DNA of 64,000 nt. It comes from an uncultured cyanobacterium (GTDB lineage Bacteria > Cyanobacteriota > Cyanobacteriia > PCC-9006 > JAAUQQ01). Below are positions 1 to 64,000 of the stretch, in pieces. The stretch covers positions 6,031,824-6,095,823 of the forward strand of contig OY970368.1 in assembly GCA_963718615.1 (NCBI GenBank), in the 5' to 3' direction. Both the position numbers and the translations under genes were made by a program. How positions within the stretch are numbered: the stretch's first letter is position 1; every line of letters begins with the position of its first letter. The notes beneath the pieces were generated by a model. That model made no database searches. It was not told the DNA's origin and saw only the letters and a list, made by a program, of their open reading frames with translations.

Positions 1-913
1 GCAGCCGCCCCACAGCCCAGAAGCCAAAACCTTTGATCGGGTTTTCAACGAATACCGCCAACAATCCCTCCCAACCCCATCCCGTAGGGACGAACAGCCG
101 TTCGTCCCACCCCCGCCACAGCCACAGCCTCCACCAATCCCACAGCCCACCCCCTGGCCACCCCCCATCCCCCCGCGCAAAAAAACGCCGGATTCCCAAG
201 CCCAGCCAGACCCAAAAGCCCATGAAAAAGCTCCGGTCGCGGTACGGGCCGAGGCAAAACCTGAGGCAATGTCCAATCTGCATCCATTTCGGCTGGAGCC
301 AAGGGATCTACCCGTTTCCCTGGAGCAGGTGCAAATGAGCTGGCGCATGTTGCGGCGTCCGGTGGCGGAGGGGCCAGCGCGGGAGTTGGATTTGGAGGCG
401 ACCCTTCGACGAATTGGCAGCGAGGGCCTGTTTGGCGATGTGGTCTTGCGTCCGGTGCGGCGACGGCGGGCGGAGCTGTTGCTGCTGGTGGATGAGGCCG
501 GGGCGATGGTGCCATTTCGGCCTGCCTTGGGGCCGCTGCGGCGGGCCATGCAGGAAAGGCGGGTTTCCCCTGGGGTGGAATATCGCTTTACGGCCTATCC
601 CGAGGAGTATGTTTATGACCCGCAAAACCGAGGACAGGCGCTGCCGCTGCGGCAGGTGGTGTCTCGGTTGCACGAAAAGCGGACAGTGGTGATGATCTGG
701 AGTGATGGGGGCGCGGCGACAAGGCGCTATAGCGAGGAACGGGTGCGGCAAACCATCGCGTTTTTGGGTCGGCTGTTGCCCTGTGTGCGCCAGGTGATTT
801 GGCTGAATCCGTTGCCGAGGGAGCGCTGGGCAGAAAGTTCTGCCGCTGCCATTGACCAATATTTAGCCGCCACCCCAACCGGCCAAATGATTCCGTTTTC
901 CGAGTTCAAATGA
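1..913 (+). CDS. vWA-domain protein (CoxE/SAV_2336-like, MoxR-vWA ternary system type), 5'-truncated by window edge
   Basis: Frame 2 is open from base 2 (QPPHSPEAKTFDRVFNEY, Pro-rich linker) into ORF 269..913. Motifs ELDLEATL, LLLLVDEAGAMVPF (degenerate MIDAS), WSDGGAA and WLNPLP. Confidence 0.8.
   Translation, partial: QPPHSPEAKTFDRVFNEYRQQSLPTPSRRDEQPFVPPPPQPQPPPIPQPTPWPPPIPPRKKTPDSQAQPDPKAHEKAPVAVRAEAKPEAMSNLHPFRLEPRDLPVSLEQVQMSWRMLRRPVAEGPARELDLEATLRRIGSEGLFGDVVLRPVRRRRAELLLLVDEAGAMVPFRPALGPLRRAMQERRVSPGVEYRFTAYPEEYVYDPQNRGQALPLRQVVSRLHEKRTVVMIWSDGGAATRRYSEERVRQTIAFLGRLLPCVRQVIWLNPLPRERWAESSAAAIDQYLAATPTGQMIPFSEFK
84..108 (+). repeat. REP-like palindrome, family 2 (GTAG-GGACGAAC-agcc-GTTCGTCCC), read in frame inside the vWA gene
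   Basis: 5' GTAG tetranucleotide followed by a 9-bp stem. The same core recurs at 60244-60315. Confidence 0.65.
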
Positions 914-937
914 CCCATCGAACATAACCCGCCAAAT

Positions 938-2518
938 ATGACCAGCCGGACCAGCCAACAAATCCAAGCCTTTGAACGGCGCTATGGGACAGCGACGCTG
1001 GATTTGGCCTGCCATGGAGCGTTTCCGCTGACGCTGACGACGGAGTTGCTCTATTGTTTGCGGGAGCAGTTTAATTTGGATTGCGACTGGTATGGGGCGG
1101 CGGATGTGTTGCTGTCGGGGTTGTGTCGGTCGGTGGGGCACGACCTGTATGAGATGGATGGCCCTTTGCGCAATGCGCTGTTGTGGCGGCTGGCGCAGCG
1201 GCTGGAGCAGCGGTTTCCGGAGCGTTTGGAAGAGTTAGAAGCATTCATGGTGGCCTATATTCGCCATCGTTTGCAGGTGGAGGAAAATCGGCGGGCGCTG
1301 GTGCTGGGGGATCCGGAGCGGATGCACTGGACGGCGTTGGCCTGTTTGCGGTCTGAGGAAGCGATCGAAGCGATTCGTCAGGATTTGCAGCGGCTGACGG
1401 CGGCGGATGTGAACCCGGAGGAGCGGTTTCGGTTGGCGGCGTTGGTGGAGAGTTATGGGGATTTTTTGGCGGAGCAGGATTATCGACCTGTGCTGCTGGA
1501 CTGGGCAGAGAAGCTGGCGGAGGGGGAGCCGATTGATGGGCGGGCGGCGGCAGTAGCGACGGCGGCAGCAGCGGCAGCGCGGGCGGGGTTTCCGGCGTTG
1601 AAGACGTTGGAGTTTGAGCTGGCGGAGATGGTGTTGGGCGAGGATGGGCCGGATTTGCCGATTGAGCAGTTGGGAAAATTTCGGTTTGAGACAGTGACAG
1701 TGGATCGGCGGGGACGGATCAAGAAGCGGGAGGAGAAGGAGGCGTTTTATTTTGTGGAGCCTTTGGGGGAGGCGGGGCCGTTTTTGGAGATGGTGGCGGT
1801 GCAGGGCGGCAGGTTCATGATGGGATCGCCAAAAGATGAGCCGGGACGGTGGGATTCTGAGGGGCCGCAGCATGAGGTGGTGGTACCGAGTTTTTTTATG
1901 GGGCGGTATCCGGTGACCCAGGCACAGTGGCAGGCGATTGCCCAAACCTCGAAGGTGAAGCACGATCTGGAACTAAACCCATCTCACTTCAAAGGGAAAG
2001 ACCGTCCCGTGGAGCGGGCGTATTGGCAGGATGCGGTGGAATTTTGTGCGCGGCTGAGCCGGGAAACGGGGCGGGAATATCGCTTGCCGAGCGAGGCGGA
2101 GTGGGAATATGCCTGCCGAGCGGGGACGACGACGCCGTTTCATTTTGGGGAGATGATTACCCCTGGGCTGGCGAACTACAACGTTAGCTCTGCCTATAAC
2201 AAGGGGCCAAAGGGTCAATATCGAAAAGAAACGACCCCGGTGGGAAGTTTTCCGGCCAATGGGTTTGGGCTCTGTGACATGCATGGGAATGTCTGGGAAT
2301 GGTGTGCAGATCACTGGCATGAGAACTATGAGGGAGCACCGACAGATGGAAGTGCTTGGCTAGAAAAAGACTCTAAGTTGCATGTACAACGCGGCGGCTT
2401 CTGGAAACGTCGTCCCAAGAGTTGCCGCTCCGCGTCCCGCTACTTCAGCCACTTTCTCGCGCCCCGCCACTTCAGTTTCGGTTTTCGAGTGATGTGTGTT
2501 TTGCCGAGGACTCCCTAG
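938..2518 (+). CDS. FGE-sulfatase (SUMF1/C-type lectin fold) protein with N-terminal helical domain typical of vWA-linked genes; putative DGR target
   Basis: C-terminal motifs [37 protein letters not shown] and RGG..W...GFRVMC. N-terminal LACHGAFPLTLT...LLSGLCRSVGHDLYEM. Confidence 0.9.
   Translation: MTSRTSQQIQAFERRYGTATLDLACHGAFPLTLTTELLYCLREQFNLDCDWYGAADVLLSGLCRSVGHDLYEMDGPLRNALLWRLAQRLEQRFPERLEELEAFMVAYIRHRLQVEENRRALVLGDPERMHWTALACLRSEEAIEAIRQDLQRLTAADVNPEERFRLAALVESYGDFLAEQDYRPVLLDWAEKLAEGEPIDGRAAAVATAAAAAARAGFPALKTLEFELAEMVLGEDGPDLPIEQLGKFRFETVTVDRRGRIKKREEKEAFYFVEPLGEAGPFLEMVAVQGGRFMMGSPKDEPGRWDSEGPQHEVVVPSFFMGRYPVTQAQWQAIAQTSKVKHDLELNPSHFKGKDRPVERAYWQDAVEFCARLSRETGREYRLPSEAEWEYACRAGTTTPFHFGEMITPGLANYNVSSAYNKGPKGQYRKETTPVGSFPANGFGLCDMHGNVWEWCADHWHENYEGAPTDGSAWLEKDSKLHVQRGGFWKRRPKSCRSASRYFSHFLAPRHFSFGFRVMCVLPRTP
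2390..2518 (+). other. Putative DGR variable repeat VR1
   Basis: Aligns to 4991-5116. Differences cluster at codon positions 1-2 of NNC/NNT codons between invariant CGC GGC GGC, TGG, TGC CGC TCC GCG TCC CGC and GGT TTT CGA. Confidence 0.8.
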
Positions 2519-2563
2519 CCCTCTGCTCTTTTGCCCTCTTGCCCTTTGGGCTGTTGGGTTGCT

Positions 2564-2578
2564 TCGCGCGGAGCGCGA
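2564..2578 (+). promoter_or_regulatory. GC stem / GGA triloop hairpin downstream of VR1 (DGR target-recognition hairpin-like)
   Basis: TCGCGC-GGA-GCGCGA, beginning 46 nt after the stop. Counterpart at 5161-5175. Confidence 0.7.
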
Positions 2579-2665
2579 TCAAAATTTTTGGGGGTTTGGG
2601 GTGTTCGGTGGGGGTGATTCCTCTCGGTGGAACGGCAGGTGATCGAAAATGTCGCGGCGGAGACG

Positions 2666-3244
2666 GTAGGTTGGCGTTGAACGAACGTGAAACCCAACAT
2701 GCTCCAACCATGGCTTTGCCCGTTATCCACCAACCATGGCTTTGCCCGTTATCCACCAACCATGGCTTTGCCCGTTATCCACCAACCATGGCTTTGCCCG
2801 TTATCCACCAACCATGGCTTTGCCCGTTATCCACCAACCATGGCTTTGCCCGTTATCCACCAACCATGGCTTTGCCCGTTATCCACCAACCATGGCTTTG
2901 CCCGTTATCCACCAACCATGGCTTTGCCCGTTATCCACCAACCATAGCTTTGCCCGTTATCCACCAACCATGGCTTTGCCCGTTATCCACCAACCATGGC
3001 TTTGCCCGTTATCCACCAACCATGGCTTTGCCCGTTATCCACCAACCATGGCTTTGCCCGTTATCCACCAACCATGGCTTTGCCCGTTATCCACCAACCA
3101 CGGCTTTGCCCGTTATCCACCAACCATGGCTTTGCCCGTTATCCACCAACCATGGCTTTGCCCGTTATCCACCAACCACGGCTTTGCCCGTTATCCACCA
3201 ACCATGGCTTTGCCCGTTGGGTTTCGTGCCTCAACCCAACCTAC
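2666..3244. repeat. REPIN 1 (inverted REP pair, family 1) enclosing a 26-bp tandem array
   Basis: GTAGGTTGGCGTTGAACGAACGTGAAACCCAACA at 2666-2699 and inverted GTTGGGTTTCGTGCCTCAACCCAACCTAC at 3216-3244. Confidence 0.85.
2704..3218. repeat. Tandem repeat, unit CCAACCATGGCTTTGCCCGTTATCCA (26 bp), 19 full copies plus 21 nt
   Basis: Direct reading. Only three variant bases seen (2946, 3101, 3179) and no spacers. Confidence 0.95.
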
Positions 3245-3266
3245 GGGTAATTGTTTTGGCCCAATT

Positions 3267-3411
3267 GTAGGTTGGTGTTGGACGAACGTGAAACCCAACA
3301 GCCTGAGGGAGGGCGATCGCAAAGGATCATGGATGACTCAATCATGATTTTCGTACGGGCGATTTCCCCCTTGCTTAAGCTTGTTGGGTTTCGTGCCTCA
3401 ACCCAACCTAC
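3267..3411. repeat. REPIN 2 (inverted REP pair, family 1)
   Basis: GTAGGTTGGTGTTGGACGAACGTGAAACCCAACA at 3267-3300 and inverted copy at 3382-3411. Confidence 0.85.
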
Positions 3412-3447
3412 GAGGGTTGATGTGTGGGTTAATTCATTATGATTTTC

Positions 3448-3990
3448 CTAGGGACGATCGCCTATGGGTGGCTCGAAATGATGCGCAGGGGCAGCCCAAC
3501 TGTGAGGATAATACCCTTGGTTGACATAGCGATGAAAACTAGAATAAGGCCAATCTTTAGGAGCCTTGACCCATCCATGTTTGACCGGATTGTAATGAAT
3601 GTAGTCTAGGTGATTTGCCAGATCCAATTCATCGCGAATACAATGCTCCCAAAAGCGCCGTTGCCATACATTTCGTTCTTGTTTACTCTGCCGAGACAGG
3701 GAAATCACTTCTGTAGACTCACGGGGATAATGGCGGCTGAAATGGCCTTTAATTAATCTCCAGCGAGTTGAAAAATTAGCATCACCCTCCGGTAACGTCC
3801 AAATGCAATGAAGATGATCAGGCAAAATGACAGCCGCATCAATGATGAAGGGATGCTTGGTGCGCACAGACCTAAAGGACTGACGGAGAATAGCAATATG
3901 CTCTGGATCTTGGAAAAGGGGGCGGCGATCGCTCGTTACCACCGTAAAAAAATAGGTTCCTCCAGAGACTTTGGCGCGACGGTATTGCAT
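3448..3990 (-). mobile_element. rayT: REP-associated tyrosine transposase (RAYT/TnpA-REP, Y1 HUH endonuclease)
   Basis: Motifs GGTYFFT, HUH in PDHLHCIW, WQRRFWEH and catalytic-Tyr region YIHYNPVKHG. Flanked on both sides by GTAG-REP pairs. Confidence 0.92.
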
Positions 3991-4044
3991 AAAGGCGATC
4001 GCAAAGGACTGCTCCTAAAATTCCCATTCAAAACCCCATAACCC

Positions 4045-4274
4045 GTAGGTTGGCGTTGAGCGTAGCGAAACCCAACGGTTTTGGGGGCGATCGCCGGGGT
4101 TGTTGGGTTTCATTATGGGGGTTTTTGGGGAGGGGCGATCGCAAGGGCTGTTGGGTTTCATTATGGGGGTTTTTGGGGAGGGGCGATCGCAAGGGCTGTT
4201 GGGTTTCATTATGGGGGTTTTTGGGGAGGGGCGATCGCAAGGGCTGTTGGGTTTCATTCTTCAACCCAACCTAC
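4045..4274. repeat. REPIN 3 enclosing a 48-bp tandem array (~3.6 copies; starts 4084, 4132, 4180, 4228)
   Basis: REP at 4045-4076 and inverted REP at 4245-4274. Unit GGGGCGATCGCAAGGGCTGTTGGGTTTCATTATGGGGGTTTTTGGGGA contains HIP1 and part of the REP arm. Confidence 0.85.
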
Positions 4275-4312
4275 AATTGAGCTGTTGGTTTTTGTTTTTG
4301 GGGATCATCATC

Positions 4313-5116
4313 ATGGCGGAACTGACGATCAAACGCAGCATCAGAACGGCCCAATATTTCACCGAAGACTTAGGAAACGGGGTTGGACTGGATATGGTGC
4401 TAATTCCCGGTGGAACCTTCCTGATGGGCTCCCCAGAAGACGAGCCAGAACGGTGGGACGATGAAGGTCCGCAGCATGAGGTGACGGTGCCGAGCTTTTT
4501 CATGGGACGCTACCCGGTGACCCAAGCCCAATGGACAGCAATTGCCCAGAAGCGGAAGAGCAACCGCAAACTGGAACTGGATCCATCAGGTTTCAAAGGG
4601 GCAGATCGCCCGGTCGAAAACATTGAGTGGGACGACGCCATGGAGTTTTGCGCTCGATTAAGCCGAGAGACGGGACGGGAATATCGTTTGCCGAGCGAAG
4701 CGGAATGGGAGTACGCCTGCCGAGCGGGGACGACAACACCGTTTCATTTTGGCGAAATGATCACGACCGAGCTAGCTAATTACAACGGTAGTGGCTACAA
4801 CGGTGGCCCCGAAGGAGAATCTCGACAGGAGACAACCCCAGTGGGTAGCTTCCCAGCCAATGGATTTGGGCTCTGTGACATGCATGGGAATGTCTGGGAA
4901 TGGTGTGCAGATAACTGGCATAAAAACTATGAGAGAGCACCGGCGGATGGAAATGCTTGGTTAGACAAAGACTCTGGAATGTATGTACAACGCGGCGGCT
5001 CTTGGTTCTTCGCTCCCAGGATTTGCCGCTCCGCGTCCCGCGACGACTTCAGTCTCGCGCTCCGCAACAACGGTCTCGGTTTTCGAGTGATGTGTGTTTT
5101 GCCGAGGACTCCCTAG
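4313..5116 (+). CDS. Stand-alone FGE-sulfatase/C-type lectin fold protein; putative DGR target
   Basis: Likely start ATG 4313 (MAELTIKRS), since the upstream part of ORF 4100 is repeat-derived. Full FGE motif set, paralogous to the C-terminal half of 938..2518. Confidence 0.88.
4991..5116 (+). other. Putative DGR variable repeat VR2
   Basis: TGG TTC TTC GCT CCC AGG ATT TGC...CGC GAC GAC TTC AGT...CGC AAC AAC GGT CTC GGT TTT CGA shows an NNC/NNT pattern with residual AAC AAC. Confidence 0.82.
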
Positions 5117-5160
5117 CCCTCTGCTCTTTTGCCCTCTTGCCCTTTTGGCTGCTGGCTGTT

Positions 5161-5175
5161 TCGCGCGCAGCGCGA
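5161..5175 (+). promoter_or_regulatory. GC stem / GCA triloop hairpin downstream of VR2
   Basis: TCGCGC-GCA-GCGCGA, beginning 45 nt after the stop. Stem identical to 2564-2578 and loop also GNA. Confidence 0.7.
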
Positions 5176-6027
5176 TCAAATTTTCTGCCCCCCCAACACC
5201 CCATACACAATCGTCTTTTCCCGAAACCCCTGCTGCATCAACCGCACCGCAAACGCCCCCCGAACCGTCATCCAACCACTCGTCAACACCCCCAAAATCG
5301 CCTGGGGACTCAGCGCCGACTCCAACACCACATCCCAAAACGGGGCCACCGCCTCCGACCAATCCGCCGTTTGCAAATTTTCCAGGGGTAAGGTCTTGGC
5401 CATACTGGCATAATCCCCCAAGGAAACCACAAAAGGCAGATGATACAACTCATAGATTTCCTGCAACAGCCTCGTCTCCGCCGTTGTCAGCGCCGGTGGG
5501 AGCTCCCGATGACACCAGGTCGCCACGATCAGTTTCCCCCCCGGCCTCAGCACCCGACAACATTCCGCCAAAAACTGCTGCTTATCCGGCATGTGCTCCC
5601 CACTTTCCAGCGACCACACCAGATCAAAACTGGCATCGGCAAACGGCATTTCCAAGGCATTCTCCACCTGAAAATTGACCCGGTGGGCAATCCCCGCCTC
5701 CGCCGCCCTGGCGCGCGCCCGCTGAGCTTGGGTCGGGCTCAGCGTAATGCCTGTGCCATCGGCCCCAAAGCGGCGAGCCAAATAGAGCGTGCTGCCCCCA
5801 ATGCCACAGCCCACATCCAAAATCTCTTGCGCCTCCGTCACCCCCGCCCAACGGAGCAACGCTTCAATTAGGTCAATTTGGGCCTGCCGCCGCTCCTTCG
5901 GCTCCTGGCCATCCGGGCCATAGTAGCCATGGTGCATGTGCTCACCCCAAACCTGCTCCCAGAGCCCCGAAGAGGCATCATAAAACGCTTGGATGCGGCG
6001 GTAGAGTGCAGTCGTCGTTGCGGTCAT
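5176..6027 (-). CDS. Gamma-tocopherol methyltransferase-like SAM methyltransferase
   Basis: FYDASSGLWEQVWGEHMHHGYY, ILDVGCGIGGS and LESGEHMPDK motifs. Confidence 0.85.
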   Translation of the reverse strand: MTATTTALYRRIQAFYDASSGLWEQVWGEHMHHGYYGPDGQEPKERRQAQIDLIEALLRWAGVTEAQEILDVGCGIGGSTLYLARRFGADGTGITLSPTQAQRARARAAEAGIAHRVNFQVENALEMPFADASFDLVWSLESGEHMPDKQQFLAECCRVLRPGGKLIVATWCHRELPPALTTAETRLLQEIYELYHLPFVVSLGDYASMAKTLPLENLQTADWSEAVAPFWDVVLESALSPQAILGVLTSGWMTVRGAFAVRLMQQGFREKTIVYGVLGGQKI

Positions 6028-6124
6028 TGAGAGCCCCTTTAGATTGCCATGTTGTCCAGTATGCGCTACATCTCATCATGGAAGATCTATCCGATGACGC
6101 TTGAAAGCGGGAATTGTGAGCGTT

Positions 6125-6610
6125 ATGGAGTTTCATGGCAAAGTGATTTTGGGGATTGATCCGGCGATCGCCTCCATCGGTTACGCCGCCATTTGCGATG
6201 CCACCGTGATCGACTACGGCGTGATCAAAACCCCCGCCTCAGCCAATCTGTACGATCGCCTCAAACAAATTCATCTGGATATCTGCGAACTCTGTACGAT
6301 CGTCAAACCCGAAATCGTCGCCCTAGAAATGCCCTTCTTTAGCCGCGAAAACACCAACGCCAACAAGGTTTTGCGAGCGCTAGGGGTGATTCAAATGGCC
6401 CTAGGGGATTCTGGATTGCCGGATCCGATTTTTCTGCACCAATCCCAGGTGAAATCCGCCGTGGCTCAGTATGGAGCCGATAAGGGGGAAATTCAACTGG
6501 CGGTGGCATTTTTGTTTAATTTGTCGTCTCCGCCCAGACCGGACGATGCGGCGGATGCTTTGGCGATCGCCTACGCCGCCCAGATCGGAATGCGGGCGAA
6601 TGTGCGATAG
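6125..6610 (+). CDS. ruvC: Holliday junction resolvase RuvC family
   Basis: ILGIDP, ALEMPFF and PDDAADALAIA catalytic motifs. Start 6125 (ATG) or 6101 (TTG). Confidence 0.85.
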   Translation: MEFHGKVILGIDPAIASIGYAAICDATVIDYGVIKTPASANLYDRLKQIHLDICELCTIVKPEIVALEMPFFSRENTNANKVLRALGVIQMALGDSGLPDPIFLHQSQVKSAVAQYGADKGEIQLAVAFLFNLSSPPRPDDAADALAIAYAAQIGMRANVR

Positions 6611-6641
6611 GGAAATCCGGTCATGGGACCCGAGGAGAAGC

Positions 6642-7568
6642 ATGAATCAAGGCTGGACCTACGAAGAACGCATTGACCGAACCGCAGCAGGGCAAACGGT
6701 GCTGGCCTACTATGTTCAGCGCTATCGACATTCTGGGGAGGGGGAATGGCGATCGCGCATCGAGTCCCAGCAGGTTTTTCTAGACGGATTGCCCACGACC
6801 CCAGACCACCCCCTCCAGCGGGGTCAGGTGTTGACCTATCATCGTCCCCCCTGGCAAGAACCCGAGGTGCCGCTGGACTTTGATCAGGTCTATGCAGATG
6901 AGGACCTATGGGTGATCAACAAACCCTCTGGACTTCCCGTTATGCCGGGAGGCGGGTTCTTGGAGAATACCTTGCTAGGACAACTGCAACGACAGTATCC
7001 CACGGATACACCCGTGCCGATTCATCGCTTGGGTCGAGGGACCTCGGGGTTGGTGTTGTTGGGGCGATCGCCCTTGGCAAAATCTGAATTGACGCGGCAA
7101 ATGCGCGATCGCCAAATCCGCAAATTTTATCGAGCCCTCATACCAAGCTACAACGCAGCGGGTGAATTGTTTCCTCCACAGCTGACGATTCAAACTCCCA
7201 TCGGTAAAGTGCCCCATCCGACCTTAGGCGAGATCTTTGCCGCCACCCCAGCGGGTCGCTTTGCCCAGAGCGATTGCCAGGTGCTTCGGCAAGATGCGCA
7301 AACAACTCTGCTTGAAGTTGAAATTTTCACAGGACGCCCCCACCAAATTCGGATTCATCTCGCTGCTGTGGGCTATCCTCTCCTCGGGGATCCGCTCTAC
7401 CAACCGGGCGGACAACCTCGACTCGTGGCGAATGCTCAAGGAAAACTCCCGACACCGGGTGATTGTGGCTATAAACTCCATGCCTTCCGACTCGTATTTC
7501 GCCATCCGCGCTCCCAACAGCCCTTGACCCTCGAATGCTTACCCCCCAGCTTGGAGTTGTTGTCGTAG
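6642..7568 (+). CDS. RluA-family pseudouridine synthase
   Basis: NKPSGLPV, HRLGRGTSG, TGRPHQIRIH and GDPLY motifs. GAGGAG RBS before ATG 6642. Confidence 0.85.
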   Translation: MNQGWTYEERIDRTAAGQTVLAYYVQRYRHSGEGEWRSRIESQQVFLDGLPTTPDHPLQRGQVLTYHRPPWQEPEVPLDFDQVYADEDLWVINKPSGLPVMPGGGFLENTLLGQLQRQYPTDTPVPIHRLGRGTSGLVLLGRSPLAKSELTRQMRDRQIRKFYRALIPSYNAAGELFPPQLTIQTPIGKVPHPTLGEIFAATPAGRFAQSDCQVLRQDAQTTLLEVEIFTGRPHQIRIHLAAVGYPLLGDPLYQPGGQPRLVANAQGKLPTPGDCGYKLHAFRLVFRHPRSQQPLTLECLPPSLELLS

Positions 7569-8177
7569 GGCTCGCAGGGCACTGCTGGTATTTTGTTCAC
7601 TGGCCCGTTGCATGGTTTCATGGATTAGAGTTTCTAGGAGAATTCCTGGGAAAAAACGACTATATTCCACGACCTGATAGCCATCATTTTGAAATTGATA
7701 AATCTTAAGCTGTTTCCGTTCATAAAGCCAAACCTCAGGCACACCGTAGGGCACATAATCTTCGATGTCGGTGTAGCTAGTAACATCAATTTCAATGACT
7801 AAGTCTGGTGGTGGTTCAGTCTCCCAATCAATGCGTTCTTTCCCCGCAACCGCAACCCAATGGTCAATATAAAAACAATAGTCCGGTTCCACACCTCGCA
7901 CTTCCGGCAAATCCATCGTGATGGGCGTAAAAGCTTCGTAGTCTTGACCTTGGTTGTCTAGCAGGGCGATCGCAACCATCGCAATTACATGAGCATCCCG
8001 GCCATGAACGGGTAACGGCGACATAAACAGAATTTCTCCGGGACGATATTTGATGCGGGGAAGTTGGCGATCGCCTAACCGGTGAACCAGCTCCTGATAG
8101 TCCTGCCAAGTTCCAGGGGTACGCAGGACCGTGCCTGGGGGTAAGTGAATCTGCTCGGGTGTGACAACTGCATACAT
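7539..8177 (-). CDS. Uma2-family (PD-(D/E)xK) endonuclease
   Basis: EPDYCFY, PPDLVIEID and GVPEVWLY motifs. Confidence 0.88.
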   Translation of the reverse strand: MYAVVTPEQIHLPPGTVLRTPGTWQDYQELVHRLGDRQLPRIKYRPGEILFMSPLPVHGRDAHVIAMVAIALLDNQGQDYEAFTPITMDLPEVRGVEPDYCFYIDHWVAVAGKERIDWETEPPPDLVIEIDVTSYTDIEDYVPYGVPEVWLYERKQLKIYQFQNDGYQVVEYSRFFPGILLETLIHETMQRASEQNTSSALRALRQQLQAGG

Positions 8178-8239
8178 GGGCCGGATCCTCTTCGCACAAA
8201 TAGCCTTGTGGGTTGTTCTGTTGTCTGTATTTTACAGTC

Positions 8240-9886
8240 CTATTTTAACGTTGCAGCGGCAAGGCGACAGGCGCGGGTCGTGATTGCCATCATGGTCAGT
8301 GTGGGACTTTGCCAACCGGAAGAAACCCAGCAAGCGCCATCGGTCACGAGCAAATTGGGTGCAGCCCAGCATTGATTTTGAGCATTCAGCACTGAGTTGC
8401 TAGGGGAACTCCCCATGGGGGCACCCCCCACCTCATGGATATAAAATCCTGGGGGGGCTGCAAAGGCCATGGTCTCTTCCATCCGATGAATATAACTGCC
8501 TAAAACAGGCACATGATAGAGGTCTGTGAGGGCCATGGATTCTCCGCCTGCGCGCTTGATAATTTCCTCAATTTGTTGATTCATATGCTTGAGCATGCGC
8601 TGTTCATTGTCGGACCAAGCACAGCTAATATGAGGGGTTGGAATGCCCCAAGCATCGGTGAGATGGGGATTGAGGTGCATGTAGTTTTCATAACGCGGCA
8701 AAACTTCTCCATGGGCGATCAAAAAGCCGATTGCTCCTTTGCCAACCTTGCGCAAAAAACCAGGCAAATCCGATCGCTGAATCCCGCCCCAGATGCCATA
8801 GCCCCGCAGAAACTCCTGATCTTGCTGTTTCAAATTACAAAAATTGGGAATAAAGAAACTTTCACTACCTGACAAATTAAAGGCTTGCTCTGGGGGTTCG
8901 ACGCCGGGGATAAAAAAGAATCGGCAGGTGGAAACATGGTCCATCAAATTGTGCCCCAGTAATCCTGATTCATCGACCCACCCTTCTGCTTGAAACGGCT
9001 GGGTGGAATGCAGAAGAATCCTGACGGATTCCAAGGTCGAGGCACAAAGAATCACTAGTTTTCCGAGGACTTCGTGACGCTGTTTCGTCTGGCGATCGAC
9101 AAAACAGACCCCCTGCGCTTTTTTATGATTGGGGTCATACAGGACATGACTCACGACGGCATTCGATTGCAGCGTAACCTGACCAGTGGCCAATGCAACT
9201 TTGAGCGCAGCCCCCTGGCTGGAGGAAGCGGGCCAAGGTTTCTCCGCCGTGGCTTGATGGAGCGGAAAGCCTCGGGAAGGAATGAGTTTGCGATCGGGCC
9301 ACCGTTGCTCAACCCTCTGTTTGAGCTGCTGTTCCGCCGGAGTTAAGGGAGCCGCCGTACGGTAGTGGCCATCGGGAAGTTGGGGAAGGCCGTTGCGATC
9401 GCCCTGCACCCCCAAAAACTGCTCCAATTCGCTGTAGTAAGGCGCTAGATCGGCATAGCCAATCGGCCAGTCCTGACCCTGGCGATCGCGACTCGCCGCC
9501 TTAAATTCATAGTCTGATAAACGCAGCGTAATTCCTCCCCAGGTCAGACTTTTCCCCCCCACTTGTCGACCCCGCATCCAGCAGTAGGGTTTGTCCGCAG
9601 GGGTGGTATAGGGATTCTCAATTTCGTCAGTAAACAGGTTAGGATTGGCCTTCCAGTAGCCGGGGTGGGCCGCCTGAATCGATTGCCGCTGGGTGACAAA
9701 AAGGTTAGACAGTCGCTGGGCCATGGCAACTGGACCGTTACGCAAATCGTTAGGCGTTACATCCCGTCCGGCTTCGAGTACCAAGACCATTAATCCCTCT
9801 TCGGCTAGGGTCTTAGCGGCAATCCCGCCCGTTGCGCCGGAGCCCACAATAATAGCGTCGTAAACTTGATTGATGGTCGAGTTCAT
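8240..9886 (-). CDS. GMC-family FAD oxidoreductase
   Basis: GSGATGG dinucleotide-binding motif, GGKSLTWG, HEVGGAPMG and SPTLTMMA. Confidence 0.9.
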   Translation of the reverse strand: MNSTINQVYDAIIVGSGATGGIAAKTLAEEGLMVLVLEAGRDVTPNDLRNGPVAMAQRLSNLFVTQRQSIQAAHPGYWKANPNLFTDEIENPYTTPADKPYCWMRGRQVGGKSLTWGGITLRLSDYEFKAASRDRQGQDWPIGYADLAPYYSELEQFLGVQGDRNGLPQLPDGHYRTAAPLTPAEQQLKQRVEQRWPDRKLIPSRGFPLHQATAEKPWPASSSQGAALKVALATGQVTLQSNAVVSHVLYDPNHKKAQGVCFVDRQTKQRHEVLGKLVILCASTLESVRILLHSTQPFQAEGWVDESGLLGHNLMDHVSTCRFFFIPGVEPPEQAFNLSGSESFFIPNFCNLKQQDQEFLRGYGIWGGIQRSDLPGFLRKVGKGAIGFLIAHGEVLPRYENYMHLNPHLTDAWGIPTPHISCAWSDNEQRMLKHMNQQIEEIIKRAGGESMALTDLYHVPVLGSYIHRMEETMAFAAPPGFYIHEVGGAPMGSSPSNSVLNAQNQCWAAPNLLVTDGACWVSSGWQSPTLTMMAITTRACRLAAATLK

Positions 9887-10494
9887 GGTTTGACTAGTCT
9901 AGTGTGGGTGTCATTGGGGGTGTGAATTGGGTGTGAATTGTGCAGTCGAATCAGGAAGCTATCCCGTCGATGAAAATCTGCTTCCGGACCTCGATGGTTT
10001 AAGGCCCAATAACTTAGATTCTCCTGGGAATCTTGAATAATAGTTGTAATTCCGACTGTAATTACATCACTGGGCTGAATGATGGGGTCGAGGTCAAGAT
10101 CAATCGAGAGTGTGAATGAGGTAGAGTCTACCCGTTGCACAGCAAAGGGTAAGCGAATCCAAGCCTTTTCTTCCTCCATACCCTGTCGATAGTCTTCAAA
10201 TCGGTAGATGTTCCAATGGCCAGCTGGTGAAAAGTTAAATTCCCAATAGCAAGGCCGATCTTCTAAACCGATAAAGAGCTCAAAACAAGTGCTTTGCCAA
10301 AGTTCATGGCGACGTTCGGGTGTTTTTGCCAGTGGTGGGATGGCGATCGCCCCTTGGAGATCATCTAAGTGATAGATAAGCGATACTCCCTGTTGCGTTC
10401 GTTCGATCCTGCCCTCTAGGGAAATTGCAGGAGCTGTCGCCGGGGCAAACGGCTTGAGGTCAAACGACTTGAGGTCAAACGTGTACGCATTCAT
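9883..10494 (-). CDS. DOMON-like domain protein
   Basis: LWQSTCFELF, YWEFNFSPAGHWN, YWALNH and DFHRRDSF motifs. Confidence 0.8.
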   Translation of the reverse strand: MNAYTFDLKSFDLKPFAPATAPAISLEGRIERTQQGVSLIYHLDDLQGAIAIPPLAKTPERRHELWQSTCFELFIGLEDRPCYWEFNFSPAGHWNIYRFEDYRQGMEEEKAWIRLPFAVQRVDSTSFTLSIDLDLDPIIQPSDVITVGITTIIQDSQENLSYWALNHRGPEADFHRRDSFLIRLHNSHPIHTPNDTHTRLVKP

Positions 10495-10502
10495 AGAATG
10501 GT

Positions 10503-11660
10503 TTAGACTAGCACCGGTTGGAGACTTTGAATTAATCGCTGAAGGGTTTGAGCCTGAGCTTCAATACTCTGCACGAGCTGAAACTGAACCATCGCCCTTG
10601 CTAAGTTATGCTCAGGATACTTAACCTTAAAATAACGATTTCCTGCTAAATAGTCAGTCAAAAATCGTAATCCTAACTCAAAGGTAATGAGCCGAATTGA
10701 ATCAAACAAATAATCGTAATCTCCAGGGGTCAAAAAGTTTTGTGCAACGGACAAGTATCCTCGCAAAATAGCCTCGGCTAAATCCAGTTCAAATCGAACC
10801 GCATCCAATGCGTCGGTTTCTTCCCCCAGGGGATTGCAGCCCGATCGCAAACAATCGCCAATGTCATAATGCACTAATCCTGGCTTCACCGTATCCAAAT
10901 CAATCATGCTAACGGCTTGACCTGTGGTTTTATCCAGCATGACGTTATTAATTTTGGGGTCACCATGCATCAATCGGAGCGGTAATGCGCCCGCTTCTTT
11001 GGCGATTTCTAAGAGAGGGGCGATCGCCCGCCGCTTTTCCACAAATTTCAAACAACTTTTCACTTCTGCCGTTTGTTTAACCTGACTTTGTTCAACCTGA
11101 CTTTGGGCCAATACCCGATCAAATTGGGCGAGATAGATCGGCGTAATATGAAATCCTGGCAGCGTATCGACTAAACGACTAGCCGGTAAATCGCTAATCA
11201 AATTGTGAAACATGCCCAAACCGTAGCCGATTTCCTGGGCATGGTGAGTATCTTGAATTGTGTCTAAGGTGTGGGACTGATCAATAAAGCTAAGGGCTCG
11301 CCAAAAGGACTGGTGAGTATCTTGATAATGATCCTGGTGCTGGCGGGTGAGCAACACTTGGGGGACTTCCCAGCGGCGGTTGTCGCTGAGCGGAGTGTAG
11401 GCGAGGCGATCGCGGACATGTTCAGTAAACACCCGCATATTTTGCATCACGCCTTGGGGATACTGAAAAATTTGAGTATTGATGCGCTGTAAAATGAAAT
11501 AGGGGTCTGGCGCACCATTGAGCAAGACCAAAAAAGTATCATTAATATTGCCGCTACCAAAGGGCTTAACCTGGGCAACAGAGCCTTGGGTTGCGAATTG
11601 GTTGGCGATCGCCTCTAGGGATTCTGGACATGATTCTGACCTTAATGCTGACTCGCTCAT
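10503..11660 (-). CDS. APH-superfamily phosphotransferase (N-acetylhexosamine 1-kinase-like)
   Basis: GSGNINDTF, ILQRIN, HGDPKINN, IDLDTVKPG and RFLTDYL motifs. Start 11660 fits the end of the upstream gene. Confidence 0.85.
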   Translation of the reverse strand: MSESALRSESCPESLEAIANQFATQGSVAQVKPFGSGNINDTFLVLLNGAPDPYFILQRINTQIFQYPQGVMQNMRVFTEHVRDRLAYTPLSDNRRWEVPQVLLTRQHQDHYQDTHQSFWRALSFIDQSHTLDTIQDTHHAQEIGYGLGMFHNLISDLPASRLVDTLPGFHITPIYLAQFDRVLAQSQVEQSQVKQTAEVKSCLKFVEKRRAIAPLLEIAKEAGALPLRLMHGDPKINNVMLDKTTGQAVSMIDLDTVKPGLVHYDIGDCLRSGCNPLGEETDALDAVRFELDLAEAILRGYLSVAQNFLTPGDYDYLFDSIRLITFELGLRFLTDYLAGNRYFKVKYPEHNLARAMVQFQLVQSIEAQAQTLQRLIQSLQPVLV

Positions 11661-11664
11661 AAAA

Positions 11665-11973
11665 CTATTGAAGGGCTCCCGACTGCCCGTACAGTTCATC
11701 CATTTTTTCCGCTAGGGCAACATCTAAATTACTGATGACATGCCCTAGGTCATAGGTGAGTAGCTCGACAGAAACCGTATCGTAGATATTTTGCCAAATG
11801 GGATGATGGCCCAGTTTCTCGGCTTCAATCCCGACTCGTACCATCCAGCCCATGGCTTCCACAAAATTGGCAAACTTAAATTGCTTGTGTAGTTTCCCTG
11901 CTTCAACAGTCCAGCCTGAAAGGCGAGCTAGGGCTGTTTGAATTTCTACAGAACTGAGTTGATATCCAGACAT
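11665..11973 (-). CDS. Pterin-4a-carbinolamine dehydratase (PhhB/PCD family)
   Basis: FKFANFVEAM, AEKLGHHP and LDVALAEKMD; 102 aa. Confidence 0.85.
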   Translation of the reverse strand: MSGYQLSSVEIQTALARLSGWTVEAGKLHKQFKFANFVEAMGWMVRVGIEAEKLGHHPIWQNIYDTVSVELLTYDLGHVISNLDVALAEKMDELYGQSGALQ

Positions 11974-12032
11974 TTCTGTTTCTCCAAGCGTAAGTCAACC
12001 GATGAGTTAGAGCCTTTTTGAGTTAGAGCCTT

Positions 12033-12794
12033 TTAGTTAGAGCCTTGATTAGGGCGATCGCCTTCTTGCCAAGTCAAGCAAAAAACATATCGCTCGGTGG
12101 CAATTTCGGGAAAGGCCTCCTCGGCAATTCTTTCGATCTTAAAGGTGTCTGGAATCTGGTCTAACAACTTCATGTCCCCCAAGGTGGAATAGGCTAAATA
12201 GGCTTCTCCATGGGTAGGCAAAAACCGAGATAAGTCTTGGATAAATCGCTGGAAAAGTTGCCCCCCTGGATCATTGGTTGTCTGCTCAACCCGATCGCCA
12301 ATGGGTTGTTGCAAAAGGGGGATATTAAATGTGATTAAGTCAAACTGCTGCTGAGGCACATGTTCAAACAAATCCGATTGAAAACAGTTTGGAAAAAAGC
12401 CATTGAGTAAAGCATTCACTCGGGCACACCAGACCGCTCCTCCATCAATATCGGAAAGCAACAGCCGTTTTGCATAACGGCCTAGCCCAATGCCAACAAC
12501 GCCTGAGCCACAGCCAAGATCCAAAATGACCGGCTTGGTCGAGCCATTGGATAAGGGATTGAGTAACCGACTGTGCTTGAGCACAGCATCGAGCAAGAAT
12601 AAACTGCTTGACCCTGGATCCGGGTGAAAAACCCCCGGCAACGCCAGCAAATTAAGGCCATGGGTTCGATAAAACGCAAAGGTTTTTTGCTTAGCCAGAA
12701 AGGCTTCGTGCATCTGCGCAAAATTCCCTGGCACCTGAGCAGGGGGCGTAGAGAGGTCTGCGGAGGAGGTCTCCTGGGGTTGAGAGCTATGCAC
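12033..12794 (-). CDS. Class I SAM methyltransferase (HemK/MTS-like)
   Basis: PGVFHP, ILDLGCGSG, SDLF and FDLITFNIP motifs. Confidence 0.8.
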   Translation of the reverse strand: MHSSQPQETSSADLSTPPAQVPGNFAQMHEAFLAKQKTFAFYRTHGLNLLALPGVFHPDPGSSSLFLLDAVLKHSRLLNPLSNGSTKPVILDLGCGSGVVGIGLGRYAKRLLLSDIDGGAVWCARVNALLNGFFPNCFQSDLFEHVPQQQFDLITFNIPLLQQPIGDRVEQTTNDPGGQLFQRFIQDLSRFLPTHGEAYLAYSTLGDMKLLDQIPDTFKIERIAEEAFPEIATERYVFCLTWQEGDRPNQGSN

Positions 12795-13184
12795 CTGAGT
12801 AAGGCCCTAAAACGGTCGCTCCCTACGATACCACGCGATCGCCCCCTGATTCTAGTTGTACTTAGGGCTGCACGGATAGTACTGCCCAAAGACTCAATCA
12901 AGAGGCTTGAAGTTTCTGTTGAAATTCCTGTTGAATTTAATCGAAGTTTAAATAGGTATTGCGGGACTAATGATTCTGAACTTGTTCTGAACTTGCTTCT
13001 AGGTTGTTTTAATTTCGAAACATATAGTCTCAGAATTATTTGAAATTTGCAAGGAGTCCATCAAATTTAATTTTTCCTTTGTCTGTAAACCATTACTTAA
13101 GGCATAAAAAGTAAGCTATGAACAGTTTCCTCAGGCTTGGCTCAACATCATATCTAATAGGTTAGAAACGCTATTAAGGTGTGA

Positions 13185-14738
13185 GTGAGTACTGTGAATT
13201 ATCTGAGATGGAAATTGCTGAGCGCACTTCCCTCGCTGCTTGGCCTGCTTGTTTTTCCTGTGGTGACCCAGGCCCAGGAACTAGATTCTTTGTCCCAAAT
13301 CAACCGCTATGCCCAAGAGGGGGCGGTTCAGGGACAGGTGACCTCGGTGTCTCAGCTTCGGGATGTTCAGCCAACTGATTGGGCCTTTCAGGCACTCCAG
13401 TCTTTGGTGGAGCGCTATGGCTGTATTGCGGGATATCCCGATGGTACCTATCGGGGCAACCGGGCCATGACTCGCTACGAGTTTGCAGCGGGGCTGAATG
13501 CCTGTCTCGATCGGGTCAATGAACTGATCGCCTCTGCAACTGCCGATTTGGTCACAGCGGAAGACTTAGCCGTCCTACAACGCTTACAAGAGGAGTTTCA
13601 AGCAGAACTGGCAACCTTGCGGGGGCGTGTGGATGCCCTGGAAGCCCGCACCGCTGAATTAGAAGCCAACCAGTTTTCAACGACAACAAAACTAAGAGGA
13701 ACGGTATTCTTTGATCTGGGTTCGGTCTTTGATGGCAAAGTTAATGGCGTTGATTCAGACGATGAAGTGACTCTGGGTGGGCGGGTCAATCTTGACCTTA
13801 ATACCAGCTTTACGGGTGAAGACCTGTTGACCATGCGACTCAAAGCTGCCAATATTCAGGGCTATAACAGTCGGTTTGGTGGCGTAGATGTTCCGGAAGC
13901 CGCCGTCGATTATCAAGCGGATACATCTAATACGTTTGTCTTGGATAACCTCTACTACAAGTTTCCCTTGGGCAAGGCTCAGATCTATGTTGGAGTCATT
14001 GACTTAGAAGCGGATGAGATCGCCCCCACGACGGGCAATTTGATGGGGGATGCAATTGGGGACTATTTCGGGACAAGCAATCCCATGTCCTATAACTTGG
14101 TAGCAGGCGCTGGAGCCGGGTTTAACTATCAGTTAACCGACGCGTTTAATGTGGCAGCCGCTTACTTGGCGAGCGAGGCCAATACGGCGGGTAAGGATGC
14201 CGGTTTGACCAGTGGCGACAATACGGTTTTTGGTCAGTTGACCTTTACCCCAGGCGATAAGCTGATTGTTGCTGCAACCTATAACCACGCTTACTACTCT
14301 GATACGGTCTCATTCGCCGCCACAAGTATCACGGGTGGCGAAGCTGGGGTGATTGATGTAGTGGGTCTGAATGCGGCCTATGCCCTCAGCTCCAAGCTGA
14401 CGCTTTCGGGCTGGGTGAGCTGGGGTTGGGCGGAATCCAAAAACAGCGACGCCGACGGCGAATTATTTAACTGGGCAGTCCTAGCAGGTTTCCCAGACCT
14501 ATTTCGCCAGGGCAACTATGGCGGTTTATCGGTTGGCAGCTATAGCCATGTTTCCGACGGGACTGGCATTTTTGTCGAGGCGGACGATGCCCCGCTGTTG
14601 GCCCAAGCTTTCTATCGCTTCAAAATGAGCGATAACATTTCCGTCCAGCCGGGTCTATTTTATATCGCTAACCCTTTGGGGTCTGACCAAAACGACAACA
14701 TCTGGATTGGTTCTTTACGGGGCCAATTCAGCTTCTAG
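13185..14738 (+). CDS. SLH-domain OprB/SomA-type cyanobacterial outer-membrane porin
   Basis: QVTSVSQLRDVQPTDWAFQALQSLVERYGCIAGYPDG, coiled coil, FSTTTKL and a C-terminal Phe. Confidence 0.92.
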   Translation: MSTVNYLRWKLLSALPSLLGLLVFPVVTQAQELDSLSQINRYAQEGAVQGQVTSVSQLRDVQPTDWAFQALQSLVERYGCIAGYPDGTYRGNRAMTRYEFAAGLNACLDRVNELIASATADLVTAEDLAVLQRLQEEFQAELATLRGRVDALEARTAELEANQFSTTTKLRGTVFFDLGSVFDGKVNGVDSDDEVTLGGRVNLDLNTSFTGEDLLTMRLKAANIQGYNSRFGGVDVPEAAVDYQADTSNTFVLDNLYYKFPLGKAQIYVGVIDLEADEIAPTTGNLMGDAIGDYFGTSNPMSYNLVAGAGAGFNYQLTDAFNVAAAYLASEANTAGKDAGLTSGDNTVFGQLTFTPGDKLIVAATYNHAYYSDTVSFAATSITGGEAGVIDVVGLNAAYALSSKLTLSGWVSWGWAESKNSDADGELFNWAVLAGFPDLFRQGNYGGLSVGSYSHVSDGTGIFVEADDAPLLAQAFYRFKMSDNISVQPGLFYIANPLGSDQNDNIWIGSLRGQFSF

Positions 14739-14783
14739 GCGATCGCTTTCCAAAACACCTTGAAAAAGGAACACACACCTCTA

Positions 14784-14810
14784 GGGAGCATCTCAATGCT
14801 CCCATTTTTT
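14784..14810 (+). terminator. Intrinsic terminator after porin
   Basis: GGGAGCAT-ctca-ATGCTCCC followed by ATTTTTT. Confidence 0.75.
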
Positions 14811-15065
14811 ATGAAAAACTTTATGAAAAACACTTTATGAAAAACTGAGCTGCATCCAAAAACTCAGGTCTACGGGCGCTGGGACCATGGGTCCCCGAGA
14901 ATCGAGAAATTGGACTAAAAGGAGATAGGCGATCGCCAACCCCAGGGAAATCGCACCGGTCACAATCGCGACAATTTTAGATCGATCCACTGATTTTCTT
15001 CCCGTCCTGCTAAAGTGCCTATCGTGATCTAAATCTATCGTTCTTACTTTAGTGGTTTTCGGCGA

Positions 15066-16052
15066 ATGGACGTGACCCCATCAGCTCCATCTCCCATCCC
15101 TCAGCCCGCGTCTGATTCCCCGATCGTGGTCCAGGTGAATGGGCTAGGTAAAGTCTACCGCACCGGTTTTTGGATGAACCGCCGGATCGAATCGCTCAAG
15201 GGGGTGAACCTGACGATCCACCAAGGCGAAACCTTCGGGCTCTTGGGACCCAATGGGGCGGGCAAGACGACGTTGCTCAAGCTGCTGCTGGGGATCTTGC
15301 GGCCCACCGCCGGTCAAGGACAGCTGCTAGGGGCTCGGCTGGGCGATCGCGCCACCCGAGAGCGCATCGGCTATCTGCCGGAAAATGCCTATTTCTACGA
15401 TTACCTGACGGGCTGGGAGTTTTTGCAATTCACGGCGGGGCTCTTCCGGATTCCAGCCAAGGTTCAACGCCAGCGGATTGTTCAGCTCTTAGACTTGGTA
15501 GGACTGGCCCAGTCTGCCGCCCGCAAAAAGCAAATGCGCCAGTATTCCAAGGGCATGCTCCAGCGGGTGGGGATGGCCCAGGCGTTGATTAATGATCCGG
15601 ACTTGGTCTTCCTGGATGAACCGATGTCTGGCTTGGATCCCTTGGGTCGAGTGCAGATTCGCGAAATCATTCAGGCACTCAAGGCCCAGGGGAAAACGAT
15701 TTTTTTCAATAGCCATGTGTTGGCGGATGTGGAGCAGATTTGCGATCGCGTCGCCATCCTCGCCCAGGGCGAACTGCTCTGCTTGGGCTCCCTCGACAGC
15801 CTACTAGGAACAACCAACACCTACCAGGTGCGCGGACGCGGCGGCAATCTAGAGCTCCTAAGCCAATGGGTCGTCAACCTGGAAGTCGAAGAAGACTACT
15901 GGCAAGGCCATCTGGAGAAAAAGCCCCAGGATTTTCTGGCTAGTCTGCAACTCATGGGCGGACAGTTGATTGCCATGCAGTTAGCTCGTCCCTCCCTCGA
16001 AGAATTTTTTGTCGAGCAGCTGCGTCAGCGCAATATTCATCACAGTACCTAG
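15066..16052 (+). CDS. ABC transporter ATP-binding protein
   Basis: GPNGAGKT Walker A, YSKGM signature and LDEP Walker B. Confidence 0.9.
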   Translation: MDVTPSAPSPIPQPASDSPIVVQVNGLGKVYRTGFWMNRRIESLKGVNLTIHQGETFGLLGPNGAGKTTLLKLLLGILRPTAGQGQLLGARLGDRATRERIGYLPENAYFYDYLTGWEFLQFTAGLFRIPAKVQRQRIVQLLDLVGLAQSAARKKQMRQYSKGMLQRVGMAQALINDPDLVFLDEPMSGLDPLGRVQIREIIQALKAQGKTIFFNSHVLADVEQICDRVAILAQGELLCLGSLDSLLGTTNTYQVRGRGGNLELLSQWVVNLEVEEDYWQGHLEKKPQDFLASLQLMGGQLIAMQLARPSLEEFFVEQLRQRNIHHST

Positions 16053-16090
16053 GGTGCCCAGGGCTAATTCCCTACCGTGTCAAGGCTCCC

Positions 16091-16105
16091 CTATGATTGC
16101 CATAG
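16091..16105. promoter_or_regulatory. Possible LysR T-N11-A operator (autoregulation)
   Basis: Dyad CTATgattgccATAG about 100 nt upstream of the LysR gene. Confidence 0.35.
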
Positions 16106-16207
16106 ACAAACACCAAGGTTTAGCATTACATTTTACTGTGTCAGCCTATAGGTTTAGCCGATCCCCCTGCGCCCATTCCCTAGAGCCTATCCCCCAGGAG
16201 GTCATCC

Positions 16208-17143
16208 TTGAAACCCGTTACACTCCACCAGTTAAGGGTTTTTGAAGCGGCTGCTCGACACAACAGTTTTACCCGAGCAGCGGAAGAGTTGTACCTCACC
16301 CAGCCGACGGTTTCCATCCAGGTGAAGCAACTCACCAAAGCCATTGGGTTACCCTTGTTTGAACAGGTGGGCAAAAAGCTGTTTCTCACCGATGCCGGCA
16401 AGGAGCTTTATAGCGCCAGCAAAGACGTCTTTGAGCGACTGGCCCAGCTTGAAATGACGGTGGCAGATCTCAAGGGCATGAAGCAAGGCCACCTGCGTCT
16501 GGCAGTGATCACCACCGCAAAATACTTTGTGCCCCGTCTCCTCGGACCCTTTTGTCGGCAGTACCCCGGCATCAACGTGTCACTACAGGTGACCAACCAT
16601 GAGGGTCTCTTGGAACGACTGAGTTCTAACTCCGATGATTTGTATATTTTGAGCCGTCCCCCCAGTGACCATGACTTTAAAGTTCAGGCCTTTCTAGATA
16701 ATCCCCTCGTGGTGGTTGCGCCGATGGATCATCCTCTGGTGGGGAAAAAGGCGATCGCCCTCCAAGACCTCGCCCACGAACCCTTCATCATGCGTGAACT
16801 GGGATCCGGCACCCGCGAAGCCGCAGAAAAGCTGTTTTCCACGGCTGGCGTCCAAATGGAGGTCAAACTCGACCTGGGCAGCAACGAAGCCATCAAACAG
16901 GCCATTCTCGGTGGTCTAGGACTCTCTGTTCTGTCCTACCACACCCTCACCTCCCTAGGCGAAACACCCCAGCTCACGGTTCTAGACGTCGAAGGCTTCC
17001 CGATTCATCGACAATGGCACCTCGTCCATCCCCAGGGCAAACAGCTCTCCGTCGTCGCCAAAACCTTCCGAGACTACCTGCTCTCCCAAAGCAAACAGCT
17101 CGCAGAAGAAATTAACCTTCCCACCGCCAAAACCAAAATTTAG
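16208..17143 (+). CDS. cmpR: CbbR-subfamily LysR regulator (CmpR/NdhR-like)
   Basis: TLHQLRVFEAAARHNSFTRAAEELYLTQPTVS, TTAKYFVPRLLG and SNEAIKQA. The cmpR versus ndhR assignment is tentative. Confidence 0.75.
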   Translation: MKPVTLHQLRVFEAAARHNSFTRAAEELYLTQPTVSIQVKQLTKAIGLPLFEQVGKKLFLTDAGKELYSASKDVFERLAQLEMTVADLKGMKQGHLRLAVITTAKYFVPRLLGPFCRQYPGINVSLQVTNHEGLLERLSSNSDDLYILSRPPSDHDFKVQAFLDNPLVVVAPMDHPLVGKKAIALQDLAHEPFIMRELGSGTREAAEKLFSTAGVQMEVKLDLGSNEAIKQAILGGLGLSVLSYHTLTSLGETPQLTVLDVEGFPIHRQWHLVHPQGKQLSVVAKTFRDYLLSQSKQLAEEINLPTAKTKI

Positions 17144-17185
17144 CGCCAGCCCCAAAACTCTAAAACTCCATCATCCCATTACCCA

Positions 17186-18133
17186 TCACCCCATTATCAA
17201 CCGATCCGTCGCCTCAATCAACGCACTCTGAATCCCCGGCTCCGTCATCGAATGTCCTGCATCGGGCACCACCACTAACTCAGCCTCAGGCCAAGCCCGA
17301 TGCAGATCCCAGGCCGATCGCATCGGACAGACGACATCATAACGGCCCTGAACAATCACACCAGGCAGATGACGAATACGATTGACATTGCGCAAGAGCT
17401 GGTCATCGGACTCAAAAAATCCGCCATTGATAAAGTAATGGCACTCGATCCGGGCAAAGGCGGTGGCAAATTCATCCTCGCCAAAGACTTTCATCAGCTT
17501 CGGATCGGGAATCAACTTGCTCGTGCTACCCTCCCACACCGACCAGGCCCGTGCCGCTTCCTGGCGAATTTTGGGGTCGGGGCTGGTGAGGCGTTTATAA
17601 TAGGCCGCGACGAGATTATCCCGCTCGCCGGGTGGAATGGGCTTGAGATAGGCTTCCCAGGCGTCGGGGAAAAGGTAGCTGGCTCCCTTTTGGTAGAACC
17701 ACTGAATCTCCTCCCGACGCAGCAAAAAAATGCCTCGCAGAATCAGCCCCAAGCAATGCTTAGGATGGGCTTGGCTATAGGCCAGCGAGAGCGTACTCCC
17801 CCAACTGCCCCCAAAAACGACCCAGCGCTCAATGTCGAGGTGCTCGCGCAGCACCTCAATGTCGCTGACTAAATGCCAGGTGCTATTGTCCCGCAGCTCC
17901 GCATGGGGAAGGCTGCGCCCACAGCCCCGTTGGTCAAACTGAATGATCCGCCAGTGATGGGGGTTGAAATACTGCCGATAGGAAGGCTGCGAGCCTCCCC
18001 CCGGTCCCCCATGGAGAACAATGACCGGTTGCCCATCTGGGTTGCCTGATTCCTCAAAGTAAATGGTATGCAGGTCCGAGACCTGGAGCATGCCACGACC
18101 ATAGGGTTCGATGGGAGGGTAGAGGTGGCGCAT
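17186..18133 (-). CDS. pip: Proline iminopeptidase
   Basis: HGGPGGG, FDQRGCGRS, GGSWGSTL, GRYDVVC and DAGHS motifs. Confidence 0.93.
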   Translation of the reverse strand: MRHLYPPIEPYGRGMLQVSDLHTIYFEESGNPDGQPVIVLHGGPGGGSQPSYRQYFNPHHWRIIQFDQRGCGRSLPHAELRDNSTWHLVSDIEVLREHLDIERWVVFGGSWGSTLSLAYSQAHPKHCLGLILRGIFLLRREEIQWFYQKGASYLFPDAWEAYLKPIPPGERDNLVAAYYKRLTSPDPKIRQEAARAWSVWEGSTSKLIPDPKLMKVFGEDEFATAFARIECHYFINGGFFESDDQLLRNVNRIRHLPGVIVQGRYDVVCPMRSAWDLHRAWPEAELVVVPDAGHSMTEPGIQSALIEATDRLIMG

Positions 18134-18244
18134 AGTTCTCTAGGAGCGGGGCTGTGCATAGTCTCAATGGATACCTGTCAGCCTGTCAACACCCCTATCG
18201 TTTAAGCTAAGGCAGGTAACGTTTCTAGAATTTGCAGATTTCCT

Positions 18245-18805
18245 ATGCTGAAACTTTACGGCGGTGCTCGGAGCCGTGCTTCCATTGTGCATTGGTATCT
18301 CGAAGAATTGGGCTTGCCCTACGAATTCGTCTTGCTCGATCTACAGACCGGTGAGAATCGCCAAGCCCCTTTTACAGACATTAACCCCTTTGGTAAAGTC
18401 CCTGGCTTGGTGGATGGAGCGGTCAAATTGTTTGAGTCTGGAGCCATTTTGCTTTATTTGGCGGACCAGTATGGAGAGCTCAAGGAAAGCAACGCTGCGG
18501 AGCGGGCGATCGCCAGCCAGTGGGTCCTGTTTGCCAATGCAACCCTGGGTCCCGGCATCTTTATGGAGTCGACGCGGGAACGGGAGCTGCCCCGGCTGAT
18601 GGAGCCGCTCAACGCTCTTTTTGCGAAGCAGTCCTTTATCGTGGGCGAGCAGTTTAGCGTTGCAGATGCTGCCGTGGGATCCATGCTCAACTATATTCCC
18701 ATGCTGCTGAAGCTGGACCTCAGCGAGTATCCGGCGGTGGTGGACTATATGCAGCGTATTGCGGCCCGTCCGGCCTTTGTTAAAACGATTCTGAACCGGG
18801 GCTAG
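18245..18805 (+). CDS. Glutathione S-transferase family protein
   Basis: NPFGKVP, FESGAILLYLA and FSVAD motifs. Confidence 0.9.
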   Translation: MLKLYGGARSRASIVHWYLEELGLPYEFVLLDLQTGENRQAPFTDINPFGKVPGLVDGAVKLFESGAILLYLADQYGELKESNAAERAIASQWVLFANATLGPGIFMESTRERELPRLMEPLNALFAKQSFIVGEQFSVADAAVGSMLNYIPMLLKLDLSEYPAVVDYMQRIAARPAFVKTILNRG

Positions 18806-18810
18806 ACTCG

Positions 18811-19713
18811 ATGCAGGATTGGCGCGATCTCGCCCGCCCAGGGCAAAACCAAGTCTGGCGCTATGGGCTGGGCATTACGCTGTTTCTGCTGGTTTTTGGG
18901 CTGCTGGGAAGTTTGAGCTTAGGGGTATTTTCCCTGGTTTGGTTGATCTTCCAGGGCGTCCCGCCGGAGCAGATGGGGACCTCGCTGCTGCTCTTTTTGC
19001 AAACCCCTTCCGTAGCGGGTTTTATCGCCAATAATCTGCCGTTTGTCTGGGGTTTGGGGGCGCTCTTTCTGATTGTTCAGAGGCTGCATCGACGGCCTTT
19101 TAGATCGCTGTTGGGGGGCGATCGCCAGCTCCATGGCAAACGGTTGGGCGCGGCCTTTGGCCTTTGGTTTTTGCTTTTGTCCTTCAGCACTGCAATCACC
19201 GCCCTATTGGCTCCGGGGGATTTTCATCTCACCTTTAAGCCCTTAACCTGGCTGGGTCTTGTGCTCGTTGCTGTGCCTTTAACGACGTTGCAGGTGAGTT
19301 GTGAGGAGCTGTTTTTTCGCGGCTATTTGCTCCAGGGATTGGGGTTGCGGTTGCGATCGCACCTAGTCCTATCGGTGCTAACAGCGGTTCTGTTTGCGTT
19401 GGTCCATTTGGCCAATCCCGAAGTCCAGCGAGGGGCCGGTTGGATTGTGTTTTACTATTTTTCCTTTGGTCTTTTAGCGGCTTGGCTAACGCTCAAGGAA
19501 AACCGGCTAGAGCTAGCCCTAGGGTTGCATTTAGCGACGAATTTATTTGGAATTTTAATCGTCAGTAGCAGCGATTCTGTGTTACCTGCACCAGCCCTGT
19601 TTCAAGTGAATGCAGTGGGAAATCCCGCTTGGTCGGTGGTGGTGTTTTTGCTAGATGCTGCGATTTTCTATGGGATTCTCAGAGGCCGTCCTGCCCGTAA
19701 GCCTTCAGATTGA
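18811..19713 (+). CDS. CPBP (Abi/type II CAAX) intramembrane metalloprotease
   Basis: EELFFRG, FALVH and HLATN motifs; multiple TM helices. Confidence 0.88.
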   Translation: MQDWRDLARPGQNQVWRYGLGITLFLLVFGLLGSLSLGVFSLVWLIFQGVPPEQMGTSLLLFLQTPSVAGFIANNLPFVWGLGALFLIVQRLHRRPFRSLLGGDRQLHGKRLGAAFGLWFLLLSFSTAITALLAPGDFHLTFKPLTWLGLVLVAVPLTTLQVSCEELFFRGYLLQGLGLRLRSHLVLSVLTAVLFALVHLANPEVQRGAGWIVFYYFSFGLLAAWLTLKENRLELALGLHLATNLFGILIVSSSDSVLPAPALFQVNAVGNPAWSVVVFLLDAAIFYGILRGRPARKPSD

Positions 19714-19979
19714 ACCGCCTGAACTATTCATTGATCAGCAGCGTCGCTCCATCTGAATCTGTTGAATCTGTTAATCGTTAAAGGTGAATGGGCTAAGGTG
19801 AATGGGTCAAGGGCGATCGCAAAAGATACCCATTCAACCCAATTGTTCCCCAATCCGAAAGGCTTTACCCTAAGCCTTATCTACCTTCAGGGATCTGCTG
19901 GAATCCTGGAGTGTAGTGTTGAGGTTATGGCCCTCAGATGGCTCTGGGGGCTTTTCTTAAACGGATCCTTTGCTTCGGC

Positions 19980-21818
19980 TTACAAATAGCTGCTGGCCTG
20001 CCGGGTAAACATATCGCAGTAGGCTCCTCCTTGGCTCATCAAGGTTTCATGATTTCCAGATTCAATAATTTGCCCCTGTTCTAAGACCACAATGCGATCG
20101 GCCAGTTTTGCCAGGGCCAATCGGTGACTCACAACCACAGCCATTCGCCCCTGGGTAATCGAACGGAAAATATCGTAGATTTCCTGCTCATTTTTCGGGT
20201 CTAGGGCGGCGGTGGGTTCATCAAAGATCAAAAGCTCAGCACTGCCTAATCGCAGAAGGGCACGGGCGATCGCCACCCGCTGCCACTGTCCCCCCGACAA
20301 ATCCACCCCATGTTCTAATTCCTTGCCCAGGGGCGTCTCCAAGCCCTCCGAGAGAGTCTGGGCCAGTTGGCCCATACCGGCTTCTTCGAGGACTCGCTGG
20401 ATGGCACTATCCTCCCCATGTTTGGGTTGATAGCCCCAGCCGACGTTGTCCCGCAAACTGGTGGGGAAGCGGGCATAGTCCTGCATGACGACGGCGATGC
20501 GATCGCGCAAGGCCCTCAGGTCCAACTCCCGAAAATCTCGCTGATTCCAGTAGATTGAACCTTGTGTTGGATCATACAGTCGGCAGAGCAACTTACTGAG
20601 CGTTGTTTTTCCCGCGCCATTTTCACCCACCAAGGCAACCATTTCGTTTGGGCGGATCTGAAAGTTAATGCCCTGCAAAACCGGTTTGTCGCTGCCAGGA
20701 TAGTGAAACACCAAATCTTCCACCTGAATCCCCGTGGGAGCCATAGTGGGTTTCCAGACATCAACGGCGAGCTGGGATGGCGGCGAAATGATCTCGGGCT
20801 GTAGATCCAGTAATTGAAAAATGGGTTTAGTTGCTAGGGTAACATCATAAAGATTGCCGAGGTTCCCAATCATTGCATAGAGCCCCCCTTGCATCTGGGC
20901 AATAATGCCGGTGTAAAGTGCGATGTCTCCCAGAGTATAGTTGCCTTGAACCACGCCCAAAATGACGTACAGATAGGGAAATGAAGCGCCAAGATTGCCA
21001 AATAATGACCATAGGCCCATGGCGATCGCCCCCTGTTTGCGGACATTGGCCATGGCTCCAAAAACTTGTTCAAAGAGCGATCGCCAGCGCTGAATCATCA
21101 CCGTTTGCAACGAAAAGAGGCGAATTTCCTTGGCAAATTCTTCGCCTCGGATCAGGCGAGCATAAATGTCCATCTCCCGCGAGGTTGCGGCCTGGGTTTC
21201 TTCAACACGCCAACTTTTGCGCCGCTGTCGCATCTCCACATAAATGGCGGGGGCCGTGACGGTCACGAGCAACAGCGGAATCCACCAAGCTAGGGAGACG
21301 GAAAGCAAAATGGCTGGCCCTAAAATGAATAGACCCCGCAAGGTTGCTGTCAGCATAAACGAGAGCTGCTGCAATCGTTGCACACCAGCTTGTGTCAGTT
21401 GAACAATGTTAAGGAGATCGGGACTTTCAAAGAGGGCGATGTCATTAAAGGTCGCGATTTTTTCGAGGACTTGACCCTGGACAATGCCTTGAACGCGATC
21501 GCGCAAGGCCGCAAATAGAACAATATCAACAGTTGAAGCCGCCTCGGTGAGCAAGCGCAAAACGACTGTTCCCCCGATTGCCCAGACCAACACCGTATCG
21601 GTGGAAAGGATGGTCCGCCAGTTCTCGACCGGTCCAGTTTGAAGCAGCCGCGCAATTTCATCGATAACCACTTTGCTAAGGAACAGAGCTGCGGCTGGCC
21701 CGACTCCCGTAAAAATATTAAACAGTGCCAGTTGAGCTAACTGCCGAGGTGCGGCTTGCGCAATCAGCAGAAGACTGCGACGCAACGCCTGGGTTGGCTT
21801 GAGATCAGCAATTTGCAT
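19980..21818 (-). CDS. ABC exporter, fused permease/ATPase
   Basis: N-terminal TM region, AKEIRLF, GENGAGKT, LSGGQWQR and DEPT. Confidence 0.9.
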   Translation of the reverse strand: MQIADLKPTQALRRSLLLIAQAAPRQLAQLALFNIFTGVGPAAALFLSKVVIDEIARLLQTGPVENWRTILSTDTVLVWAIGGTVVLRLLTEAASTVDIVLFAALRDRVQGIVQGQVLEKIATFNDIALFESPDLLNIVQLTQAGVQRLQQLSFMLTATLRGLFILGPAILLSVSLAWWIPLLLVTVTAPAIYVEMRQRRKSWRVEETQAATSREMDIYARLIRGEEFAKEIRLFSLQTVMIQRWRSLFEQVFGAMANVRKQGAIAMGLWSLFGNLGASFPYLYVILGVVQGNYTLGDIALYTGIIAQMQGGLYAMIGNLGNLYDVTLATKPIFQLLDLQPEIISPPSQLAVDVWKPTMAPTGIQVEDLVFHYPGSDKPVLQGINFQIRPNEMVALVGENGAGKTTLSKLLCRLYDPTQGSIYWNQRDFRELDLRALRDRIAVVMQDYARFPTSLRDNVGWGYQPKHGEDSAIQRVLEEAGMGQLAQTLSEGLETPLGKELEHGVDLSGGQWQRVAIARALLRLGSAELLIFDEPTAALDPKNEQEIYDIFRSITQGRMAVVVSHRLALAKLADRIVVLEQGQIIESGNHETLMSQGGAYCDMFTRQASSYL

Positions 21819-21934
21819 GGGTAAATGCAGAGGAAAGGATACCCTAACGGGAGGTTGGACCGGAGCGGCTCAGGCCAGTTCACCAGTCCGTTCGCCTTTC
21901 CCATTCTGCCAAGAGATACTCGAAATGGGGGAAT

Positions 21935-22237
21935 TTATTGCTCTTGGATTAACCGCATATAGTTTTGCTTAAGTTGAATATTGGCCTGAGCAATGTGATC
22001 GCTCATGGCCTTCTCAGCCTCGCTAATCTCCTCCCAAAAAGCAGCCGATCGCTGGGCCGAAATGAATTCTTGCCAGAGTTGCTGAAGCAGCAGTGCAGCC
22101 GTTTCGCTCTCAGGTTGAAGCTGGGTGTAGAGGACTTCAAACTGGGCATTGGCCTGGGGATGATGTTTGATGTTTTTGGCGGCAGCGATCGCCGCTTCCA
22201 GGGTGGTAGATAGACTGGAAATCGATGGGTTTGTCAT
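21935..22237 (-). CDS. Hypothetical helical/coiled-coil protein
   Basis: 100-aa ORF with ATG, co-oriented with neighbours, ending NYMRLIQEQ. Confidence 0.65.
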   Translation of the reverse strand: MTNPSISSLSTTLEAAIAAAKNIKHHPQANAQFEVLYTQLQPESETAALLLQQLWQEFISAQRSAAFWEEISEAEKAMSDHIAQANIQLKQNYMRLIQEQ

Positions 22238-22298
22238 AATGCTGAAAGCTTGGCTGAAAGGTTACCGGAAAGATCTCTTGAAAATCTAATGCTGAAAT

Positions 22299-22586
22299 CT
22301 AAGCCGAGATAGGACGAGTCACAGGCTGAGCTAACCTCTGGACTTTCTTAAATTCTTGACGATTTTCTTCGCCAGTTCCATAGCAATCCGCTGGCATAAT
22401 CCGCTGCGGATCGCAATTCCGATTTAGACAACCCTTGGCTTGAGTATGCTGGCAAACACGGGCAAAAAGACGCTCTCGGCTGCCAGTTGGACCAAAGGCA
22501 AAATGCACTCGATCTTCATGATCAATAGTGACATTGCAAACAGTACAGGTTTGGCAAGGAGAAGTAGCTGGGTCAATTGAATTCAT
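22299..22586 (-). CDS. Small Cys-rich hypothetical protein
   Basis: CTVC and ARVCQH...CLN motifs; 95 aa. Confidence 0.65.
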   Translation of the reverse strand: MNSIDPATSPCQTCTVCNVTIDHEDRVHFAFGPTGSRERLFARVCQHTQAKGCLNRNCDPQRIMPADCYGTGEENRQEFKKVQRLAQPVTRPISA

Positions 22587-22935
22587 AGGAAATCGCCTTT
22601 TTGCGTTGGCCTAGGGAAGTCGATTTGAGCAAATATGCTGCGTACACCGATAGACAAAACGTGGTGATAGGAAAACTTTAACAGGCCATAAAGTGAGACG
22701 CCCTGTACCTTGGGTTAGAGGTTGAATGACTAGGAATTTTGGAATTTTGGGCAAGTTTTGGTGTGTCCACAACTGGGTGATTTTGATAGTTTAAAATAGT
22801 TTGGAATGGGGCTAATTGGAATAGATCTAGCTGGAATGGATCTGGCTGAAATAGGTCTAGGGACTGTGTCGGGAGGTGGGGAGCCACGTTTTTGCTGGCG
22901 TTTTTCCGTGTGCTCCCCCCAACTTAGCTTGAGAA

Positions 22936-24222
22936 TTAAGCCTGCTCTTCTAGCTCGGCGGTTCGGACCGTAATCGTTTGCGTTTGATTGCGGCGGTGGA
23001 CTTCAAACTGGAGCGATCGCCCCACACCACTATCCTCCACAATCTTCTGCAACTGATCCGCCGTCATGATCCCCCTGCCATCAATTCGAGTAATTACATC
23101 GCCTCGACGTAAGCCTGCTGACGCTGCCGGTGTATTCGGCAGAACTCGGACCACCAAAACGCCATCCACTTCCGGAACGAGGAAATCTGAATTGGGATCC
23201 TGATTGTTCTTATGGGCGTCGTCCTGGGTCAAGCTCACCATCTGAATCCCCACATAGGGATGGGCCACCCGACCTGTCTTCAGCAACTGTGCCTCGATTT
23301 CCTTGGCTTTGTTAATCGGAATCGCAAAACCGATGCCCATGGCGTCTGCCCGGATAGCAGTGTTGATACCAATGACTTGCCCCATGGAATTGACCAGCGG
23401 TCCCCCAGAGTTGCCGGGGTTAATGGCCGCGTCGGTTTGGATAAACTCCAGGCGTTTGTCCGGGATCCCGACTTCGGAGCTAGAGCGGCCCAGCGTACTG
23501 ACGATTCCTAGGGTAACGGTGTTGTTGAGACCCACGGGGTTGCCGACGGCGATCGCCCAGTCCCCCACGCTGATCTCTCCCGAGTTACCCAGACCTGCCA
23601 CGGGCAGCGCTTCACCCTTAGTATTGATCTGAACCACGGCCAGATCCGTCACTTTGTCGGCTCCCCGCACCTTGCCTTCGAACTCACGCCCGTCGGTCAG
23701 CGTCACCGTCACACGATCTGCCTGGGCGACCACATGGGCATTGGTCAAAATAATGCCTTGACCATCGACGATAAAGCCCGAACCCTGTCCCCGCTGAAGC
23801 TGCTCACGGGGTATCTGGGCCGAAAATTCATCGCCAAAAAAACGACGGAAAAAGGGATCCTCAAAAATTGGATCCGGGGCGCGGGTGACTTTGCGCTCGG
23901 TGTCGATCCGCACAACGGCTGGACCAATCTTGCGCACCGCGTCTGCCACAAAGCTGTGACCGCTGGGGGGAAGTGCCGCGATTAGCGGTTTCGTCGGTGC
24001 GGGGGGACTGGAGGGGGCGCTGGGTATGGTTTGGGGAATGGGGGACTGGGCGATCGCCGCAGCGCTTGTGTCTGGCAAAATCGGACTCGCAAAGGAAGGC
24101 AGCGCTCGTAGGCTCCCCATCGTCATCAACATTCCCATCACCAGCGCCGCAAGATGGCTTGCCAATTGACGCCAAGAGCGGCGGCGGAAGGGTTTACGTG
24201 CAGAACCGTTCAAAAGTCTCAT
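22936..24222 (-). CDS. HtrA/HhoA-family serine protease with PDZ domain
   Basis: [26 protein letters not shown] and a C-terminal PDZ domain. Confidence 0.93.
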
Positions 24223-24412
24223 GGGAAATTGACCGATCGCTGGATTAAGTTTGAATTGAGTTAAGGCTAGTATTGTTTAGTGTAAACAAGCCTTAGATGG
24301 GGTGACGAGAGAAGCTAGGGGCGGGTTTCCTCCCTCGCTAACCCCTGATTTTCCCGAGGTCCGAGGTCAGCGTTTAAGATCAGGGCACTGGTTTATGCGA
24401 TTTTTCGACTGA

Positions 24413-24796
24413 ATGAACGGTTCTGAGTCCACCTTCCTTTCTTCCTGTCCTGACCCTCAGGATATTTCCGCTACCAATCTTCACGGGGATAATCCCGAGC
24501 ATCGCCATAGCCACGACAAAGCTCACGTACACGACGCAGACTCGATCCGCAAGATTGTCAATCGCCTCTCTCGCATCGAAGGCCATATTCGAGGAATCAA
24601 ACGCATGGTGCAGGAGCAGGAGTCCTGTCCGGATGTCCTGATTCAGGTGGCGGCGGTGCGTAGTGCGCTGGATAAGGCGGCGCGGCTGATTTTGGATGAA
24701 CACTTGACCCAATGCGTGGTGCGGGCGGCGAAGGAGGGCAATATCGAGGCGGAAATTGCGGAATTGCAGGCAGCTTTAAATCGTTTTTTGCCCTAG
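24413..24796 (+). CDS. inrS: CsoR/RcnR-family metal-sensing repressor (InrS-like)
   Basis: His-rich N-terminus HRHSHDKAHVH, NRLSRIEGHIRG, CPDVLIQ and HLTQC. Confidence 0.8.
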   Translation: MNGSESTFLSSCPDPQDISATNLHGDNPEHRHSHDKAHVHDADSIRKIVNRLSRIEGHIRGIKRMVQEQESCPDVLIQVAAVRSALDKAARLILDEHLTQCVVRAAKEGNIEAEIAELQAALNRFLP

Positions 24797-24865
24797 GGGG
24801 TCTCTGTCAGGTTTTGGGGTGATGGTCTGTTAGGTTTTGGGGTGATGGGGTGATGGGGATTTACT

Positions 24866-26350
24866 GTGAATCTGTCTCATAGTTCGTCTAGTGCTGCGGC
24901 TGAGGCTCGAAGGCGGGCATTCTCGCTGGGCAAAAAAGCTTGGGCGGCGGCCCAGGCGAATCCGGCTGAGGCGTTTGGGCCGGTGGAGTTGGAGGTGATT
25001 GCGGGGAAAATTCCGCCGGACCTGTGCGGCTGTTTTTATCAAAATGGTCCGGGTCGACTGGAGCGCAATGGTCAGCGGGTGGGCCATTGGTTTGATGGGG
25101 ATGGCGGGATTCTGGCGGTGCGGATTGAGGGGGGCAAGGCCCGAGGGCGCTATCGCTATGTTCAGACTGCGGGGTATCAAGCGGAGGAAAAAGCGGGTCG
25201 TTATTGCTTCAAAAACTACGGCATGTTGGCCCCTGGACCTTGGCCGCTGCGGATGTTGCCTCCGTTTAAGAATGCGGCGAATACATCGGTATTGGCTTTG
25301 GGCGATCGCCTCCTCGCCCTCTGGGAAGGGGGGTTACCTCACCGTCTCGATTTAGAAACACTCGAAACCTTGGGCCTCGAAACCTTGGGACTCGAACCTT
25401 TTGACCCATTGCGCAGTCGCGAGACCTATTCTGCCCATCCTAAGATTGATCCCCACAGTGGCGAAATCTTTAACTTTGGCGTCGAACCCGGTCCAAGGAC
25501 AAAGCTCAATCTTTACCGCAGCAACGCCGCTGGTCAATTGCTGCAACGGGCCAGTTTTCCCCTTTCCGGTGTTCCCCTCATTCACGATATGGCATTGGCC
25601 GGTCCCTATCTGGTGGTGTTGATTCCACCCGTGCGGCTACGGTTAGGGCCTGCACTTTTGAACCTTAAGAGCCTGAGTGATTCCTTTGCTTGGCAACCCC
25701 ACCGGGGTACGGAAATCTGGGTGTTCGATCGCGCCACGCTCCAGCGGGTTAGTCGTAGCAAAGCCCCTGCCTGGTTTCAGTGGCATATCAGCAATGGTTA
25801 TGTTGATCCCCAGGGACATTTGGTCATTGACCTCGTGCGCTATCCTGATTTTCGCACCAATGAATATCTCAAAACCTGGCCCTTGGGCTGGGTGGGCGAG
25901 GATGCCGGGGGGCAATTTTGGCGACTGCGCCTTGATCCCGCCACGGCTCAGCTGCAAGCAGAGCACCTGCTCTTTGACCAACCCTGTGAGTTTCCGGTTG
26001 TGGCTCCCAGCCAAGTGGGCCAGCTCGCTAAAGAGGTTTTATTTGTCACTCACCGTCCAGGGGGACAGGTTCCGGGGGAGATCGCGGGGGCGATCGCCCG
26101 TTTCCAGCCCGACACCCAGACCCTCCGCCTGCTCGATTTTGGCCCCAATGCCTATCCCTTCGCTCCCGTCTATGCTGAGACAGGCGGCGGTACAAGCTAT
26201 GTTTTCGTGCTGATGTTTGATGGCACCTTACAGCGCACAGAACTTTGGATTCTGAATTTGGAAACCTGGGGTGATCCTCCCGCTTGCCGCCTTGCGATCC
26301 CAACCGTTGTCCCTTTCGGTTTTCACGGTACTTGGGCTAAATTCGGCTAA
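24866..26350 (+). CDS. Carotenoid cleavage dioxygenase (RPE65 family)
   Basis: HWFDGDG, SAHPK, IHD, WHISNGY and FGFHG iron-ligand motifs. Confidence 0.9.
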   Translation: MNLSHSSSSAAAEARRRAFSLGKKAWAAAQANPAEAFGPVELEVIAGKIPPDLCGCFYQNGPGRLERNGQRVGHWFDGDGGILAVRIEGGKARGRYRYVQTAGYQAEEKAGRYCFKNYGMLAPGPWPLRMLPPFKNAANTSVLALGDRLLALWEGGLPHRLDLETLETLGLETLGLEPFDPLRSRETYSAHPKIDPHSGEIFNFGVEPGPRTKLNLYRSNAAGQLLQRASFPLSGVPLIHDMALAGPYLVVLIPPVRLRLGPALLNLKSLSDSFAWQPHRGTEIWVFDRATLQRVSRSKAPAWFQWHISNGYVDPQGHLVIDLVRYPDFRTNEYLKTWPLGWVGEDAGGQFWRLRLDPATAQLQAEHLLFDQPCEFPVVAPSQVGQLAKEVLFVTHRPGGQVPGEIAGAIARFQPDTQTLRLLDFGPNAYPFAPVYAETGGGTSYVFVLMFDGTLQRTELWILNLETWGDPPACRLAIPTVVPFGFHGTWAKFG

Positions 26351-26562
26351 ATCTTGTCCATATATTTACAGAAAATTTAGGACTGTTCCTTGAAAATATG
26401 AGAGAGCTACGAAACTCTGGTGATGAGTGGTGAATGTTAAGAGGGGATTGGTCCGTGCTCTGGATTGACACCAAATCTTTCTGCACCAGTCCATATCTCT
26501 ATGGGTAATTTGAGCTCAGGTATAGGAAATCCCATCAGTCCTTTGAATACAGCTAAATCTTT

Positions 26563-27597
26563 ATGGGTCTTCTGAAGCCGCAACACACAACACTCATCGC
26601 CAACCAGGCCATGGTCCGTGATATCCCCCCTCGGAATCTCCAGATGGTTGAGGACTCTGCTGTGCTGCTTGTTCCCTCTTTACTCAGTGTGCCTCAGTCG
26701 ATGGAGTTAAAGGCAGCAGTCCAGGAGCACTGCGAACAACGGTCTGGTTTGAAAACCCTGGTCCTGGATTTTTCGCAAACCAGCTTTATGGACAGTAGCG
26801 GCATTGGTGCCCTGATCTCCTGCCGCAAAATGGCCATGGCGCATCAAGTGGAGTTACGTTTGCGACAGCTGACGCCCCAGGTCCGCATGGTGTTGTCGAT
26901 GACCGAGCTAGACCAGGTTTTTCCCATTGATGACGCAGAAGCTGACTCAGTGAATCAGCGTATGGTTCAGCCCAACGAGATTGTGACCCATCCATCGGTT
27001 CATTCTCGGGCCAAGCGGGCCTTAGATATTTTGGGGGCTGTGGTGGGGCTCTTGTTAACGGTTTTAGTGGCGATTCCGGTGGCGATCGCCATCAAGCTCG
27101 AAGACGGTGGACCGATTTTCTTTAGCCAGATCCGCTGCTCCTGGATGGGGCGTCCGTTTCGGATTTGGAAATTTCGGTCCATGGTCGTCGATGCGGAAGC
27201 CCGCAAAGCTGAGGTGAAAAATCAGATCGAAGGGGCGTTGTTCAAGAGCGCTACGGATCACCGCATTACCCGCATTGGCCAGTTCCTGCGCCGCACCAGC
27301 CTGGACGAACTGCCCCAGTTTTGGAATGTCCTGCGGGGAGAAATGAGTTTGGTGGGAACCCGCCCGCCGACGCTGGATGAAACCGAACAGTACGAAATCC
27401 CCCAGTGGCGCAGGCTGGATATCAAGCCGGGGATGACCGGTGAATGGCAAGTCAACGGACGCTCCCAAGTCAAAAACTTTGAGGACGTGGTTCAGCTCGA
27501 TTTGCAATACCAGCGGAATTGGAGCCTAGGCTACGATATCCAGCTCATCCTTAAAACCATTCTGATTGTATTCAATAAAAATTCGGGGGCGTACTAA
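26563..27597 (+). CDS. STAS (anti-anti-sigma) plus bacterial sugar transferase fusion
   Basis: FMDSSGIGAL (STAS); KRALDI, KFRSM, LDELPQFWNVLRGEMSLVG and KPGMTG (sugar transferase). Confidence 0.9.
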   Translation: MGLLKPQHTTLIANQAMVRDIPPRNLQMVEDSAVLLVPSLLSVPQSMELKAAVQEHCEQRSGLKTLVLDFSQTSFMDSSGIGALISCRKMAMAHQVELRLRQLTPQVRMVLSMTELDQVFPIDDAEADSVNQRMVQPNEIVTHPSVHSRAKRALDILGAVVGLLLTVLVAIPVAIAIKLEDGGPIFFSQIRCSWMGRPFRIWKFRSMVVDAEARKAEVKNQIEGALFKSATDHRITRIGQFLRRTSLDELPQFWNVLRGEMSLVGTRPPTLDETEQYEIPQWRRLDIKPGMTGEWQVNGRSQVKNFEDVVQLDLQYQRNWSLGYDIQLILKTILIVFNKNSGAY

Positions 27598-27652
27598 ACG
27601 GAGGAGGCCCACCTGCGGGATAGGATAGGTCCAGGTTGTTCTTCGCAATGCC

Positions 27653-28225
27653 ATGGCCCTAACGCCTTCCACGATGCTTGAGCTGGGGACTCCGGCTCCG
27701 GATTTTTCGCTCCCGGATGTAGTCACAGGTTCATTGATTTCCCTGCAGACCTTTCAGGGCAAAACAGGTCTGTTGGTTCTGTTTATCTGTGCGCACTGCC
27801 CCTTTGTGAAGCATCTGGAGGGGGCGATCGCCCAGCTCGGCCAAGATTATCAGACACAATCCCTCGGCATCGTTGCCATCAGCGCCAATAGTCTCCAGAC
27901 CCATCCCCAGGATGGGCCGGACCACCTCAAGGCCCAAGCACAGACCTGTGGGTTTACGTTTCCCTATTGTTTTGATGCCACTCAGGCGATCGCCAAGGCT
28001 TATAGTGCCGCCTGTACCCCTGACTTTTTTCTGTTTGATGGCGAACGGCGGCTGGTCTATCGCGGGCAGTTTGACGATAGCCGTCCCGGCAATGGCCAAC
28101 CGGTGACCGGTCAAGATCTGCGGCGGGCGATCGACCAGCTCTTGCAGGGTCAGCCCATTCCTATCGATCAGAAGCCCAGCATCGGTTGCAATATTAAATG
28201 GACCCCTGGGCAGGAACCGTCCTAG
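27653..28225 (+). CDS. Thioredoxin-family / AhpC-TSA redoxin
   Basis: CAHCPFV, ACTPDFF and PSIGCNIKW motifs. Confidence 0.9.
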   Translation: MALTPSTMLELGTPAPDFSLPDVVTGSLISLQTFQGKTGLLVLFICAHCPFVKHLEGAIAQLGQDYQTQSLGIVAISANSLQTHPQDGPDHLKAQAQTCGFTFPYCFDATQAIAKAYSAACTPDFFLFDGERRLVYRGQFDDSRPGNGQPVTGQDLRRAIDQLLQGQPIPIDQKPSIGCNIKWTPGQEPS

Positions 28226-28289
28226 CGAACTGAAGCCCCTTATCTTTACAATCCCTTATCTTTGTCCTTTGCTCTACCCCTCGACCCGC

Positions 28290-29429
28290 GTGAATACGAT
28301 TCCCCCTCTGGACCTGACGCAACAGTACGAAACCCTGCGCGAAGCTATTGAAACAACAGTCCTGGGGATTCTGGCCTCTGGGCGCTACATCGGGGGAGAG
28401 TTTGTCTCGGGGTTTGAACAGTCCTTTGCGCAATACATCGGCACGGCAGAGGCCGTGAGCTGCAACTCAGGAACCGATGCGCTCTTTTTGGCGCTGCGGG
28501 CCTTGGGGATTGGCCCTGGGGATGAGGTGATCACGACTCCGTTTACCTTTTTTGCCACGGCGGAGGTGATCAGCGCCGTTGGGGCCAAGCCGGTTTTTGT
28601 GGATATTGATCTTCAGACCTTCAACCTGGATTTAGAGCGGCTTGAGGCGGCCATTTCGCCTCAGACTAAGGCCGTGATCCCGGTGCATTTATTTGGGCAG
28701 CCCGTAGACATGACGCGACTGCTGGCGATCGCCCGTCACCACCGCCTCTGGGTGGTCGAAGACTGTGCCCAAGCTGCGGGGGCCGAATGGGCGGGCCAAA
28801 AGGTGGGCAGCATGGGCGATCTGGGCTGTTTTAGCTTTTTTCCTACCAAAAACCTGGGGGCCTGTGGTGACGGCGGGGCGGTCACGACCTCCGATCCTGA
28901 GCTGGCTGCTAAGGTCCGCATGTTGCGCGAACATGGGATGCCTCAGCGCTACTACCACGAAGAGATCGGCGTCACCAGTCGCTTAGATGCGATTCAGGCC
29001 GCGATTCTGTCCATTAAGCTTCCCTATCTAGACCAGTGGAACCAGCAACGTCAGGCGATCGCCCAACGCTATACCCAATTGATTCAACCCCTCATGGGTT
29101 TGATCCCCCCCCATCCCATCCCCGGTGGCACCAGCGTTTGGCACCAATACACCCTGCGCGTCTCGGATGGCTCAGTTGAGGGACTTAGACTCGATCGCGA
29201 TCGCCTGCGGGATCAGCTCCAAACCCAAGGCGTCAACACGATGATCTATTACCCTGTGCCCCTACATCGGCAAAATGTCTATGCTCATTTGGGCTACGGG
29301 CTGGGCTCGTTTCCCCAGGCGGAGCGCGCCGCCCAGAACGTCTTATCCCTGCCCATGTTCCCAGAGCTCACCGAAGCGCAGCAGGATCAAGTGGTCTATG
29401 GTCTCAAAAACTGCCTTGCTGAATTCTAA
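28290..29429 (+). CDS. DegT/DnrJ/EryC1/StrS aminotransferase
   Basis: NSGTDAL, PVHLFGQ, EDCAQA and FSFFPTKNLG motifs. GTG start chosen. Confidence 0.92.
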   Translation: MNTIPPLDLTQQYETLREAIETTVLGILASGRYIGGEFVSGFEQSFAQYIGTAEAVSCNSGTDALFLALRALGIGPGDEVITTPFTFFATAEVISAVGAKPVFVDIDLQTFNLDLERLEAAISPQTKAVIPVHLFGQPVDMTRLLAIARHHRLWVVEDCAQAAGAEWAGQKVGSMGDLGCFSFFPTKNLGACGDGGAVTTSDPELAAKVRMLREHGMPQRYYHEEIGVTSRLDAIQAAILSIKLPYLDQWNQQRQAIAQRYTQLIQPLMGLIPPHPIPGGTSVWHQYTLRVSDGSVEGLRLDRDRLRDQLQTQGVNTMIYYPVPLHRQNVYAHLGYGLGSFPQAERAAQNVLSLPMFPELTEAQQDQVVYGLKNCLAEF

Positions 29430-30018
29430 CTTGGCCCCTTGGCGATCGCCCCTCGCCCATGCCCTTCACCGCAACCGCGCCCGACCTGACTCTCGCTATC
29501 TCCAGTGGGCTACGGTGCGTCCCGATGGCCGTCCGGCTAATCGAACCGTTGTGTTTCGTGGTTTTGTGGAGGATAGCGATCAACTGATTGTGGTCTCTGA
29601 TGGCCGGAGCCAAAAAAATCAGGATTTGTCTCATTATCCCTGGGCCGAGGTGTGTTGGTATTTTCCCAAAACCCGTGAGCAGTTTCGCTTGCTAGGGAGG
29701 GTTGAGATCATTGACCCAGCATCGGTAGGCGATCGCCAAGGGCTCCGTCACCAGATTTGGCGATCGCTTTCGGAAGCTGCACGTCAACAGTTTGCTTGGC
29801 CCGAACCGGCTGCTCCTCGGGCGATCGATGCTGCCTTTCAAGCCAGCAGCGTCAATCCTGACTCTCCGCTTCTGCCTTTTACCCTGTTATTACTTGATCC
29901 CCAATCGGTCGACCATTTAGAACTTCAAGGTGAGCCCCAAAATCGTAGGCGTTATCAACAGCAATCTGGCCCAGATAGCGCTCTGTCAGAATGGTGTTGT
30001 GAGATTGTGAATCCTTAA
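29416..30018 (+). CDS. PPOX-type FMN-binding flavoprotein (Npun_F5749-like)
   Basis: PWRSPLAHALHRN, RPANRTVVFRG and CWYFPKTREQFR motifs. Start uncertain (TTG 29416 or 29431). Confidence 0.8.
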   Translation: MLNSNLAPWRSPLAHALHRNRARPDSRYLQWATVRPDGRPANRTVVFRGFVEDSDQLIVVSDGRSQKNQDLSHYPWAEVCWYFPKTREQFRLLGRVEIIDPASVGDRQGLRHQIWRSLSEAARQQFAWPEPAAPRAIDAAFQASSVNPDSPLLPFTLLLLDPQSVDHLELQGEPQNRRRYQQQSGPDSALSEWCCEIVNP

Positions 30019-30235
30019 TGGCTCACATTAGACGGATCTGTAACCCGTTAGCAGTCAGACAATCCTTGTTCCTCAATCTCTGTAATTTTGCGTAATCTAG
30101 AGAAAAACATCATGGTTGATTTCCAGTTACCCAGTGGGTTTTCTAAGCCTTATGTCGCAAGAGTCTCTGGTCGTTGTATGACCAAAGACTGGTGATGTTA
30201 TCAAGCTTAGATAAATTGGCTTAATATTGTCCTTA

Positions 30236-30251
30236 TGTATCTAGGATTACA
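30236..30251. promoter_or_regulatory. NtcA-type site TGTA-N8-TACA
   Basis: tGTAtctaggatTACa. A TAGAGT (TAN3T) box at 30275-30280 lies 24 nt after TAC, slightly beyond the usual 22-23. Confidence 0.5.
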
Positions 30252-30377
30252 TACTTGAGGGACGCGGTTCCTGGTAGAGTAGAACCCAAGCAGCCTAACT
30301 CTCATCATTCAGTCACTTCTGCGCTCGTTCTTTCTGTCCAGTTTTGGGCAAGGCTATTTCTATGAATTGAATTAAGA

Positions 30378-30433
30378 TGCATCGCAATCCGGTTCGTGCG
30401 GATTGAAGTCAATTGCCAAGGCAATTGGATGCA
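30378..30433 (+). ncRNA. Candidate structured leader RNA (three-way junction)
   Basis: P1 TGCATC/GATGCA encloses P2 CAATCCG/CGGATTG and P3 CAATTGCC/GGCAATTG. No family recognised. Confidence 0.35.
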
Positions 30434-30523
30434 AAGATATAGTCAAGGCGAGACGCAGCGTTTCTGTTTCTCGAAGCACTGTTGTTATCCCTAAATCTTT
30501 CATTTTGATGTGAGGTTATTTCT

Positions 30524-30811
30524 ATGAAGCCTACCTTGTCGATGAACGTTCGTCTGTTTGCCTTTGGTGCTGTCATGTCCACACTCGTTGGCGCTGGCAT
30601 CCTGGCACCTTCCATCAAGGGCAATACGGCGGCTGAGCCCATGGTGAGCGCTGTTCCGTCAACGGTTGTTGTCTCTGGCGTTCAACCTGCTGCGATCTCT
30701 GCACAGCCTGCAACGGAAGTGGCTCAAGCTTCTCTGGTTCCTCAAAAAGCCAGCGCGGATATTCTGGAACTCATTTTTAACTTTATCCTGGCTTTGTTGG
30801 GTCTAGCTTAG
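30524..30811 (+). CDS. Small predicted secreted/membrane protein (signal peptide, Ala/Val/Pro/Ser linker, hydrophobic C-terminal helix)
   Basis: GAGG RBS, ATG start and terminator downstream. Confidence 0.7.
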   Translation: MKPTLSMNVRLFAFGAVMSTLVGAGILAPSIKGNTAAEPMVSAVPSTVVVSGVQPAAISAQPATEVAQASLVPQKASADILELIFNFILALLGLA

Positions 30812-30844
30812 GCTTTATTGGGCCGATGAGTTGAATTGAAACTG

Positions 30845-30896
30845 AGTCAATGCCTGGTTAAGGAAAGTCTTTTCTCCTTTCTAGGCATTGACTTTT
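30845..30896. terminator. Hairpin between convergent genes (probable terminator)
   Basis: AGTCAATGCCT...AGGCATTGACT followed by a T-tract. Confidence 0.65.
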
Positions 30897-30912
30897 GTCA
30901 TGGCTTTTGAGG

Positions 30913-32925
30913 TTAAGCAACTTCAATTTCCAGAGCAAAACTGCGCAAGGTTCCCTGGTCCCAACGGGCGGAATCGGTGACTTCAAGGGTCCAAGTCCCT
31001 TGAGGATTTTGTCCTTCAAGTTGGGTTAGGGCCGGTAGGGCGATCGCATCATAGGTTTTCTGGATATTATCCATGCCGCCTCCCGTGCGATCGTGCAGTT
31101 TAATCGGTGCAAGACCGAGGGCCTCCGGTGCTTTCAAAACGACCGTTAAATCCCCAATATAGGTGTGCTCCAAATTGACTTTGACCTTGAGGGTCTTGAT
31201 GGGCTGGCTCTCCGGTACCGTCAGCCTTAGCGTGGCTGTGCGTAGATCGCGAATCGGCACCTCTTGAACCGCTTGATAAATCACTAGGGGATTGGGTTGG
31301 GCTGGGGTTGCTAGCTCAACTGCTTTGCGCGCATTGACGCGGCCATAGCCGTAAAACGGGCTGTGGCCCTTGGCGTCGTATTGGCCTTTAGCTTCGTCGA
31401 TGCGATCGCAACTCTGCTTCAGAATTTCCCGCACTTGCTCCCAGCGCAGCTCTGGATTCTTCGACAGAATTAGCGCTACAACTCCAGCGACCCCCGGACA
31501 AGCACTGGAGGTTCCGCCAAAAGAATTGGTATATTTCCCAGCGGCATCGCCCAACCGTTCATCTCCCCAATTGTAGCCATCGGAACCCGTGCGATCGGTG
31601 GTCCAAATGCCTTCGGTTTGGGAGGGATCGCCATTGTTACTGGGGAAGGCACACCAAACGGATGCCCCATAATCGCTGTAGGCACTACGGGTGTCCAGGT
31701 CATTACAGGCGGCAACGGCAATCACCGAATCAAAGCTGGCATAGCCGTCGTTCTCAACACTTTCGTTGCCATTGCCCGCCGCAAAGCACAGCACACAGCC
31801 TTTGCCGTTGCGACCCTGGGTCAGGGCAAATTCCATGGCCAGACGGGTAGAGTCGGGCAAGGGCACCACGCGGTTATGCACCGGATCGTTTGGATCAAAC
31901 CAGGTCCCATCCGGTGGCCCCCAGCTACAGGAAATCACGTCCGCACCATTGCGGGCCGCCCAGGCAAAGGCCTCCGCCTCGGCTACGGAGCCCAGTCCCG
32001 AAGCCAACCGAATCGGCATCAGCTTGGCCCGTGGAGCCACGCCAGCGGCCCCAAAATTACCATCGGCACAGGCAACCCCAGCGCAGGCGGTGCCATGGTT
32101 GTCCTGACGACCGGGCTGAGGGGTGTTGTTATTGCGAGTGGCGTCACGGGGAAAAACTATCTTGCCTGGGGACTGAAATTCCTCATGGCTCAGATCAAAG
32201 CCATCGTCGATAATCGCGATGGTTGCGCCTTCACCACGGGTTAATTCCCAGGCGGAGACTACATGGGCATGGGCATCAATGGTTTTGCCGTTAATCATGG
32301 TGGCCTGGAGATGCCACTGCTGGGAAAAGGTTTTAGCTGGGGTGATCGGGACTTGCCGGTGGCGATCCTCGCGGACGAGCTCCGGATGGCAAAATTCGAC
32401 CCTGGGGTCAGCGAGCAACTGTTCAGCAAGATCAAAGATCGAAAGGCCAATGCCGCTGGGAGCCTCGACGAAAAAGGCATTGCGGGCAAAATCGAGCGAT
32501 CGCTTCACCCGTAAACTGGCCTCTGCCAACCGCCGCAAACAAGCCTCGCGAGCTTCCCGCCCCTGGAATTTGACAAACAAGTTCTCGGTGTAGAGCACGG
32601 GGGTTTGCGACACCGGCTCCACCAACGCCCGCCCCGCAAACTGAATGGCGTCTTCCTGGGTCAGCGCTGCCCTGGCCTCATCGCGAAAGGCTTGGCCATC
32701 TTCCTGGGACTTGGCCCGTAGCACCTCTACGCCTGCCAGGGGAAATTGGGTGACCAGCTCAAACCGAGAGAGCAGAGTGCGGGATTGGAGCGAAACCGGG
32801 GTCGTTTCATAGGGCCGACTGCCCAATAAGGATTTCCGATTACAGGTGCGCACCACCATCAGCTCATCGCTAATGTCAAGCTCATGGACCGTTCCTTGCA
32901 ATCCGCCATAACGATATCTCGGCAT
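30913..32925 (-). CDS. S8 subtilase with C-terminal proprotein-convertase P domain
   Basis: Triad IIDDG / HGTACAG / GTSSA, AAGN oxyanion motif and P domain HTYIGDL...GTWTLEV. AGAGGA RBS before ATG 32925. Confidence 0.9.
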   Translation of the reverse strand: MPRYRYGGLQGTVHELDISDELMVVRTCNRKSLLGSRPYETTPVSLQSRTLLSRFELVTQFPLAGVEVLRAKSQEDGQAFRDEARAALTQEDAIQFAGRALVEPVSQTPVLYTENLFVKFQGREAREACLRRLAEASLRVKRSLDFARNAFFVEAPSGIGLSIFDLAEQLLADPRVEFCHPELVREDRHRQVPITPAKTFSQQWHLQATMINGKTIDAHAHVVSAWELTRGEGATIAIIDDGFDLSHEEFQSPGKIVFPRDATRNNNTPQPGRQDNHGTACAGVACADGNFGAAGVAPRAKLMPIRLASGLGSVAEAEAFAWAARNGADVISCSWGPPDGTWFDPNDPVHNRVVPLPDSTRLAMEFALTQGRNGKGCVLCFAAGNGNESVENDGYASFDSVIAVAACNDLDTRSAYSDYGASVWCAFPSNNGDPSQTEGIWTTDRTGSDGYNWGDERLGDAAGKYTNSFGGTSSACPGVAGVVALILSKNPELRWEQVREILKQSCDRIDEAKGQYDAKGHSPFYGYGRVNARKAVELATPAQPNPLVIYQAVQEVPIRDLRTATLRLTVPESQPIKTLKVKVNLEHTYIGDLTVVLKAPEALGLAPIKLHDRTGGGMDNIQKTYDAIALPALTQLEGQNPQGTWTLEVTDSARWDQGTLRSFALEIEVA

Positions 32926-33176
32926 ACCTGATCCTCTATCGAAAAATGAGAAGATGATGCAAACTTGGGACTGCCCCCCAACCTGCCATAGGGAGGGCCA
33001 TTCGTGGGGATGGGTGTCAACCTTCTTTACATGACATGATTCCAGCGATTCCGCCACCGATGATTCCCCTCTCCCCGCTGCCGGTGCTAGTGGTTGGGGG
33101 GCGCTTAGGCTCGGCCTTGCCGTTGCTGTCGTCTTCGCTGCTTTGCGTCTTTCGCCTTCAGGAGCATCCCCCTGCT

Positions 33177-33722
33177 ATGTCTGCCTATCCTGACCAAATT
33201 CCAGCACAAACCCAAGGGGCGGCAACCCAAGGGGCGGCCCCACGCGACTTGGCGGCGCAACCGGTGATCTATCGCCAAAAGCCCGGTTATTACGCCGTGC
33301 ATTATGCCGAGACCGAGATCAATCCGGCGGGGGCAACCCTGGTGTTGGCCAATGATGCAGGGGGGACGATCGCCATCTTTTCCGGTGACCCCCCTACCTC
33401 CAAACGCAGGGCTGGTCCTGAACCCCCTGCCGAGGTTATTACCCCCGTTTACAGTTCCTCGGCGGACGGGATTGCAGCAGTACCTACGGGTCAGGTGTTT
33501 GTGCGGTTCGCCCTGGGGGTGGATGCTCGCGATCGCCAAGCAGATTTCCAGAAAGCCGGATACACCCTGGTCAAAGTTCTTGATTTTGCTCCCCAAGGGG
33601 CTTGGGTCAAGGCCAGCTCGGGCCAGATCGCCGATGGACTGGCTCAACTGCAAACCCTACAAGGTCTAGAACAGCTTGAAATCATCGAGCCTCAGATGCT
33701 GATGGAACGGAGTTTTCGTTAG
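33177..33722 (+). CDS. Hypothetical protein resembling the subtilase prodomain (stand-alone propeptide-like)
   Basis: C-terminal ~80 aa align by eye with the prodomain of the adjacent S8 protease. CAGGAG RBS. Confidence 0.65.
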   Translation: MSAYPDQIPAQTQGAATQGAAPRDLAAQPVIYRQKPGYYAVHYAETEINPAGATLVLANDAGGTIAIFSGDPPTSKRRAGPEPPAEVITPVYSSSADGIAAVPTGQVFVRFALGVDARDRQADFQKAGYTLVKVLDFAPQGAWVKASSGQIADGLAQLQTLQGLEQLEIIEPQMLMERSFR

Positions 33723-33765
33723 GGCGATCGCAGTCTAATCGCCCAACCCTTAAATTCCCGAATCC

Positions 33766-34590
33766 TTAAATCCCCGAACCATCCAAAAACTTCTCAATTT
33801 CACGATCCTTGAGCAGGCATTGGGTTTTGCCCGACGGAGCCTCTGCCAAAACGCCCTCTCCATCCAAACTCCCTAGGGCTTCGCCACTGACACAGGCCGC
33901 CATCACTCGAGAGGTCTGCACCTGATTTTGCTGAAGCTGCTGCATTTGTTCCTCTAGGGCATCAATGCGATCGAGCAACATGCGAATCACCTTGGCTTCC
34001 GAATCCGGTAGGTTGCCATGCTCCAGCGGATTTACCCGTGTTCCTGCGCGGTAAACAATCCGTCCTGGGATCCCCACAACTGTGCAATCGGAAGGCACAT
34101 CGCGTAGCACCACCGAACCGGCCCCAATGCGCACATTATCGCCCAGGGTCAAATTACCCAGGACCTTAGCCCCGGCCCCGACCACCACATTGTCGCCTAG
34201 GGTTGGGTGGCGTTTACCCGACTGCTTGCCCGTCCCCCCCAGCGTTACTCCTTGATAGATCAGCGCATAGTCCCCCACGATCGCCGTTTCCCCAATCACA
34301 ACCCCCATGCCGTGGTCGATAAAAACCCCTTTACCAATGGTTGCGCCCGGATGGATCTCAATTCCCGTCAAAAAACGGGCCAGATGGGAAATGAGCCGGG
34401 GAATCAGCGGCAGATGCCAGCAATGGAGGCGATGGGCGAGGCGGTGCAAAATCAACGCCTGGAGACCGGGATAGCAGAAAATAACCTCGATCGCGCTGCG
34501 GGCTGCGGGATCGCGTTCGAAGATAATGCGGAAATCGGCAATAACGGTTTTCAGCACGGGAAGCAGCCGCTGATGGCCAAGAAACGCCAC
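33766..34590 (-). CDS. cysE: Serine O-acetyltransferase
   Basis: [30 protein letters not shown] and KRHPTLG motifs. Confidence 0.93.
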
Positions 34591-34951
34591 TGTCTATGCT
34601 GACATGTGGATGGGCAATTGGATCTTGATCTCCCGAGAGTTTTTCAAAATCCTTGAGGAACATCTTCTGAGAAACATGGCTGAGGAATATCTCTCAAGCT
34701 GCCTCAATGCTCAAAAGTACTGGGGCAAAATTGGGAGGACAACTCTAAGGATGGCTCAATTCTAAAGAAAATCGGAAGTTTCTGTTTCTGATTGTGTACC
34801 CTAAAGGCATTGGACCTATGGGAACTCAATGCTAGTGGTCTTGCGTCTTGGAGGGCGATCGCTCCTTGGCTATCCCTGAACTTTTCAATCGAAAAATCGG
34901 GTGTAGAATATCGCCTGTGTGAGTGAGTAGAAATAACCACGGAACTCTTAT

Positions 34952-35146
34952 ATGTCAATTCAAGCCCCCGCCGCCGCTGCTTCTCTGACCCAATCTGCTG
35001 ATCAAAAGGCTTTCGTAGAACAGCTCAAGCGTCTTTACCGTGCCGACCAGCAAGCTGAGTTTTTGTTTATCCAAGCGGAAGCAGATTCCCTTTTGGTTCA
35101 GTTAGAGCAACTCAAAGCCCAGCAAACCCAGGGGCAACAGGGCTAA
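34952..35146 (+). CDS. Small hypothetical helical protein
   Basis: 64-aa ATG ORF with YRADQQAEFL..QAEADSLL.QL pattern. Confidence 0.6.
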   Translation: MSIQAPAAAASLTQSADQKAFVEQLKRLYRADQQAEFLFIQAEADSLLVQLEQLKAQQTQGQQG

Positions 35147-35263
35147 GACACCGTTCTAATCGTCCCAGGGCTCCAGCGCCAAAATCTTGCCAATGGAAGA
35201 TAATCTGATAGACTTTGGGCGGTTTACAGCCCCACAAAGGTTCTGGAAGATGAGGAGTTTGGC

Positions 35264-36154
35264 ATGAAACGTTTGGGACTGCTGAGCGCGATCGCGATCG
35301 CCCTAACCCTGAGCGGCTGTAGCCGTTCATCGGAGACTGCTTTATCCGCCGCAGACCCCGCCACCGGAGCGGATTCTGCCTTAGCGGGTAATGGCCTGCC
35401 AGGTAATGGCTCGCCTCAGCCTGCTACCATGTTTGGCGATTCGCTGCCGCCCGTGCCGCTTCAGTCTTCTGCGCTCCAAAATTCAAATACCAGTTCCAAT
35501 AAGAGCTCAAGTAAGAGTTCAAACACCAGTTCAAAACAGACAACTGCCAGCTATTCCACCGTTGCGCCACGCCAAGTCGTTGCAGGTCGCACCAATCCCT
35601 TCTCGTCGGTGAGCTCTCCGCAGGTGGAAGTCAAGTATGTGACGACGGCTCCGGCAGCGCCTAGTACTCAAGCCGCCCCAGGCCCAAACACCCTCTCCAA
35701 GACCATTCCTTCCGTCATCTTGCCCCCGACCTTTGTCCAAGCAACGCTGCCCTCAATGCCTCAGGTCGCCAGTCCCAGTGGCAGCCCAGCGGTGGCAATG
35801 ATGCCAACCTCTCTTCCTCCCGTACGCCAGCTTCCGGCCTCCGTGACCCCTCTAGTGGCCCCCCCGACGTCATCATCACCTACCCTGTCTCCCGCCGCTG
35901 CGCCTCCCGCTCCCGTCCTCTCCCCAACGGCTGTAGCGGAAGCGATCGAAATCAAGGGGGTCGTTCAGGTCGGAAATCAGTACAACGTCATTATCAGAGA
36001 TCCAGATGCCAGCATCAGCCGCACAGTTAAAGTGGGGGATGTGATTGGGGGCGGTCGCGTCAAAGTCAGCCGGATCGATAGTCCCGATAGCCAAGAACCC
36101 CAGGTGATTCTGGAGCAAAACGGTGTAGAAGTCCGCCGAAGTATTGGCGTCTGA
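35264..36154 (+). CDS. Predicted lipoprotein with Pro/Ser-rich linker and PilP/GspC-like C-terminal beta domain
   Basis: Lipobox LSGC, GRTNPF and IKGVVQVG...VKVGDVIGGGRVKV motifs. GAGGAG RBS. Confidence 0.7.
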   Translation: MKRLGLLSAIAIALTLSGCSRSSETALSAADPATGADSALAGNGLPGNGSPQPATMFGDSLPPVPLQSSALQNSNTSSNKSSSKSSNTSSKQTTASYSTVAPRQVVAGRTNPFSSVSSPQVEVKYVTTAPAAPSTQAAPGPNTLSKTIPSVILPPTFVQATLPSMPQVASPSGSPAVAMMPTSLPPVRQLPASVTPLVAPPTSSSPTLSPAAAPPAPVLSPTAVAEAIEIKGVVQVGNQYNVIIRDPDASISRTVKVGDVIGGGRVKVSRIDSPDSQEPQVILEQNGVEVRRSIGV

Positions 36155-36218
36155 AGGATTGGCGTTTATGGGCGGTTAGACTCTTGATCAAGGGGGGCAA
36201 AAGTCTCCTAGAGGTTAT

Positions 36219-37733
36219 CTAGAGATCATCACCCATACTCGAAATTGGCAGCAGCGCAATATAGCGATAGCCAGACTCAAGCGAGCTTTGGATAAAGAGC
36301 TGGCCGCCTTGGACTTCTGCCAGGTGACGACTCAGGAGTAGGCGGAGATTTTCAGGCCGTTCGGCAGAAGCGGTTTGCAAGATCTCCGCTAACCCTTTGG
36401 CCGTGAGAGGGTCCATCGTTGGGTCCATGTGACGCTTGGCGGTGCTCACTGCAACTCCAGCGGGTTCAAAATCAAACCCTTGGTCGAGATGGTCAGAGCT
36501 GATGGGCAAAATTCCCAGGCTGTCGCTACCGTCGTTGGGAGGCAGGCCATCGCCCAGCCAAGGGTGAGACACCCAGATGGAAAACTGGAGCTGGGACTGT
36601 TTTCGGGAAACATGCAGGCGCAGAATACTTTCGGTATTCGCCGATTGAATAATGCTAAAGATGAGGTGATAGAGCATTTGGCGGACCTTGTCTTTGTCCA
36701 AGTGCCACACACGCTGTCCCGGTTCTACGGAGAAGCGCAGCTCTAGATCCCGCTGATTGCCCATCGGCGTCAGCGTATGGATCACCTGCTGACAGAGCAG
36801 TTCCACATCCACAGGCGTCAGGTTTAAAGCGTTCTTGCCATCTTCTAGGGCGGCAAGGTCCATGATCTCTTGAATCAACGACAGCAACGTCTGACCGCTG
36901 CGCTGAATCACCTCTAAATATTCCCGCTGCTTGTCCGTGAGGGGACCATAGATTTCTCGGCTCAGCATCCCGGCCATCCCCAAGACTGCCGTGAGGGGAG
37001 CCCGCAATTGCTGGGTCAGCTGACCCACGAGCTGGAGCCGGAGGGGATTGGGTTGGGAGGCTTCGAGGTCGTCGCTTTCGCGGCCCATGTTGGCAACGCC
37101 GCTGGATTCCCGGCTGAGGGATGGGGGGACCAGGGTATCTTTGGGGGCAAAGCCTTGGAGGGCGGCACTGTGGCTTTGGTTGATGGCGCGATCGCGCTCA
37201 AACTCGCTCACGCACCAGCGCGCCACCAGTTCTAGGGACTGAATCTGTTTCTCGGAATAGGTTCGGGGCTCTAGATCCAACACCGCCAAGGTGCCGAGGC
37301 ATTGGCCTGTGGAAACAATCAGTGGTGTCCCCAAATAAGAGCGAATGCCGTACTGCTGAACCAAAAGACTCTGGGCAAAGGCCGGGTGCTGGATGGTGTC
37401 GGGGATCATCAAGACCTGGTGGCTGTCCACCACGTTGGTGTCAAAAGAATCTTCCCGAGACATGCGCCGGGACTTGGCGATCGCATTCATCAACCCCAGC
37501 TTTGACAACCCCAGGGCTGCCCGGAGCCAAAGGTTATCTCGGTCCAAAATTCCGAGCCAGCAAAGGGGAGCATCTAAAAATTGAGCCGCAGTCTGGGTCG
37601 CCTCTTCAAACACCGGGACACTCTCTGTCTCCAAGAGGCCGAGATCTGCCACGACCAAAAGACGCTGCTGCTCCCGCGCGGCGGCGCTGAGGCCATCCAG
37701 ACGGCAGAATAATCGACTTTCAAAACCGCTCAT
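36219..37733 (-). CDS. GAF-domain histidine-kinase-like protein with degenerate catalytic motifs
   Basis: GAF domain (GIRSYLGTPL). HisKA H-box reads TQQLRAPL and the N/G boxes are poorly conserved. Confidence 0.8.
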   Translation of the reverse strand: MSGFESRLFCRLDGLSAAAREQQRLLVVADLGLLETESVPVFEEATQTAAQFLDAPLCWLGILDRDNLWLRAALGLSKLGLMNAIAKSRRMSREDSFDTNVVDSHQVLMIPDTIQHPAFAQSLLVQQYGIRSYLGTPLIVSTGQCLGTLAVLDLEPRTYSEKQIQSLELVARWCVSEFERDRAINQSHSAALQGFAPKDTLVPPSLSRESSGVANMGRESDDLEASQPNPLRLQLVGQLTQQLRAPLTAVLGMAGMLSREIYGPLTDKQREYLEVIQRSGQTLLSLIQEIMDLAALEDGKNALNLTPVDVELLCQQVIHTLTPMGNQRDLELRFSVEPGQRVWHLDKDKVRQMLYHLIFSIIQSANTESILRLHVSRKQSQLQFSIWVSHPWLGDGLPPNDGSDSLGILPISSDHLDQGFDFEPAGVAVSTAKRHMDPTMDPLTAKGLAEILQTASAERPENLRLLLSRHLAEVQGGQLFIQSSLESGYRYIALLPISSMGDDL

Positions 37734-38306
37734 GATACTCCCCTAATGCCAATAACCTGATATTTATACCGGAAGTTCCGTAGTTTTTCTGGGAAGTCTT
37801 ACTTCCCTATACCGTATCTCATAGTTCAGCATGCCCTAATTTTCAGCCCTAAGAACACCCCAAGACCTCAAAAAATCCGCAGAAAATCCGCAAATCCCAC
37901 GAATTTTATTTTGTCGGTAGAGCAAATGGCGTAGGGAAAAATTCGCCCCTCAATCGGTTCCCGAGAGAACCCCCTCTGAACTGTGATCGGTCCTATGCAG
38001 ATACACTCAGATATATATTTCTAACGGATTTTTGAAAAAACCGTAGAAATTCCCAGACTCTTTTCCTTATGCCCATGGTAATGAATGACGCCCAGGATTC
38101 GCAGGTGGGTCAGAGATGGGTGACTGGAGCGATGGCGATCGACGCCGGAAAGTTGTGGCTTTCGCAGGACTTGACGTTTCAGGGGGGGCCGGTCATTTTG
38201 TCTCTAGACGAGGTCGCAGCCCGGTTGGATCTGTCTTGGGCTGAGCTGTTGGCGCGCTTGAATGTATGTCACAATCCCCGTAACTAGATGGTGCTGGTGT
38301 GCAAGT

Positions 38307-39587
38307 ATGACCCCATCCGCTGTAATTCGGCTCGCTCAGGAGGGAGATGCCCAGGCGATTACCCTCTTAATCAATCAGCAGCTTCAACCCAGAGGGATTA
38401 CGGCAAAAACCTCCGTTGAGGGGGAATGCCTGCATATTTTGCTAGAAGGGGCGCAAACGCCTCCCCAGCGCCCTTTGGTGACCTATTTGAGTGATGCCCT
38501 GACTCGACTCTCGGCTCGGTCAATTCAATTGGCCCATATTTACGGTCGCCAGCAGGGCCAGGACGCTTTGGCTTGGTCGGAGACGCTGCCCTTAGGGGAG
38601 GGCTCGCCCGTCTGGGAGGATTTGGCCCTGGAGAATGTCTTAGCCTTTGAGCCTGCGGATGGGGCGTTGCCGCGTTTGTCCCCTGCGCCCGACTCAGGGT
38701 CTGCCCCTGGGCCTCGTGCTAACCCGTCCCGTCGATCCCCGAAAAACTCCACCGTCCTGGGACGTTGTTTTCGCCTTTGGGCCTATTGGCAGTTTGCGAG
38801 CCTAGGGGTAAGTTTTGTGCTGGTCTTTTTGCTGGCGGTGGAGTCCTTGGTCTTTGCGGCGATCGCCCCCGACACCTTTTTCACCAGCCTGCCCGATCTC
38901 TCTTGGAAAACCCTACTGCTTGGCAATCTACCGGGATTTAGCCGGGAGCTGGCGTTGGTTTTGTTGGTGAGCTGCTTTTTCCTGGGGCTGATTCTGGGGG
39001 ATGCTCAAACGGAGGTGCTGCAACAGCGGTTGCGCCGGGTGGGAGGTTGGAAGTGGGCTACGGCGGTGGGGGTGCCCTTGGGGTTGATGGCGGCGATCGC
39101 CCTGCGGTTCTACGGCTATCACGGGGTGGTGGTGCTGATGGGACTATTGCCTTTTTCGGTCGATGCCAGTGTGTTTTTCGGTCTGATTATGCCTGCGCTG
39201 GCGGGGGGACTAGGGTTTTGGGTGTTGGGGCTGTTGCAGTGGCTCACGCTGTCGCGCAAGGTGCCCCGTGCCTATCGTTGGCCTCTGAGTACGTTGGTGA
39301 GTGGGGTGTTCTGTGGCCTTTTGGGCGGGGCAGCGGGAAAAATTTTTACGGACCTAATTGTCAGAGCTCTGGCCTTGGGGGATTTTCCCAATTTACAGGT
39401 GGCGATCGGCCTTTTACTCTCTAGTTTTATTGCCTGGTTGAGTTTCCATGCAATTACGGGAGTGACGATGGCGCGGCTGATTCATCGGACGCCGAAGATT
39501 AAGATGCGGTTGAGACAGCTCGGTCTCCATCAGGTGCCAGTGGCGCTTTCGCAGTCACATCCGCATCCGCCTTTGGAACAAGGATAG
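38307..39587 (+). CDS. Multi-TM membrane protein with soluble N-terminal domain
   Basis: AQEGDAQAITLLIN-type N-terminal domain followed by many hydrophobic helices. Confidence 0.7.
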   Translation: MTPSAVIRLAQEGDAQAITLLINQQLQPRGITAKTSVEGECLHILLEGAQTPPQRPLVTYLSDALTRLSARSIQLAHIYGRQQGQDALAWSETLPLGEGSPVWEDLALENVLAFEPADGALPRLSPAPDSGSAPGPRANPSRRSPKNSTVLGRCFRLWAYWQFASLGVSFVLVFLLAVESLVFAAIAPDTFFTSLPDLSWKTLLLGNLPGFSRELALVLLVSCFFLGLILGDAQTEVLQQRLRRVGGWKWATAVGVPLGLMAAIALRFYGYHGVVVLMGLLPFSVDASVFFGLIMPALAGGLGFWVLGLLQWLTLSRKVPRAYRWPLSTLVSGVFCGLLGGAAGKIFTDLIVRALALGDFPNLQVAIGLLLSSFIAWLSFHAITGVTMARLIHRTPKIKMRLRQLGLHQVPVALSQSHPHPPLEQG

Positions 39588-39688
39588 CCTTCCCCTCCTG
39601 AAGGCGTGGGGATTCCCTCATTCCTCACAAAACTCAGCAGAGCCTTTTCTACAACTCTGCTGAGTTCCAGCGTGACCTGTTTTCTGGG

Positions 39689-41173
39689 CTAAGGCAACTC
39701 CGTACTGCCCATGAGATAGCGATCGCACTCCCGCGCCACCCCACGACCCTCATTAATCGCCCAAACCACAAGACTTTGCCCCCGCCGACAGTCCCCCGCT
39801 GCAAAGACACCCGGTAGGCTCGTCGTAAACTGCTCATGCTCAGCCTTAACGTTGCTGCGGCCATCGCGCTCGACGCCGAGGGACTCGAGTAACGGTTGCT
39901 CCGGACCGAGGAAGCCCATGGCCAGCAGCACCAACTGGGCCGGACGGACCTGCTCCGTACCCGGAACAGGCTTGGGAATAAACCGGCCCTGCTCATCCCG
40001 CTGCCATTCCACAAGGACGGTGTGAACGGCTTTGAGGTGGCCTTGCTCGTCCCCCTCAAACTTCGTCGCCGTGGTGGTATAGGTCCGGGGGTCCGCACCA
40101 AACAGGGCAGCGGCTTCCTCCTGGCCGTAGTCCAGCTTGTAAACCTTGGGCCATTCCGGCCAAGGGTTGTTCGCTGCGCGGGTTTCCGGCGGTTGGGGCA
40201 TGATTTCGAGTTGGGTGACGCTGGTGCAACCGTGACGAATCGACGTGCCGACGCAGTCCGTGCCCGTATCGCCGCCGCCGATGATGATCACATCCTTACC
40301 TGCTGCGGAAATGTAGTCGTTTGTAGGTTTGCCATCCAAAACTGTCCGGGTATTGCCCGTCAGAAACTCCATGGCAAAATGAATGCCCTTCAACTCCCGA
40401 CCTTCGATGGGTAAATCGCGGGGCTTGGTCGCGCCCGTGCAGAGCACCACCGCATCGAATTCATCCAGCAGTTGCTGGGCGGAGAGATCCTTGCCAATCT
40501 CGGTGTTGCAAACAAACGTCACCCCCTCAGCTTCTAGAACATTCAGCCGCCGCATTACCACCTGTTGTTTATCCAACTTCATATTGGGGATGCCGTACAT
40601 CAACAGTCCACCAGGCCGATCGGCCCGTTCATACACCGTCACCCAATGACCAGCGCTATTGAGTTGAGCAGCTGCCGATAATCCCGCAGGACCAGAACCA
40701 ACGATCGCCACCTTTTTCCCCGTTCGTTGCTTGGGCAGCGTTGGCGTGATCCAGCCCGCTTCCCAGCCCTTTTCGGCAATGGAATACTCAATGTTTTTGA
40801 TGGTTACGGGCGGATTAGTAATGCCCAAAACACAGGAGCCTTCGCAGGGCGCGGGGCAAACCCGTCCGGTAAACTCAGGGAAGTTATTGGTGCGGTGCAA
40901 ACGGGCCAAGGCTTCTTCCCAGTGGCCGCGATAGATCAGGTCATTCCACTCGGGGATCAAATTGTTGATCGGGCAACCGCTGGCCATGCCGCTGACCATC
41001 ATTCCCGTATGGCAGAAGGGTGTGCCACAATCCATGCAGCGGGCCGCTTGGGTTTGGAGGCGATCGTCGGGCATATGCAGGTGGAATTCATCCCAATTGC
41101 GAATGCGATCGCTCGGCGAAACCTCTGCTGCGACCTCGCGCAGATACTCCATAAATCCAGTTGCTTTTCCCAT
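39689..41173 (-). CDS. gltD: Glutamate synthase small subunit (NADH-GOGAT)
   Basis: [35 protein letters not shown] and [11 protein letters not shown] motifs. Confidence 0.95.
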
Positions 41174-41226
41174 GGGTCAATTGAGTCAGATAAAGGGATG
41201 TTGAAAGCGGGTAGGTTAGGTCGTGT

Positions 41227-41321
41227 GTAGGTTGGGTTGAACGGAGTGAAACCCAACAAGCATTAAGCTAGGCATAATCGGGTTTTGCTGTTGGGTTTCG
41301 CAAGGGCTCAACCCAACCTAC
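41227..41321. repeat. REPIN (family 1) between gltB and gltD
   Basis: GTAGGTTGGGTTGAACGGAGTGAAACCCAACA and inverted TGTTGGGTTTCGCAAGGGCTCAACCCAACCTAC. Confidence 0.85.
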
Positions 41322-41341
41322 GGCTCGATGTTTCGGGTGAT

Positions 41342-44300
41342 TTAACCCCCACCAATGCGGGAGACGTCGCGGGCGTTTTCTTCAAAGGCCGCAGACAGGG
41401 CTTCATCGCCGCTAAGGCCGTTGGCCAGGGCGGTTTTGATATGTTGCAAGACCCGTTTGTAATCGCGGGGCATGACCCGCACAAACTGCGCCACCAGGGT
41501 TTCCCAATGGGCTAACACTTGGGCCGCTTTGGTACTGCCGGTATAGTCCGAATGGCGCTGAATGAGGGCCTGTAAATCGCGAATTTCTTCGGGATCTTCG
41601 AGCTTTTCTAACTCCACCATTTGGGCATTGCAGCGAGTGGCAAAATCGCCGGTTTCATCCAGGATGTAGGCAACGCCACCGCTCATCCCCGCCGCAAAGT
41701 TTCGCCCGGTTTGGCCCAAAACCACGACCTTGCCACCGGTCATGTATTCGCAACCATGGTCGCCCACGGCTTCGACAACGGCTTCCACGCCGGAGTTGCG
41801 TACGCAGAACCGTTCACCTGCCATACCGCGAATGTAGGCTTCGCCGCCCGTAGCTCCGTAGAAGGCGACGTTGCCGACGATGATGTTTTCCTCGGGAACA
41901 AACGTGGACGCCTTGTCCGGGTAGAGAATCAGCTTGCCCCCGCTGAGGCCCTTGCCAAAGTAGTCGTTGGCATCACCCTCTAGTTCCAGTGTCACGCCAC
42001 GGGGGACGAAGGCTCCAAAGCTCTGACCGGCGCTGCCTTGGAAATGCAGATGGATGGTATCGTCGGGCAGTCCTTCCCAATAACGCTTGGTGATTTCGTT
42101 GCCGAGGACCGTACCGACGACGCGGTTGATGTTTTGGATGGGGAGCTTGGCGCTGACTTTTTCGCCTCGGGCGATCGCCGGTTCGCACAGATCCAGCAGC
42201 GTGGTCATGTCGAGCGATCGCTCAATGCCATGGTCCTGGGGAATCTGACAATAGCGCCCCACCTCGGGACCCGCTTCGGGTTGATAGAGAATCTTCGAGA
42301 CATCAATGCCCTTGGCTTTCCAGTGGTCCACCGCTTGACGGGGTTCCAAAACCTCAGTCCGGCCCACCATCTCGTTAATGGTTTGGAAGCCCAACTCAGC
42401 CATGATTTCCCGCAACTCCATGGCGATAAAGCGCATGAAATTAACGGTGTGGGCCGGGTCGCCGGTAAACTTGGCCCGCAGTTCAGGATCCTGGGTTGCT
42501 ACACCAACAGGACAGGTGTTTTTGTGGCAAACACGCATCATGATGCAGCCGAGGGTGACCAGGGGCGCGGTGGCAAAACCGTATTCCTCTGCACCGAGGA
42601 GCGTGGCGATCGCCACATCTCGTCCGGTTTTCATCTGTCCATCGGTTTCCACGGCAATGCGGCTGCGCAGATTGTTCAGCACTAGGGTTTGGTGGGTTTC
42701 TGCAAGGCCCAGTTCCCAGGGTAGGCCAGCGTGCTTAATCGAAGTCTGGGGCGAGGCTCCGGTGCCACCGTCGTAGCCCGAGATGAGGACCACATCGGCG
42801 TGGGCTTTTGCAACCCCAGCGGCGATCGTTCCCACCCCCACTTCCGACACCAGCTTGACGCTGACGCGGGCTTCGCGATTGGCGTTTTTGAGGTCGTGGA
42901 TCAGTTCTGCTAAGTCTTCGATCGAGTAGATATCGTGGTGGGGCGGTGGCGAAATCAATCCCACACCGGGGGTAGAGTGGCGCACCTTGGCAATCCAGGG
43001 ATAGACCTTTTGCCCCGGCAACTGACCGCCTTCACCGGGTTTTGCGCCCTGGGCCATTTTGATCTGCAACTCCCGCGCTTGGGAGAGATACAAACTGGTG
43101 ACGCCAAACCGCCCGGAAGCCACCTGTTTAATGGCGCTATTCTTCGAGTCGCCCTGGTCGTTGGTCCAGGTGTAGCGTTCCGGGTCCTCGCCGCCTTCCC
43201 CTGTGTTCGACTTGCCGCCGATGCGGTTCATGGCGATCGCCAGGGCCTCATGGGCCTCCTTGGAAATTGAGCCGTAGCTCATCGCCCCGGTTTTAAACCG
43301 ACTCATGATTGCTTCAATCGGTTCGACTTGATCCAGGGGAATGGGCTCGCGGGCTTTGAATTCCAGCAGGTCCCGAATCCGGAAAAACTGCTTACCGTGC
43401 TCGTTCACCTTGGCAGAATACTGCTTGTACAACTCGTAGTTATCTTCTCGCACCGCCCGCTGGAGCAGGTGAATGGTTTCCGGTGAAAACAGGTGAGCTT
43501 CGCCATCCTTACGCCACTGGTATTCGCCACCCACTTCCAGGGTAGGATTGAGCGGGTCGCGATCGCTAAACCCTTGGTGATAGCGCTGAATCGCCTCATC
43601 GATAATGGCTTCTAGATCAGCGCCTTCGAGCCGGGATGCGGTCCAGGTAAAGTAGCGATCGACAACGCTGCTCTGCAAGCCAATCGCCTCAAAAATCTGG
43701 GCACCGCGATAGCTCTGGATCGTCGAGATCCCGATCTTCGAGCCAATTTTTACAACCCCTTTGGTCACCGCCTTGATAAAGTTTTTGTGGGCTGTTTTTG
43801 CATCAACCCCTGTCAGAATTGTCTGGTCAATCAACGCATCAATACTTTCAAAGGCAAGGTAAGGATTGATTGCACCGCAACCGTAGCCAATTAGCGTGGC
43901 AAAGTGATGCACCTCGCGGGGTTCGCCGGATTCGAGGACAAGACCGACGCGGGTACGGCTGCCATTGCGGATCAGATGGTGATGCAACCCGGCGACGGCG
44001 AGTAAGGCAGGGATAGGCGCTTGGCTAGGGCTGATATTGCGATCGCTCAGGATCACAATACTCGTCCCTTGGGCGATCGCTTGATCTGCCTGCTCACACA
44101 GGACTGCCATCGCCGCTTCCACTCCAGCGGCCCCCTGGCTCGGGTCAAACAAAATCGGCAACGTCACCGCAGGAAAGCCGGGAGCCTGTTGTAATTGAGC
44201 CAGTTGCTCGTTGGTCAGAATCGGTGTGTTGAGCTTGATCAGCCGGCAGCTTTCCGGTTGCGGATTCAACAAATTGCCTTCTGCTCCAATCGTCGTCACG

Positions 44301-45958
44301 GCTGAGGTGATGATCTCTTCCCGAATCGAATCGATGGGCGGGTTCGTAACCTGGGCGAAAAGTTGCTGAAAATAGTCGTAGAGCAGTTTGGGTCGATTCG
44401 ACAACACCGCCAACGGCGTATCCGTTCCCATGGCCCCCACGGCCTCGACCCCGTTTTGAGCCAGGGGGGTCAGCAACAATCGTAATTCTTCAAACGTATA
44501 CCCAAAGGCCCGTTGACGCTGGTGCAATGATGCACCGCCGGACAAATCCGGCAGGGACGAACCGCCGTTCGTTCCTACGGCAGGGGGCAAATCGTCTAGG
44601 GAAACCAAATTTTGATCTAACCATTCCCGGTAGGGCTGTTGCGTTGCGATCTGTTGCTTGATCTCCGCGTCATCGACGATCCGGCCCTGGTCCATATCCA
44701 CCAGAAACATCCGACCGGGCTCCAGCCGCCCTTTGCGTGCCACCCGCTCCGGTTCGATGGGCAACACCCCTGCCTCCGAGGCCATGATCACCAAATCGTC
44801 CTTGGTGACGTAGTAGCGCGAAGGCCGCAAGCCATTGCGATCCAGAACGGCCCCCATCATCGTGCCATCGGTAAAGGCAATCGAGGCTGGACCATCCCAG
44901 GGTTCCATCAAACAGGAATGATACTCATAAAACGCCTTCTTCGCGGGGTCCATGGACTCGTGGCCCGTCCAGGGTTCCGGGATCATCATCATCACTGCGT
45001 GGGGGAGCGATCGCCCGGACAAAACCATCAACTCCAGCGTATTGTCAAAAATCCCCGAGTCACTGCCCTCAATATTGATCACCGGCTGCAGCTTCGCCAT
45101 GTCCGACCCAAACAGCTCCGAGTCAAACATCGACTGCCGTGCATGCATCCAGTTGATATTGCCCCGTAGGGTGTTGATTTCGCCGTTGTGGGCGACGTAG
45201 CGGTAGGGGTGCGATCGCTCCCAGCTCGGGAAGGTATTCGTACTAAAGCGGGAGTGAACCAACCCCAAGGCACTCTCAAAATCGGGATCGCTCAGGTCTG
45301 GATAGTAAGCCTTGACCTGGGGGGGCATCAGCATCCCCTTATAGACAATCGTCCGGCAGGAGAGGCTGCTGGGATACCAGTAGGGGTCGAGGCCCGTGGT
45401 GCGGATGACATTGTGCGATCGCTTGCGAATCACAAAGAGCTTGCGCTCAAAGGCCAGATCATCGCTTAAGCCATCGGCCAAGTCTCCACTGCGCAGAATA
45501 AACACCTGCTGCATAAAGGGCTCACTCGCCTTGGCGGTGTCTCCAAGGCTGCTGTTGTCCGTCGGCACATCCCGCCAGCCCAGGACCTTCTGGCCTTCCG
45601 CCGCAACAATCTGCTCAAAGGCCTCTCGGCCCTGCTGCCGCTGGACAGGATCCGGAGAGCTGTAGACCATGCCCACGCCATACTGACCCGGATCCGGCAG
45701 ATCGATCCCCTGGGCCGCTGCGGCTTTCTGCATGAAGCGATGGGGCATCTGGGTGAGGATCCCGGCTCCATCGCCGGTATTGGGTTCGGCACCCACAGCG
45801 CCGCGATGTTCTAGGTTGACAAGGATAGTTAGGGCCTGTTCGACGATGTCATGCGATCGCACTCCCTTCATCTGCACAATAAAGCCAACGCCACAGGCGT
45901 CATGCTCAAACTGCGGATCGTAAAGGCCCTGTTTGGCGGGGGAAACGGTTCTAATCAT
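41342..45958 (-). CDS. gltB: Glutamate synthase large subunit
   Basis: [30 protein letters not shown] and [12 protein letters not shown] motifs. Start 45958 or 46009. Confidence 0.95.
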
Positions 45959-46385
45959 TGAAGGAAGGTCAGCGATAGGTCTGGAGGGGAGATGCTTACC
46001 AGCGAGCACCTCGGAGAAATGGCTGCAAGGGTCGGACCTGAAATGGCAAGGATTGCGATGACAGGGAATGAGTCAGGTTATCTAGGTTAGGGTGGTCTGG
46101 GAAAGTAAGGGATCCGTATCTCTTAAGAAAATCGTCAGATCCGACTCACGCTATAGGCAATGCTTCTTAGCATTTCTTTGCGTTCCGCTGTAAGGTATCG
46201 AAATACGTCCGGTTTGTGATAAGGAGTCAGGGTAGTCGATCGCGCTTCTTTCATCAAGGCCCTATCGCAGCGTTACAGGCAACACAGTTACAGGCAACAC
46301 AACTGTTCTCGGTTGAGCTTGCGGGAGCGTTGAGCATGGGGAGTCAGCGCTACGATATAAAATCCACAAGGTATTCAATCCGGAT

Positions 46386-47888
46386 TCAACAGCCTTGGGC
46401 CGGAGCAGATTGATATGCATATCTAATCTCCACTCCTGACCATTCACTAAATTCCCTCGCAATCCGCTCGATATCGCAGGAAGGACAAACAATCTCACAT
46501 ATATCTTGAGACACATTTACGAATGTGAGTTTATAAGGAACTGATTCATGGGTTTTATGGACACAAACACGAAGATTGTTATATTTTTTCGGTCTGAGGA
46601 TATTTTTTCGTTCTGTTCCTCGTTTTTCTAGGATTGCCATTCGAAAACTAACTAGGTTTTGTTGTTCAAAAACTTTTTCCTCAACTTTCTCAATTGTAAT
46701 CTGATGAATTAGGGGATATTTTATTTTGCCCGTTGTTTGTAAGCGCCAATTTGACCATTTCTCCCAGAGCCCTTGTAATCCCCCCAGGACCAACAGTTCT
46801 ATTAAATAGAGAACAAATATGCTTATAGATACCTTCACAATCAAAACAAGCATAATTGGTAGTAAACAGAGTATCGAAGCTACCATGAAACATCCGATAA
46901 ATTGAGCTGATTCACTTGGAGTTTCTGGTGATACTGGCGGATCAAACAGCAGGTTTGAATCTTTCCTTAAGGCTTTTGTGATAATACGAAAATAAGTCGC
47001 GTTCGATTCGATAATGCTAGTTTCGTTGACTCCGAACGTCTCTTGAATGTGAATAGGTATAGCCTTCCTCTCTGCAATGAGAGAATCCAAAAACATTTCT
47101 GCACTAGCCGCATCTTGTGGACGGTCGTGGGGGGAAGCTGAACAGAGATTTGTCAGCCAAACTTGCAAGCTACCGCTCAACTCAGGCTGAAGCTGGGTCG
47201 TCAATGAACCATCGATAATATCAAGCTCGGCGGGCGATCGCCCCGTCGCCGCATGTAACAATGTTGCCCCCAACGCATACAAATCAGAAGCAGGAAATGC
47301 ATGGCCACCAAACTGCTCCGGTGGCATATAGCCGTAGGTCCCCACAATCGTAATTGTGCTACCTTGGTGAGCCGCTAACGTCTGCACCGAGCCGAAATCG
47401 ACTAGATAAACCTTTCCGGGAGAATGGGCCGAGCGATCGCCCAAGAGAATATTGCTCGGCTTGATATCTCGATGAATAACAGGCGGAGACAAACGATGTA
47501 GATAGTCCAAAATCCCTAACAAATCTCTGGCAATCCGCTTTAGGTCTTCTTCACTGAAACGACGCCCCAATTGTATGTGACGTTCTAGGGAGGGCTCCTC
47601 AATGTAGCTTTGAACAAGGGCAAAGTATTGACGCTGTTGGATACTGAATTCAAAGAAATCGAGATATTGAGGAATTTGGGGATGCTGAAGGGATTTTAGT
47701 GTCTCAGCTTCCCGCTCAAAGAGTTTGAGATCATCCCAAGTGAACTCGTCGCTGAAGCTGAGGAGTTTGATCACGACGTTGGTGTGCGATCGCAAATCCT
47801 CCGCCAGCAGCGTTCTTCGCCCAGCTTTTCGTCCCAGTTCAGCAACGATTTGGTAGTGTTCTTGAATGCGATCGCCTGCCCTCAACAT
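46386..47888 (-). CDS. Hanks-type Ser/Thr kinase with TM hairpin and C-terminal domain (copy 1)
   Basis: HRDIKPSN, DFG and GTYGYMPPEQ motifs. GGAG RBS before MLRAG. Confidence 0.9.
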   Translation of the reverse strand: MLRAGDRIQEHYQIVAELGRKAGRRTLLAEDLRSHTNVVIKLLSFSDEFTWDDLKLFEREAETLKSLQHPQIPQYLDFFEFSIQQRQYFALVQSYIEEPSLERHIQLGRRFSEEDLKRIARDLLGILDYLHRLSPPVIHRDIKPSNILLGDRSAHSPGKVYLVDFGSVQTLAAHQGSTITIVGTYGYMPPEQFGGHAFPASDLYALGATLLHAATGRSPAELDIIDGSLTTQLQPELSGSLQVWLTNLCSASPHDRPQDAASAEMFLDSLIAERKAIPIHIQETFGVNETSIIESNATYFRIITKALRKDSNLLFDPPVSPETPSESAQFIGCFMVASILCLLPIMLVLIVKVSISIFVLYLIELLVLGGLQGLWEKWSNWRLQTTGKIKYPLIHQITIEKVEEKVFEQQNLVSFRMAILEKRGTERKNILRPKKYNNLRVCVHKTHESVPYKLTFVNVSQDICEIVCPSCDIERIAREFSEWSGVEIRYAYQSAPAQGC

Positions 47889-48053
47889 CTTAAAGCTCCA
47901 CTTACTCTCAATGAGCCTGGGGTCTATCTGCAAGGAGCAATGGTTTTATTCATTTGGTGTTGATCTTGGTTTTAGAGGAGTCGGTCTATCGCGGGTTTGG
48001 CCGTTTTCAGGGCAGTGAGTCTACAGCCTATTGGTCCCATCCTATTTTTGAGA

Positions 48054-49547
48054 TCAAGCCGAACTACCGCCATATGAATATCTAATCTCCACCCCAGACC
48101 ATTCACTAAACTCCCTAGCAATCCGCTCGATATCCCAAGAAGAACCAATAATTTCACATATGTCTTGAGATTGATTGCGCTTTTCGAAGTTTATAAATTT
48201 GAGTTTATAAGGAACTGACTCATGGGTTTTACAAACACAGATACAAAGATTTCTGTAATTTTTTGATCTAAAAATATTTTTTTGTTCTTCTCCTCTCTTT
48301 TCCAGAATTACTATTCGAAAATTAATTAGGTTTTGTTTTTCAGAAATTCTTTCCTCGACTTTCTTGATTGTGATTTGATGAATTGCAGGATATTTTATTT
48401 TGCCCGTTATTTCCGAGCAAATACCTGACAAGACAACCAAGGCAAGCATCACTCCAACTAGACCGATGACTCCTATCAAAAAACTATCAAATAGGCTCAT
48501 GGATTCCGCAAGTATAGCTATTACAAAGAATAGCAAAAGTAAAATAAAAATCCCGAAGCATGTAGACAATTCACTTGGGGTTTCTGGTGATTCTGGGAGG
48601 TTAGAAAGCGGAATTGCATCTTTCTCTAAGTCTTTTGTGATGATACAAAAACAAGTCGCGTTCGATTCGATAATGCTAGTTTCGTTGAGTCCGAACGTCT
48701 CTTGAATATGAATAGGTATAGCCTTCCTCTCTGCAATGAGAGAATCCAAAAACATTTCTGCACTAGCCGCATCTTGTGGACGGTCGTGGGGGGAAGCTGA
48801 ACAGAGATTTGTCAGCCAAACTTGCAAGCTACCGCTCAACTCAGGCTGAAGCTGGGTCGTCAATGAACCATCGATAATATCAAGCTCGGCGGGCGATCGC
48901 CCCGTCGCCGCATGTAACAATGTTGCCCCCAACGCATACAAATCAGAAGCAGGAAATGCATGACCACCAAACTGCTCCGGTGGCATATAGCCGTAGGTCC
49001 CCACAACGGTAATCGTGCTACCTTGGTGAGCCGCTAGCGTCTGCACCGAGCCGAAATCAACCAGGTAAACTTTTCCGGGAGAATGGGCAGAGCGATCGCC
49101 CAAGAGAATGTTGCTCGGCTTGATATCTCGATGAATAACAGGCGGAGACAAACGATGTAGATAGTCCAAAATCCCTAACAAATCTCTGGCAATCCGCTTT
49201 AGGTCTTCTTCACTGAAACGACGCCCCAATTGTATATGCCGTTCGAGGGAGGGCTCCTCAATGTAGCTTTGGACGAGGGCAAAGTATTGACGCTGTTGAA
49301 TACTGAATTCAAAGAAATCGAGATATTGGGGAATTTGGGGATGCTGAAGAGATTTCAACGTCTCAGCTTCTCGCTCAAAGAGTTTGAGATCATCCCAAGT
49401 GAACTCGTCGCTGAAGCTGAGGAGTTTGATCACGACGTTGGTGTGCGATCGCAAATCCTCTACCAGCAGGGTTCTGCGTCCAATTTTTCGTCCCAGCTCA
49501 GCAATGATTTGGTAGTGTTCTTGAATGCGATCGCCTGCCCTCAACAT
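48054..49547 (-). CDS. Hanks-type Ser/Thr kinase with TM hairpin and C-terminal domain (copy 2)
   Basis: Same motifs; tandem paralog of 46386..47888. Confidence 0.9.
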   Translation of the reverse strand: MLRAGDRIQEHYQIIAELGRKIGRRTLLVEDLRSHTNVVIKLLSFSDEFTWDDLKLFEREAETLKSLQHPQIPQYLDFFEFSIQQRQYFALVQSYIEEPSLERHIQLGRRFSEEDLKRIARDLLGILDYLHRLSPPVIHRDIKPSNILLGDRSAHSPGKVYLVDFGSVQTLAAHQGSTITVVGTYGYMPPEQFGGHAFPASDLYALGATLLHAATGRSPAELDIIDGSLTTQLQPELSGSLQVWLTNLCSASPHDRPQDAASAEMFLDSLIAERKAIPIHIQETFGLNETSIIESNATCFCIITKDLEKDAIPLSNLPESPETPSELSTCFGIFILLLLFFVIAILAESMSLFDSFLIGVIGLVGVMLALVVLSGICSEITGKIKYPAIHQITIKKVEERISEKQNLINFRIVILEKRGEEQKNIFRSKNYRNLCICVCKTHESVPYKLKFINFEKRNQSQDICEIIGSSWDIERIAREFSEWSGVEIRYSYGGSSA

Positions 49548-49735
49548 CTTGAAGCTCCACTGAATCTCCATGAGCCTCAGGTCTATCAGCTAGGGGCGGT
49601 GGTTTTATTCATTCGCTTCTCTAAATATGATTAGCTGCCCAAGTTCTCGCGATCGCTTCCTACATCTCAAAAGTCTTCAAGCAAATCCAGTTCAGTTGCG
49701 ATCGCCCCAGAAACAGTACAAGCGATCGTGCTAAC

Positions 49736-50365
49736 ATGAAATCCAGTCGCAACATCTGCAACGAGGAATTGGCGATGACGGTTACCACTGTCCCCATGAG
49801 CCTAGAAGAATATCTGGCCTATGACGATGGCACAGATCGCCGCTATGAACTAGTTGATGGGGTTTTAGTCGAGATGGGGGCGGAAACGGATGTCAATATT
49901 CAGATTGCGAATTTTTTGTTTGCCTATTTCCTGAGCCTAGGTGTGCCCCATTATTTGCTGACTTCAAAAACCGAGATTGTCGTCCGTAGCCGCTTGGCGA
50001 AGACGCGGTATCCAGATTTGATGATTAAGACAGAGGCACTGGATGCCGCCATGCCACGGTCGAATCGCTCCATTGTGCTGCCAGAAATGCCTGTCCCTCA
50101 ACTGGTGATTGAGGTGGTTTCTCCCGGTGAACCGGGGGATGAAAATTATGATCGAGATTATGTGGAAAAGCGGCGGGAGTACGCTCAGCGAGGGATTCCG
50201 GAATACTGGATCATTGACCCGACCCGTGTAATGGTGTTGATCTTGGTTTTAGAGGCGTCGGCTTATCGGGAATTGGGCTGGTTTCAGGGGGCAGACCAGT
50301 TGGTTTCGCCCAGTTTTACGACACTGGCGCTGACGGCGGAGCAGGTGTTGCGGGCGGGGCGATGA
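49736..50365 (+). CDS. Uma2-family endonuclease
   Basis: RYELVDG, RYPDL, LVIEVVSPG and GIPEYWIIDP motifs. Start may be 49775. Confidence 0.9.
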   Translation: MKSSRNICNEELAMTVTTVPMSLEEYLAYDDGTDRRYELVDGVLVEMGAETDVNIQIANFLFAYFLSLGVPHYLLTSKTEIVVRSRLAKTRYPDLMIKTEALDAAMPRSNRSIVLPEMPVPQLVIEVVSPGEPGDENYDRDYVEKRREYAQRGIPEYWIIDPTRVMVLILVLEASAYRELGWFQGADQLVSPSFTTLALTAEQVLRAGR

Positions 50366-50404
50366 GCCTACAGCTCAATCATCTCCAAATCAATCATCTT
50401 CAAA

Positions 50405-50887
50405 TCAACCGTCTTCAAACAAATCCAACGGAAAATGCCCATAGGTGCCGCAAACACCATCCGTATAGTCCGACTGACAGGAGACGAGGATTCCCCGATA
50501 GTCCCCGGCGTAGCGATCGCCATAATACCCCAAGCTTCGAGTATTACATTTGACATAGACCGGTCCTGCAATCGCCGGAAGCACCGACAATTCCGCCTGC
50601 AAGGCATGACCCAGGGCCGCTAAACAGTGATTTAAGGCCACCACCGCTGCTGGCATCGAATCCGCACAGATCCCAATCGTCTGAAAATCCGATAGCCCTG
50701 TGAGCAAGAGCAATGCCTCTCGCACCTGCGCCTTGGTGGCTGCGTCCAATTGAGGCGTCCCTTCAAAACAGACAAATTGCTTAAGAAAAGCATCGGCGGA
50801 TTCTGGCGTAAACGCAGAAGCAGACTGAGAAGAGGCAGCGGCAGAAGACATAGGGACAAGCCAGGGGCAAATCATCTTGCTCATCAT
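50405..50887 (-). CDS. DUF1824-family protein
   Basis: GICAD, GPVYVKCN, YRGILVSCQ and TYGHFPLDLF motifs. Confidence 0.8.
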   Translation of the reverse strand: MMSKMICPWLVPMSSAAASSQSASAFTPESADAFLKQFVCFEGTPQLDAATKAQVREALLLLTGLSDFQTIGICADSMPAAVVALNHCLAALGHALQAELSVLPAIAGPVYVKCNTRSLGYYGDRYAGDYRGILVSCQSDYTDGVCGTYGHFPLDLFEDG

Positions 50888-50944
50888 AGCCCGTTGTCAG
50901 GGTCTCTCGAACGCCCTTGCGCCAGGAAGTAACTGCAAAACTGC

Positions 50945-52681
50945 CTAAGAAAAAGCCTGCTGTTGGCTCAGGGGACGGCCTTCTCGCAGCAGCGCGTCAA
51001 TTTGCTCCGCTGGGGATGGGATGCTGTGCAAATGGCCCTGCATCGCATGACAGCCATACTTGCGCAAAATACCCAACTGTTGTTCCGTTTCGACGCCTTC
51101 GGCAATCACCTTGAGCTTGAGGGTTTGGGCGATCGCAATAATGCTCGACACCACCGCCGCATAATGCTCATCCGTTACATGCTGCACAAAGAAACTATCA
51201 ATCTTGAGCGCATCCAAAGGAAACTTGCCCAAATCCTTCAGCGACGAATAGCCCATGCCAAAGTCATCCACCGCCACTTTTACGCCAATATCCTTAAGAC
51301 CCGTCAGCGTGCTGCGAATCGCTGATTGATCTCCCACCAAACTGCTTTCGGTCAGCTCCAATGTCAGCAAATGGGGTTCCAGCCCTGTCTCCGCCAATAC
51401 CCGACTGACCATTTGCAACAAATTGGGACGGTGAAACTGTAGTGTCGAGAGATTGACCGACACCGAAATGGGCACAATACTCATCTCTTGACAACGGATG
51501 CCCTGGAGACAGGTTTCTCGCAACGTCCATTCGCTAATTGCTTCAATCAGGGTTTGATCCTTCACCAAGGGCAGAAAGCGATGGGGCAAGACAATGCCCC
51601 GTTTGGGATGTTTCCAGCGCAAAAAGGACTCTAGCCCAATGACACGATTGGTAATCAGATTGACCTGCGGTTGGTAGAGCAAGTAAAACTCATCGCGTTC
51701 GATCGCCTGCATCAGTTCCTGGGCCAACTGTTTAAGATCTCGATTTTCGGCATCAATGGCAGGGGTATAAAGCTGATAGTCATCGACCCCATGCTCTCGT
51801 CCCCAGCGCATGGCCGTTTCGGCATAGGCCACCAGTTGCTCCGCTCGATTGCTGTGGTGAGGATAGAGCGAAACCCCAAGACTGGCGTGAATCCCGATCT
51901 CTTGGCCATTGGGTAAGCAGGGGGCCTGTAGTCGCAGGGTTAGCTTCTGGATCCAGGTATCGAGTTTTTCGCTGTTATCCAGTTGATCCAATGCCAAAAT
52001 AAACTGGTCTGCACTCAGCCGCGCCACCAGCCCCTCAATCCCGGCAAAGGTCCTTAAACGAGACGCGATTTCTTGCAGTAACAAGTCACCCGTTGCATAG
52101 CCAAATGTAGAATTCACCTCGCGAAAGCGATCGAGATTCAGACAAACCACCGCAATAAAGCCATCCCCCGGCTGACAAGTCGCAATTCGACGTTGCAAAT
52201 GGTGGTGCAATCCAATCCGGTTGAGCAAATTGGTCAGAAGATCAATGTAAGCCGCTCGGCTGAGATTTTCGGCGGTATTGCGGAGTTCTGTGAGATAGGG
52301 CTGGGCAAGGGCGGTTTGCTTCTTGAGGCGGGTGGCGATCGCATCCAGCAATTCTTGACGCTTAAACGGCTTGGTCAAATAGTCATCCGCCCCCAGGGTC
52401 ATGCCTCGACGCAGATCCGAGCGAGCGACTTTTCCGGTCAAAAAGATAAAAGGAATACTGGCCGTAATCGGTTCCCGTTGCAGAACCTCTAGGACTTGAA
52501 AGCCATCGGGACCCGGCATGAGAATATCGCACAAAATCATATCCGGCAGCATCTCCCGAGCCAACTGGACGCCGGTTTTGCCCTCCGCCGCTGCCAACAC
52601 CTCAAAGCCCTGCTGTTCGAGGACCTTGAGAATTTGAGTCCGGATAGTGCGATCGTCCTCAATAACCAGGATTGTCTTCAC
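50945..52681 (-). CDS. Response regulator receiver plus degenerate GGDEF plus EAL domain protein
   Basis: Receiver (IEDD, CD, TKPF); SADQF in place of GGDEF; ESF in place of EAL; DDFGMGYSS and EGVE retained. Confidence 0.88.
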   Translation of the reverse strand: MKTILVIEDDRTIRTQILKVLEQQGFEVLAAAEGKTGVQLAREMLPDMILCDILMPGPDGFQVLEVLQREPITASIPFIFLTGKVARSDLRRGMTLGADDYLTKPFKRQELLDAIATRLKKQTALAQPYLTELRNTAENLSRAAYIDLLTNLLNRIGLHHHLQRRIATCQPGDGFIAVVCLNLDRFREVNSTFGYATGDLLLQEIASRLRTFAGIEGLVARLSADQFILALDQLDNSEKLDTWIQKLTLRLQAPCLPNGQEIGIHASLGVSLYPHHSNRAEQLVAYAETAMRWGREHGVDDYQLYTPAIDAENRDLKQLAQELMQAIERDEFYLLYQPQVNLITNRVIGLESFLRWKHPKRGIVLPHRFLPLVKDQTLIEAISEWTLRETCLQGIRCQEMSIVPISVSVNLSTLQFHRPNLLQMVSRVLAETGLEPHLLTLELTESSLVGDQSAIRSTLTGLKDIGVKVAVDDFGMGYSSLKDLGKFPLDALKIDSFFVQHVTDEHYAAVVSSIIAIAQTLKLKVIAEGVETEQQLGILRKYGCHAMQGHLHSIPSPAEQIDALLREGRPLSQQQAFS

Positions 52682-52838
52682 GGCTTGACCTTCGGCAGAT
52701 GGCGATGCGGTTGTGGACGCAGGAATTTCGTAAACCTGTCCCTCGGAGCTCCGAGAAAGGTCCTTGTTTTACCTGCCTTAGGATGCCCGTATGACTGCTG
52801 GGATGCTCAGATCTAGAGCGGCTGCACCGAAGGGGACC

Positions 52839-53321
52839 CTAGGTGGGATCCGGTAAGTCAAACAGTTCTTGGTTGGTCTCTAAAATTTGCCCGAGCAACA
52901 GGCCGCTCTCTTGGCCGAGCATTTCCAGGCTGAGCTCTTTGAGGGTGGTGTAGGTGTGGTAACAGGTTTTTTGCATATTGAACGCCCGCATGATGGTTTG
53001 AAACCAGAGCATGAGGCGATCGCGCAAGGTCTCTTCATCGTCTAGGAGCATGGCCAAGGCCGAAAACCGCAGCACCCAGGTGGTGTCTCGCTGCCAGTTG
53101 CGGATGGTGTTTTTGTCCCAGGAGGCGAAAATTTCGGGATGGCGCGATCGCAACCGCATATAAGTTTTTTGCATCAGCTCCCGCTCCTGCTGTCGGAGGG
53201 CCTGATAGGCGCGCAGCCGAGCAGGAAAGGACTGGGCATAATCTTCGAGAAACTGGAGTTCGGCATCGGTGGCATAGCGCCCTTCGGTGGCCTGAAGCAG
53301 GGCACGGGTCTGGCTCAGCAT
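52839..53321 (-). CDS. Phycobiliprotein-fold (globin-like) protein
   Basis: EGRYATDAEL, RD...LR and LWFQTIMRAF pattern. Confidence 0.75.
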   Translation of the reverse strand: MLSQTRALLQATEGRYATDAELQFLEDYAQSFPARLRAYQALRQQERELMQKTYMRLRSRHPEIFASWDKNTIRNWQRDTTWVLRFSALAMLLDDEETLRDRLMLWFQTIMRAFNMQKTCYHTYTTLKELSLEMLGQESGLLLGQILETNQELFDLPDPT

Positions 53322-53402
53322 GGCAGGAATGAGGCAGGCAAGAATGGGTGCAGTATAGCTTGGGCAGAGGATATTACTAAGGTTCCCACAGACAGAGCGG
53401 GG

Positions 53403-55766
53403 CTAAAGGCCCGTTTGAATTTCTTCAAAGGGACGACTGCCGCCTTCCCAATTGAAGTCGCTAATCCGGATGGAAACAGAGCCCACTTCGAGAACTGGAT
53501 TGTATTGAAATAAGACTCCGTAGGCGCGGCGGCTCCATTCCAGAGTGTAGTTGGTGCTGAGAGCTTCGCGATCGTTGAGGCTCAGGCTGGTCTGGACACC
53601 GAACCGTAGCGGACCATAAACCTGTTGGCGCAGTCCCAGGGAAAGCACTTGGGTATCGGCGATGCGATCGAACTGGAATGGAGACTCATCCCCCCGAATC
53701 GCTTGGCTATAGACGACGTTGACAGCGGTATAGTCAAGCCACTTTTTGGAGAAATGACCAAATTCGCCATTCAATCCGAGCGTCGTGGTCAAAGACTCCT
53801 GAGTTTCACCATTGCCATAGGCACTGTATAGTCCCGTGATGCCAGCAAAGGTTGAAACATTAGGGGTAATGGGAACGGGCGTATAGCGTAACCCTTGGTC
53901 TGGGGTAGCGGGGAGTGCTTGGCCACGCCAGAGGGAAAATCCTCGATTGAGAGAGGCACCTAGCTGATAGCGATTGAGCGTGACGCGGTTGTTCTCACGA
54001 ATAGGGTCAAGGAGATCGGCTCGGTCTGTATCCGCTGTAATGCGCTGAACTCCGGCTTGGTAGTTGGCGACAATCCCGGTTTTCCCCAGGACAAAGTTGG
54101 GCGACTGGAGCACGGCACCATAGCTTTGTTGCACCGTCCGAAATCCCAGGGAGCCGTTGTAAATCCGTCCGCGATAGGTGTAGTCCAAATCCAGCAGGTG
54201 ACGACCTAAGTTTTGGCGTAGCAGGGCACGGGCGCGGGTCTTGTCGCCCAGTTCGCTGGGGTCAGCGGTGGTGAATGTCGCGTTGCCGGTAAAGGTGGTG
54301 CCAGGACGGAGATTGGCCCGCACATCGGCCCGCAAACCGTAGTTTTTGGGTGAAAACACATTGCCCCCCTCCTCGAACAGCGCCCGCTGGAGATAGAACT
54401 GGGGCGTTAGGTTAATGCGGAGTTTGTCCGTCGAAATGGGTTCAAAGCTGCGTTCGGCAAAGAGACCACCGCGATCGCGCCCATCAAACCCAAAGGTCAC
54501 CAGCCCATCATCCCGAGGCCGCCGGTCAATCACAATGCGGTTGCGGAACGTCGGAATCGCCACCTTATCTTCAAACACATAGCGCGGTTTTTCCGCCACA
54601 ATCTCATCCACCAAAGGACTTAAGGCCCGCACCCGCACGGACTCCGCCCGCAGCTTAAACTGGGGGGGCGAAAAGGGGTCATTGGTGAGATTCACCGTAT
54701 CCGCTTCCCAGCCCCCCGGCACGAGCCGCAGCTCATCCGCCTCGAAGCGCCAGCGATTGACCTCTCCTTCCTGGCGAAAGCCACTGACCTGGAGCGGCAG
54801 CGCGATCGTATCGGAGGGTTTGATCGCTGAACTATCGGGATTATCCTCGTTTTCATCCCGAAAACTGCTGAAATTGGTTTGAAACCCCGTGACGATTGTA
54901 ATTGCACCGGGATTGGTGACATTGCGGGTGGGTTCCGTTTGGGTGAGGCGATCGCTCGGCGGTGCCACAAATCCCCCCTCCGTTCCCCCCTGGTCAAAAT
55001 CTAGATCCGGGCCAGAAGAGGGAGAGTAAAGCGTGCCCGAGGCGGCAAGAACGCGACCGGTTTCCTGGGTGATGTTGTATTCGATGCGATCGCCCCGCAG
55101 TCGCTGCTGCCCACGGACTAAAGCCGCTTCTCCATCGGCGACGACAATTCGACGGGTGAGATTAATCTGGACGCGATCGCCACTCAGGAGACCCCCCTGA
55201 AACCGCATTTCCACATTGCCCTCTGCGATCACCACCTGTTTCTGCTGGTCAAAGCTTTGATAATCCGCCGTCAGGGCGACCACTCCGGCCTCGTCTAAGG
55301 CTTGCTGTAGGAGCGGTCCTTCAATCCCTGTTTCTCCAGGGACTTCGAGGGAAGGGCGATCGCCCGTCTCTTCCACCGGATTGCTCGGCGGGGTTGGAGC
55401 CTCTAAAACCGGTTCTGCTTCTACTGGCACCGCATCCAGTTGCCGTTCAACGGGCTCTAGGTCGAGGGCAACCCCTTCTGAATCTATCGCAAAAGATTCG
55501 ACGGGAACGTCTGGAATTTTTGGAACTTCGACTGAAACGTCTGGAACTTGGTCTAGAACTTCGTTGGGAACTTCAGCAAAAGATGGCCCTTCGCTGACGA
55601 CGCGGACTTCCGCCGGAACCGCCACCTCAATGGGCGGGATTGCTGGGGGCTGTGCGGGATACGCCATAGCGGTGGAAGAAGCAAGGGTCGTAGAAAGGAT
55701 GATAGTCACAGCGCTAGCAGCTTTGCTCAAGAAAAATCGGTGGACGCATAGCACCCACCGACTCAA
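53403..55766 (-). CDS. DUF3769 / LptD-like outer-membrane protein
   Basis: OstA-like N-terminal region, TNDPFSPP, DGRDRGG, YNGSLG, RISDFNW. Lies downstream of psbI. Start uncertain. Confidence 0.8.
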   Translation of the reverse strand: MSRWVLCVHRFFLSKAASAVTIILSTTLASSTAMAYPAQPPAIPPIEVAVPAEVRVVSEGPSFAEVPNEVLDQVPDVSVEVPKIPDVPVESFAIDSEGVALDLEPVERQLDAVPVEAEPVLEAPTPPSNPVEETGDRPSLEVPGETGIEGPLLQQALDEAGVVALTADYQSFDQQKQVVIAEGNVEMRFQGGLLSGDRVQINLTRRIVVADGEAALVRGQQRLRGDRIEYNITQETGRVLAASGTLYSPSSGPDLDFDQGGTEGGFVAPPSDRLTQTEPTRNVTNPGAITIVTGFQTNFSSFRDENEDNPDSSAIKPSDTIALPLQVSGFRQEGEVNRWRFEADELRLVPGGWEADTVNLTNDPFSPPQFKLRAESVRVRALSPLVDEIVAEKPRYVFEDKVAIPTFRNRIVIDRRPRDDGLVTFGFDGRDRGGLFAERSFEPISTDKLRINLTPQFYLQRALFEEGGNVFSPKNYGLRADVRANLRPGTTFTGNATFTTADPSELGDKTRARALLRQNLGRHLLDLDYTYRGRIYNGSLGFRTVQQSYGAVLQSPNFVLGKTGIVANYQAGVQRITADTDRADLLDPIRENNRVTLNRYQLGASLNRGFSLWRGQALPATPDQGLRYTPVPITPNVSTFAGITGLYSAYGNGETQESLTTTLGLNGEFGHFSKKWLDYTAVNVVYSQAIRGDESPFQFDRIADTQVLSLGLRQQVYGPLRFGVQTSLSLNDREALSTNYTLEWSRRAYGVLFQYNPVLEVGSVSIRISDFNWEGGSRPFEEIQTGL

Positions 55767-55873
55767 ATAGCGCTGGATTTGACAAGAGCGCTAGGAACCG
55801 GTTCAAATCGAGTTCAGCAGCCTGCTGGGTTTGACCCCATGGCGATCGCTGCCCAGCTCAACCGAAATATTCC

Positions 55874-55999
55874 CTAGCCGTTGTCTTCCAGATCCTTACG
55901 ATTCGGGGTCCGGGAGGGGTCACTAGACAGAAAGCCAAACATGAACAGTAGAACGAAAAAGGCAACCGTGATGTAAACCGTGATTTTTAGAGCAACCAT
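55874..55999 (-). CDS. psbI: Photosystem II reaction centre protein I (absent from supplied ORF track)
   Basis: Translated by hand: [41 protein letters not shown]. Confidence 0.95.
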
Positions 56000-56090
56000 A
56001 TTAAAAATTCTCCGACAGATTTTGGGCGCTCAATTGCCACCCTCTAGCACAGACAGTTCAATCATCATACCGAACTTCACGGAGCATGCA

Positions 56091-58085
56091 TCAGTTTGGG
56101 CTTTTTCGTTTATGGAAGAGGCTCTGTATCCAGTGCCAGAGGCGACTGAGGGATTGCTCTATCCAAAGCAAAATTCGGTCTAAGCGCTCTAGAATCCACT
56201 CCAGGGGGTGCTTAATATATCCTGTGACGATTGCGGTGGTCTCAATGTAGGACGCTTTCCAGGTTGGGGTTGTTCCAGCCGCTCGGGTGAGATTGGGCTG
56301 GTCTTCTGGTGGCAGTGCCTTCGACTCAGAGGTTCCCACAGCGGCTTCTGTCACAGCGACTCCTGTCACAGCGGCTCCTGTCACAGCGGTCGTTGCCTTT
56401 CCTGGGGAAACAGCAGGGGGTGAAGCTGCTGTGACAGCGAGATTAGCGGGTTTTGCCCCAGAATCTGCCGGCAAATGTCCGGCTGGCCCAGGTTGAGGAG
56501 CCAGGGATTGAGGCGCTAGGGATTGCGGGGAGGGGCGCTGGGTAAAGGGCAAACGAAAAGAAAAAAGTGTTTTGAAGAACGCAGACCGTTGGGGCGCGGG
56601 TTTTGGCGTCAGCGGAGCGGGTTTGGCCTGGGCTGCTTGATCTTGAGCAACTTGATCCTGGGCAATGAGGGCTGCGATCGCCACCTCGGTCAAAGGCCCC
56701 TGGGTTAATGACTGGGTTACTGACTGGGATAACGGCTGGGAGAGGGATGAATTGGGATTGGCGATCGCCATCGCAGACACCGTCCCATTGGCGGAATTCT
56801 CAGCCTCAAGCACAGCCGAGGACTTGACCGTGACCGCTGGTCCTAGGTTTGCCCTGGCTTCAAGTCCATTCTCAACAGTCCTCTGATTCCCAACTCCAGC
56901 TCCCGCAACTCCATTCCCTAATTGCTCCTCCCCAAATCGCACCCCAAAAAACGCCGCCGCAGAACGAATGATATTTCCCAGCCAAGTGGGATCGACCTGC
57001 TCAAAATAGGTTTCTTCCAAACCATAAAGCGGCGCATCGACCTTCTCTAGGGCAGCGAGGGCAAAGGCTTGATGTTGTTCTGATGTCCAATCTGGTGTCC
57101 AATCGGGAAGGGGCAGTTGAGCCAGTAGCTGCTCAATGCCTGACTCTAAGCCGCCTGACTCCAAGCCTCCTGACTCCAATAAGCCTGCGGGAGGGAGCTG
57201 AGCTTCTTGGAATAAATTGATGCTTTGAGCTACGGGGCTTCGCTGTATCCAACCCATGGTCTGATTGAACCAGCGGACGACGGGAAAGAGGTGGGGGCGA
57301 TCGCTACTCGGCGGCGGTAGGGGGTGTTGCGTTTGCTGCTGGCGACGCAGGTAGAGCCGACGGCGGTAGGCAAAGGCGGCGACTTCCTGGACGATCTGCT
57401 GTTGAAGCTGCCACTGTTGCTCCGCTTCTAGATGGACGATGCGGTTTTGGTTATCGACGAGGATGAGTTCGCGGTTGTCAAGTTGGTTGGCAATGCCCCG
57501 GATGTAGGTGGTGAGGCTGGGAGTTGGTTCGGAGGAGGTCGCCGATGCCAATTCTCGGGTAGGAAGTTCTTTGGCGGGAATAGGAGCGATCGCCTGCTCC
57601 CTGGGCTGCAACTCCCTGGACTGCGACTCAAACGTTTCCCATAATTGCGCCGTTGACGGCGAGGAAGACCTACTCGCTCCAGTAACTTGGGCAATGTCGG
57701 CAACTTCGGCAACTTCAGTAACTTGGGCAATTTCGGCAACTGGAGCGGGAGGCAATGGAGCGGTTAGGGCGATCGCCCCCTGGTCTGCCAATCGCTGGGC
57801 AACGTTCAAGACTTTCTGAAGTGGACTATCCGCCGCTTCCGCTGGGCCAGCGTTCGATGCAGCGGCAAAGTTGGCTTTGGGGCTGGCTCCCCCTGCTCCC
57901 ATCTGGCGACCCACCACACGAGCCGCCTGAAACGCCACATAGAGGGGATAGAGCACCATTTGGGCACCCCAAACGAGGCCCGTACGCACCTGGCGGAAGC
58001 CCTTGGCGGCTTGGGACTGGAATTTTTGCGATCGCTCTAACACAAAATTGAGCAATCGACTCTTGTAGCGACCCGAAGCAGTCAT
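56091..58085 (-). CDS. Hypothetical protein with long low-complexity regions
   Basis: 664-aa ORF; conserved-looking ends YKSRLLNF...LYPLY and GYIKHPLEWILERLD. Confidence 0.75.
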   Translation of the reverse strand: MTASGRYKSRLLNFVLERSQKFQSQAAKGFRQVRTGLVWGAQMVLYPLYVAFQAARVVGRQMGAGGASPKANFAAASNAGPAEAADSPLQKVLNVAQRLADQGAIALTAPLPPAPVAEIAQVTEVAEVADIAQVTGASRSSSPSTAQLWETFESQSRELQPREQAIAPIPAKELPTRELASATSSEPTPSLTTYIRGIANQLDNRELILVDNQNRIVHLEAEQQWQLQQQIVQEVAAFAYRRRLYLRRQQQTQHPLPPPSSDRPHLFPVVRWFNQTMGWIQRSPVAQSINLFQEAQLPPAGLLESGGLESGGLESGIEQLLAQLPLPDWTPDWTSEQHQAFALAALEKVDAPLYGLEETYFEQVDPTWLGNIIRSAAAFFGVRFGEEQLGNGVAGAGVGNQRTVENGLEARANLGPAVTVKSSAVLEAENSANGTVSAMAIANPNSSLSQPLSQSVTQSLTQGPLTEVAIAALIAQDQVAQDQAAQAKPAPLTPKPAPQRSAFFKTLFSFRLPFTQRPSPQSLAPQSLAPQPGPAGHLPADSGAKPANLAVTAASPPAVSPGKATTAVTGAAVTGVAVTEAAVGTSESKALPPEDQPNLTRAAGTTPTWKASYIETTAIVTGYIKHPLEWILERLDRILLWIEQSLSRLWHWIQSLFHKRKSPN

Positions 58086-58164
58086 GGTGTGATCCTCACC
58101 GCCGCGATGATGCCAAAATTGTAACGCTGCGCCTTCCCTCTTCTCAGCTCTCTACCAATTCTCT

Positions 58165-60279
58165 ATGGTTGCAACCGCTCTCCCGGCCCTTGCCTGTGCC
58201 GATCTGTGCCAACGTCTGCGGGCTTTTAGCCAAGTTAATCTTCAGGCACAGTGGCGGGTCTATCGGGATGATTTGCCCATCGCTCAGGCGGTGCAGCCAG
58301 ACACCTGGAAAACCTGGGAAATCCCGCCGCTCAACGATCGCCAACACATTGCCTGGGAAGCGGGAAAGCAAGTCCTCTGGCTGGGCCAAGTTTTCACGGT
58401 GCCCGCGAATCTCCAGGGCTACACCGTCCTCGATCATCAGATTCGCTTGGACCTGACCTGGTGGGCTGACCATGCGCAAATTTTTGTAAACGGGGTGTTG
58501 GTCCAGGAAGGCGATCTGTTTGATTGCGTGACGAAGTTGCGGTTGGCAGACCGGGCAGTGCCGGGGGAGGTGTGGGCGATCGCCCTCCGTCTCACCAGCC
58601 CAGGACATGATCGGGGAGCCTTGGTGTTGTCCCAAATTCGGTTTGAGGCGATTGGTTTAGGCGATCGCGATTGTCCCGAACCTGGTTTTGTGGCTGATGA
58701 ATTGATGGTATTGGGGCGCTATTTGCAATGCTTTAAGCCCGAAGCCATGGGGGAATTTGAGGCGGCGTTGGAGCCTTTGCAGGGGCTTGAATCTGGGTTT
58801 GAATCTGGGCTTGAATCTGGGGAACAGATTGTTGCGGTGTTGCGAGCGGTGCGCGATCGCCTTCTCCCCTTCTCCCCCTTCCTCAAACAGCGGCAAGTCT
58901 CCCTCCTCGGCCACGCCCACCTCGATATGGCTTGGCTCTGGCCTGTGGCAGACACTTGGGACGCAGCAGAGCGAACGTTTGTATCCGCGTTGCAATTGCA
59001 AGAGGACTATCCCGAACTGATCTTTGGTCACTCTAGCCCAGCCCTTTACGCTTGGTTGCAGGTGCATCGTCCTGAGCTCTGGCAGCGAGTTAAAACTGCA
59101 ATTAATCAAAACCAATGGGAAGTGATTGCAGGGCTTTGGATTGAGCCAGACTGCATTGTGCCCAACGGCGAGTCGTTGATCCGGCAAGTGCTTTACGGCC
59201 AGCGCTATGTTGAACAGCAACTTGGCGTCAAAAACCGCATCGCTTGGCTTCCGGATTCCTTTGGCTTCTGCAACCAACTGCCGCAAATTCTCACCCAGGG
59301 GGGCATTGACTACTTTGTCACCGAGAAACTGCTGTGGAACGACACAACGGAGTTTCCCTATCAACTTTTTGAATGGCAATCCCCCGACGGCACCCGCATC
59401 ACCAGCTACATGTCCGCCCGGATTGGCACCCAAATTGACCCCGTTCAGATGGCAGAATATGCCTGCCAGTGGGAGCAAAGTACAGGAATTGCAGACTCTC
59501 TTTGGTTGCCGGGGGTCGGGGATCATGGCGGTGGACCGACACGAGAAATGCTGGAGACGGCGGCACGGTGGGGGCGATCGCCCTTTTTCCCTCGCCTTGA
59601 ATTTGCCAAAGCCCATGATTATTTGGATCGAGTTAGAAATACATCGGGGTTACCGGTTTGGAATCAGGATTTATATTTGGAATACCATCGCGGTTGTTAT
59701 ACCACCCATGCCGATCAAAAACGCTATAATCGACGGGCTGAAGCATTGCTTTATCAGGCAGAATTATTTGCATCGCTGGCAACGATCGCAACGGGTGCTT
59801 CCTATCCCAAACAATCGCTAGAAACCCTTTGGAAGACGGTCCTGTTTAACCAGTTTCACGACATCTTGCCAGGTTCTTCGATCGCCGAGGTGTTTGTGGA
59901 TGCCAATCGGGATTGGGAGGTTGTGATGATCGAGGGGCAAGGAATTTTGGAGCGTGCGCTGGGGGCGATCGCCCAGCACATTCAACTCCCTAATCCACCC
60001 CATTCTGAGGCAATTCCCTTCATGGTTTTCAATCCATTGAATTGGGAGCGTTCAGAGATTCTTGAGATAGAGATTGGAGCAGAAATCTTTGGGAAAGAGG
60101 TCATTGGAGAAGAGTTAAAAGATTGGGAGGTTTGCGATCGCAATGGTCAACCCCTCTCCACACAACCTACAAAACGCGGCACCCGATTGATCGACCATTA
60201 CACCATTGCCGGCGTCGGCTACGAAACCTTTTGGTTACTCCCCGTAGGGACGAACTGCGTTCGTCCAATGCAGGGTTGA
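58165..60279 (+). CDS. GH38 alpha-mannosidase, N-terminal part (frameshifted)
   Basis: GHAHLDMAWLW, WLPDSFG, GDHGGGP, LYLEYHRG and NQFHDILPGS motifs. Stops inside a REPIN. Confidence 0.85.
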   Translation: MVATALPALACADLCQRLRAFSQVNLQAQWRVYRDDLPIAQAVQPDTWKTWEIPPLNDRQHIAWEAGKQVLWLGQVFTVPANLQGYTVLDHQIRLDLTWWADHAQIFVNGVLVQEGDLFDCVTKLRLADRAVPGEVWAIALRLTSPGHDRGALVLSQIRFEAIGLGDRDCPEPGFVADELMVLGRYLQCFKPEAMGEFEAALEPLQGLESGFESGLESGEQIVAVLRAVRDRLLPFSPFLKQRQVSLLGHAHLDMAWLWPVADTWDAAERTFVSALQLQEDYPELIFGHSSPALYAWLQVHRPELWQRVKTAINQNQWEVIAGLWIEPDCIVPNGESLIRQVLYGQRYVEQQLGVKNRIAWLPDSFGFCNQLPQILTQGGIDYFVTEKLLWNDTTEFPYQLFEWQSPDGTRITSYMSARIGTQIDPVQMAEYACQWEQSTGIADSLWLPGVGDHGGGPTREMLETAARWGRSPFFPRLEFAKAHDYLDRVRNTSGLPVWNQDLYLEYHRGCYTTHADQKRYNRRAEALLYQAELFASLATIATGASYPKQSLETLWKTVLFNQFHDILPGSSIAEVFVDANRDWEVVMIEGQGILERALGAIAQHIQLPNPPHSEAIPFMVFNPLNWERSEILEIEIGAEIFGKEVIGEELKDWEVCDRNGQPLSTQPTKRGTRLIDHYTIAGVGYETFWLLPVGTNCVRPMQG

Positions 60280-60315
60280 TGGATTGGAGCAGGACGAACG
60301 GCGGTTTGTCCCTAC
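60244..60315. repeat. REPIN (family 2) within the GH38 gene
   Basis: GTAGGGACGAAC-tgc-GTTCGTCC ... GGACGAACGGCGGTTTGTCCCTAC. Confidence 0.8.
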
Positions 60316-61373
60316 GGAATGGGATTTTGCGGGTGGAGATTGATTTAGAAACGGGGGATTTAATTAGCGTTTTTTCTGAAATTCTCGATCGCGAACTGCT
60401 CAGTGCTCCTGGCAACCAGCTCCAAGCCTTCCGCGACCAGGGCCAATATTGGGATGCCTGGAACATTGACCCAGATTACGCCAATCATCCCTTAGCTGGC
60501 AGCGAATTAATCAGCATTGAACCTATTGAACAGGGACCTCTCGAATGGCGTACACAGGTCATCCGTCGCATCAGCAACTCCATCTGCAAACACGACTATA
60601 TCCTGCACAAAAATTCAGACACACTGGTGATCGAAACTGAAATTGACTGGCAAGCGGATCAGGTGCTGCTCAAAACTGCATTTCCGCTAGCCCTAGAAGC
60701 CAGCAACGCTACCTACGAAACGCCCTGCGGTACGATTTGCCGGACCACTAAACCCCAAACTGATGCGGAGAGGGCTCAGTGGGAAGTCCCCGCCCTGCGC
60801 TGGGCCAATTTAACCGATGATTCTGGCGCATGGGGGGTGAGTTTGCTCAATGATTGTAAGTATGGCTATGACGCTCAGCCCCATCAACTGCGGTTGACCC
60901 TGTTGCGATCGAGCAATTGGCCCGAAGTGGGGTGCGATCGCGGCCTGCAAAAAATGACCTACGCCCTCCACGCGCACAGCGGTACCGTCAACCATAGTCA
61001 AACCGTCGAGCGGGGCTACGAATTACAAATACCCTTACAAATCCATGTCCCATCATCTGTTGCTGAGGCAAGAACACTCTCCAGCCAAGGCACTTTGCTC
61101 AATCTCGGCTCCAATAGCCTTGTTTTATCTGCGCTGAAACAATCGGAAGATCATCCTAATCAATGGATTGCCCGATGTTATGAAGCCAAAGGACAAGCCG
61201 TAACGCTCAGGTTGTCCAGCGATTTGGGGATACAAGCCCAAGAACAACGAGACGGCCTGGAGGAGAAGATGGCGGACGAGAACGCGATCGCTCGATTCGC
61301 TCCTGAGGTTTCCCCATGGGAGATTCTCACGTTTAGTTGGGAAAACTACTTTCAGAGAAAAAACTGCTCCTAA
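60279..61373 (+). CDS. GH38 alpha-mannosidase, C-terminal part (different frame)
   Basis: LRVEID, WDAWNID, LLKTAFP, WEVPA, LLNDCKYG and LRLTLLR motifs. An ATG at 60279 overlaps the upstream TGA. Confidence 0.8.
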   Translation: MDWSRTNGGLSLRNGILRVEIDLETGDLISVFSEILDRELLSAPGNQLQAFRDQGQYWDAWNIDPDYANHPLAGSELISIEPIEQGPLEWRTQVIRRISNSICKHDYILHKNSDTLVIETEIDWQADQVLLKTAFPLALEASNATYETPCGTICRTTKPQTDAERAQWEVPALRWANLTDDSGAWGVSLLNDCKYGYDAQPHQLRLTLLRSSNWPEVGCDRGLQKMTYALHAHSGTVNHSQTVERGYELQIPLQIHVPSSVAEARTLSSQGTLLNLGSNSLVLSALKQSEDHPNQWIARCYEAKGQAVTLRLSSDLGIQAQEQRDGLEEKMADENAIARFAPEVSPWEILTFSWENYFQRKNCS

Positions 61374-62308
61374 CCTTAGCTGTGTTAACTCCATTTGGAT
61401 ATGAAGGCTATCTACAAAGGCCAATAGTTCCACGCTACTTGCGCGAAAAGTTCGGGACAGCGAATGTTTATAAACGCGAGGCCCGCTCCATCCTCACGCC
61501 AGCCTCCGGTTTTATCAGAGGCTATGACTTTACGCTGAATCCTTATCGTGGCTGCCAGTACGGCTGTAGCTACTGCTATGCCATGGCTTTTAGTCCCAAT
61601 CAGGCAATGCGTCAAAACTGGGGAGACTGGGTAATTCTCAAACAAAATGCTGAAGCTTGTTTGCGTCAAGATCTCACACGCTGGTATAAGCTTCATGCCA
61701 ATCGTCCCCCCTGCATTTATATGAGCACTGTGACGGATCCCTATCAACCGATTGAAACCCGAAGCCAAATCACGCGATCGCTTCTCTTCACCATGTTGGA
61801 ATTTACCCCAACACCTACGCTAGTGATCCAAACTCGCAGTCCAATGGTGATCAGAGATGTAGATCTCTTTCAACGATTCGAGCGTCTGCGGCTAAATATG
61901 AGTATTCCGACAGGATGCGAGCAAGTTCGCCGCGACTTTGAATCGCGATCGCCGAGTATTCAATCCCGCTTAGCGGCTGTTCGCAAAATCCGTAGCACTA
62001 TTGACCCCAGCAAAGGCTTTTTACCGAAGTTTAGCATTACTATTACACCCACACTTCCGACTCCAATAGAACAACAGTCACAGTTTATTGAACGGCTTAG
62101 GATAGCTGACCGCATTGAAATTCAGCCTTTTCACGCGACTCGTCATCAACCGCTTATTGCCAGCACCCCTCAGGCTGCGATCGCGCTGAAACAAAAATAT
62201 CGCTGGTGGTATGACACTGAAGTTGAACACTATCAGCAATTCAAAGAGGCATTAATCAGAGATCTACTCGATGTGCAAGAAGGGAAGGAGGGGTTTTCAT
62301 ATGATTGA
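61337..62308 (+). CDS. Radical SAM protein (SPL/Rv2578c-like)
   Basis: LNPYRGCQYGCSYCYA (CxxxCxxC), TDPYQP and QTRSP motifs. Start uncertain. Confidence 0.85.
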   Translation: MGKLLSEKKLLLTLAVLTPFGYEGYLQRPIVPRYLREKFGTANVYKREARSILTPASGFIRGYDFTLNPYRGCQYGCSYCYAMAFSPNQAMRQNWGDWVILKQNAEACLRQDLTRWYKLHANRPPCIYMSTVTDPYQPIETRSQITRSLLFTMLEFTPTPTLVIQTRSPMVIRDVDLFQRFERLRLNMSIPTGCEQVRRDFESRSPSIQSRLAAVRKIRSTIDPSKGFLPKFSITITPTLPTPIEQQSQFIERLRIADRIEIQPFHATRHQPLIASTPQAAIALKQKYRWWYDTEVEHYQQFKEALIRDLLDVQEGKEGFSYD

Positions 62309-63679
62309 GAAGTTTGTTCAAGAGATTATGACTCGATGGGGATATTGGTTACGAGGCCTGCAGCGCTCGTATCAAATTCGCACTTGGCTCAAACAAGGCG
62401 ATCGCCATCATGCTGCAAAAGTACTAAAACAACAGCAGGAAACAGGCTGGTCTCTTTCTGCTCTAGAAAAAACGTTTGCGGCTCAACTTCGAGCTGAGCG
62501 ATTGCTGCAAGATACTCAAAGGGAGCTGCGTGTCTTCAAACGCCAGTCCTCGACTCATAGCTTACCTACTCGTGAGCTAGAGCCTAATGCCATAGCGATG
62601 GCAAATATTACCCAGCAACTCAAACTCGTTCAGATTGATGAGACCACTATCCAAGTCACAGGATTAGTTGAAGAGGTCTTTCATCCCCTCGAAGAAACGA
62701 TTGCTGTCTATATCAAAGAAGAATTTGCAAGAATTCCTAAAAGACAACTAAAATTATTAATCCGATGCGCATTAATGATCTAAGCAATCTCAAAAGAGGT
62801 GTCGATCCAGAATACAAGTTTGATTTAACTCCCCATGTTTATTTATTGCGCTACTTTCCAGACAATGTGTATTGCGCCTATCTAGCATGGTTCTTAACCT
62901 ATCAAGCCGGATTACTTAAGACTAATCCCAAAATACTTGACATTGCCGCAGGACCTGGAACAATCGTATTTGGTCTATCTCTTCTGTTACAAACCTTAGA
63001 GCTATCACAGCAGTCACACATTGTCTATCATTCTCTCGAAAAACAGTCTTCATTTCAATATGAAAGTCTTAAGGTCTGGCAAAAATATCAGCAGAATCGA
63101 CAAAGCTCTCATCTTTTTTCACAACTACAATCTGCTGACTTTATCCAAGATTCAAACTTTATAAAAAATATTCCTGACCGATTTTTTGATTACATCGTAA
63201 TTTCTCACTGTTTCTTGTTTGACGCCAGGAATCGTCATGAATCCTACCAAATTTACAAGAATATCTTTGAACATAAGTTATCAGAGAATGGAGTGATTAT
63301 CCTAATTGTTCAAGGACGAAAACTATTCAAAGCCTATGAAAGTAGTCTCAGAGAAGACCAAATTCAAGAAAAACGAATTTTAGAAAAATTTATGATGGAT
63401 ATAGGACTAAACGCAGTGTTCTATCAGTATGCGACATCAACAGGGCAACGACAATATATGAAAGATTTTAGCGATTACAGTCGTCGCCATTGTCCTCCAA
63501 GACTTCACCTCAATGCATTGGCACGTCAGTACCTACAACTGAATTATGACTCATATTATTCTCTAGACGACTATATTATTTTGTGTCAACCTCAACGAAA
63601 TGCGTCTTACAAGTCTAATCATCCAACTGAGGCTGTTGTACCTCAACGCACCGATAAACAACGGGTGTACCGATGCTAA
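62301..63679 (+). pseudogene. SAM-methyltransferase-domain gene apparently split by a frameshift near 62770 (ORFs 62271..62783 and 62765..63679)
   Basis: Two overlapping ORFs one frame apart; KILDIAAGPGT motif in the second; ATG 62301 overlaps the radical SAM stop. Could be a sequencing indel or two separate genes. Confidence 0.5.
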
Positions 63680-64000
63680 AGCCATCCAAGTCGCTGTTCT
63701 TGGGTTGCCATTGCAATAATCTCTGTCAGGGGTTGTGCAACGAGCCTATCGCGATGGGCTGCCTGCGGATGCGAATCTAACTTGGCCATAGACGAAAGAC
63801 GCTGAAGGGTTCGCAATACCTGATGGCTTTAGAATGGATGCGGCGATCGCTCCAACCCGGACCAGTCATCTACTATCAGCAAGCAGAGACTGACCCCAAG
63901 ATAAATTTTTAACAACTTTCCGGAAACTTTTGCTGGCCAAAGTGAATCCTATGAGAATAGGAGTTTAAATCTTCGTCCCATAGAGATACGGTCCATAGAG

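Follow-up and report, generated by a model that had tools for sequence, protein, structure and literature searches.

Two CLec target genes at a cyanobacterial locus that is probably a decayed DGR without its RT-Avd-TR core

Among the closest described counterparts of the locus analysed here is the intact cyanobacterial DGR cassette of reverse transcriptase (RT) clade 5E, with two CLec targets beside a MoxR-like ATPase and a vWA gene, as covered in Doré et al. 2024 (PMC10907252) and exemplified by a locus of a same-family relative (L014). The sections of that study on Thiohalocapsa PB-PSB1 describe 'degenerate' DGR loci in which key machinery is missing or pseudogenised, while a complete RT and template repeat (TR) of the same class are present elsewhere in the genome; most such loci are described as still diversified, some of them in trans, and transposons and MITE-like repeats occur within them. 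For a ternary conflict system of the MoxR-vWA (VMAP) type whose sensor is DGR-diversified, the same source cites Kaur et al. Vallota-Eastman et al. 2020 (PMC7517822) describe all3226 of Anabaena/Nostoc PCC 7120 as a variable-protein paralogue with remnant TR-VR homology, placing no RT gene or pseudogene near it in their account, and report a degraded cassette in Anabaena sp. 90 as well as IS200/IS605-family transposases near variable proteins. They suggest that the diversification components are removed after a good variant has been fixed. Degenerate DGR loci and RT-less targets in cyanobacteria are already described, and the present locus is a clean new example.

The locus lies in a window of 64,000 nucleotides (the whole stretch of DNA that was analysed) in the closed, single-contig, 100%-complete genome of an uncultured cyanobacterium (6.1 Mb). 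We conclude, with a probability of roughly 0.85, that the region is a decayed DGR whose RT-Avd-TR core has been lost and whose variable repeats (VRs) are frozen and no longer rewritten. The relevant features are the following.

1..913, + strand: 3' part of a VWA_CoxE-like gene (Pfam PF05762), the start of which lies upstream of the window
938..2518, + strand: gene 1, a long DGR-type target of 526 aa (PF03781)
2389..2508, + strand: VR1, a fossil variable repeat by codon alignment to the TR and VRs of G007
2478..2547, + strand, identical to 5076..5145: 70-nt block shared by the two genes, spanning the VR 3' end, a GC-rich IMH-like end and the stop codon and then a conserved post-stop element
2564..2578, + strand: predicted GC hairpin of 6 bp with a 3-nt loop, then an A/T run
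2582..2722, - strand, aligned part 2612-2707: candidate RT gene remnant (last ~30 codons) from tblastn and a DGR-RT HMM and, like the relative's RT, convergent with gene 1
about 2667-2700, 3216-3245, 3268-3300, 3383-3412, 4044-4078 and 4246-4275: REP-like palindromes flanking the Y1 transposase
2704..3218, no strand: tandem array of 26 nt x 19.8 copies with 98% matches (TRF), occupying the place of the RT body
3448..3990, - strand: IS200-like Y1 transposase, RAYT-like (PF01797, E 1.1e-6)
4084..4258, no strand: tandem array of 48 nt x 3.6 copies with GCGATCGC sites (TRF), present only at the window locus
4313..5116, + strand: gene 2, a short CLec-only DGR-type target of 267 aa (PF03781, E 4.3e-63)
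4990..5106, + strand: VR2, a fossil variable repeat by codon alignment, equal in length to the relative's TR
5161..5175, + strand: predicted GC hairpin following gene 2, a homologue of that at 2564-2578

The C-terminal part of gene 1 is an FGE-sulfatase/CLec domain (PF03781 FGE-sulfatase, E 3.9e-56 at residues 284-518), preceded by an N-terminal extension of unknown family. The gene 1 family occurs widely across cyanobacteria, with identities of 50-63%, the closest protein among 5.8 billion reaching 63%, and the N-terminus of gene 1 is 65% identical to that of the 522-aa target of L014. For gene 2, the most likely start is the ATG at 4313; a longer reading frame from 4100 passes through a tandem repeat. 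In both genes the PF03781 match ends at most 8 residues from the C-terminus, and the two CLec domains are 78.9% identical overall. Among solved structures, gene 2 matches PvdO (3e-45), FGE (about 5e-22) and, over residues 121-261, Treponema denticola TvpA (PDB 2Y3C; 1.8e-20), a solved DGR target of FGE-type CLec fold. TvpA resembles gene 2 in carrying its VR at the C-terminal end of the fold but belongs to another organism and another N-terminal context, and PvdO and true FGEs match gene 2 better.

Gene 1 is directly preceded by the trio iSTAND - AAA (MoxR-like) - VWA, with the VWA gene last (locus L028; Pfam E-values 3.6e-10 for iSTAND PF19995, 1.5e-10 for AAA_5/AAA and 6.2e-10 for VWA_CoxE), and the same trio stands upstream of the orthologous target in L014. 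As in the VMAP-type system, a MoxR-like AAA ATPase and a vWA gene adjoin the CLec target. We infer that genes 1 and 2 still work as fixed-specificity sensors of this neighbouring MoxR/vWA system.

Window and L014 have the same gene order and orthologous genes, and they share the VR scaffold, the IMH-like end, the post-stop element and the hairpin. In L014 the cassette is intact at the syntenic place: the long and the short target enclose the RT (369-aa ORF), bAvd (PF22296, 3.4e-20) and a TR of textbook form; an Avd candidate at 2634-3026 (-) of L014 was discarded as an antisense artefact, the real bAvd being at 2646-3017 (+). When positions 1-9000 of the window are compared with L014 by blastn, the vWA gene (341-843) matches at 69.5% and the N-terminus of gene 1 at 72.8%; gene 2 matches the 270-aa target from its start at 72.9% nucleotide identity, and 4989-5111 (VR2) matches the TR at 73%. 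The segment 2590-4313 has no blastn match to L014: in contrast to the intact cassette, the window has no bAvd, no TR and no RT beyond ~30 codons, and holds REP-like repeats, a Y1 transposase and tandem arrays instead. In every relative with sufficient flanking sequence, the syntenic RT is chromosomal and is placed between the long and the short target. Among metagenomic relatives of gene 1 with an adjoining RT, L026 and L027 have a full RT (1.3e-184) and L025 an RT fragment plus a TR. A search at the level of the order gave a match in 2 of 7 other genomes and an orthologue in 1, and a contig scan with the gene 1 N-terminus returned three loci, one being the MAG contig of L014 itself and two being unrelated weak matches.

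The gap between the targets appears to retain the end of the RT gene. By tblastn, residues 340-365 of the L012 RT align there with an E-value of 2.5e-4 in a 1.85-kb search space, and the RTs of L013 and L016 match at the same place and in the same register. The DGR-RT HMM gives E 0.42 for this ORF, its sole match among the 95,575 short ORFs of the genome, and it is the only match to the profile at E<=10 at the position and in the orientation predicted by synteny, although a weak one. The fragment is short and statistically weak genome-wide (E 0.42 and 0.95), and these alignments weakly suggest that it is a remnant of the RT 3' end. The 26-nt repeat next to it occurs in 19 copies at up to 3 mismatches, all of them at the window locus. 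The Y1 transposase is present in a single copy in the genome, plus one distant paralogue, and the 48-nt array is located just upstream of gene 2, approximately where Avd and TR sit in the relative. Anabaena/Nostoc PCC 7120 reportedly retains a DGR elsewhere in its genome. What all3226 and Anabaena sp. 90, as described, have in common with the window is an RT-less variable-protein gene with a VR remnant and an IS200-type transposase nearby; the window differs from the described setting of all3226 in that both targets are in their original positions and an RT stub marks the deletion.

The last ~120 nt of genes 1 and 2 align codon by codon, with VR1 exceeding both VR2 and the relative's TR by one codon. 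The adenine positions were taken independently from the TR of L014, which serves as a proxy for the cognate TR. Between VR1 and VR2, 20/30 adenine positions are different, against 6/84 of the remaining positions (Fisher p 3.7e-10), three of the six being third codon positions; the adenine bias is thus strong but not exclusive, and VR1 has its extra codon. In L014 itself, the TR and its two VRs disagree at 12/30 and 13/30 adenines and at 0/84 positions elsewhere.

A sequence-only reading of the region had proposed two hypervariable DGR-type target genes with aligned 3' ends, and this part of it holds: PF03781 lies at both C-termini, the 3' segments align, and the adenine bias and the synteny with L014 support the DGR assignment. 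The codons that it listed are present (AGT / TAC TTC AGC CAC TTT / CAC TTC AGT TTC in VR1; ATT / GAC GAC TTC AGT / AAC AAC GGT CTC in VR2), alignment confirms the identity of 70 nt that it had seen running past the stop codon (the extra VR1 codon and the six non-adenine differences had escaped it), and the template that it deduced is very close to the real TR of the same-family relative, which reads TGG AAC AAC AAT CCG AGG AAT ... CGC AAC AAC AAC AAT ... CGC AAC AAC AAC ATC GGT TTT CGT.

The machinery that would be needed for continued diversification was searched for throughout the genome. RVT_1 (PF00078) yielded 0 candidates in the genome, tblastn with five DGR RTs reached a best E of 0.46, the DGR-RT HMM found nothing significant in 21,813 six-frame ORFs of at least 80 aa (best E 2.3), and an RT motif regex had no match across the six-frame ORFs. 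For bAvd (PF22296), 8 candidates in the genome were scored with 0 matches at E<=1, and tblastn with the L014 Avd gave a best E of 2.2 and no Avd. Searching the genome with both VR regions (blastn-short, word size 7) returned no third copy of the VR scaffold, only weaker matches to a different VR family. Altogether, nine gene ends in the genome are VR-like, and a single degenerate TR stub is present. This stub, at genome position 5133912, was rejected as template of the window VRs, having a different scaffold, a degenerate sequence and many non-A mismatches to VR1 and VR2. A second locus (L001) has three CLec genes and a degenerate TR stub with an upstream flank resembling that of the L014 TR, no RT and no Avd, and shows the same decay as the window locus.

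The statement of the sequence-only reading that no RT, Avd or TR lies nearby is thus correct apart from the ~30-codon RT 3' remnant at 2612-2707 (-). Its central proposal, that both VRs are diversified today in trans from a template lying at another site of the genome, is not supported, for the genome has no RT, bAvd or matching TR, and the blastn search that it suggested for an AAC-rich template next to RT and Avd genes recovers only the two VRs and the different VR family with its degenerate stub. It had also named the absence of a template or DGR RT from the genome or its close relatives as evidence to the contrary; the absence is real for this genome, whereas close relatives have both. With no further RT, Avd or matching TR anywhere in the genome, rewriting of the two VRs has most likely ceased, and the extra VR1 codon and the non-A differences misfit continued homing from one active shared TR. 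The window resembles the PB-PSB1 loci, as presented, in having VR-bearing targets at a core-deficient locus that also contains a transposon and repeats, but differs from them in the lack of an RT anywhere in its genome.

Among the alternatives, the one that survives best is that the VRs are diversified, or diversifiable, by a DGR core on a plasmid, phage or other replicon outside the one-contig assembly. Extrachromosomal DNA would escape such an assembly, and the cis elements beside the VRs are intact, with 70 nt identical in both genes. We nevertheless consider this very unlikely: the syntenic RT of the relatives is chromosomal, the RT stub is still in place, the unequal VR lengths and non-A differences speak against one current template, and nothing in the data points to an additional replicon.

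It is also possible to suppose that the loss of the RT is very recent or reversible, the REP/Y1-transposase insertion being a population polymorphism and other cells or strains carrying an active core. The identical 70-nt block would suit recent homogenisation or constraint, and one sequencing run (X1) contains a 223-nt contig 98.7% like gene 1 and a 400-nt contig over 2288-2691 that is 88% similar and has 3 nt missing at 2443, corresponding to a 4-codon form of VR1. However, these metagenome contigs are short and shallow, their origin is uncertain, and the decay of the second DGR locus and the absence of Avd anywhere indicate an old, genome-wide loss, which makes this very unlikely. No sequencing runs containing the locus were found, the two nearest having shares of words of 0.10 (best) and 0.07, and reads assembled over 900-2700 yielded chiefly pieces of CLec genes from other organisms, none of which spans the stretch, and carry no information on VR heterogeneity.

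Diversification of both VRs in trans, with the RT, Avd and TR at another site of this chromosome, has precedent, trans-acting DGRs and remote targets being documented in the parts of Doré et al. 2024 (PMC10907252) cited here, and the IMH-like end and downstream hairpin are perfectly preserved in both genes. The genome-wide searches have already largely refuted it, the sole TR-like stub being degenerate and of a different scaffold, and VR1 and VR2 differing in length and at 6 non-A positions; it is extremely improbable. Hardly credible, finally, is that no DGR was ever involved and that the tips drew apart as paralogues normally do, or through positive selection acting on residues that bind the ligand: such residues of CLec domains are expected targets of diversifying selection and the domains are just 78.9% identical, but the adenine bias at an independently found TR, the synteny with an intact DGR and the RT remnant contradict it.

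The decayed-DGR reading implies an ancestor with the cassette iSTAND - MoxR-like AAA - vWA - long CLec target - RT (convergent) - bAvd - TR - short CLec target, in which both VRs would have been written from one TR by adenine-specific mutagenic retrohoming. The core between the targets would subsequently have been lost, with REP-like palindromes, the IS200-like Y1 transposase and tandem repeats amplified on the spot taking its place and the last ~30 RT codons left behind, and the VRs would now change by ordinary mutation alone, which would already have added the codon indel and the non-adenine substitutions. Synteny, absence of the machinery, adenine bias and, weakly, the RT remnant are direct observations; the order of events and a role of the REP/Y1 elements in the deletion are inferred from them.

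The locus offers a natural example of how a DGR ends, with targets and MoxR/vWA genes intact, the mutator core gone and the RT stub as a scar. It also illustrates that DGR-type VR signatures alone are no sign of ongoing hypermutation. In annotation, we recommend treating the two genes as CLec sensor paralogues of fixed specificity and not as a new DGR system acting in trans. Of 300 sampled cyanobacterial genomes at least 95% complete, 43 have the N-terminal domain of the gene 1 type, and 21 of these 43 have no DGR-RT match at E<=1e-30; therefore, RT-first surveys miss many former targets, while surveys that start from VR ends over-call activity.

The identical block extends beyond the stop codons (2516-2518 and 5114-5116); blastn-short reports it as 76 nt with 1 mismatch, 2497-2526 matching at 30/30 positions and the first mismatch falling at 2548. 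The VR/TR boundary in L014 is ...CCGAG|G in the VR and ...CCGAG|C in the TR, both window genes having the same VR end, and conservation of the post-stop motif extends to L014 and to this genome's other VR-like ends. Divergence between the paralogues is 0% in the block, 7% at non-A VR positions and about 10% in the CLec domain just upstream. Simple neutral decay since the RT loss would predict a few differences in the block, so that either the block is under strong constraint, or it was recently homogenised, or the non-A differences are older than the loss (for example, from homing at different times from a changing TR). One could further imagine that core loss is a recurrent 'lock-in', in which REP/Y1 elements excise the mutator after useful specificities have been found, selection keeps the 70-nt IMH, post-stop element and hairpin, and the nine orphan VRs stay acceptors for a DGR core arriving by phage, plasmid or transformation; we consider this very unlikely. 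Fold z-scores over the whole hairpin segment are weak (-2.5 to -0.8), and for this reason a structured element is not claimed on energy grounds. A 6-bp GC hairpin is predicted 45-50 nt past the stop in 4/4 cases, namely both window genes and both L014 targets, and the one at 2564-2578 could serve in DGR target recognition or as an intrinsic terminator.

We consider it likely, at a probability of about 0.85, that the locus is a fossil diversity-generating retroelement (DGR) cassette. The core between the two target genes, consisting of reverse transcriptase (RT), accessory protein (bAvd) and template repeat (TR), would have been deleted, repeat elements would have overwritten its site, and two intact and most likely frozen CLec sensor genes would persist on either side. 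These two genes are:

938-2518, + strand: gene 1, 526 aa, with a C-terminal FGE-sulfatase/CLec domain and an N-terminal extension without Pfam family
from 4313 (ATG, likely start), + strand: gene 2, 267 aa, CLec-only

A start of gene 2 at 4100 was rejected, the longer ORF being merely a read-through of a 48-nt tandem repeat. Among solved structures, gene 2 matches PvdO, several FGEs and TvpA, a DGR variable protein of Treponema, and the gene-1 family is common across cyanobacteria at 50-63% identity.

The element is intact at L014, a locus of the same-family genome G007. Searches with RVT_1 across 30 relatives gave RTs of ~360-390 aa, one of which sits in L014 within a cassette syntenic with the window, where the order in window orientation is iSTAND, MoxR-like AAA, VWA_CoxE, a 522-aa CLec target, RT (convergent), bAvd, TR and a 270-aa CLec target. 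Compared with its two variable repeats (VRs), the L014 TR is different at 12 and at 13 of 30 adenines and at none of the 84 remaining positions; the cassette is a textbook DGR. The A-rich strand of its TR is opposite to that of bAvd and RT (L014:2455-4230), i.e., the TR is divergent from avd-RT, and the RT runs towards the long target; such a layout is uncommon among DGRs. In the window's own genome, ~6 kb upstream of the window and adjoining the upstream side of the iSTAND-AAA-vWA genes there, a NACHT protein of 1069 aa is encoded that has pentapeptide repeats and an NNH3 domain at its N-terminus (L028:1252-4461); these genes may together represent clustered conflict or sensor systems.

The sequence-only reading aligned the 3' ends of genes 1 and 2 codon for codon and derived a template from them; the alignment holds over the final ~120 nt, its codon lists are right, and the derived template nearly equals the L014 TR. 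When adenine positions are set by that TR, VR1 and VR2 differ at 20/30 A positions vs 6/84 others (Fisher p 3.7e-10). The six differences expected to be non-adenine in the template had gone unremarked, as had the extra codon that makes VR1 one codon longer. Because of this adenine bias the DGR origin of both gene tips is well supported, and the DGR ancestry proposed for both genes is upheld by the bias together with the synteny of the L014 cassette.

In a blastn comparison of the window with L014, the vWA gene, gene 1 and gene 2 match and no match is found from about 2590 to 4313. This interval holds the following features:

2667-2700, 3216-3300, 3383-3412, 4044-4078, 4246-4275: REP-like palindromes of the GTTGGGTTTC...AACCCAAC type, surrounding the transposase
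2704-3218: tandem array, 26 nt x 19.8 copies, 98% identity
3448-3990, - strand: IS200-like Y1 transposase (PF01797, weak E 1.1e-6), single copy
4084-4258: tandem array, 48 nt x 3.6 copies

Both arrays are confined to this locus in the genome, all 19 genome copies of the 26-nt unit (within 3 mismatches) lying inside 2704-3218. The REP-like palindromes number 23 genome-wide by a strict pattern, and with the Y1 transposase they may constitute a RAYT/REP system. Several apparent proteins of 80-280 aa with a 26-aa repeat are reported by ORF finding because all three frames of the 26-nt array are open.

Whole-genome searches for the DGR machinery gave zero RVT_1 (PF00078) candidates, nothing below E 0.46 in tblastn with five DGR RTs, no bAvd by either PF22296 or tblastn with the L014 Avd, and no third copy of the VR scaffold in blastn (word 7) with both VR regions. 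The genome is one contig of 6,095,823 bp, rated 100% complete, whose terminal 64 kb is the window, and we regard it as improbable that a DGR core resides on a replicon missing from this one-contig assembly. The proposal of the sequence-only reading that both genes are diversified in trans from a template elsewhere is rejected, as these searches found no RT, bAvd, matching TR or third VR-scaffold copy in the genome, an outcome that the sequence-only reading had itself named as refuting.

A possible trace of the lost core remains next to gene 1. The minus-strand frame 2612-2707 aligns in one register with three distinct DGR RTs over their final ~30 residues (E 2.5e-4, 0.14 and 0.25 in a search space of the 1.85-kb interval). 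A profile of five DGR RTs was scanned against six-frame ORFs of the genome: among 21,813 ORFs of >=80 aa the best reached only E 2.3, and among 95,575 ORFs of 30-79 aa the single match at E<=10 was the 2612-2707(-) ORF (E 0.42). This ORF runs towards gene 1 and ends up ~60 nt away from the gene 1 stop (78 nt in L014), a position and orientation that agree with the synteny prediction for the RT end. The statistics are weak, and we read the ORF as the putative stump of an RT gene.

Two metagenomic relatives of gene 1 (L026, L027) are adjoined by a full RT. A third, L025, has only a ~100-aa RT fragment between VR and TR (1512-2296) and a TR with a ~24-nt insertion, and looks like another cassette in decay; the VR of a fourth (L024:5085-6349) is identical to that of L025, and L024 has no match to the RT HMM. 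An even sampling of the class (300 genomes, >=95% complete) gave matches to the gene-1-type N-terminus (E<=1e-10) in 43 genomes, to a DGR RT (E<=1e-30) in 51 and to both in 22. Cross-tabulating the two tables by hand leaves 21 genomes with the target-type domain and without DGR RT, an indicative count only, given that some of the weaker N-terminal matches may belong to proteins other than CLec targets and that genes can go unseen in draft assemblies. Partial DGR-RT matches occur in many sampled genomes (G101, G194, G292, G279, G208, G074, G126, G219), some with internal stops, so RT pseudogenisation seems frequent in the class.

RT-less DGR loci are already known, and the present locus adds a new well-marked example. 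Doré et al. 2024 (PMC10907252) describe "degenerate" DGR loci without machinery, DGR loci containing transposon and MITE-like repeats, clade 5A loci in which a long and a short CLec target adjoin a MoxR-like ATPase, and MoxR/vWA systems as common companions of cyanobacterial (clade 5E) DGRs. Vallota-Eastman et al. 2020 (PMC7517822) describe, in PCC 7120, a paralogue that retains traces of TR-VR homology and has no RT close to it, as well as variable proteins with IS200/IS605 transposases close by, and suggest that fixation of a good variant is followed by removal of the diversification components. The consulted portion of Wu et al. 2018 (PMC5758913) holds nothing specific to the locus.

The word-7 blastn of the VR regions uncovered a second VR family in the genome. 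VR-like gene ends total nine, all with a pyrimidine-rich motif (CCCTCTGC.CT.TTGCC...) 3' of the stop, located at 2519-2547 and 5117-5145 in the window. Those outside the window, with the associated stub, are:

L001 (genome 5127000-5141000), especially L001:4830-7879: second DGR locus, decayed, with VR-like ends on three CLec genes in tandem
L001:6911-~7030: degenerate AAC-rich TR stub
genome 5504433, 3707978, 3273143 and 944666, all - strand: four more VR-like ends, scattered, same scaffold and post-stop motif

The end at 944666, possibly a fragment, is absent from the 12 matches to PF03781. The AAC-rich non-coding stub (genome 5133912), one in the genome, has an upstream flank resembling the L014 TR flank; it is degenerate, follows another scaffold than the window VRs and has no adjoining RT or Avd, both of which L001 lacks. 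Since no machinery was found and this stub stands without RT or Avd, the genome contains two or more DGR loci in decay and none in working order. Upstream in L001 are part of an IS1 transposase, a disrupted AAA gene and a protein of 819 aa that contains a poly-gamma-glutamate hydrolase domain.

The identity of 2478-2547 and 5076-5145 was confirmed, and extends 29 nt beyond both stop codons. Divergence between the two genes is 0% in this 70-nt block, 7% at VR non-A positions and ~10% in the CLec domain just upstream, values that a simple account does not accommodate. As far as ...CCGAG, the block would descend from a TR common to both genes; the rest (IMH-like end, stop, post-stop motif) is highly conserved vs L014 too. 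It is possible that the block is under constraint as a recognition element, terminator or other function, that it was homogenised recently, or that the VR non-A differences are older than the core loss. Conservation of the post-stop motif, between paralogues and vs the family-level relative, is far above that of coding sequence. In 4/4 sequences (both window genes and both L014 targets) folding predicts, at an equivalent position, a GC hairpin of 6 bp and a 3-nt loop with an A/T run after it; the fold statistics are weak, and the hairpin may be no more than a terminator.

A soil-metagenome contig of run X1 (400 nt, low depth) is 88% alike to 2288-2691 and is missing 3 nt at 2443, so that its version of the VR1 block has 4 codons. 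The same run has a 223-nt contig 98.7% like 1236-1458, and its sample may contain a fairly close relative.

What the first reader, a model, noticed from the sequence alone, without database searches (positions are those of the whole stretch)
2519..4312. HUH tyrosine transposase (RAYT) and three REPINs sandwiched between the two DGR targets
Seen: the interval between VR1 and the second target holds only an intact-looking RAYT and six GTAG-REPs in three inverted pairs. Established: RAYTs nick ssDNA near REP hairpins, and the DNA-integration step of DGR retrohoming is poorly understood. Inference (speculative): the RAYT/REP module may duplicate or shuffle CLec target cassettes, may have displaced the DGR core genes, or may act with them as a combined diversification locus. 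Chance insertion is also plausible.
Basis: partly seen in the sequence, partly recalled or inferred. Interest (0 to 1): 0.7.

Follow-up and report, generated by a model that had tools for sequence, protein, structure and literature searches.

The report
REP transposase replacing a dead DGR core
Between two formerly hypermutated sensor genes, a hairpin-repeat transposase and its repeats sit where relatives keep the mutator's reverse transcriptase, and the same takeover recurs in other cyanobacteria.

Summary

The flanking FGE/CLec genes are former DGR targets. In 4 of 11 informative orthologous loci of other cyanobacteria, avd, RT and TR lie between the same two genes. This genome has no RT, Avd or TR at the locus, so the RAYT module sits where the DGR core used to be. 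No orthologous locus (0 of 15) has a RAYT.

The placement is unlikely to be chance. In 7 of 92 other cyanobacterial RAYT loci the RAYT lies within about 1 kb of a CLec target. Five of these show truncated avd or RT, or a TR; a sixth is a deeper deletion of one of them. They involve three REP families and need at least 7 state changes on the RAYT tree. In this genome, 7 of 8 DGR-type CLec genes have a REP within 500 bp, and three carry an in-frame REP where cassette homology begins.

A joint RAYT-DGR diversification machine is not supported. Why REPs collect at these flanks is inferred, not shown. This scan earlier noted RAYT/REP elements beside DGRs on other DNA. I rate this a new variant of a known kind (mobile elements eroding and shuffling DGR loci).

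The parts
2..913 (+). 3' part of a vWA (VWA_CoxE) gene. The gene starts about 170 nt before the window. Upstream of it in the genome lie an iSTAND gene and a MoxR-like AAA gene.
   Evidence: Pfam PF05762. An orthologous vWA gene precedes FGE1 in 13 of 15 relatives' loci.
84..107 (+). REP2 copy (GTAGGGACGAAC..GTTCGTCC family) inside the Pro-rich N-terminal part of the vWA ORF
   Evidence: Pattern search of the genome, genome position 6031907-6031930
938..2518 (+). FGE1: former DGR target, N-terminal domain plus C-terminal FGE/CLec domain, 526 aa
   Evidence: PF03781 E 3.9e-56. Orthologue of G007 target 1, 65% identity over the N-domain.
2388..2479 (+). VR1, frozen variable region, followed by a conserved IMH-like stretch at 2480-2518
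   Evidence: VR1 and VR2 differ at 20 of 29 columns where the relative's TR has A, and at 5 of 60 other columns. Alignment.
2519..2590 (+). Conserved post-VR flank: CT-rich tract and a 6-bp GC hairpin with GGA loop (2564-2578)
   Evidence: 92% identical to the flank of VR2 (D3 and D8). Fold -7.9 kcal/mol, z -2.1. Homology to relatives ends at 2590.
2666..3244 (.). REPIN A: REP 2666-2698 (+) and REP 3216-3244 (-) around a 26-nt x 19.8 tandem array (2704-3218)
   Evidence: The 26-mer occurs nowhere else in the genome.
3267..3411 (.). REPIN B: REP 3267-3299 (+) and REP 3383-3411 (-), 83-nt spacer
3448..3990 (-). RAYT / TnpA_REP, 180 aa, HUH and Tyr motifs intact. It is convergent with FGE1.
   Evidence: Only one other, 30%-identical, match in the genome.
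4045..4274 (.). REPIN C: REP 4045-4076 (+) and REP 4246-4274 (-) around a 48-nt x 3.6 tandem array (4084-4258). The array repeats a half-REP plus a HIP1 site.
4313..5116 (+). FGE2: former DGR target, CLec-only, 267 aa. VR2 is about 4989-5077. Post-VR hairpin at 5161-5175.
   Evidence: PF03781 E 2e-63. 71% identical to G007 target 2..

Best explanation
SHOWN.
- The locus belongs to a conserved cyanobacterial arrangement: iSTAND, MoxR-like AAA, vWA, [N-domain-CLec target], avd, RT, TR, [CLec-only target].
- In this genome the avd-RT-TR core is gone. No RT or Avd exists anywhere in the genome.
- The core's place (2591-4312) is filled by a REPtron: one intact RAYT/TnpA_REP gene with three REPINs of its own GTAG-REP family. 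The two variable regions are therefore frozen relics.

HOW THE MODULE WORKS (from the family's established biochemistry, not tested here). The RAYT is a single-strand-DNA HUH/Y1 nuclease-ligase. It binds GTAG-tagged REP hairpins and spreads REPINs. There are about 56 REP copies in this genome.

SHOWN.
- The placement follows a pattern. RAYTs lie within about 1 kb of CLec targets in 7 of 92 other cyanobacterial RAYT loci. Five of the seven carry truncated avd or RT, or a TR, and a sixth is a deeper deletion of one of those. Three different REP families are involved, and the RAYT tree needs at least 7 changes of state.
- Two REP families of this genome are enriched beside DGR-type CLec genes.

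INFERRED.
- The 3' flank of a VR (CT-rich tract plus GC hairpin, prone to single-strandedness or cruciform extrusion) is a favoured landing or retention site for REP hairpins.
- Once REPs are seeded there, the RAYT gene, itself flanked by REPINs, can relocate to the site by REP-REP recombination or by its own strand transfer.
- REP-REP deletions then eat into the core.
- REP pairs also mark the ends of CLec cassettes that were copied onto different N-terminal domains.
For: Synteny.
- Own flanks align to G007:C106 on both sides. Homology stops at 2590 and resumes at 4313.
- In G007 that gap holds TR, Avd (NF033474, 135.8 bits) and RT. TR versus VR differences fall at 8 of 18 and 9 of 18 A columns and at 0 of 36 non-A columns.
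- Of 15 relatives' loci, 11 are informative: 4 have avd+RT, 2 have partial cores and 5 have the targets adjacent. 0 of 15 have a RAYT.

Loss in this genome.
- PF00078: 0 candidates in a 100%-complete genome.
- tblastn with the G007 DGR RT: best E 0.44.
- Avd: none; best 13.1 bits against an 80-bit cut-off.
- No remnant of the core in 2519-4312 beyond the first ~72 nt (the conserved post-VR flank, to 2590).

Survey.
- Top 80 non-self class-wide RAYT matches: a CLec domain lies within about 1 kb in 5 of 80, and only 1 more lies at 1-10 kb.
- 15 cyanobacterial loci: 2 more (L015, L018). Three loci are shared between the two sets, giving 7 of 92.

Junctions.
- Avd is cut at about aa 62 exactly at a REP (L172) and at about aa 47 beside a REP of another family (L179).
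- A RAYT with a third REP family lies between a VR flank and an RT fragment, aa 152-253 (L186).
- VR, TR, then REPINs and RAYT in L146 and L015.

Other support.
- RAYT tree of 151 sequences: 9 adjacent RAYTs need at least 7 changes.
- Own genome, REP1: 3 of 37 loci within 500 bp of a CLec domain against 0.13 expected, P 0.0002. Intergenic-only null: 3 of 31 against 0.08, 0 of 5000 shuffles.
- Own genome, REP2: 4 of 46 against 0.16, 0 of 20000 shuffles.
- 7 of 8 DGR-type CLec genes have a REP within 500 bp.
- A second dead DGR locus carries three REPs plus a TR remnant, 85% identical to G007's TR.
- An intact DGR (L131) already has REPs behind both VRs.
- A second G320 remnant has a REPIN between avd and RT.
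- RAYT positions differ among family relatives.
Against: - Most cases show no link: 85 of 92 cyanobacterial RAYT loci have no CLec gene within 1 kb, and 0 of 15 orthologous loci have a RAYT.
- Core loss needs no RAYT (5 loci).
- In G320 the REP enrichment is not repeated outside DGR remnants. 0 of 2 other DGR-type CLec genes have a listed REP within 10 kb, though only 100 of 135 REPs were listed.
- REP3 of this genome shows no enrichment (0 of 18).
- Under the intergenic-only null, REP2 is weak (1 of 23, P 0.05). Without the RAYT locus, REP1 rests on 2 loci (P 0.0036).
- Kin are not independent: L015/L146 and L160/L172 are pairs.
- A dead core is neutral DNA where any insert can persist, so retention rather than targeting could give part of the signal.
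- No biochemical datum on this RAYT or on VR flanks exists here.
- The order of events (core lost first, or RAYT arrived first) cannot be read from this locus.
Confidence: 0.75

Rival explanations
1. Chance plus neutrality. The DGR core decayed for unrelated reasons, and the RAYT module happened to land or survive in the resulting junk DNA. There is no preference of RAYT/REP for DGR flanks.
For: - 5 of 11 informative orthologous loci lost the core without any RAYT.
- Dead DGRs also collect other inserts, such as a MITE-like insert in the G320 RT and an IS630 near RAYT-2.
- G320 shows no REPs at its other two CLec genes.
Against: - 7 of 92 RAYT loci lie within about 1 kb of CLec targets, but only 1 lies at 1-10 kb, a zone holding about 8 times more sequence.
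- At least 7 state changes on the RAYT tree and three REP families.
- REPs lie 42-158 nt behind the stop codons of intact remote CLec genes that never had a core beside them.
- An intact DGR already carries REPs behind both VRs.
- The intergenic-only null still gives 3 of 31 against 0.08 for REP1.
Confidence: 0.15
2. Functional co-option. The RAYT and its REPs now serve the orphan CLec genes as a recombination-based diversifier or cassette mover. This resembles what was proposed for TnpA_REP genes facing prochlorosin genes.
For: - The RAYT faces the VR end of the target (convergent) in 7 of 9 adjacent cases.
- CLec cassette homology among three fusion genes starts at an in-frame REP2. Identity is 45-57% before it, apart from 88% between L006 and caspase-FGE in the last 40 nt, and 81-96% in the REP2 and the first 100 nt after it; it then stays 77-87% for kinase/L006 but falls to 57-67% against caspase-FGE. 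In two genes the homology ends 63 nt or less after a downstream REP2 in the same orientation.
- Analogue in print: bioRxiv 10.1101/2020.03.09.984088 (passages read).
Against: - The REP-bounded cassettes use REP2, whose RAYT-2 is degraded and has REPs inside it, not this RAYT's REP1.
- No in-ORF REPs were seen at the CLec genes of 7 other RAYT loci.
- Junctions are destructive, with avd and RT cut.
- The authors of the prochlorosin preprint themselves withdrew the causal claim in a post-submission note.
- No population data show ongoing change.
Confidence: 0.1
3. The RAYT is a working part of, or was co-transferred with, the DGR, for example supplying the nick for cDNA integration.
For: Physical adjacency here. 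Earlier notes of this scan report RAYT-like genes beside DGR RTs in other phyla (unchecked).
Against: - This genome has no RT, Avd or TR for it to work with.
- 0 of 4 intact orthologous DGRs hold a RAYT.
- Relatives keep their RAYT on other contigs or Mb away.
- RAYT-adjacent cores are truncated.
Confidence: 0.03

Closest known systems
REPtron: TnpA_REP/RAYT with flanking REP/BIME or REPIN elements. Examples are E. coli TnpA_REP (PDB 4ER8) and Pseudomonas fluorescens SBW25 REPIN-RAYT. Papers PMC3333891, PMC3479197, PMC3116915 and PMC5581495 were seen only as search listings and abstract starts.
   Same: One gene of this family in the genome, HUH and Tyr motifs, cognate GTAG-tagged hairpins flanking it as inverted pairs and dispersed through the genome.
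   Different: It sits inside a former DGR. Two of its three REPINs are swollen by tandem arrays. The REP population is small (about 56 copies). RAYT positions differ among relatives of one family, whereas abstracts seen in the listing describe REPIN-RAYT systems as mostly vertically inherited.
Cyanobacterial DGRs with CLec/FGE targets linked to MoxR-vWA conflict systems. Vallota-Eastman 2020, PMC7517822: passages and supplementary file 4 read. Dore 2024, PMC10907252: passages read.
   Same: Same gene neighbourhood (iSTAND, AAA, vWA, long and short CLec targets). VR at the 3' end with a post-VR hairpin. The adenine-mutagenesis footprint is kept in the VRs.
   Different: No RT, Avd or TR. It is a relic, not a DGR.
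Transposon and MITE-driven decay and domain shuffling of DGR loci in Thiohalocapsa PB-PSB1 (PMC10907252, passages read)
   Same: Short repeat arrays and mobile elements delete the RT or redundant parts. CLec C-termini are recombined with different N-domains.
   Different: There the agents are IS elements with terminal inverted repeats and their MITE-like arrays, in one gammaproteobacterium. Here they are GTAG-REP/RAYT (Y1, single-strand) systems, recurring in several cyanobacterial families, with a REP read in frame in the linker.
IS200/IS605 hits near cyanobacterial variable proteins (PMC7517822; supplementary file 4)
   Same: Y1-type single-strand transposon sequences noted near 9 VPs of 6 species and proposed to disperse VPs.
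   Different: Those are ISFinder nucleotide hits, many only 28-54 nt long, in neighbourhoods of +/-10 kb or wider. In the passages and table rows I read, no RAYT, REP or REPIN is named and no enrichment test is given.
TnpA_REP genes facing prochlorosin (procA) genes in marine picocyanobacteria (bioRxiv 10.1101/2020.03.09.984088, passages read)
   Same: A RAYT convergent with the hypervariable 3' end of a gene family, with a hairpin in the spacer.
   Different: Different gene family, and no REPs were found there. [quoted passage not shown]

Membership tests
RAYT / TnpA_REP (REP-associated tyrosine transposase) | Y1 HUH transposase domain scoring above the curated family thresholds | tested here: met
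   PF01797 29.3 bits against 23. NF047646 219.1 bits against 80, while the IS200 model NF033573 scores only 23 against 55. 4ER8 E 3.5e-46.
RAYT / TnpA_REP (REP-associated tyrosine transposase) | HUH motif and catalytic tyrosine present | tested here: met
   H59, H61, Y130 and Y133 are invariant in 22 aligned members, own sequence first. They align to E. coli TnpA_REP.
RAYT / TnpA_REP (REP-associated tyrosine transposase) | Single copy per genome, unlike IS200 | tested here: met
   One 100% match plus one 30%-identical paralogue. Seven IS200-type copies are a separate group.
RAYT / TnpA_REP (REP-associated tyrosine transposase) | Flanked by cognate REP/REPIN hairpins that are over-represented in the genome | tested here: met
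   Six GTAG REPs in three inverted pairs around the gene. 56 loose copies in the genome. 12-mer count 23 against 0.73 expected.
RAYT / TnpA_REP (REP-associated tyrosine transposase) | Cleaves and joins single-stranded REP DNA | not testable with these tools
   Needs purified protein and oligonucleotides.
Diversity-generating retroelement (DGR) | DGR-type reverse transcriptase | tested here: not met
   PF00078: 0 candidates. tblastn with the relative's DGR RT: best E 0.44.
Diversity-generating retroelement (DGR) | Template repeat paired with VR, mismatches at TR adenines | tested here: not met
   No TR in 2519-4312. The only TR-like remnant in the genome lies at another locus, 5133895-5133983. 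The footprint survives: VR1 versus VR2 differ at 20 of 29 of the relative's TR-A columns against 5 of 60 others.
Diversity-generating retroelement (DGR) | Accessory protein Avd | tested here: not met
   tblastn finds none at E 0.01 or better. NF033474 best 13.1 bits against 80.
Diversity-generating retroelement (DGR) | CLec/FGE-fold target with the VR at the C-terminus, and a conserved 3' stretch plus hairpin behind it | tested here: met
   PF03781 in both genes. 92%-identical 3' ends and flanks. 6-bp GC hairpins with GGA or GCA loops.
REPIN | Two REPs in inverted orientation separated by a short spacer, with many copies in the genome | tested here: met
   REPIN B has an 83-nt spacer, and other pairs in the genome have 23-188 nt. 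REPINs A and C are atypical, with spacers of 517 and 169 nt filled by tandem arrays.
Autonomous IS200/IS605 insertion sequence | Multiple identical copies with their own left and right end hairpins, often with tnpB | tested here: not met
   Single copy. It scores below the IS200 model cut-off. No further ORF of 50 aa or more in 2519-4312 was tested or stands out; the other ORFs listed there overlap the repeat arrays, the REPs or the RAYT ORF.

The most novel reading that the evidence does not exclude
GTAG-REP/RAYT systems are specific colonisers and remodellers of DGR target flanks. The CT-rich tract and cruciform behind a VR, or the single-stranded intermediates of retrohoming there, would be a natural integration hot spot for RAYT-catalysed REP insertion. 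The consequences would run both ways. REPs and then the RAYT itself accumulate and delete avd-RT-TR, switching hypermutation off and freezing the sensors. REP pairs in direct orientation would also mobilise REP-linker-CLec-VR-hairpin-REP cassettes onto new N-terminal domains, with the REP read in frame as linker. In some DGRs a REP hairpin may even stand in for the target hairpin (L131).
Probability: 0.3. Interest if true: 0.8.

Novelty: new variant of a known kind. Interest (0 to 1): 0.62.

Why it matters
For DGR biology, this offers a concrete and recurrent route by which DGRs are switched off and their targets frozen. It also offers a candidate route by which CLec-VR cassettes reach new N-terminal domains. 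How new targets arise is discussed as an open question in PMC10907252.

For REPIN/RAYT biology, the abstracts seen describe these systems as single-copy and mostly vertically inherited. Here RAYT genes occupy different sites in relatives and repeatedly end up in one kind of locus. That makes the target preference of a RAYT testable with defined substrates: REP1 against the VR flank.

In practice, annotation pipelines could flag CLec genes with VR-like tails next to RAYT/REP as dead DGR loci, not remote targets.

Tried and rejected
- Remnants of the core in 2519-4312: blastn (word size 7) and tblastx against 15 relatives' loci gave only the post-VR flank and REP matches. One weak tblastx hit of the 48-nt array to RT (E 3.7e-4) I take as spurious.
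- Class-wide list of PF03781 positions for a proper background: unusable. Only 6 candidates per genome were scored and 950 rows were unlisted. I used the 1-10 kb flanks as an internal control instead.
- Family and order searches for more orthologous loci: only 8 genomes, one useful.
- Rfam on 1-6500 at E 0.1 or better: 0 matches.
- Sequencing runs: no RNA holder listed. Three metagenome contig sets held small shares (0.08-0.12). The part beside it showed only short pieces of REPs and conserved CLec motifs, mostly from other organisms, and nothing bridging the locus.
- Notes of this scan near the place: none.
- In-ORF linker REPs at CLec genes of 7 other RAYT loci: none found.
- REP enrichment in a second genome (G320): not repeated at its two other CLec genes.
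- Single ancient insertion inherited vertically: rejected because the tree needs at least 7 changes, there are three REP families and the junctions differ.
- L014, whose RAYT is 96% identical to L015's, shares one flank and the RAYT, but homology stops at the REPIN. That shows a breakpoint there, not the direction of the event.
- Literature: 0 papers hold both 'diversity-generating retroelement' and 'REP-associated tyrosine transposase'. Among 96 papers holding 2 or more of DGR, RAYT, REPIN, REP and IS200 (25 listed), only the prochlorosin preprint holds DGR together with RAYT. Subscription journals are outside the library.
Full report
WHAT IS THERE

The window is the last 64 kb of a one-contig, 6.10-Mb genome. 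The genome holds 17,664 GCGATCGC (HIP1) sites against 186 expected, and its nearest protein relatives are cyanobacterial. I therefore treat it as a cyanobacterium; this is an inference.

Between 2519 and 4312 lie the following parts:
- A conserved post-VR flank with a 6-bp GC hairpin (2519-2590).
- REPIN A (2666-3244), whose spacer is a 26-nt x 19.8 tandem array.
- REPIN B (3267-3411).
- A 180-aa ORF on the minus strand (3448-3990).
- REPIN C (4045-4274), with a 48-nt x 3.6 array.

The ORF is a REP-associated tyrosine transposase. It matches NF047646 at 219.1 bits (cut-off 80) and PF01797 at 29.3 bits (cut-off 23). It matches E. coli TnpA_REP, PDB 4ER8, at E 3.5e-46. Its HUH and tyrosine motifs are intact.

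Its REP (GTAG followed by an 8-bp stem) has 39 strict and 56 loose copies in the genome, about 19 of them as inverted pairs.

THE FLANKING GENES ARE FORMER DGR TARGETS

Both flanking genes carry PF03781. Their last ~100 coding bases and about 70 bases beyond the stop are 92% identical, although the genes overall are 81% identical.

The closest genome with an orthologous locus is G007, of the same family, with 65% identity over the N-domain. It aligns to both flanks, but homology stops at window 2590 and resumes at 4313. In G007 the gap holds three parts:
- A template repeat.
- Avd (NF033474, 135.8 bits).
- A DGR-type RT.

G007's TR differs from its two VRs at 8 of 18 and 9 of 18 adenine columns and at 0 of 36 other columns. 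This count covers the part of the VRs that my alignment held.

The window's VR1 and VR2 differ from each other at 20 of 29 columns where G007's TR has A, and at 5 of 60 other columns. They therefore carry the footprint of adenine mutagenesis.

THE CORE IS ANCESTRAL AND HAS BEEN LOST HERE

The N-domain of FGE1 finds relatives in 46 of 401 genomes of the class at E 1e-15 or better. I fetched the 14 best full-length hits, and G007's locus was already in hand. One search gave these results:
- 4 loci end at a contig edge and say nothing.
- Of the other 11, 4 have avd and RT between the two targets (four different family codes).
- 2 have partial cores: L130 has an Avd fragment plus TR, and L143 has Avd only.
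- 5 have the two targets adjacent.
- None of the 15 has a RAYT.

The own genome has no PF00078 match (0 candidates, completeness 100). It has no tblastn hit to the G007 DGR RT better than E 0.44. It has no Avd.

The locus is therefore a dead DGR whose core space is occupied by the RAYT module. Upstream lie iSTAND, a MoxR-like AAA gene and vWA. That is the context described for cyanobacterial DGRs in PMC10907252 (passages).

IS THE RAYT THERE BY CHANCE?

RAYT-centred survey. The family is present in 94 of 401 genomes of the class at E 1e-30 or better. I took the first 80 non-self rows in listed order and fetched about 9.7 kb on each side (1.31 Mb in all). tblastn gave these results:
- A CLec domain within about 1 kb of the RAYT in 5 of 80 loci (L146, L160, L172, L179, L186).
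- One more at 8.4 kb (L162).
- None in the other 74.

Among the 80 loci, 15 are cyanobacterial by their record titles, and 2 more of these have the arrangement (L015, L018). So does one gammaproteobacterial locus (L052). Three loci are common to the two sets, giving 7 of 92 cyanobacterial loci besides this one.

Seven hits lie within 1 kb and one lies at 1-10 kb, a zone that holds roughly eight times more sequence. By my own binomial estimate that is very unlikely under even spread, and it stays unlikely when the two kin pairs are collapsed. I did not run a formal phylogenetic correction.

Junctions:
- L172: Avd stops at about residue 62 exactly where a REP begins.
- L160 (same genus): all of Avd is gone.
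- L179: Avd stops at about residue 47 beside a REP of a different family (GTAGGGTGGGCA...), and a piece of the region that follows TR survives on the other side of the RAYT.
- L186: a third REP family and its RAYT lie between the VR flank and an RT fragment (residues 152-253), with an intact-looking TR further on.
- L146 and L015: VR, TR and the region behind TR are followed directly by REPINs of the same family as here and by a convergent RAYT, with no avd or RT.

On a FastTree of 151 RAYTs, the nine adjacent ones (own included) need at least 7 changes of state. This is not one inherited insertion.

One search looked for the DGR RT in the genomes behind these loci:
- G320 holds only an RT fragment.
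- G111 and G124 hold none, though their completeness is only 89-93.
- G318 and G139 keep intact RTs at other loci.

G320's RT fragment has a REPIN between avd and RT and a MITE-like insert inside RT.

REPs AND CLec GENES IN THIS GENOME

PF01797 finds seven IS200-type copies and three RAYT-like genes in the genome. The three RAYT-like genes are:
- RAYT-1, the one in the window.
- A degraded gene 470 nt downstream of a kinase-CLec gene. It has its own REPs inside and around it (REP2, GTAGGGACGAAC..GTTCGTCC).
- A third gene about 2.1 kb upstream of a caspase-CLec gene (REP3).

REP1 enrichment:
- 3 of 37 loci lie within 500 bp of a PF03781 domain, against 0.13 expected (P 0.0002).
- With random places restricted to intergenic DNA under a crude greedy-ORF mask, 3 of 31 against 0.08 (0 of 5000 shuffles).
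- Without the RAYT locus, 2 of 30 (P 0.0036).

REP2 and REP3:
- REP2: 4 of 46 loci against 0.16 expected (0 of 20000 shuffles).
- The intergenic-only version keeps 1 of 23 (P 0.05), because it drops copies inside ORFs.
- REP3: 0 of 18.

Gene by gene, 7 of the 8 DGR-type CLec genes have a REP1 or REP2 within 500 bp or inside them. The first downstream copy lies 42-158 nt behind the stop codon. None of the other four PF03781 genes has one within 5 kb.

A second dead DGR lies at genome 5.132-5.135 Mb. It has three CLec genes, three REP1 copies starting 42 nt behind one stop codon, and a truncated TR that is 85% identical to G007's.

Against generality: in G320, with 135 REP copies and three DGR-type CLec genes, only the RAYT-adjacent gene has listed REPs nearby. 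Only 100 of the 135 copies were listed.

REP-BOUNDED CLec CASSETTES

Three fusion genes (kinase-CLec and two caspase-CLec genes) each carry a REP2 in frame, about 50 residues before the CLec domain.

Identity between them is as follows:
- Before that REP2 it is at the level of unrelated sequence (45-57%). One pair reaches 88% in the last 40 nt.
- In the REP2 and the next 100 nt it is 81-96%.
- Further on it stays 77-87% for the kinase/L006 pair but falls to 57-67% against the caspase gene.

For the kinase gene and one caspase gene, homology runs through the stop codon, the CT tract and the hairpin. It ends 63 nt or less after a second REP2 in the same orientation. That is a unit of about 1.05 kb.

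This fits REP-mediated copying of CLec cassettes, by homologous exchange between REPs or by Y1 action on direct hairpin pairs. It does not prove either. I did not find the feature at the CLec genes of seven other RAYT loci.

In the intact DGR of G068 (L131), three REPs of yet another family fill the VR1-avd spacer. Behind VR2 lies a copy of a REP plus the first 27 nt of avd, ending at another REP. So REPs enter live DGRs and mark duplication ends there too.

HOW IT MOST LIKELY WORKS

Shown:
- The anatomy of the locus.
- The loss of the core.
- The recurrence of the arrangement.
- The enrichment of REPs near CLec genes in this genome.

Established for the family but not tested here: RAYTs bind and cut single-stranded GTAG-REP hairpins. 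I saw only listings and abstract starts for PMC3333891 and PMC3479197.

Inferred:
- VR flanks attract or retain REPs. Candidate reasons are the CT-rich tract with a GC hairpin behind every VR seen here and the single-stranded intermediates of retrohoming.
- REPs then bring the RAYT in and promote deletions.

That the target hairpin or cruciform is needed for DGR homing is recalled knowledge. It is echoed by a passage of PMC7517822.

COMPARISON WITH WHAT IS KNOWN

- PMC7517822 reports IS200/IS605 ISFinder hits near 9 variable proteins of 6 species and suggests they disperse VPs. The table rows I read are nucleotide hits, many of 28-54 nt, and do not name RAYT or REP.
- PMC10907252 shows IS elements and MITE-like arrays degrading and shuffling DGR loci in one gammaproteobacterium.
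- A preprint reports TnpA_REP genes facing prochlorosin genes, with the causal claim later softened by its authors.
- No paper in the library holds both 'diversity-generating retroelement' and 'REP-associated tyrosine transposase'.
- Earlier notes of this scan, unchecked by me, describe RAYT or GTAG hairpins beside or inside DGRs in four other genomes, including Patescibacteria. They suggest that the pattern is wider than cyanobacteria.

VERDICT

- The finding is real.
- The locus itself is an ordinary relic, a dead DGR.
- The company it keeps, RAYT/REP systems repeatedly lodged in DGR cores and bounding CLec cassettes, is a new variant of the known theme of mobile elements remodelling DGRs.
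- The mechanism of preference is open.

Noticed in passing
window 2704-3218: A 26-nt unit repeated 19.8 times at 98% identity fills the spacer of a REPIN. The unit occurs nowhere else in the genome. Its origin and function are unknown.
   Followed up: partly
window 4084-4258: A 48-nt x 3.6 array whose unit is a half-REP plus a HIP1 site (GCGATCGC). It looks like slippage or unequal exchange within a REPIN.
   Followed up: no
L005:5523-6075 (genome 5133522-5134074): A second dead DGR in the same genome. Three REP1 copies start 42 nt behind a CLec stop codon and cut its hairpin. A truncated TR lies at L005:5896-5984, directly upstream of a third CLec gene.
   Followed up: yes
genome 944474-944666 (minus strand): A truncated 3' fragment of a CLec gene (last ~35 codons, VR-like, with flank and hairpin). 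No CLec sequence lies upstream of it.
   Followed up: partly
L004:5709-6386 (genome 3706708-3707385): A degraded RAYT (NF047646 77.5 bits, below the 80-bit cut-off) with copies of its own REP2 inside the ORF. It lies 470 nt downstream of a kinase-CLec gene, with an IS630-type transposase about 800 nt beyond it.
   Followed up: partly
genome 3708698-3708721, 5505159-5505182, 3273926-3273949: REP2 hairpins read in frame as part of the Pro-rich linker about 50 residues before the CLec domain of three fusion proteins.
   Followed up: yes
L096:2453-4230 (G007:C106): In this relative, avd and RT are on the opposite strand to both targets and to the TR. In L131, L137 and L139 all parts are collinear. 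This points to an inversion of the avd-RT pair.
   Followed up: no
L131:330-660 and 3330-3700 (G068:C149): In an intact DGR, GTAG REP hairpins (GGTGCGTC..GACGCACC) stand where other targets have the usual GC hairpin behind the VR. The VR2 flank carries a copy of the first 27 nt of avd between two REPs.
   Followed up: partly
L146:9250-9400, L015:10690-10830, L179:4528-4602: A conserved stretch of ~150 nt behind the TR. It ends in CCGAGTCGGAT..TTGGTAGGTT, which contains a GTAGGTT string like the 5' end of REP1. I could not tell whether this is a REP-like seed.
   Followed up: no
window 41227-41321: Another REP1 inverted pair (REPIN) far from any CLec gene.
   Followed up: no
genome 6031470-6031643 (180-353 nt before the window): A REP1 inverted pair lies exactly in the spacer between the MoxR-like AAA gene and the vWA gene of the same system.
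   Followed up: no
L052:7611-10480 (Algibacillus agarilyticus): Outside cyanobacteria: two tandem CLec genes (79% identical) with VR-like tails are followed by GTAG REPs and a RAYT within 350 nt. No RT was seen in the 12.5 kb held.
   Followed up: partly
L225 (G139:C58) and L186 (G139:C8): Two RT fragments in one genome cover residues 152-254 and 253-345 on different contigs. They may be two halves of one RT split by a rearrangement.
   Followed up: no
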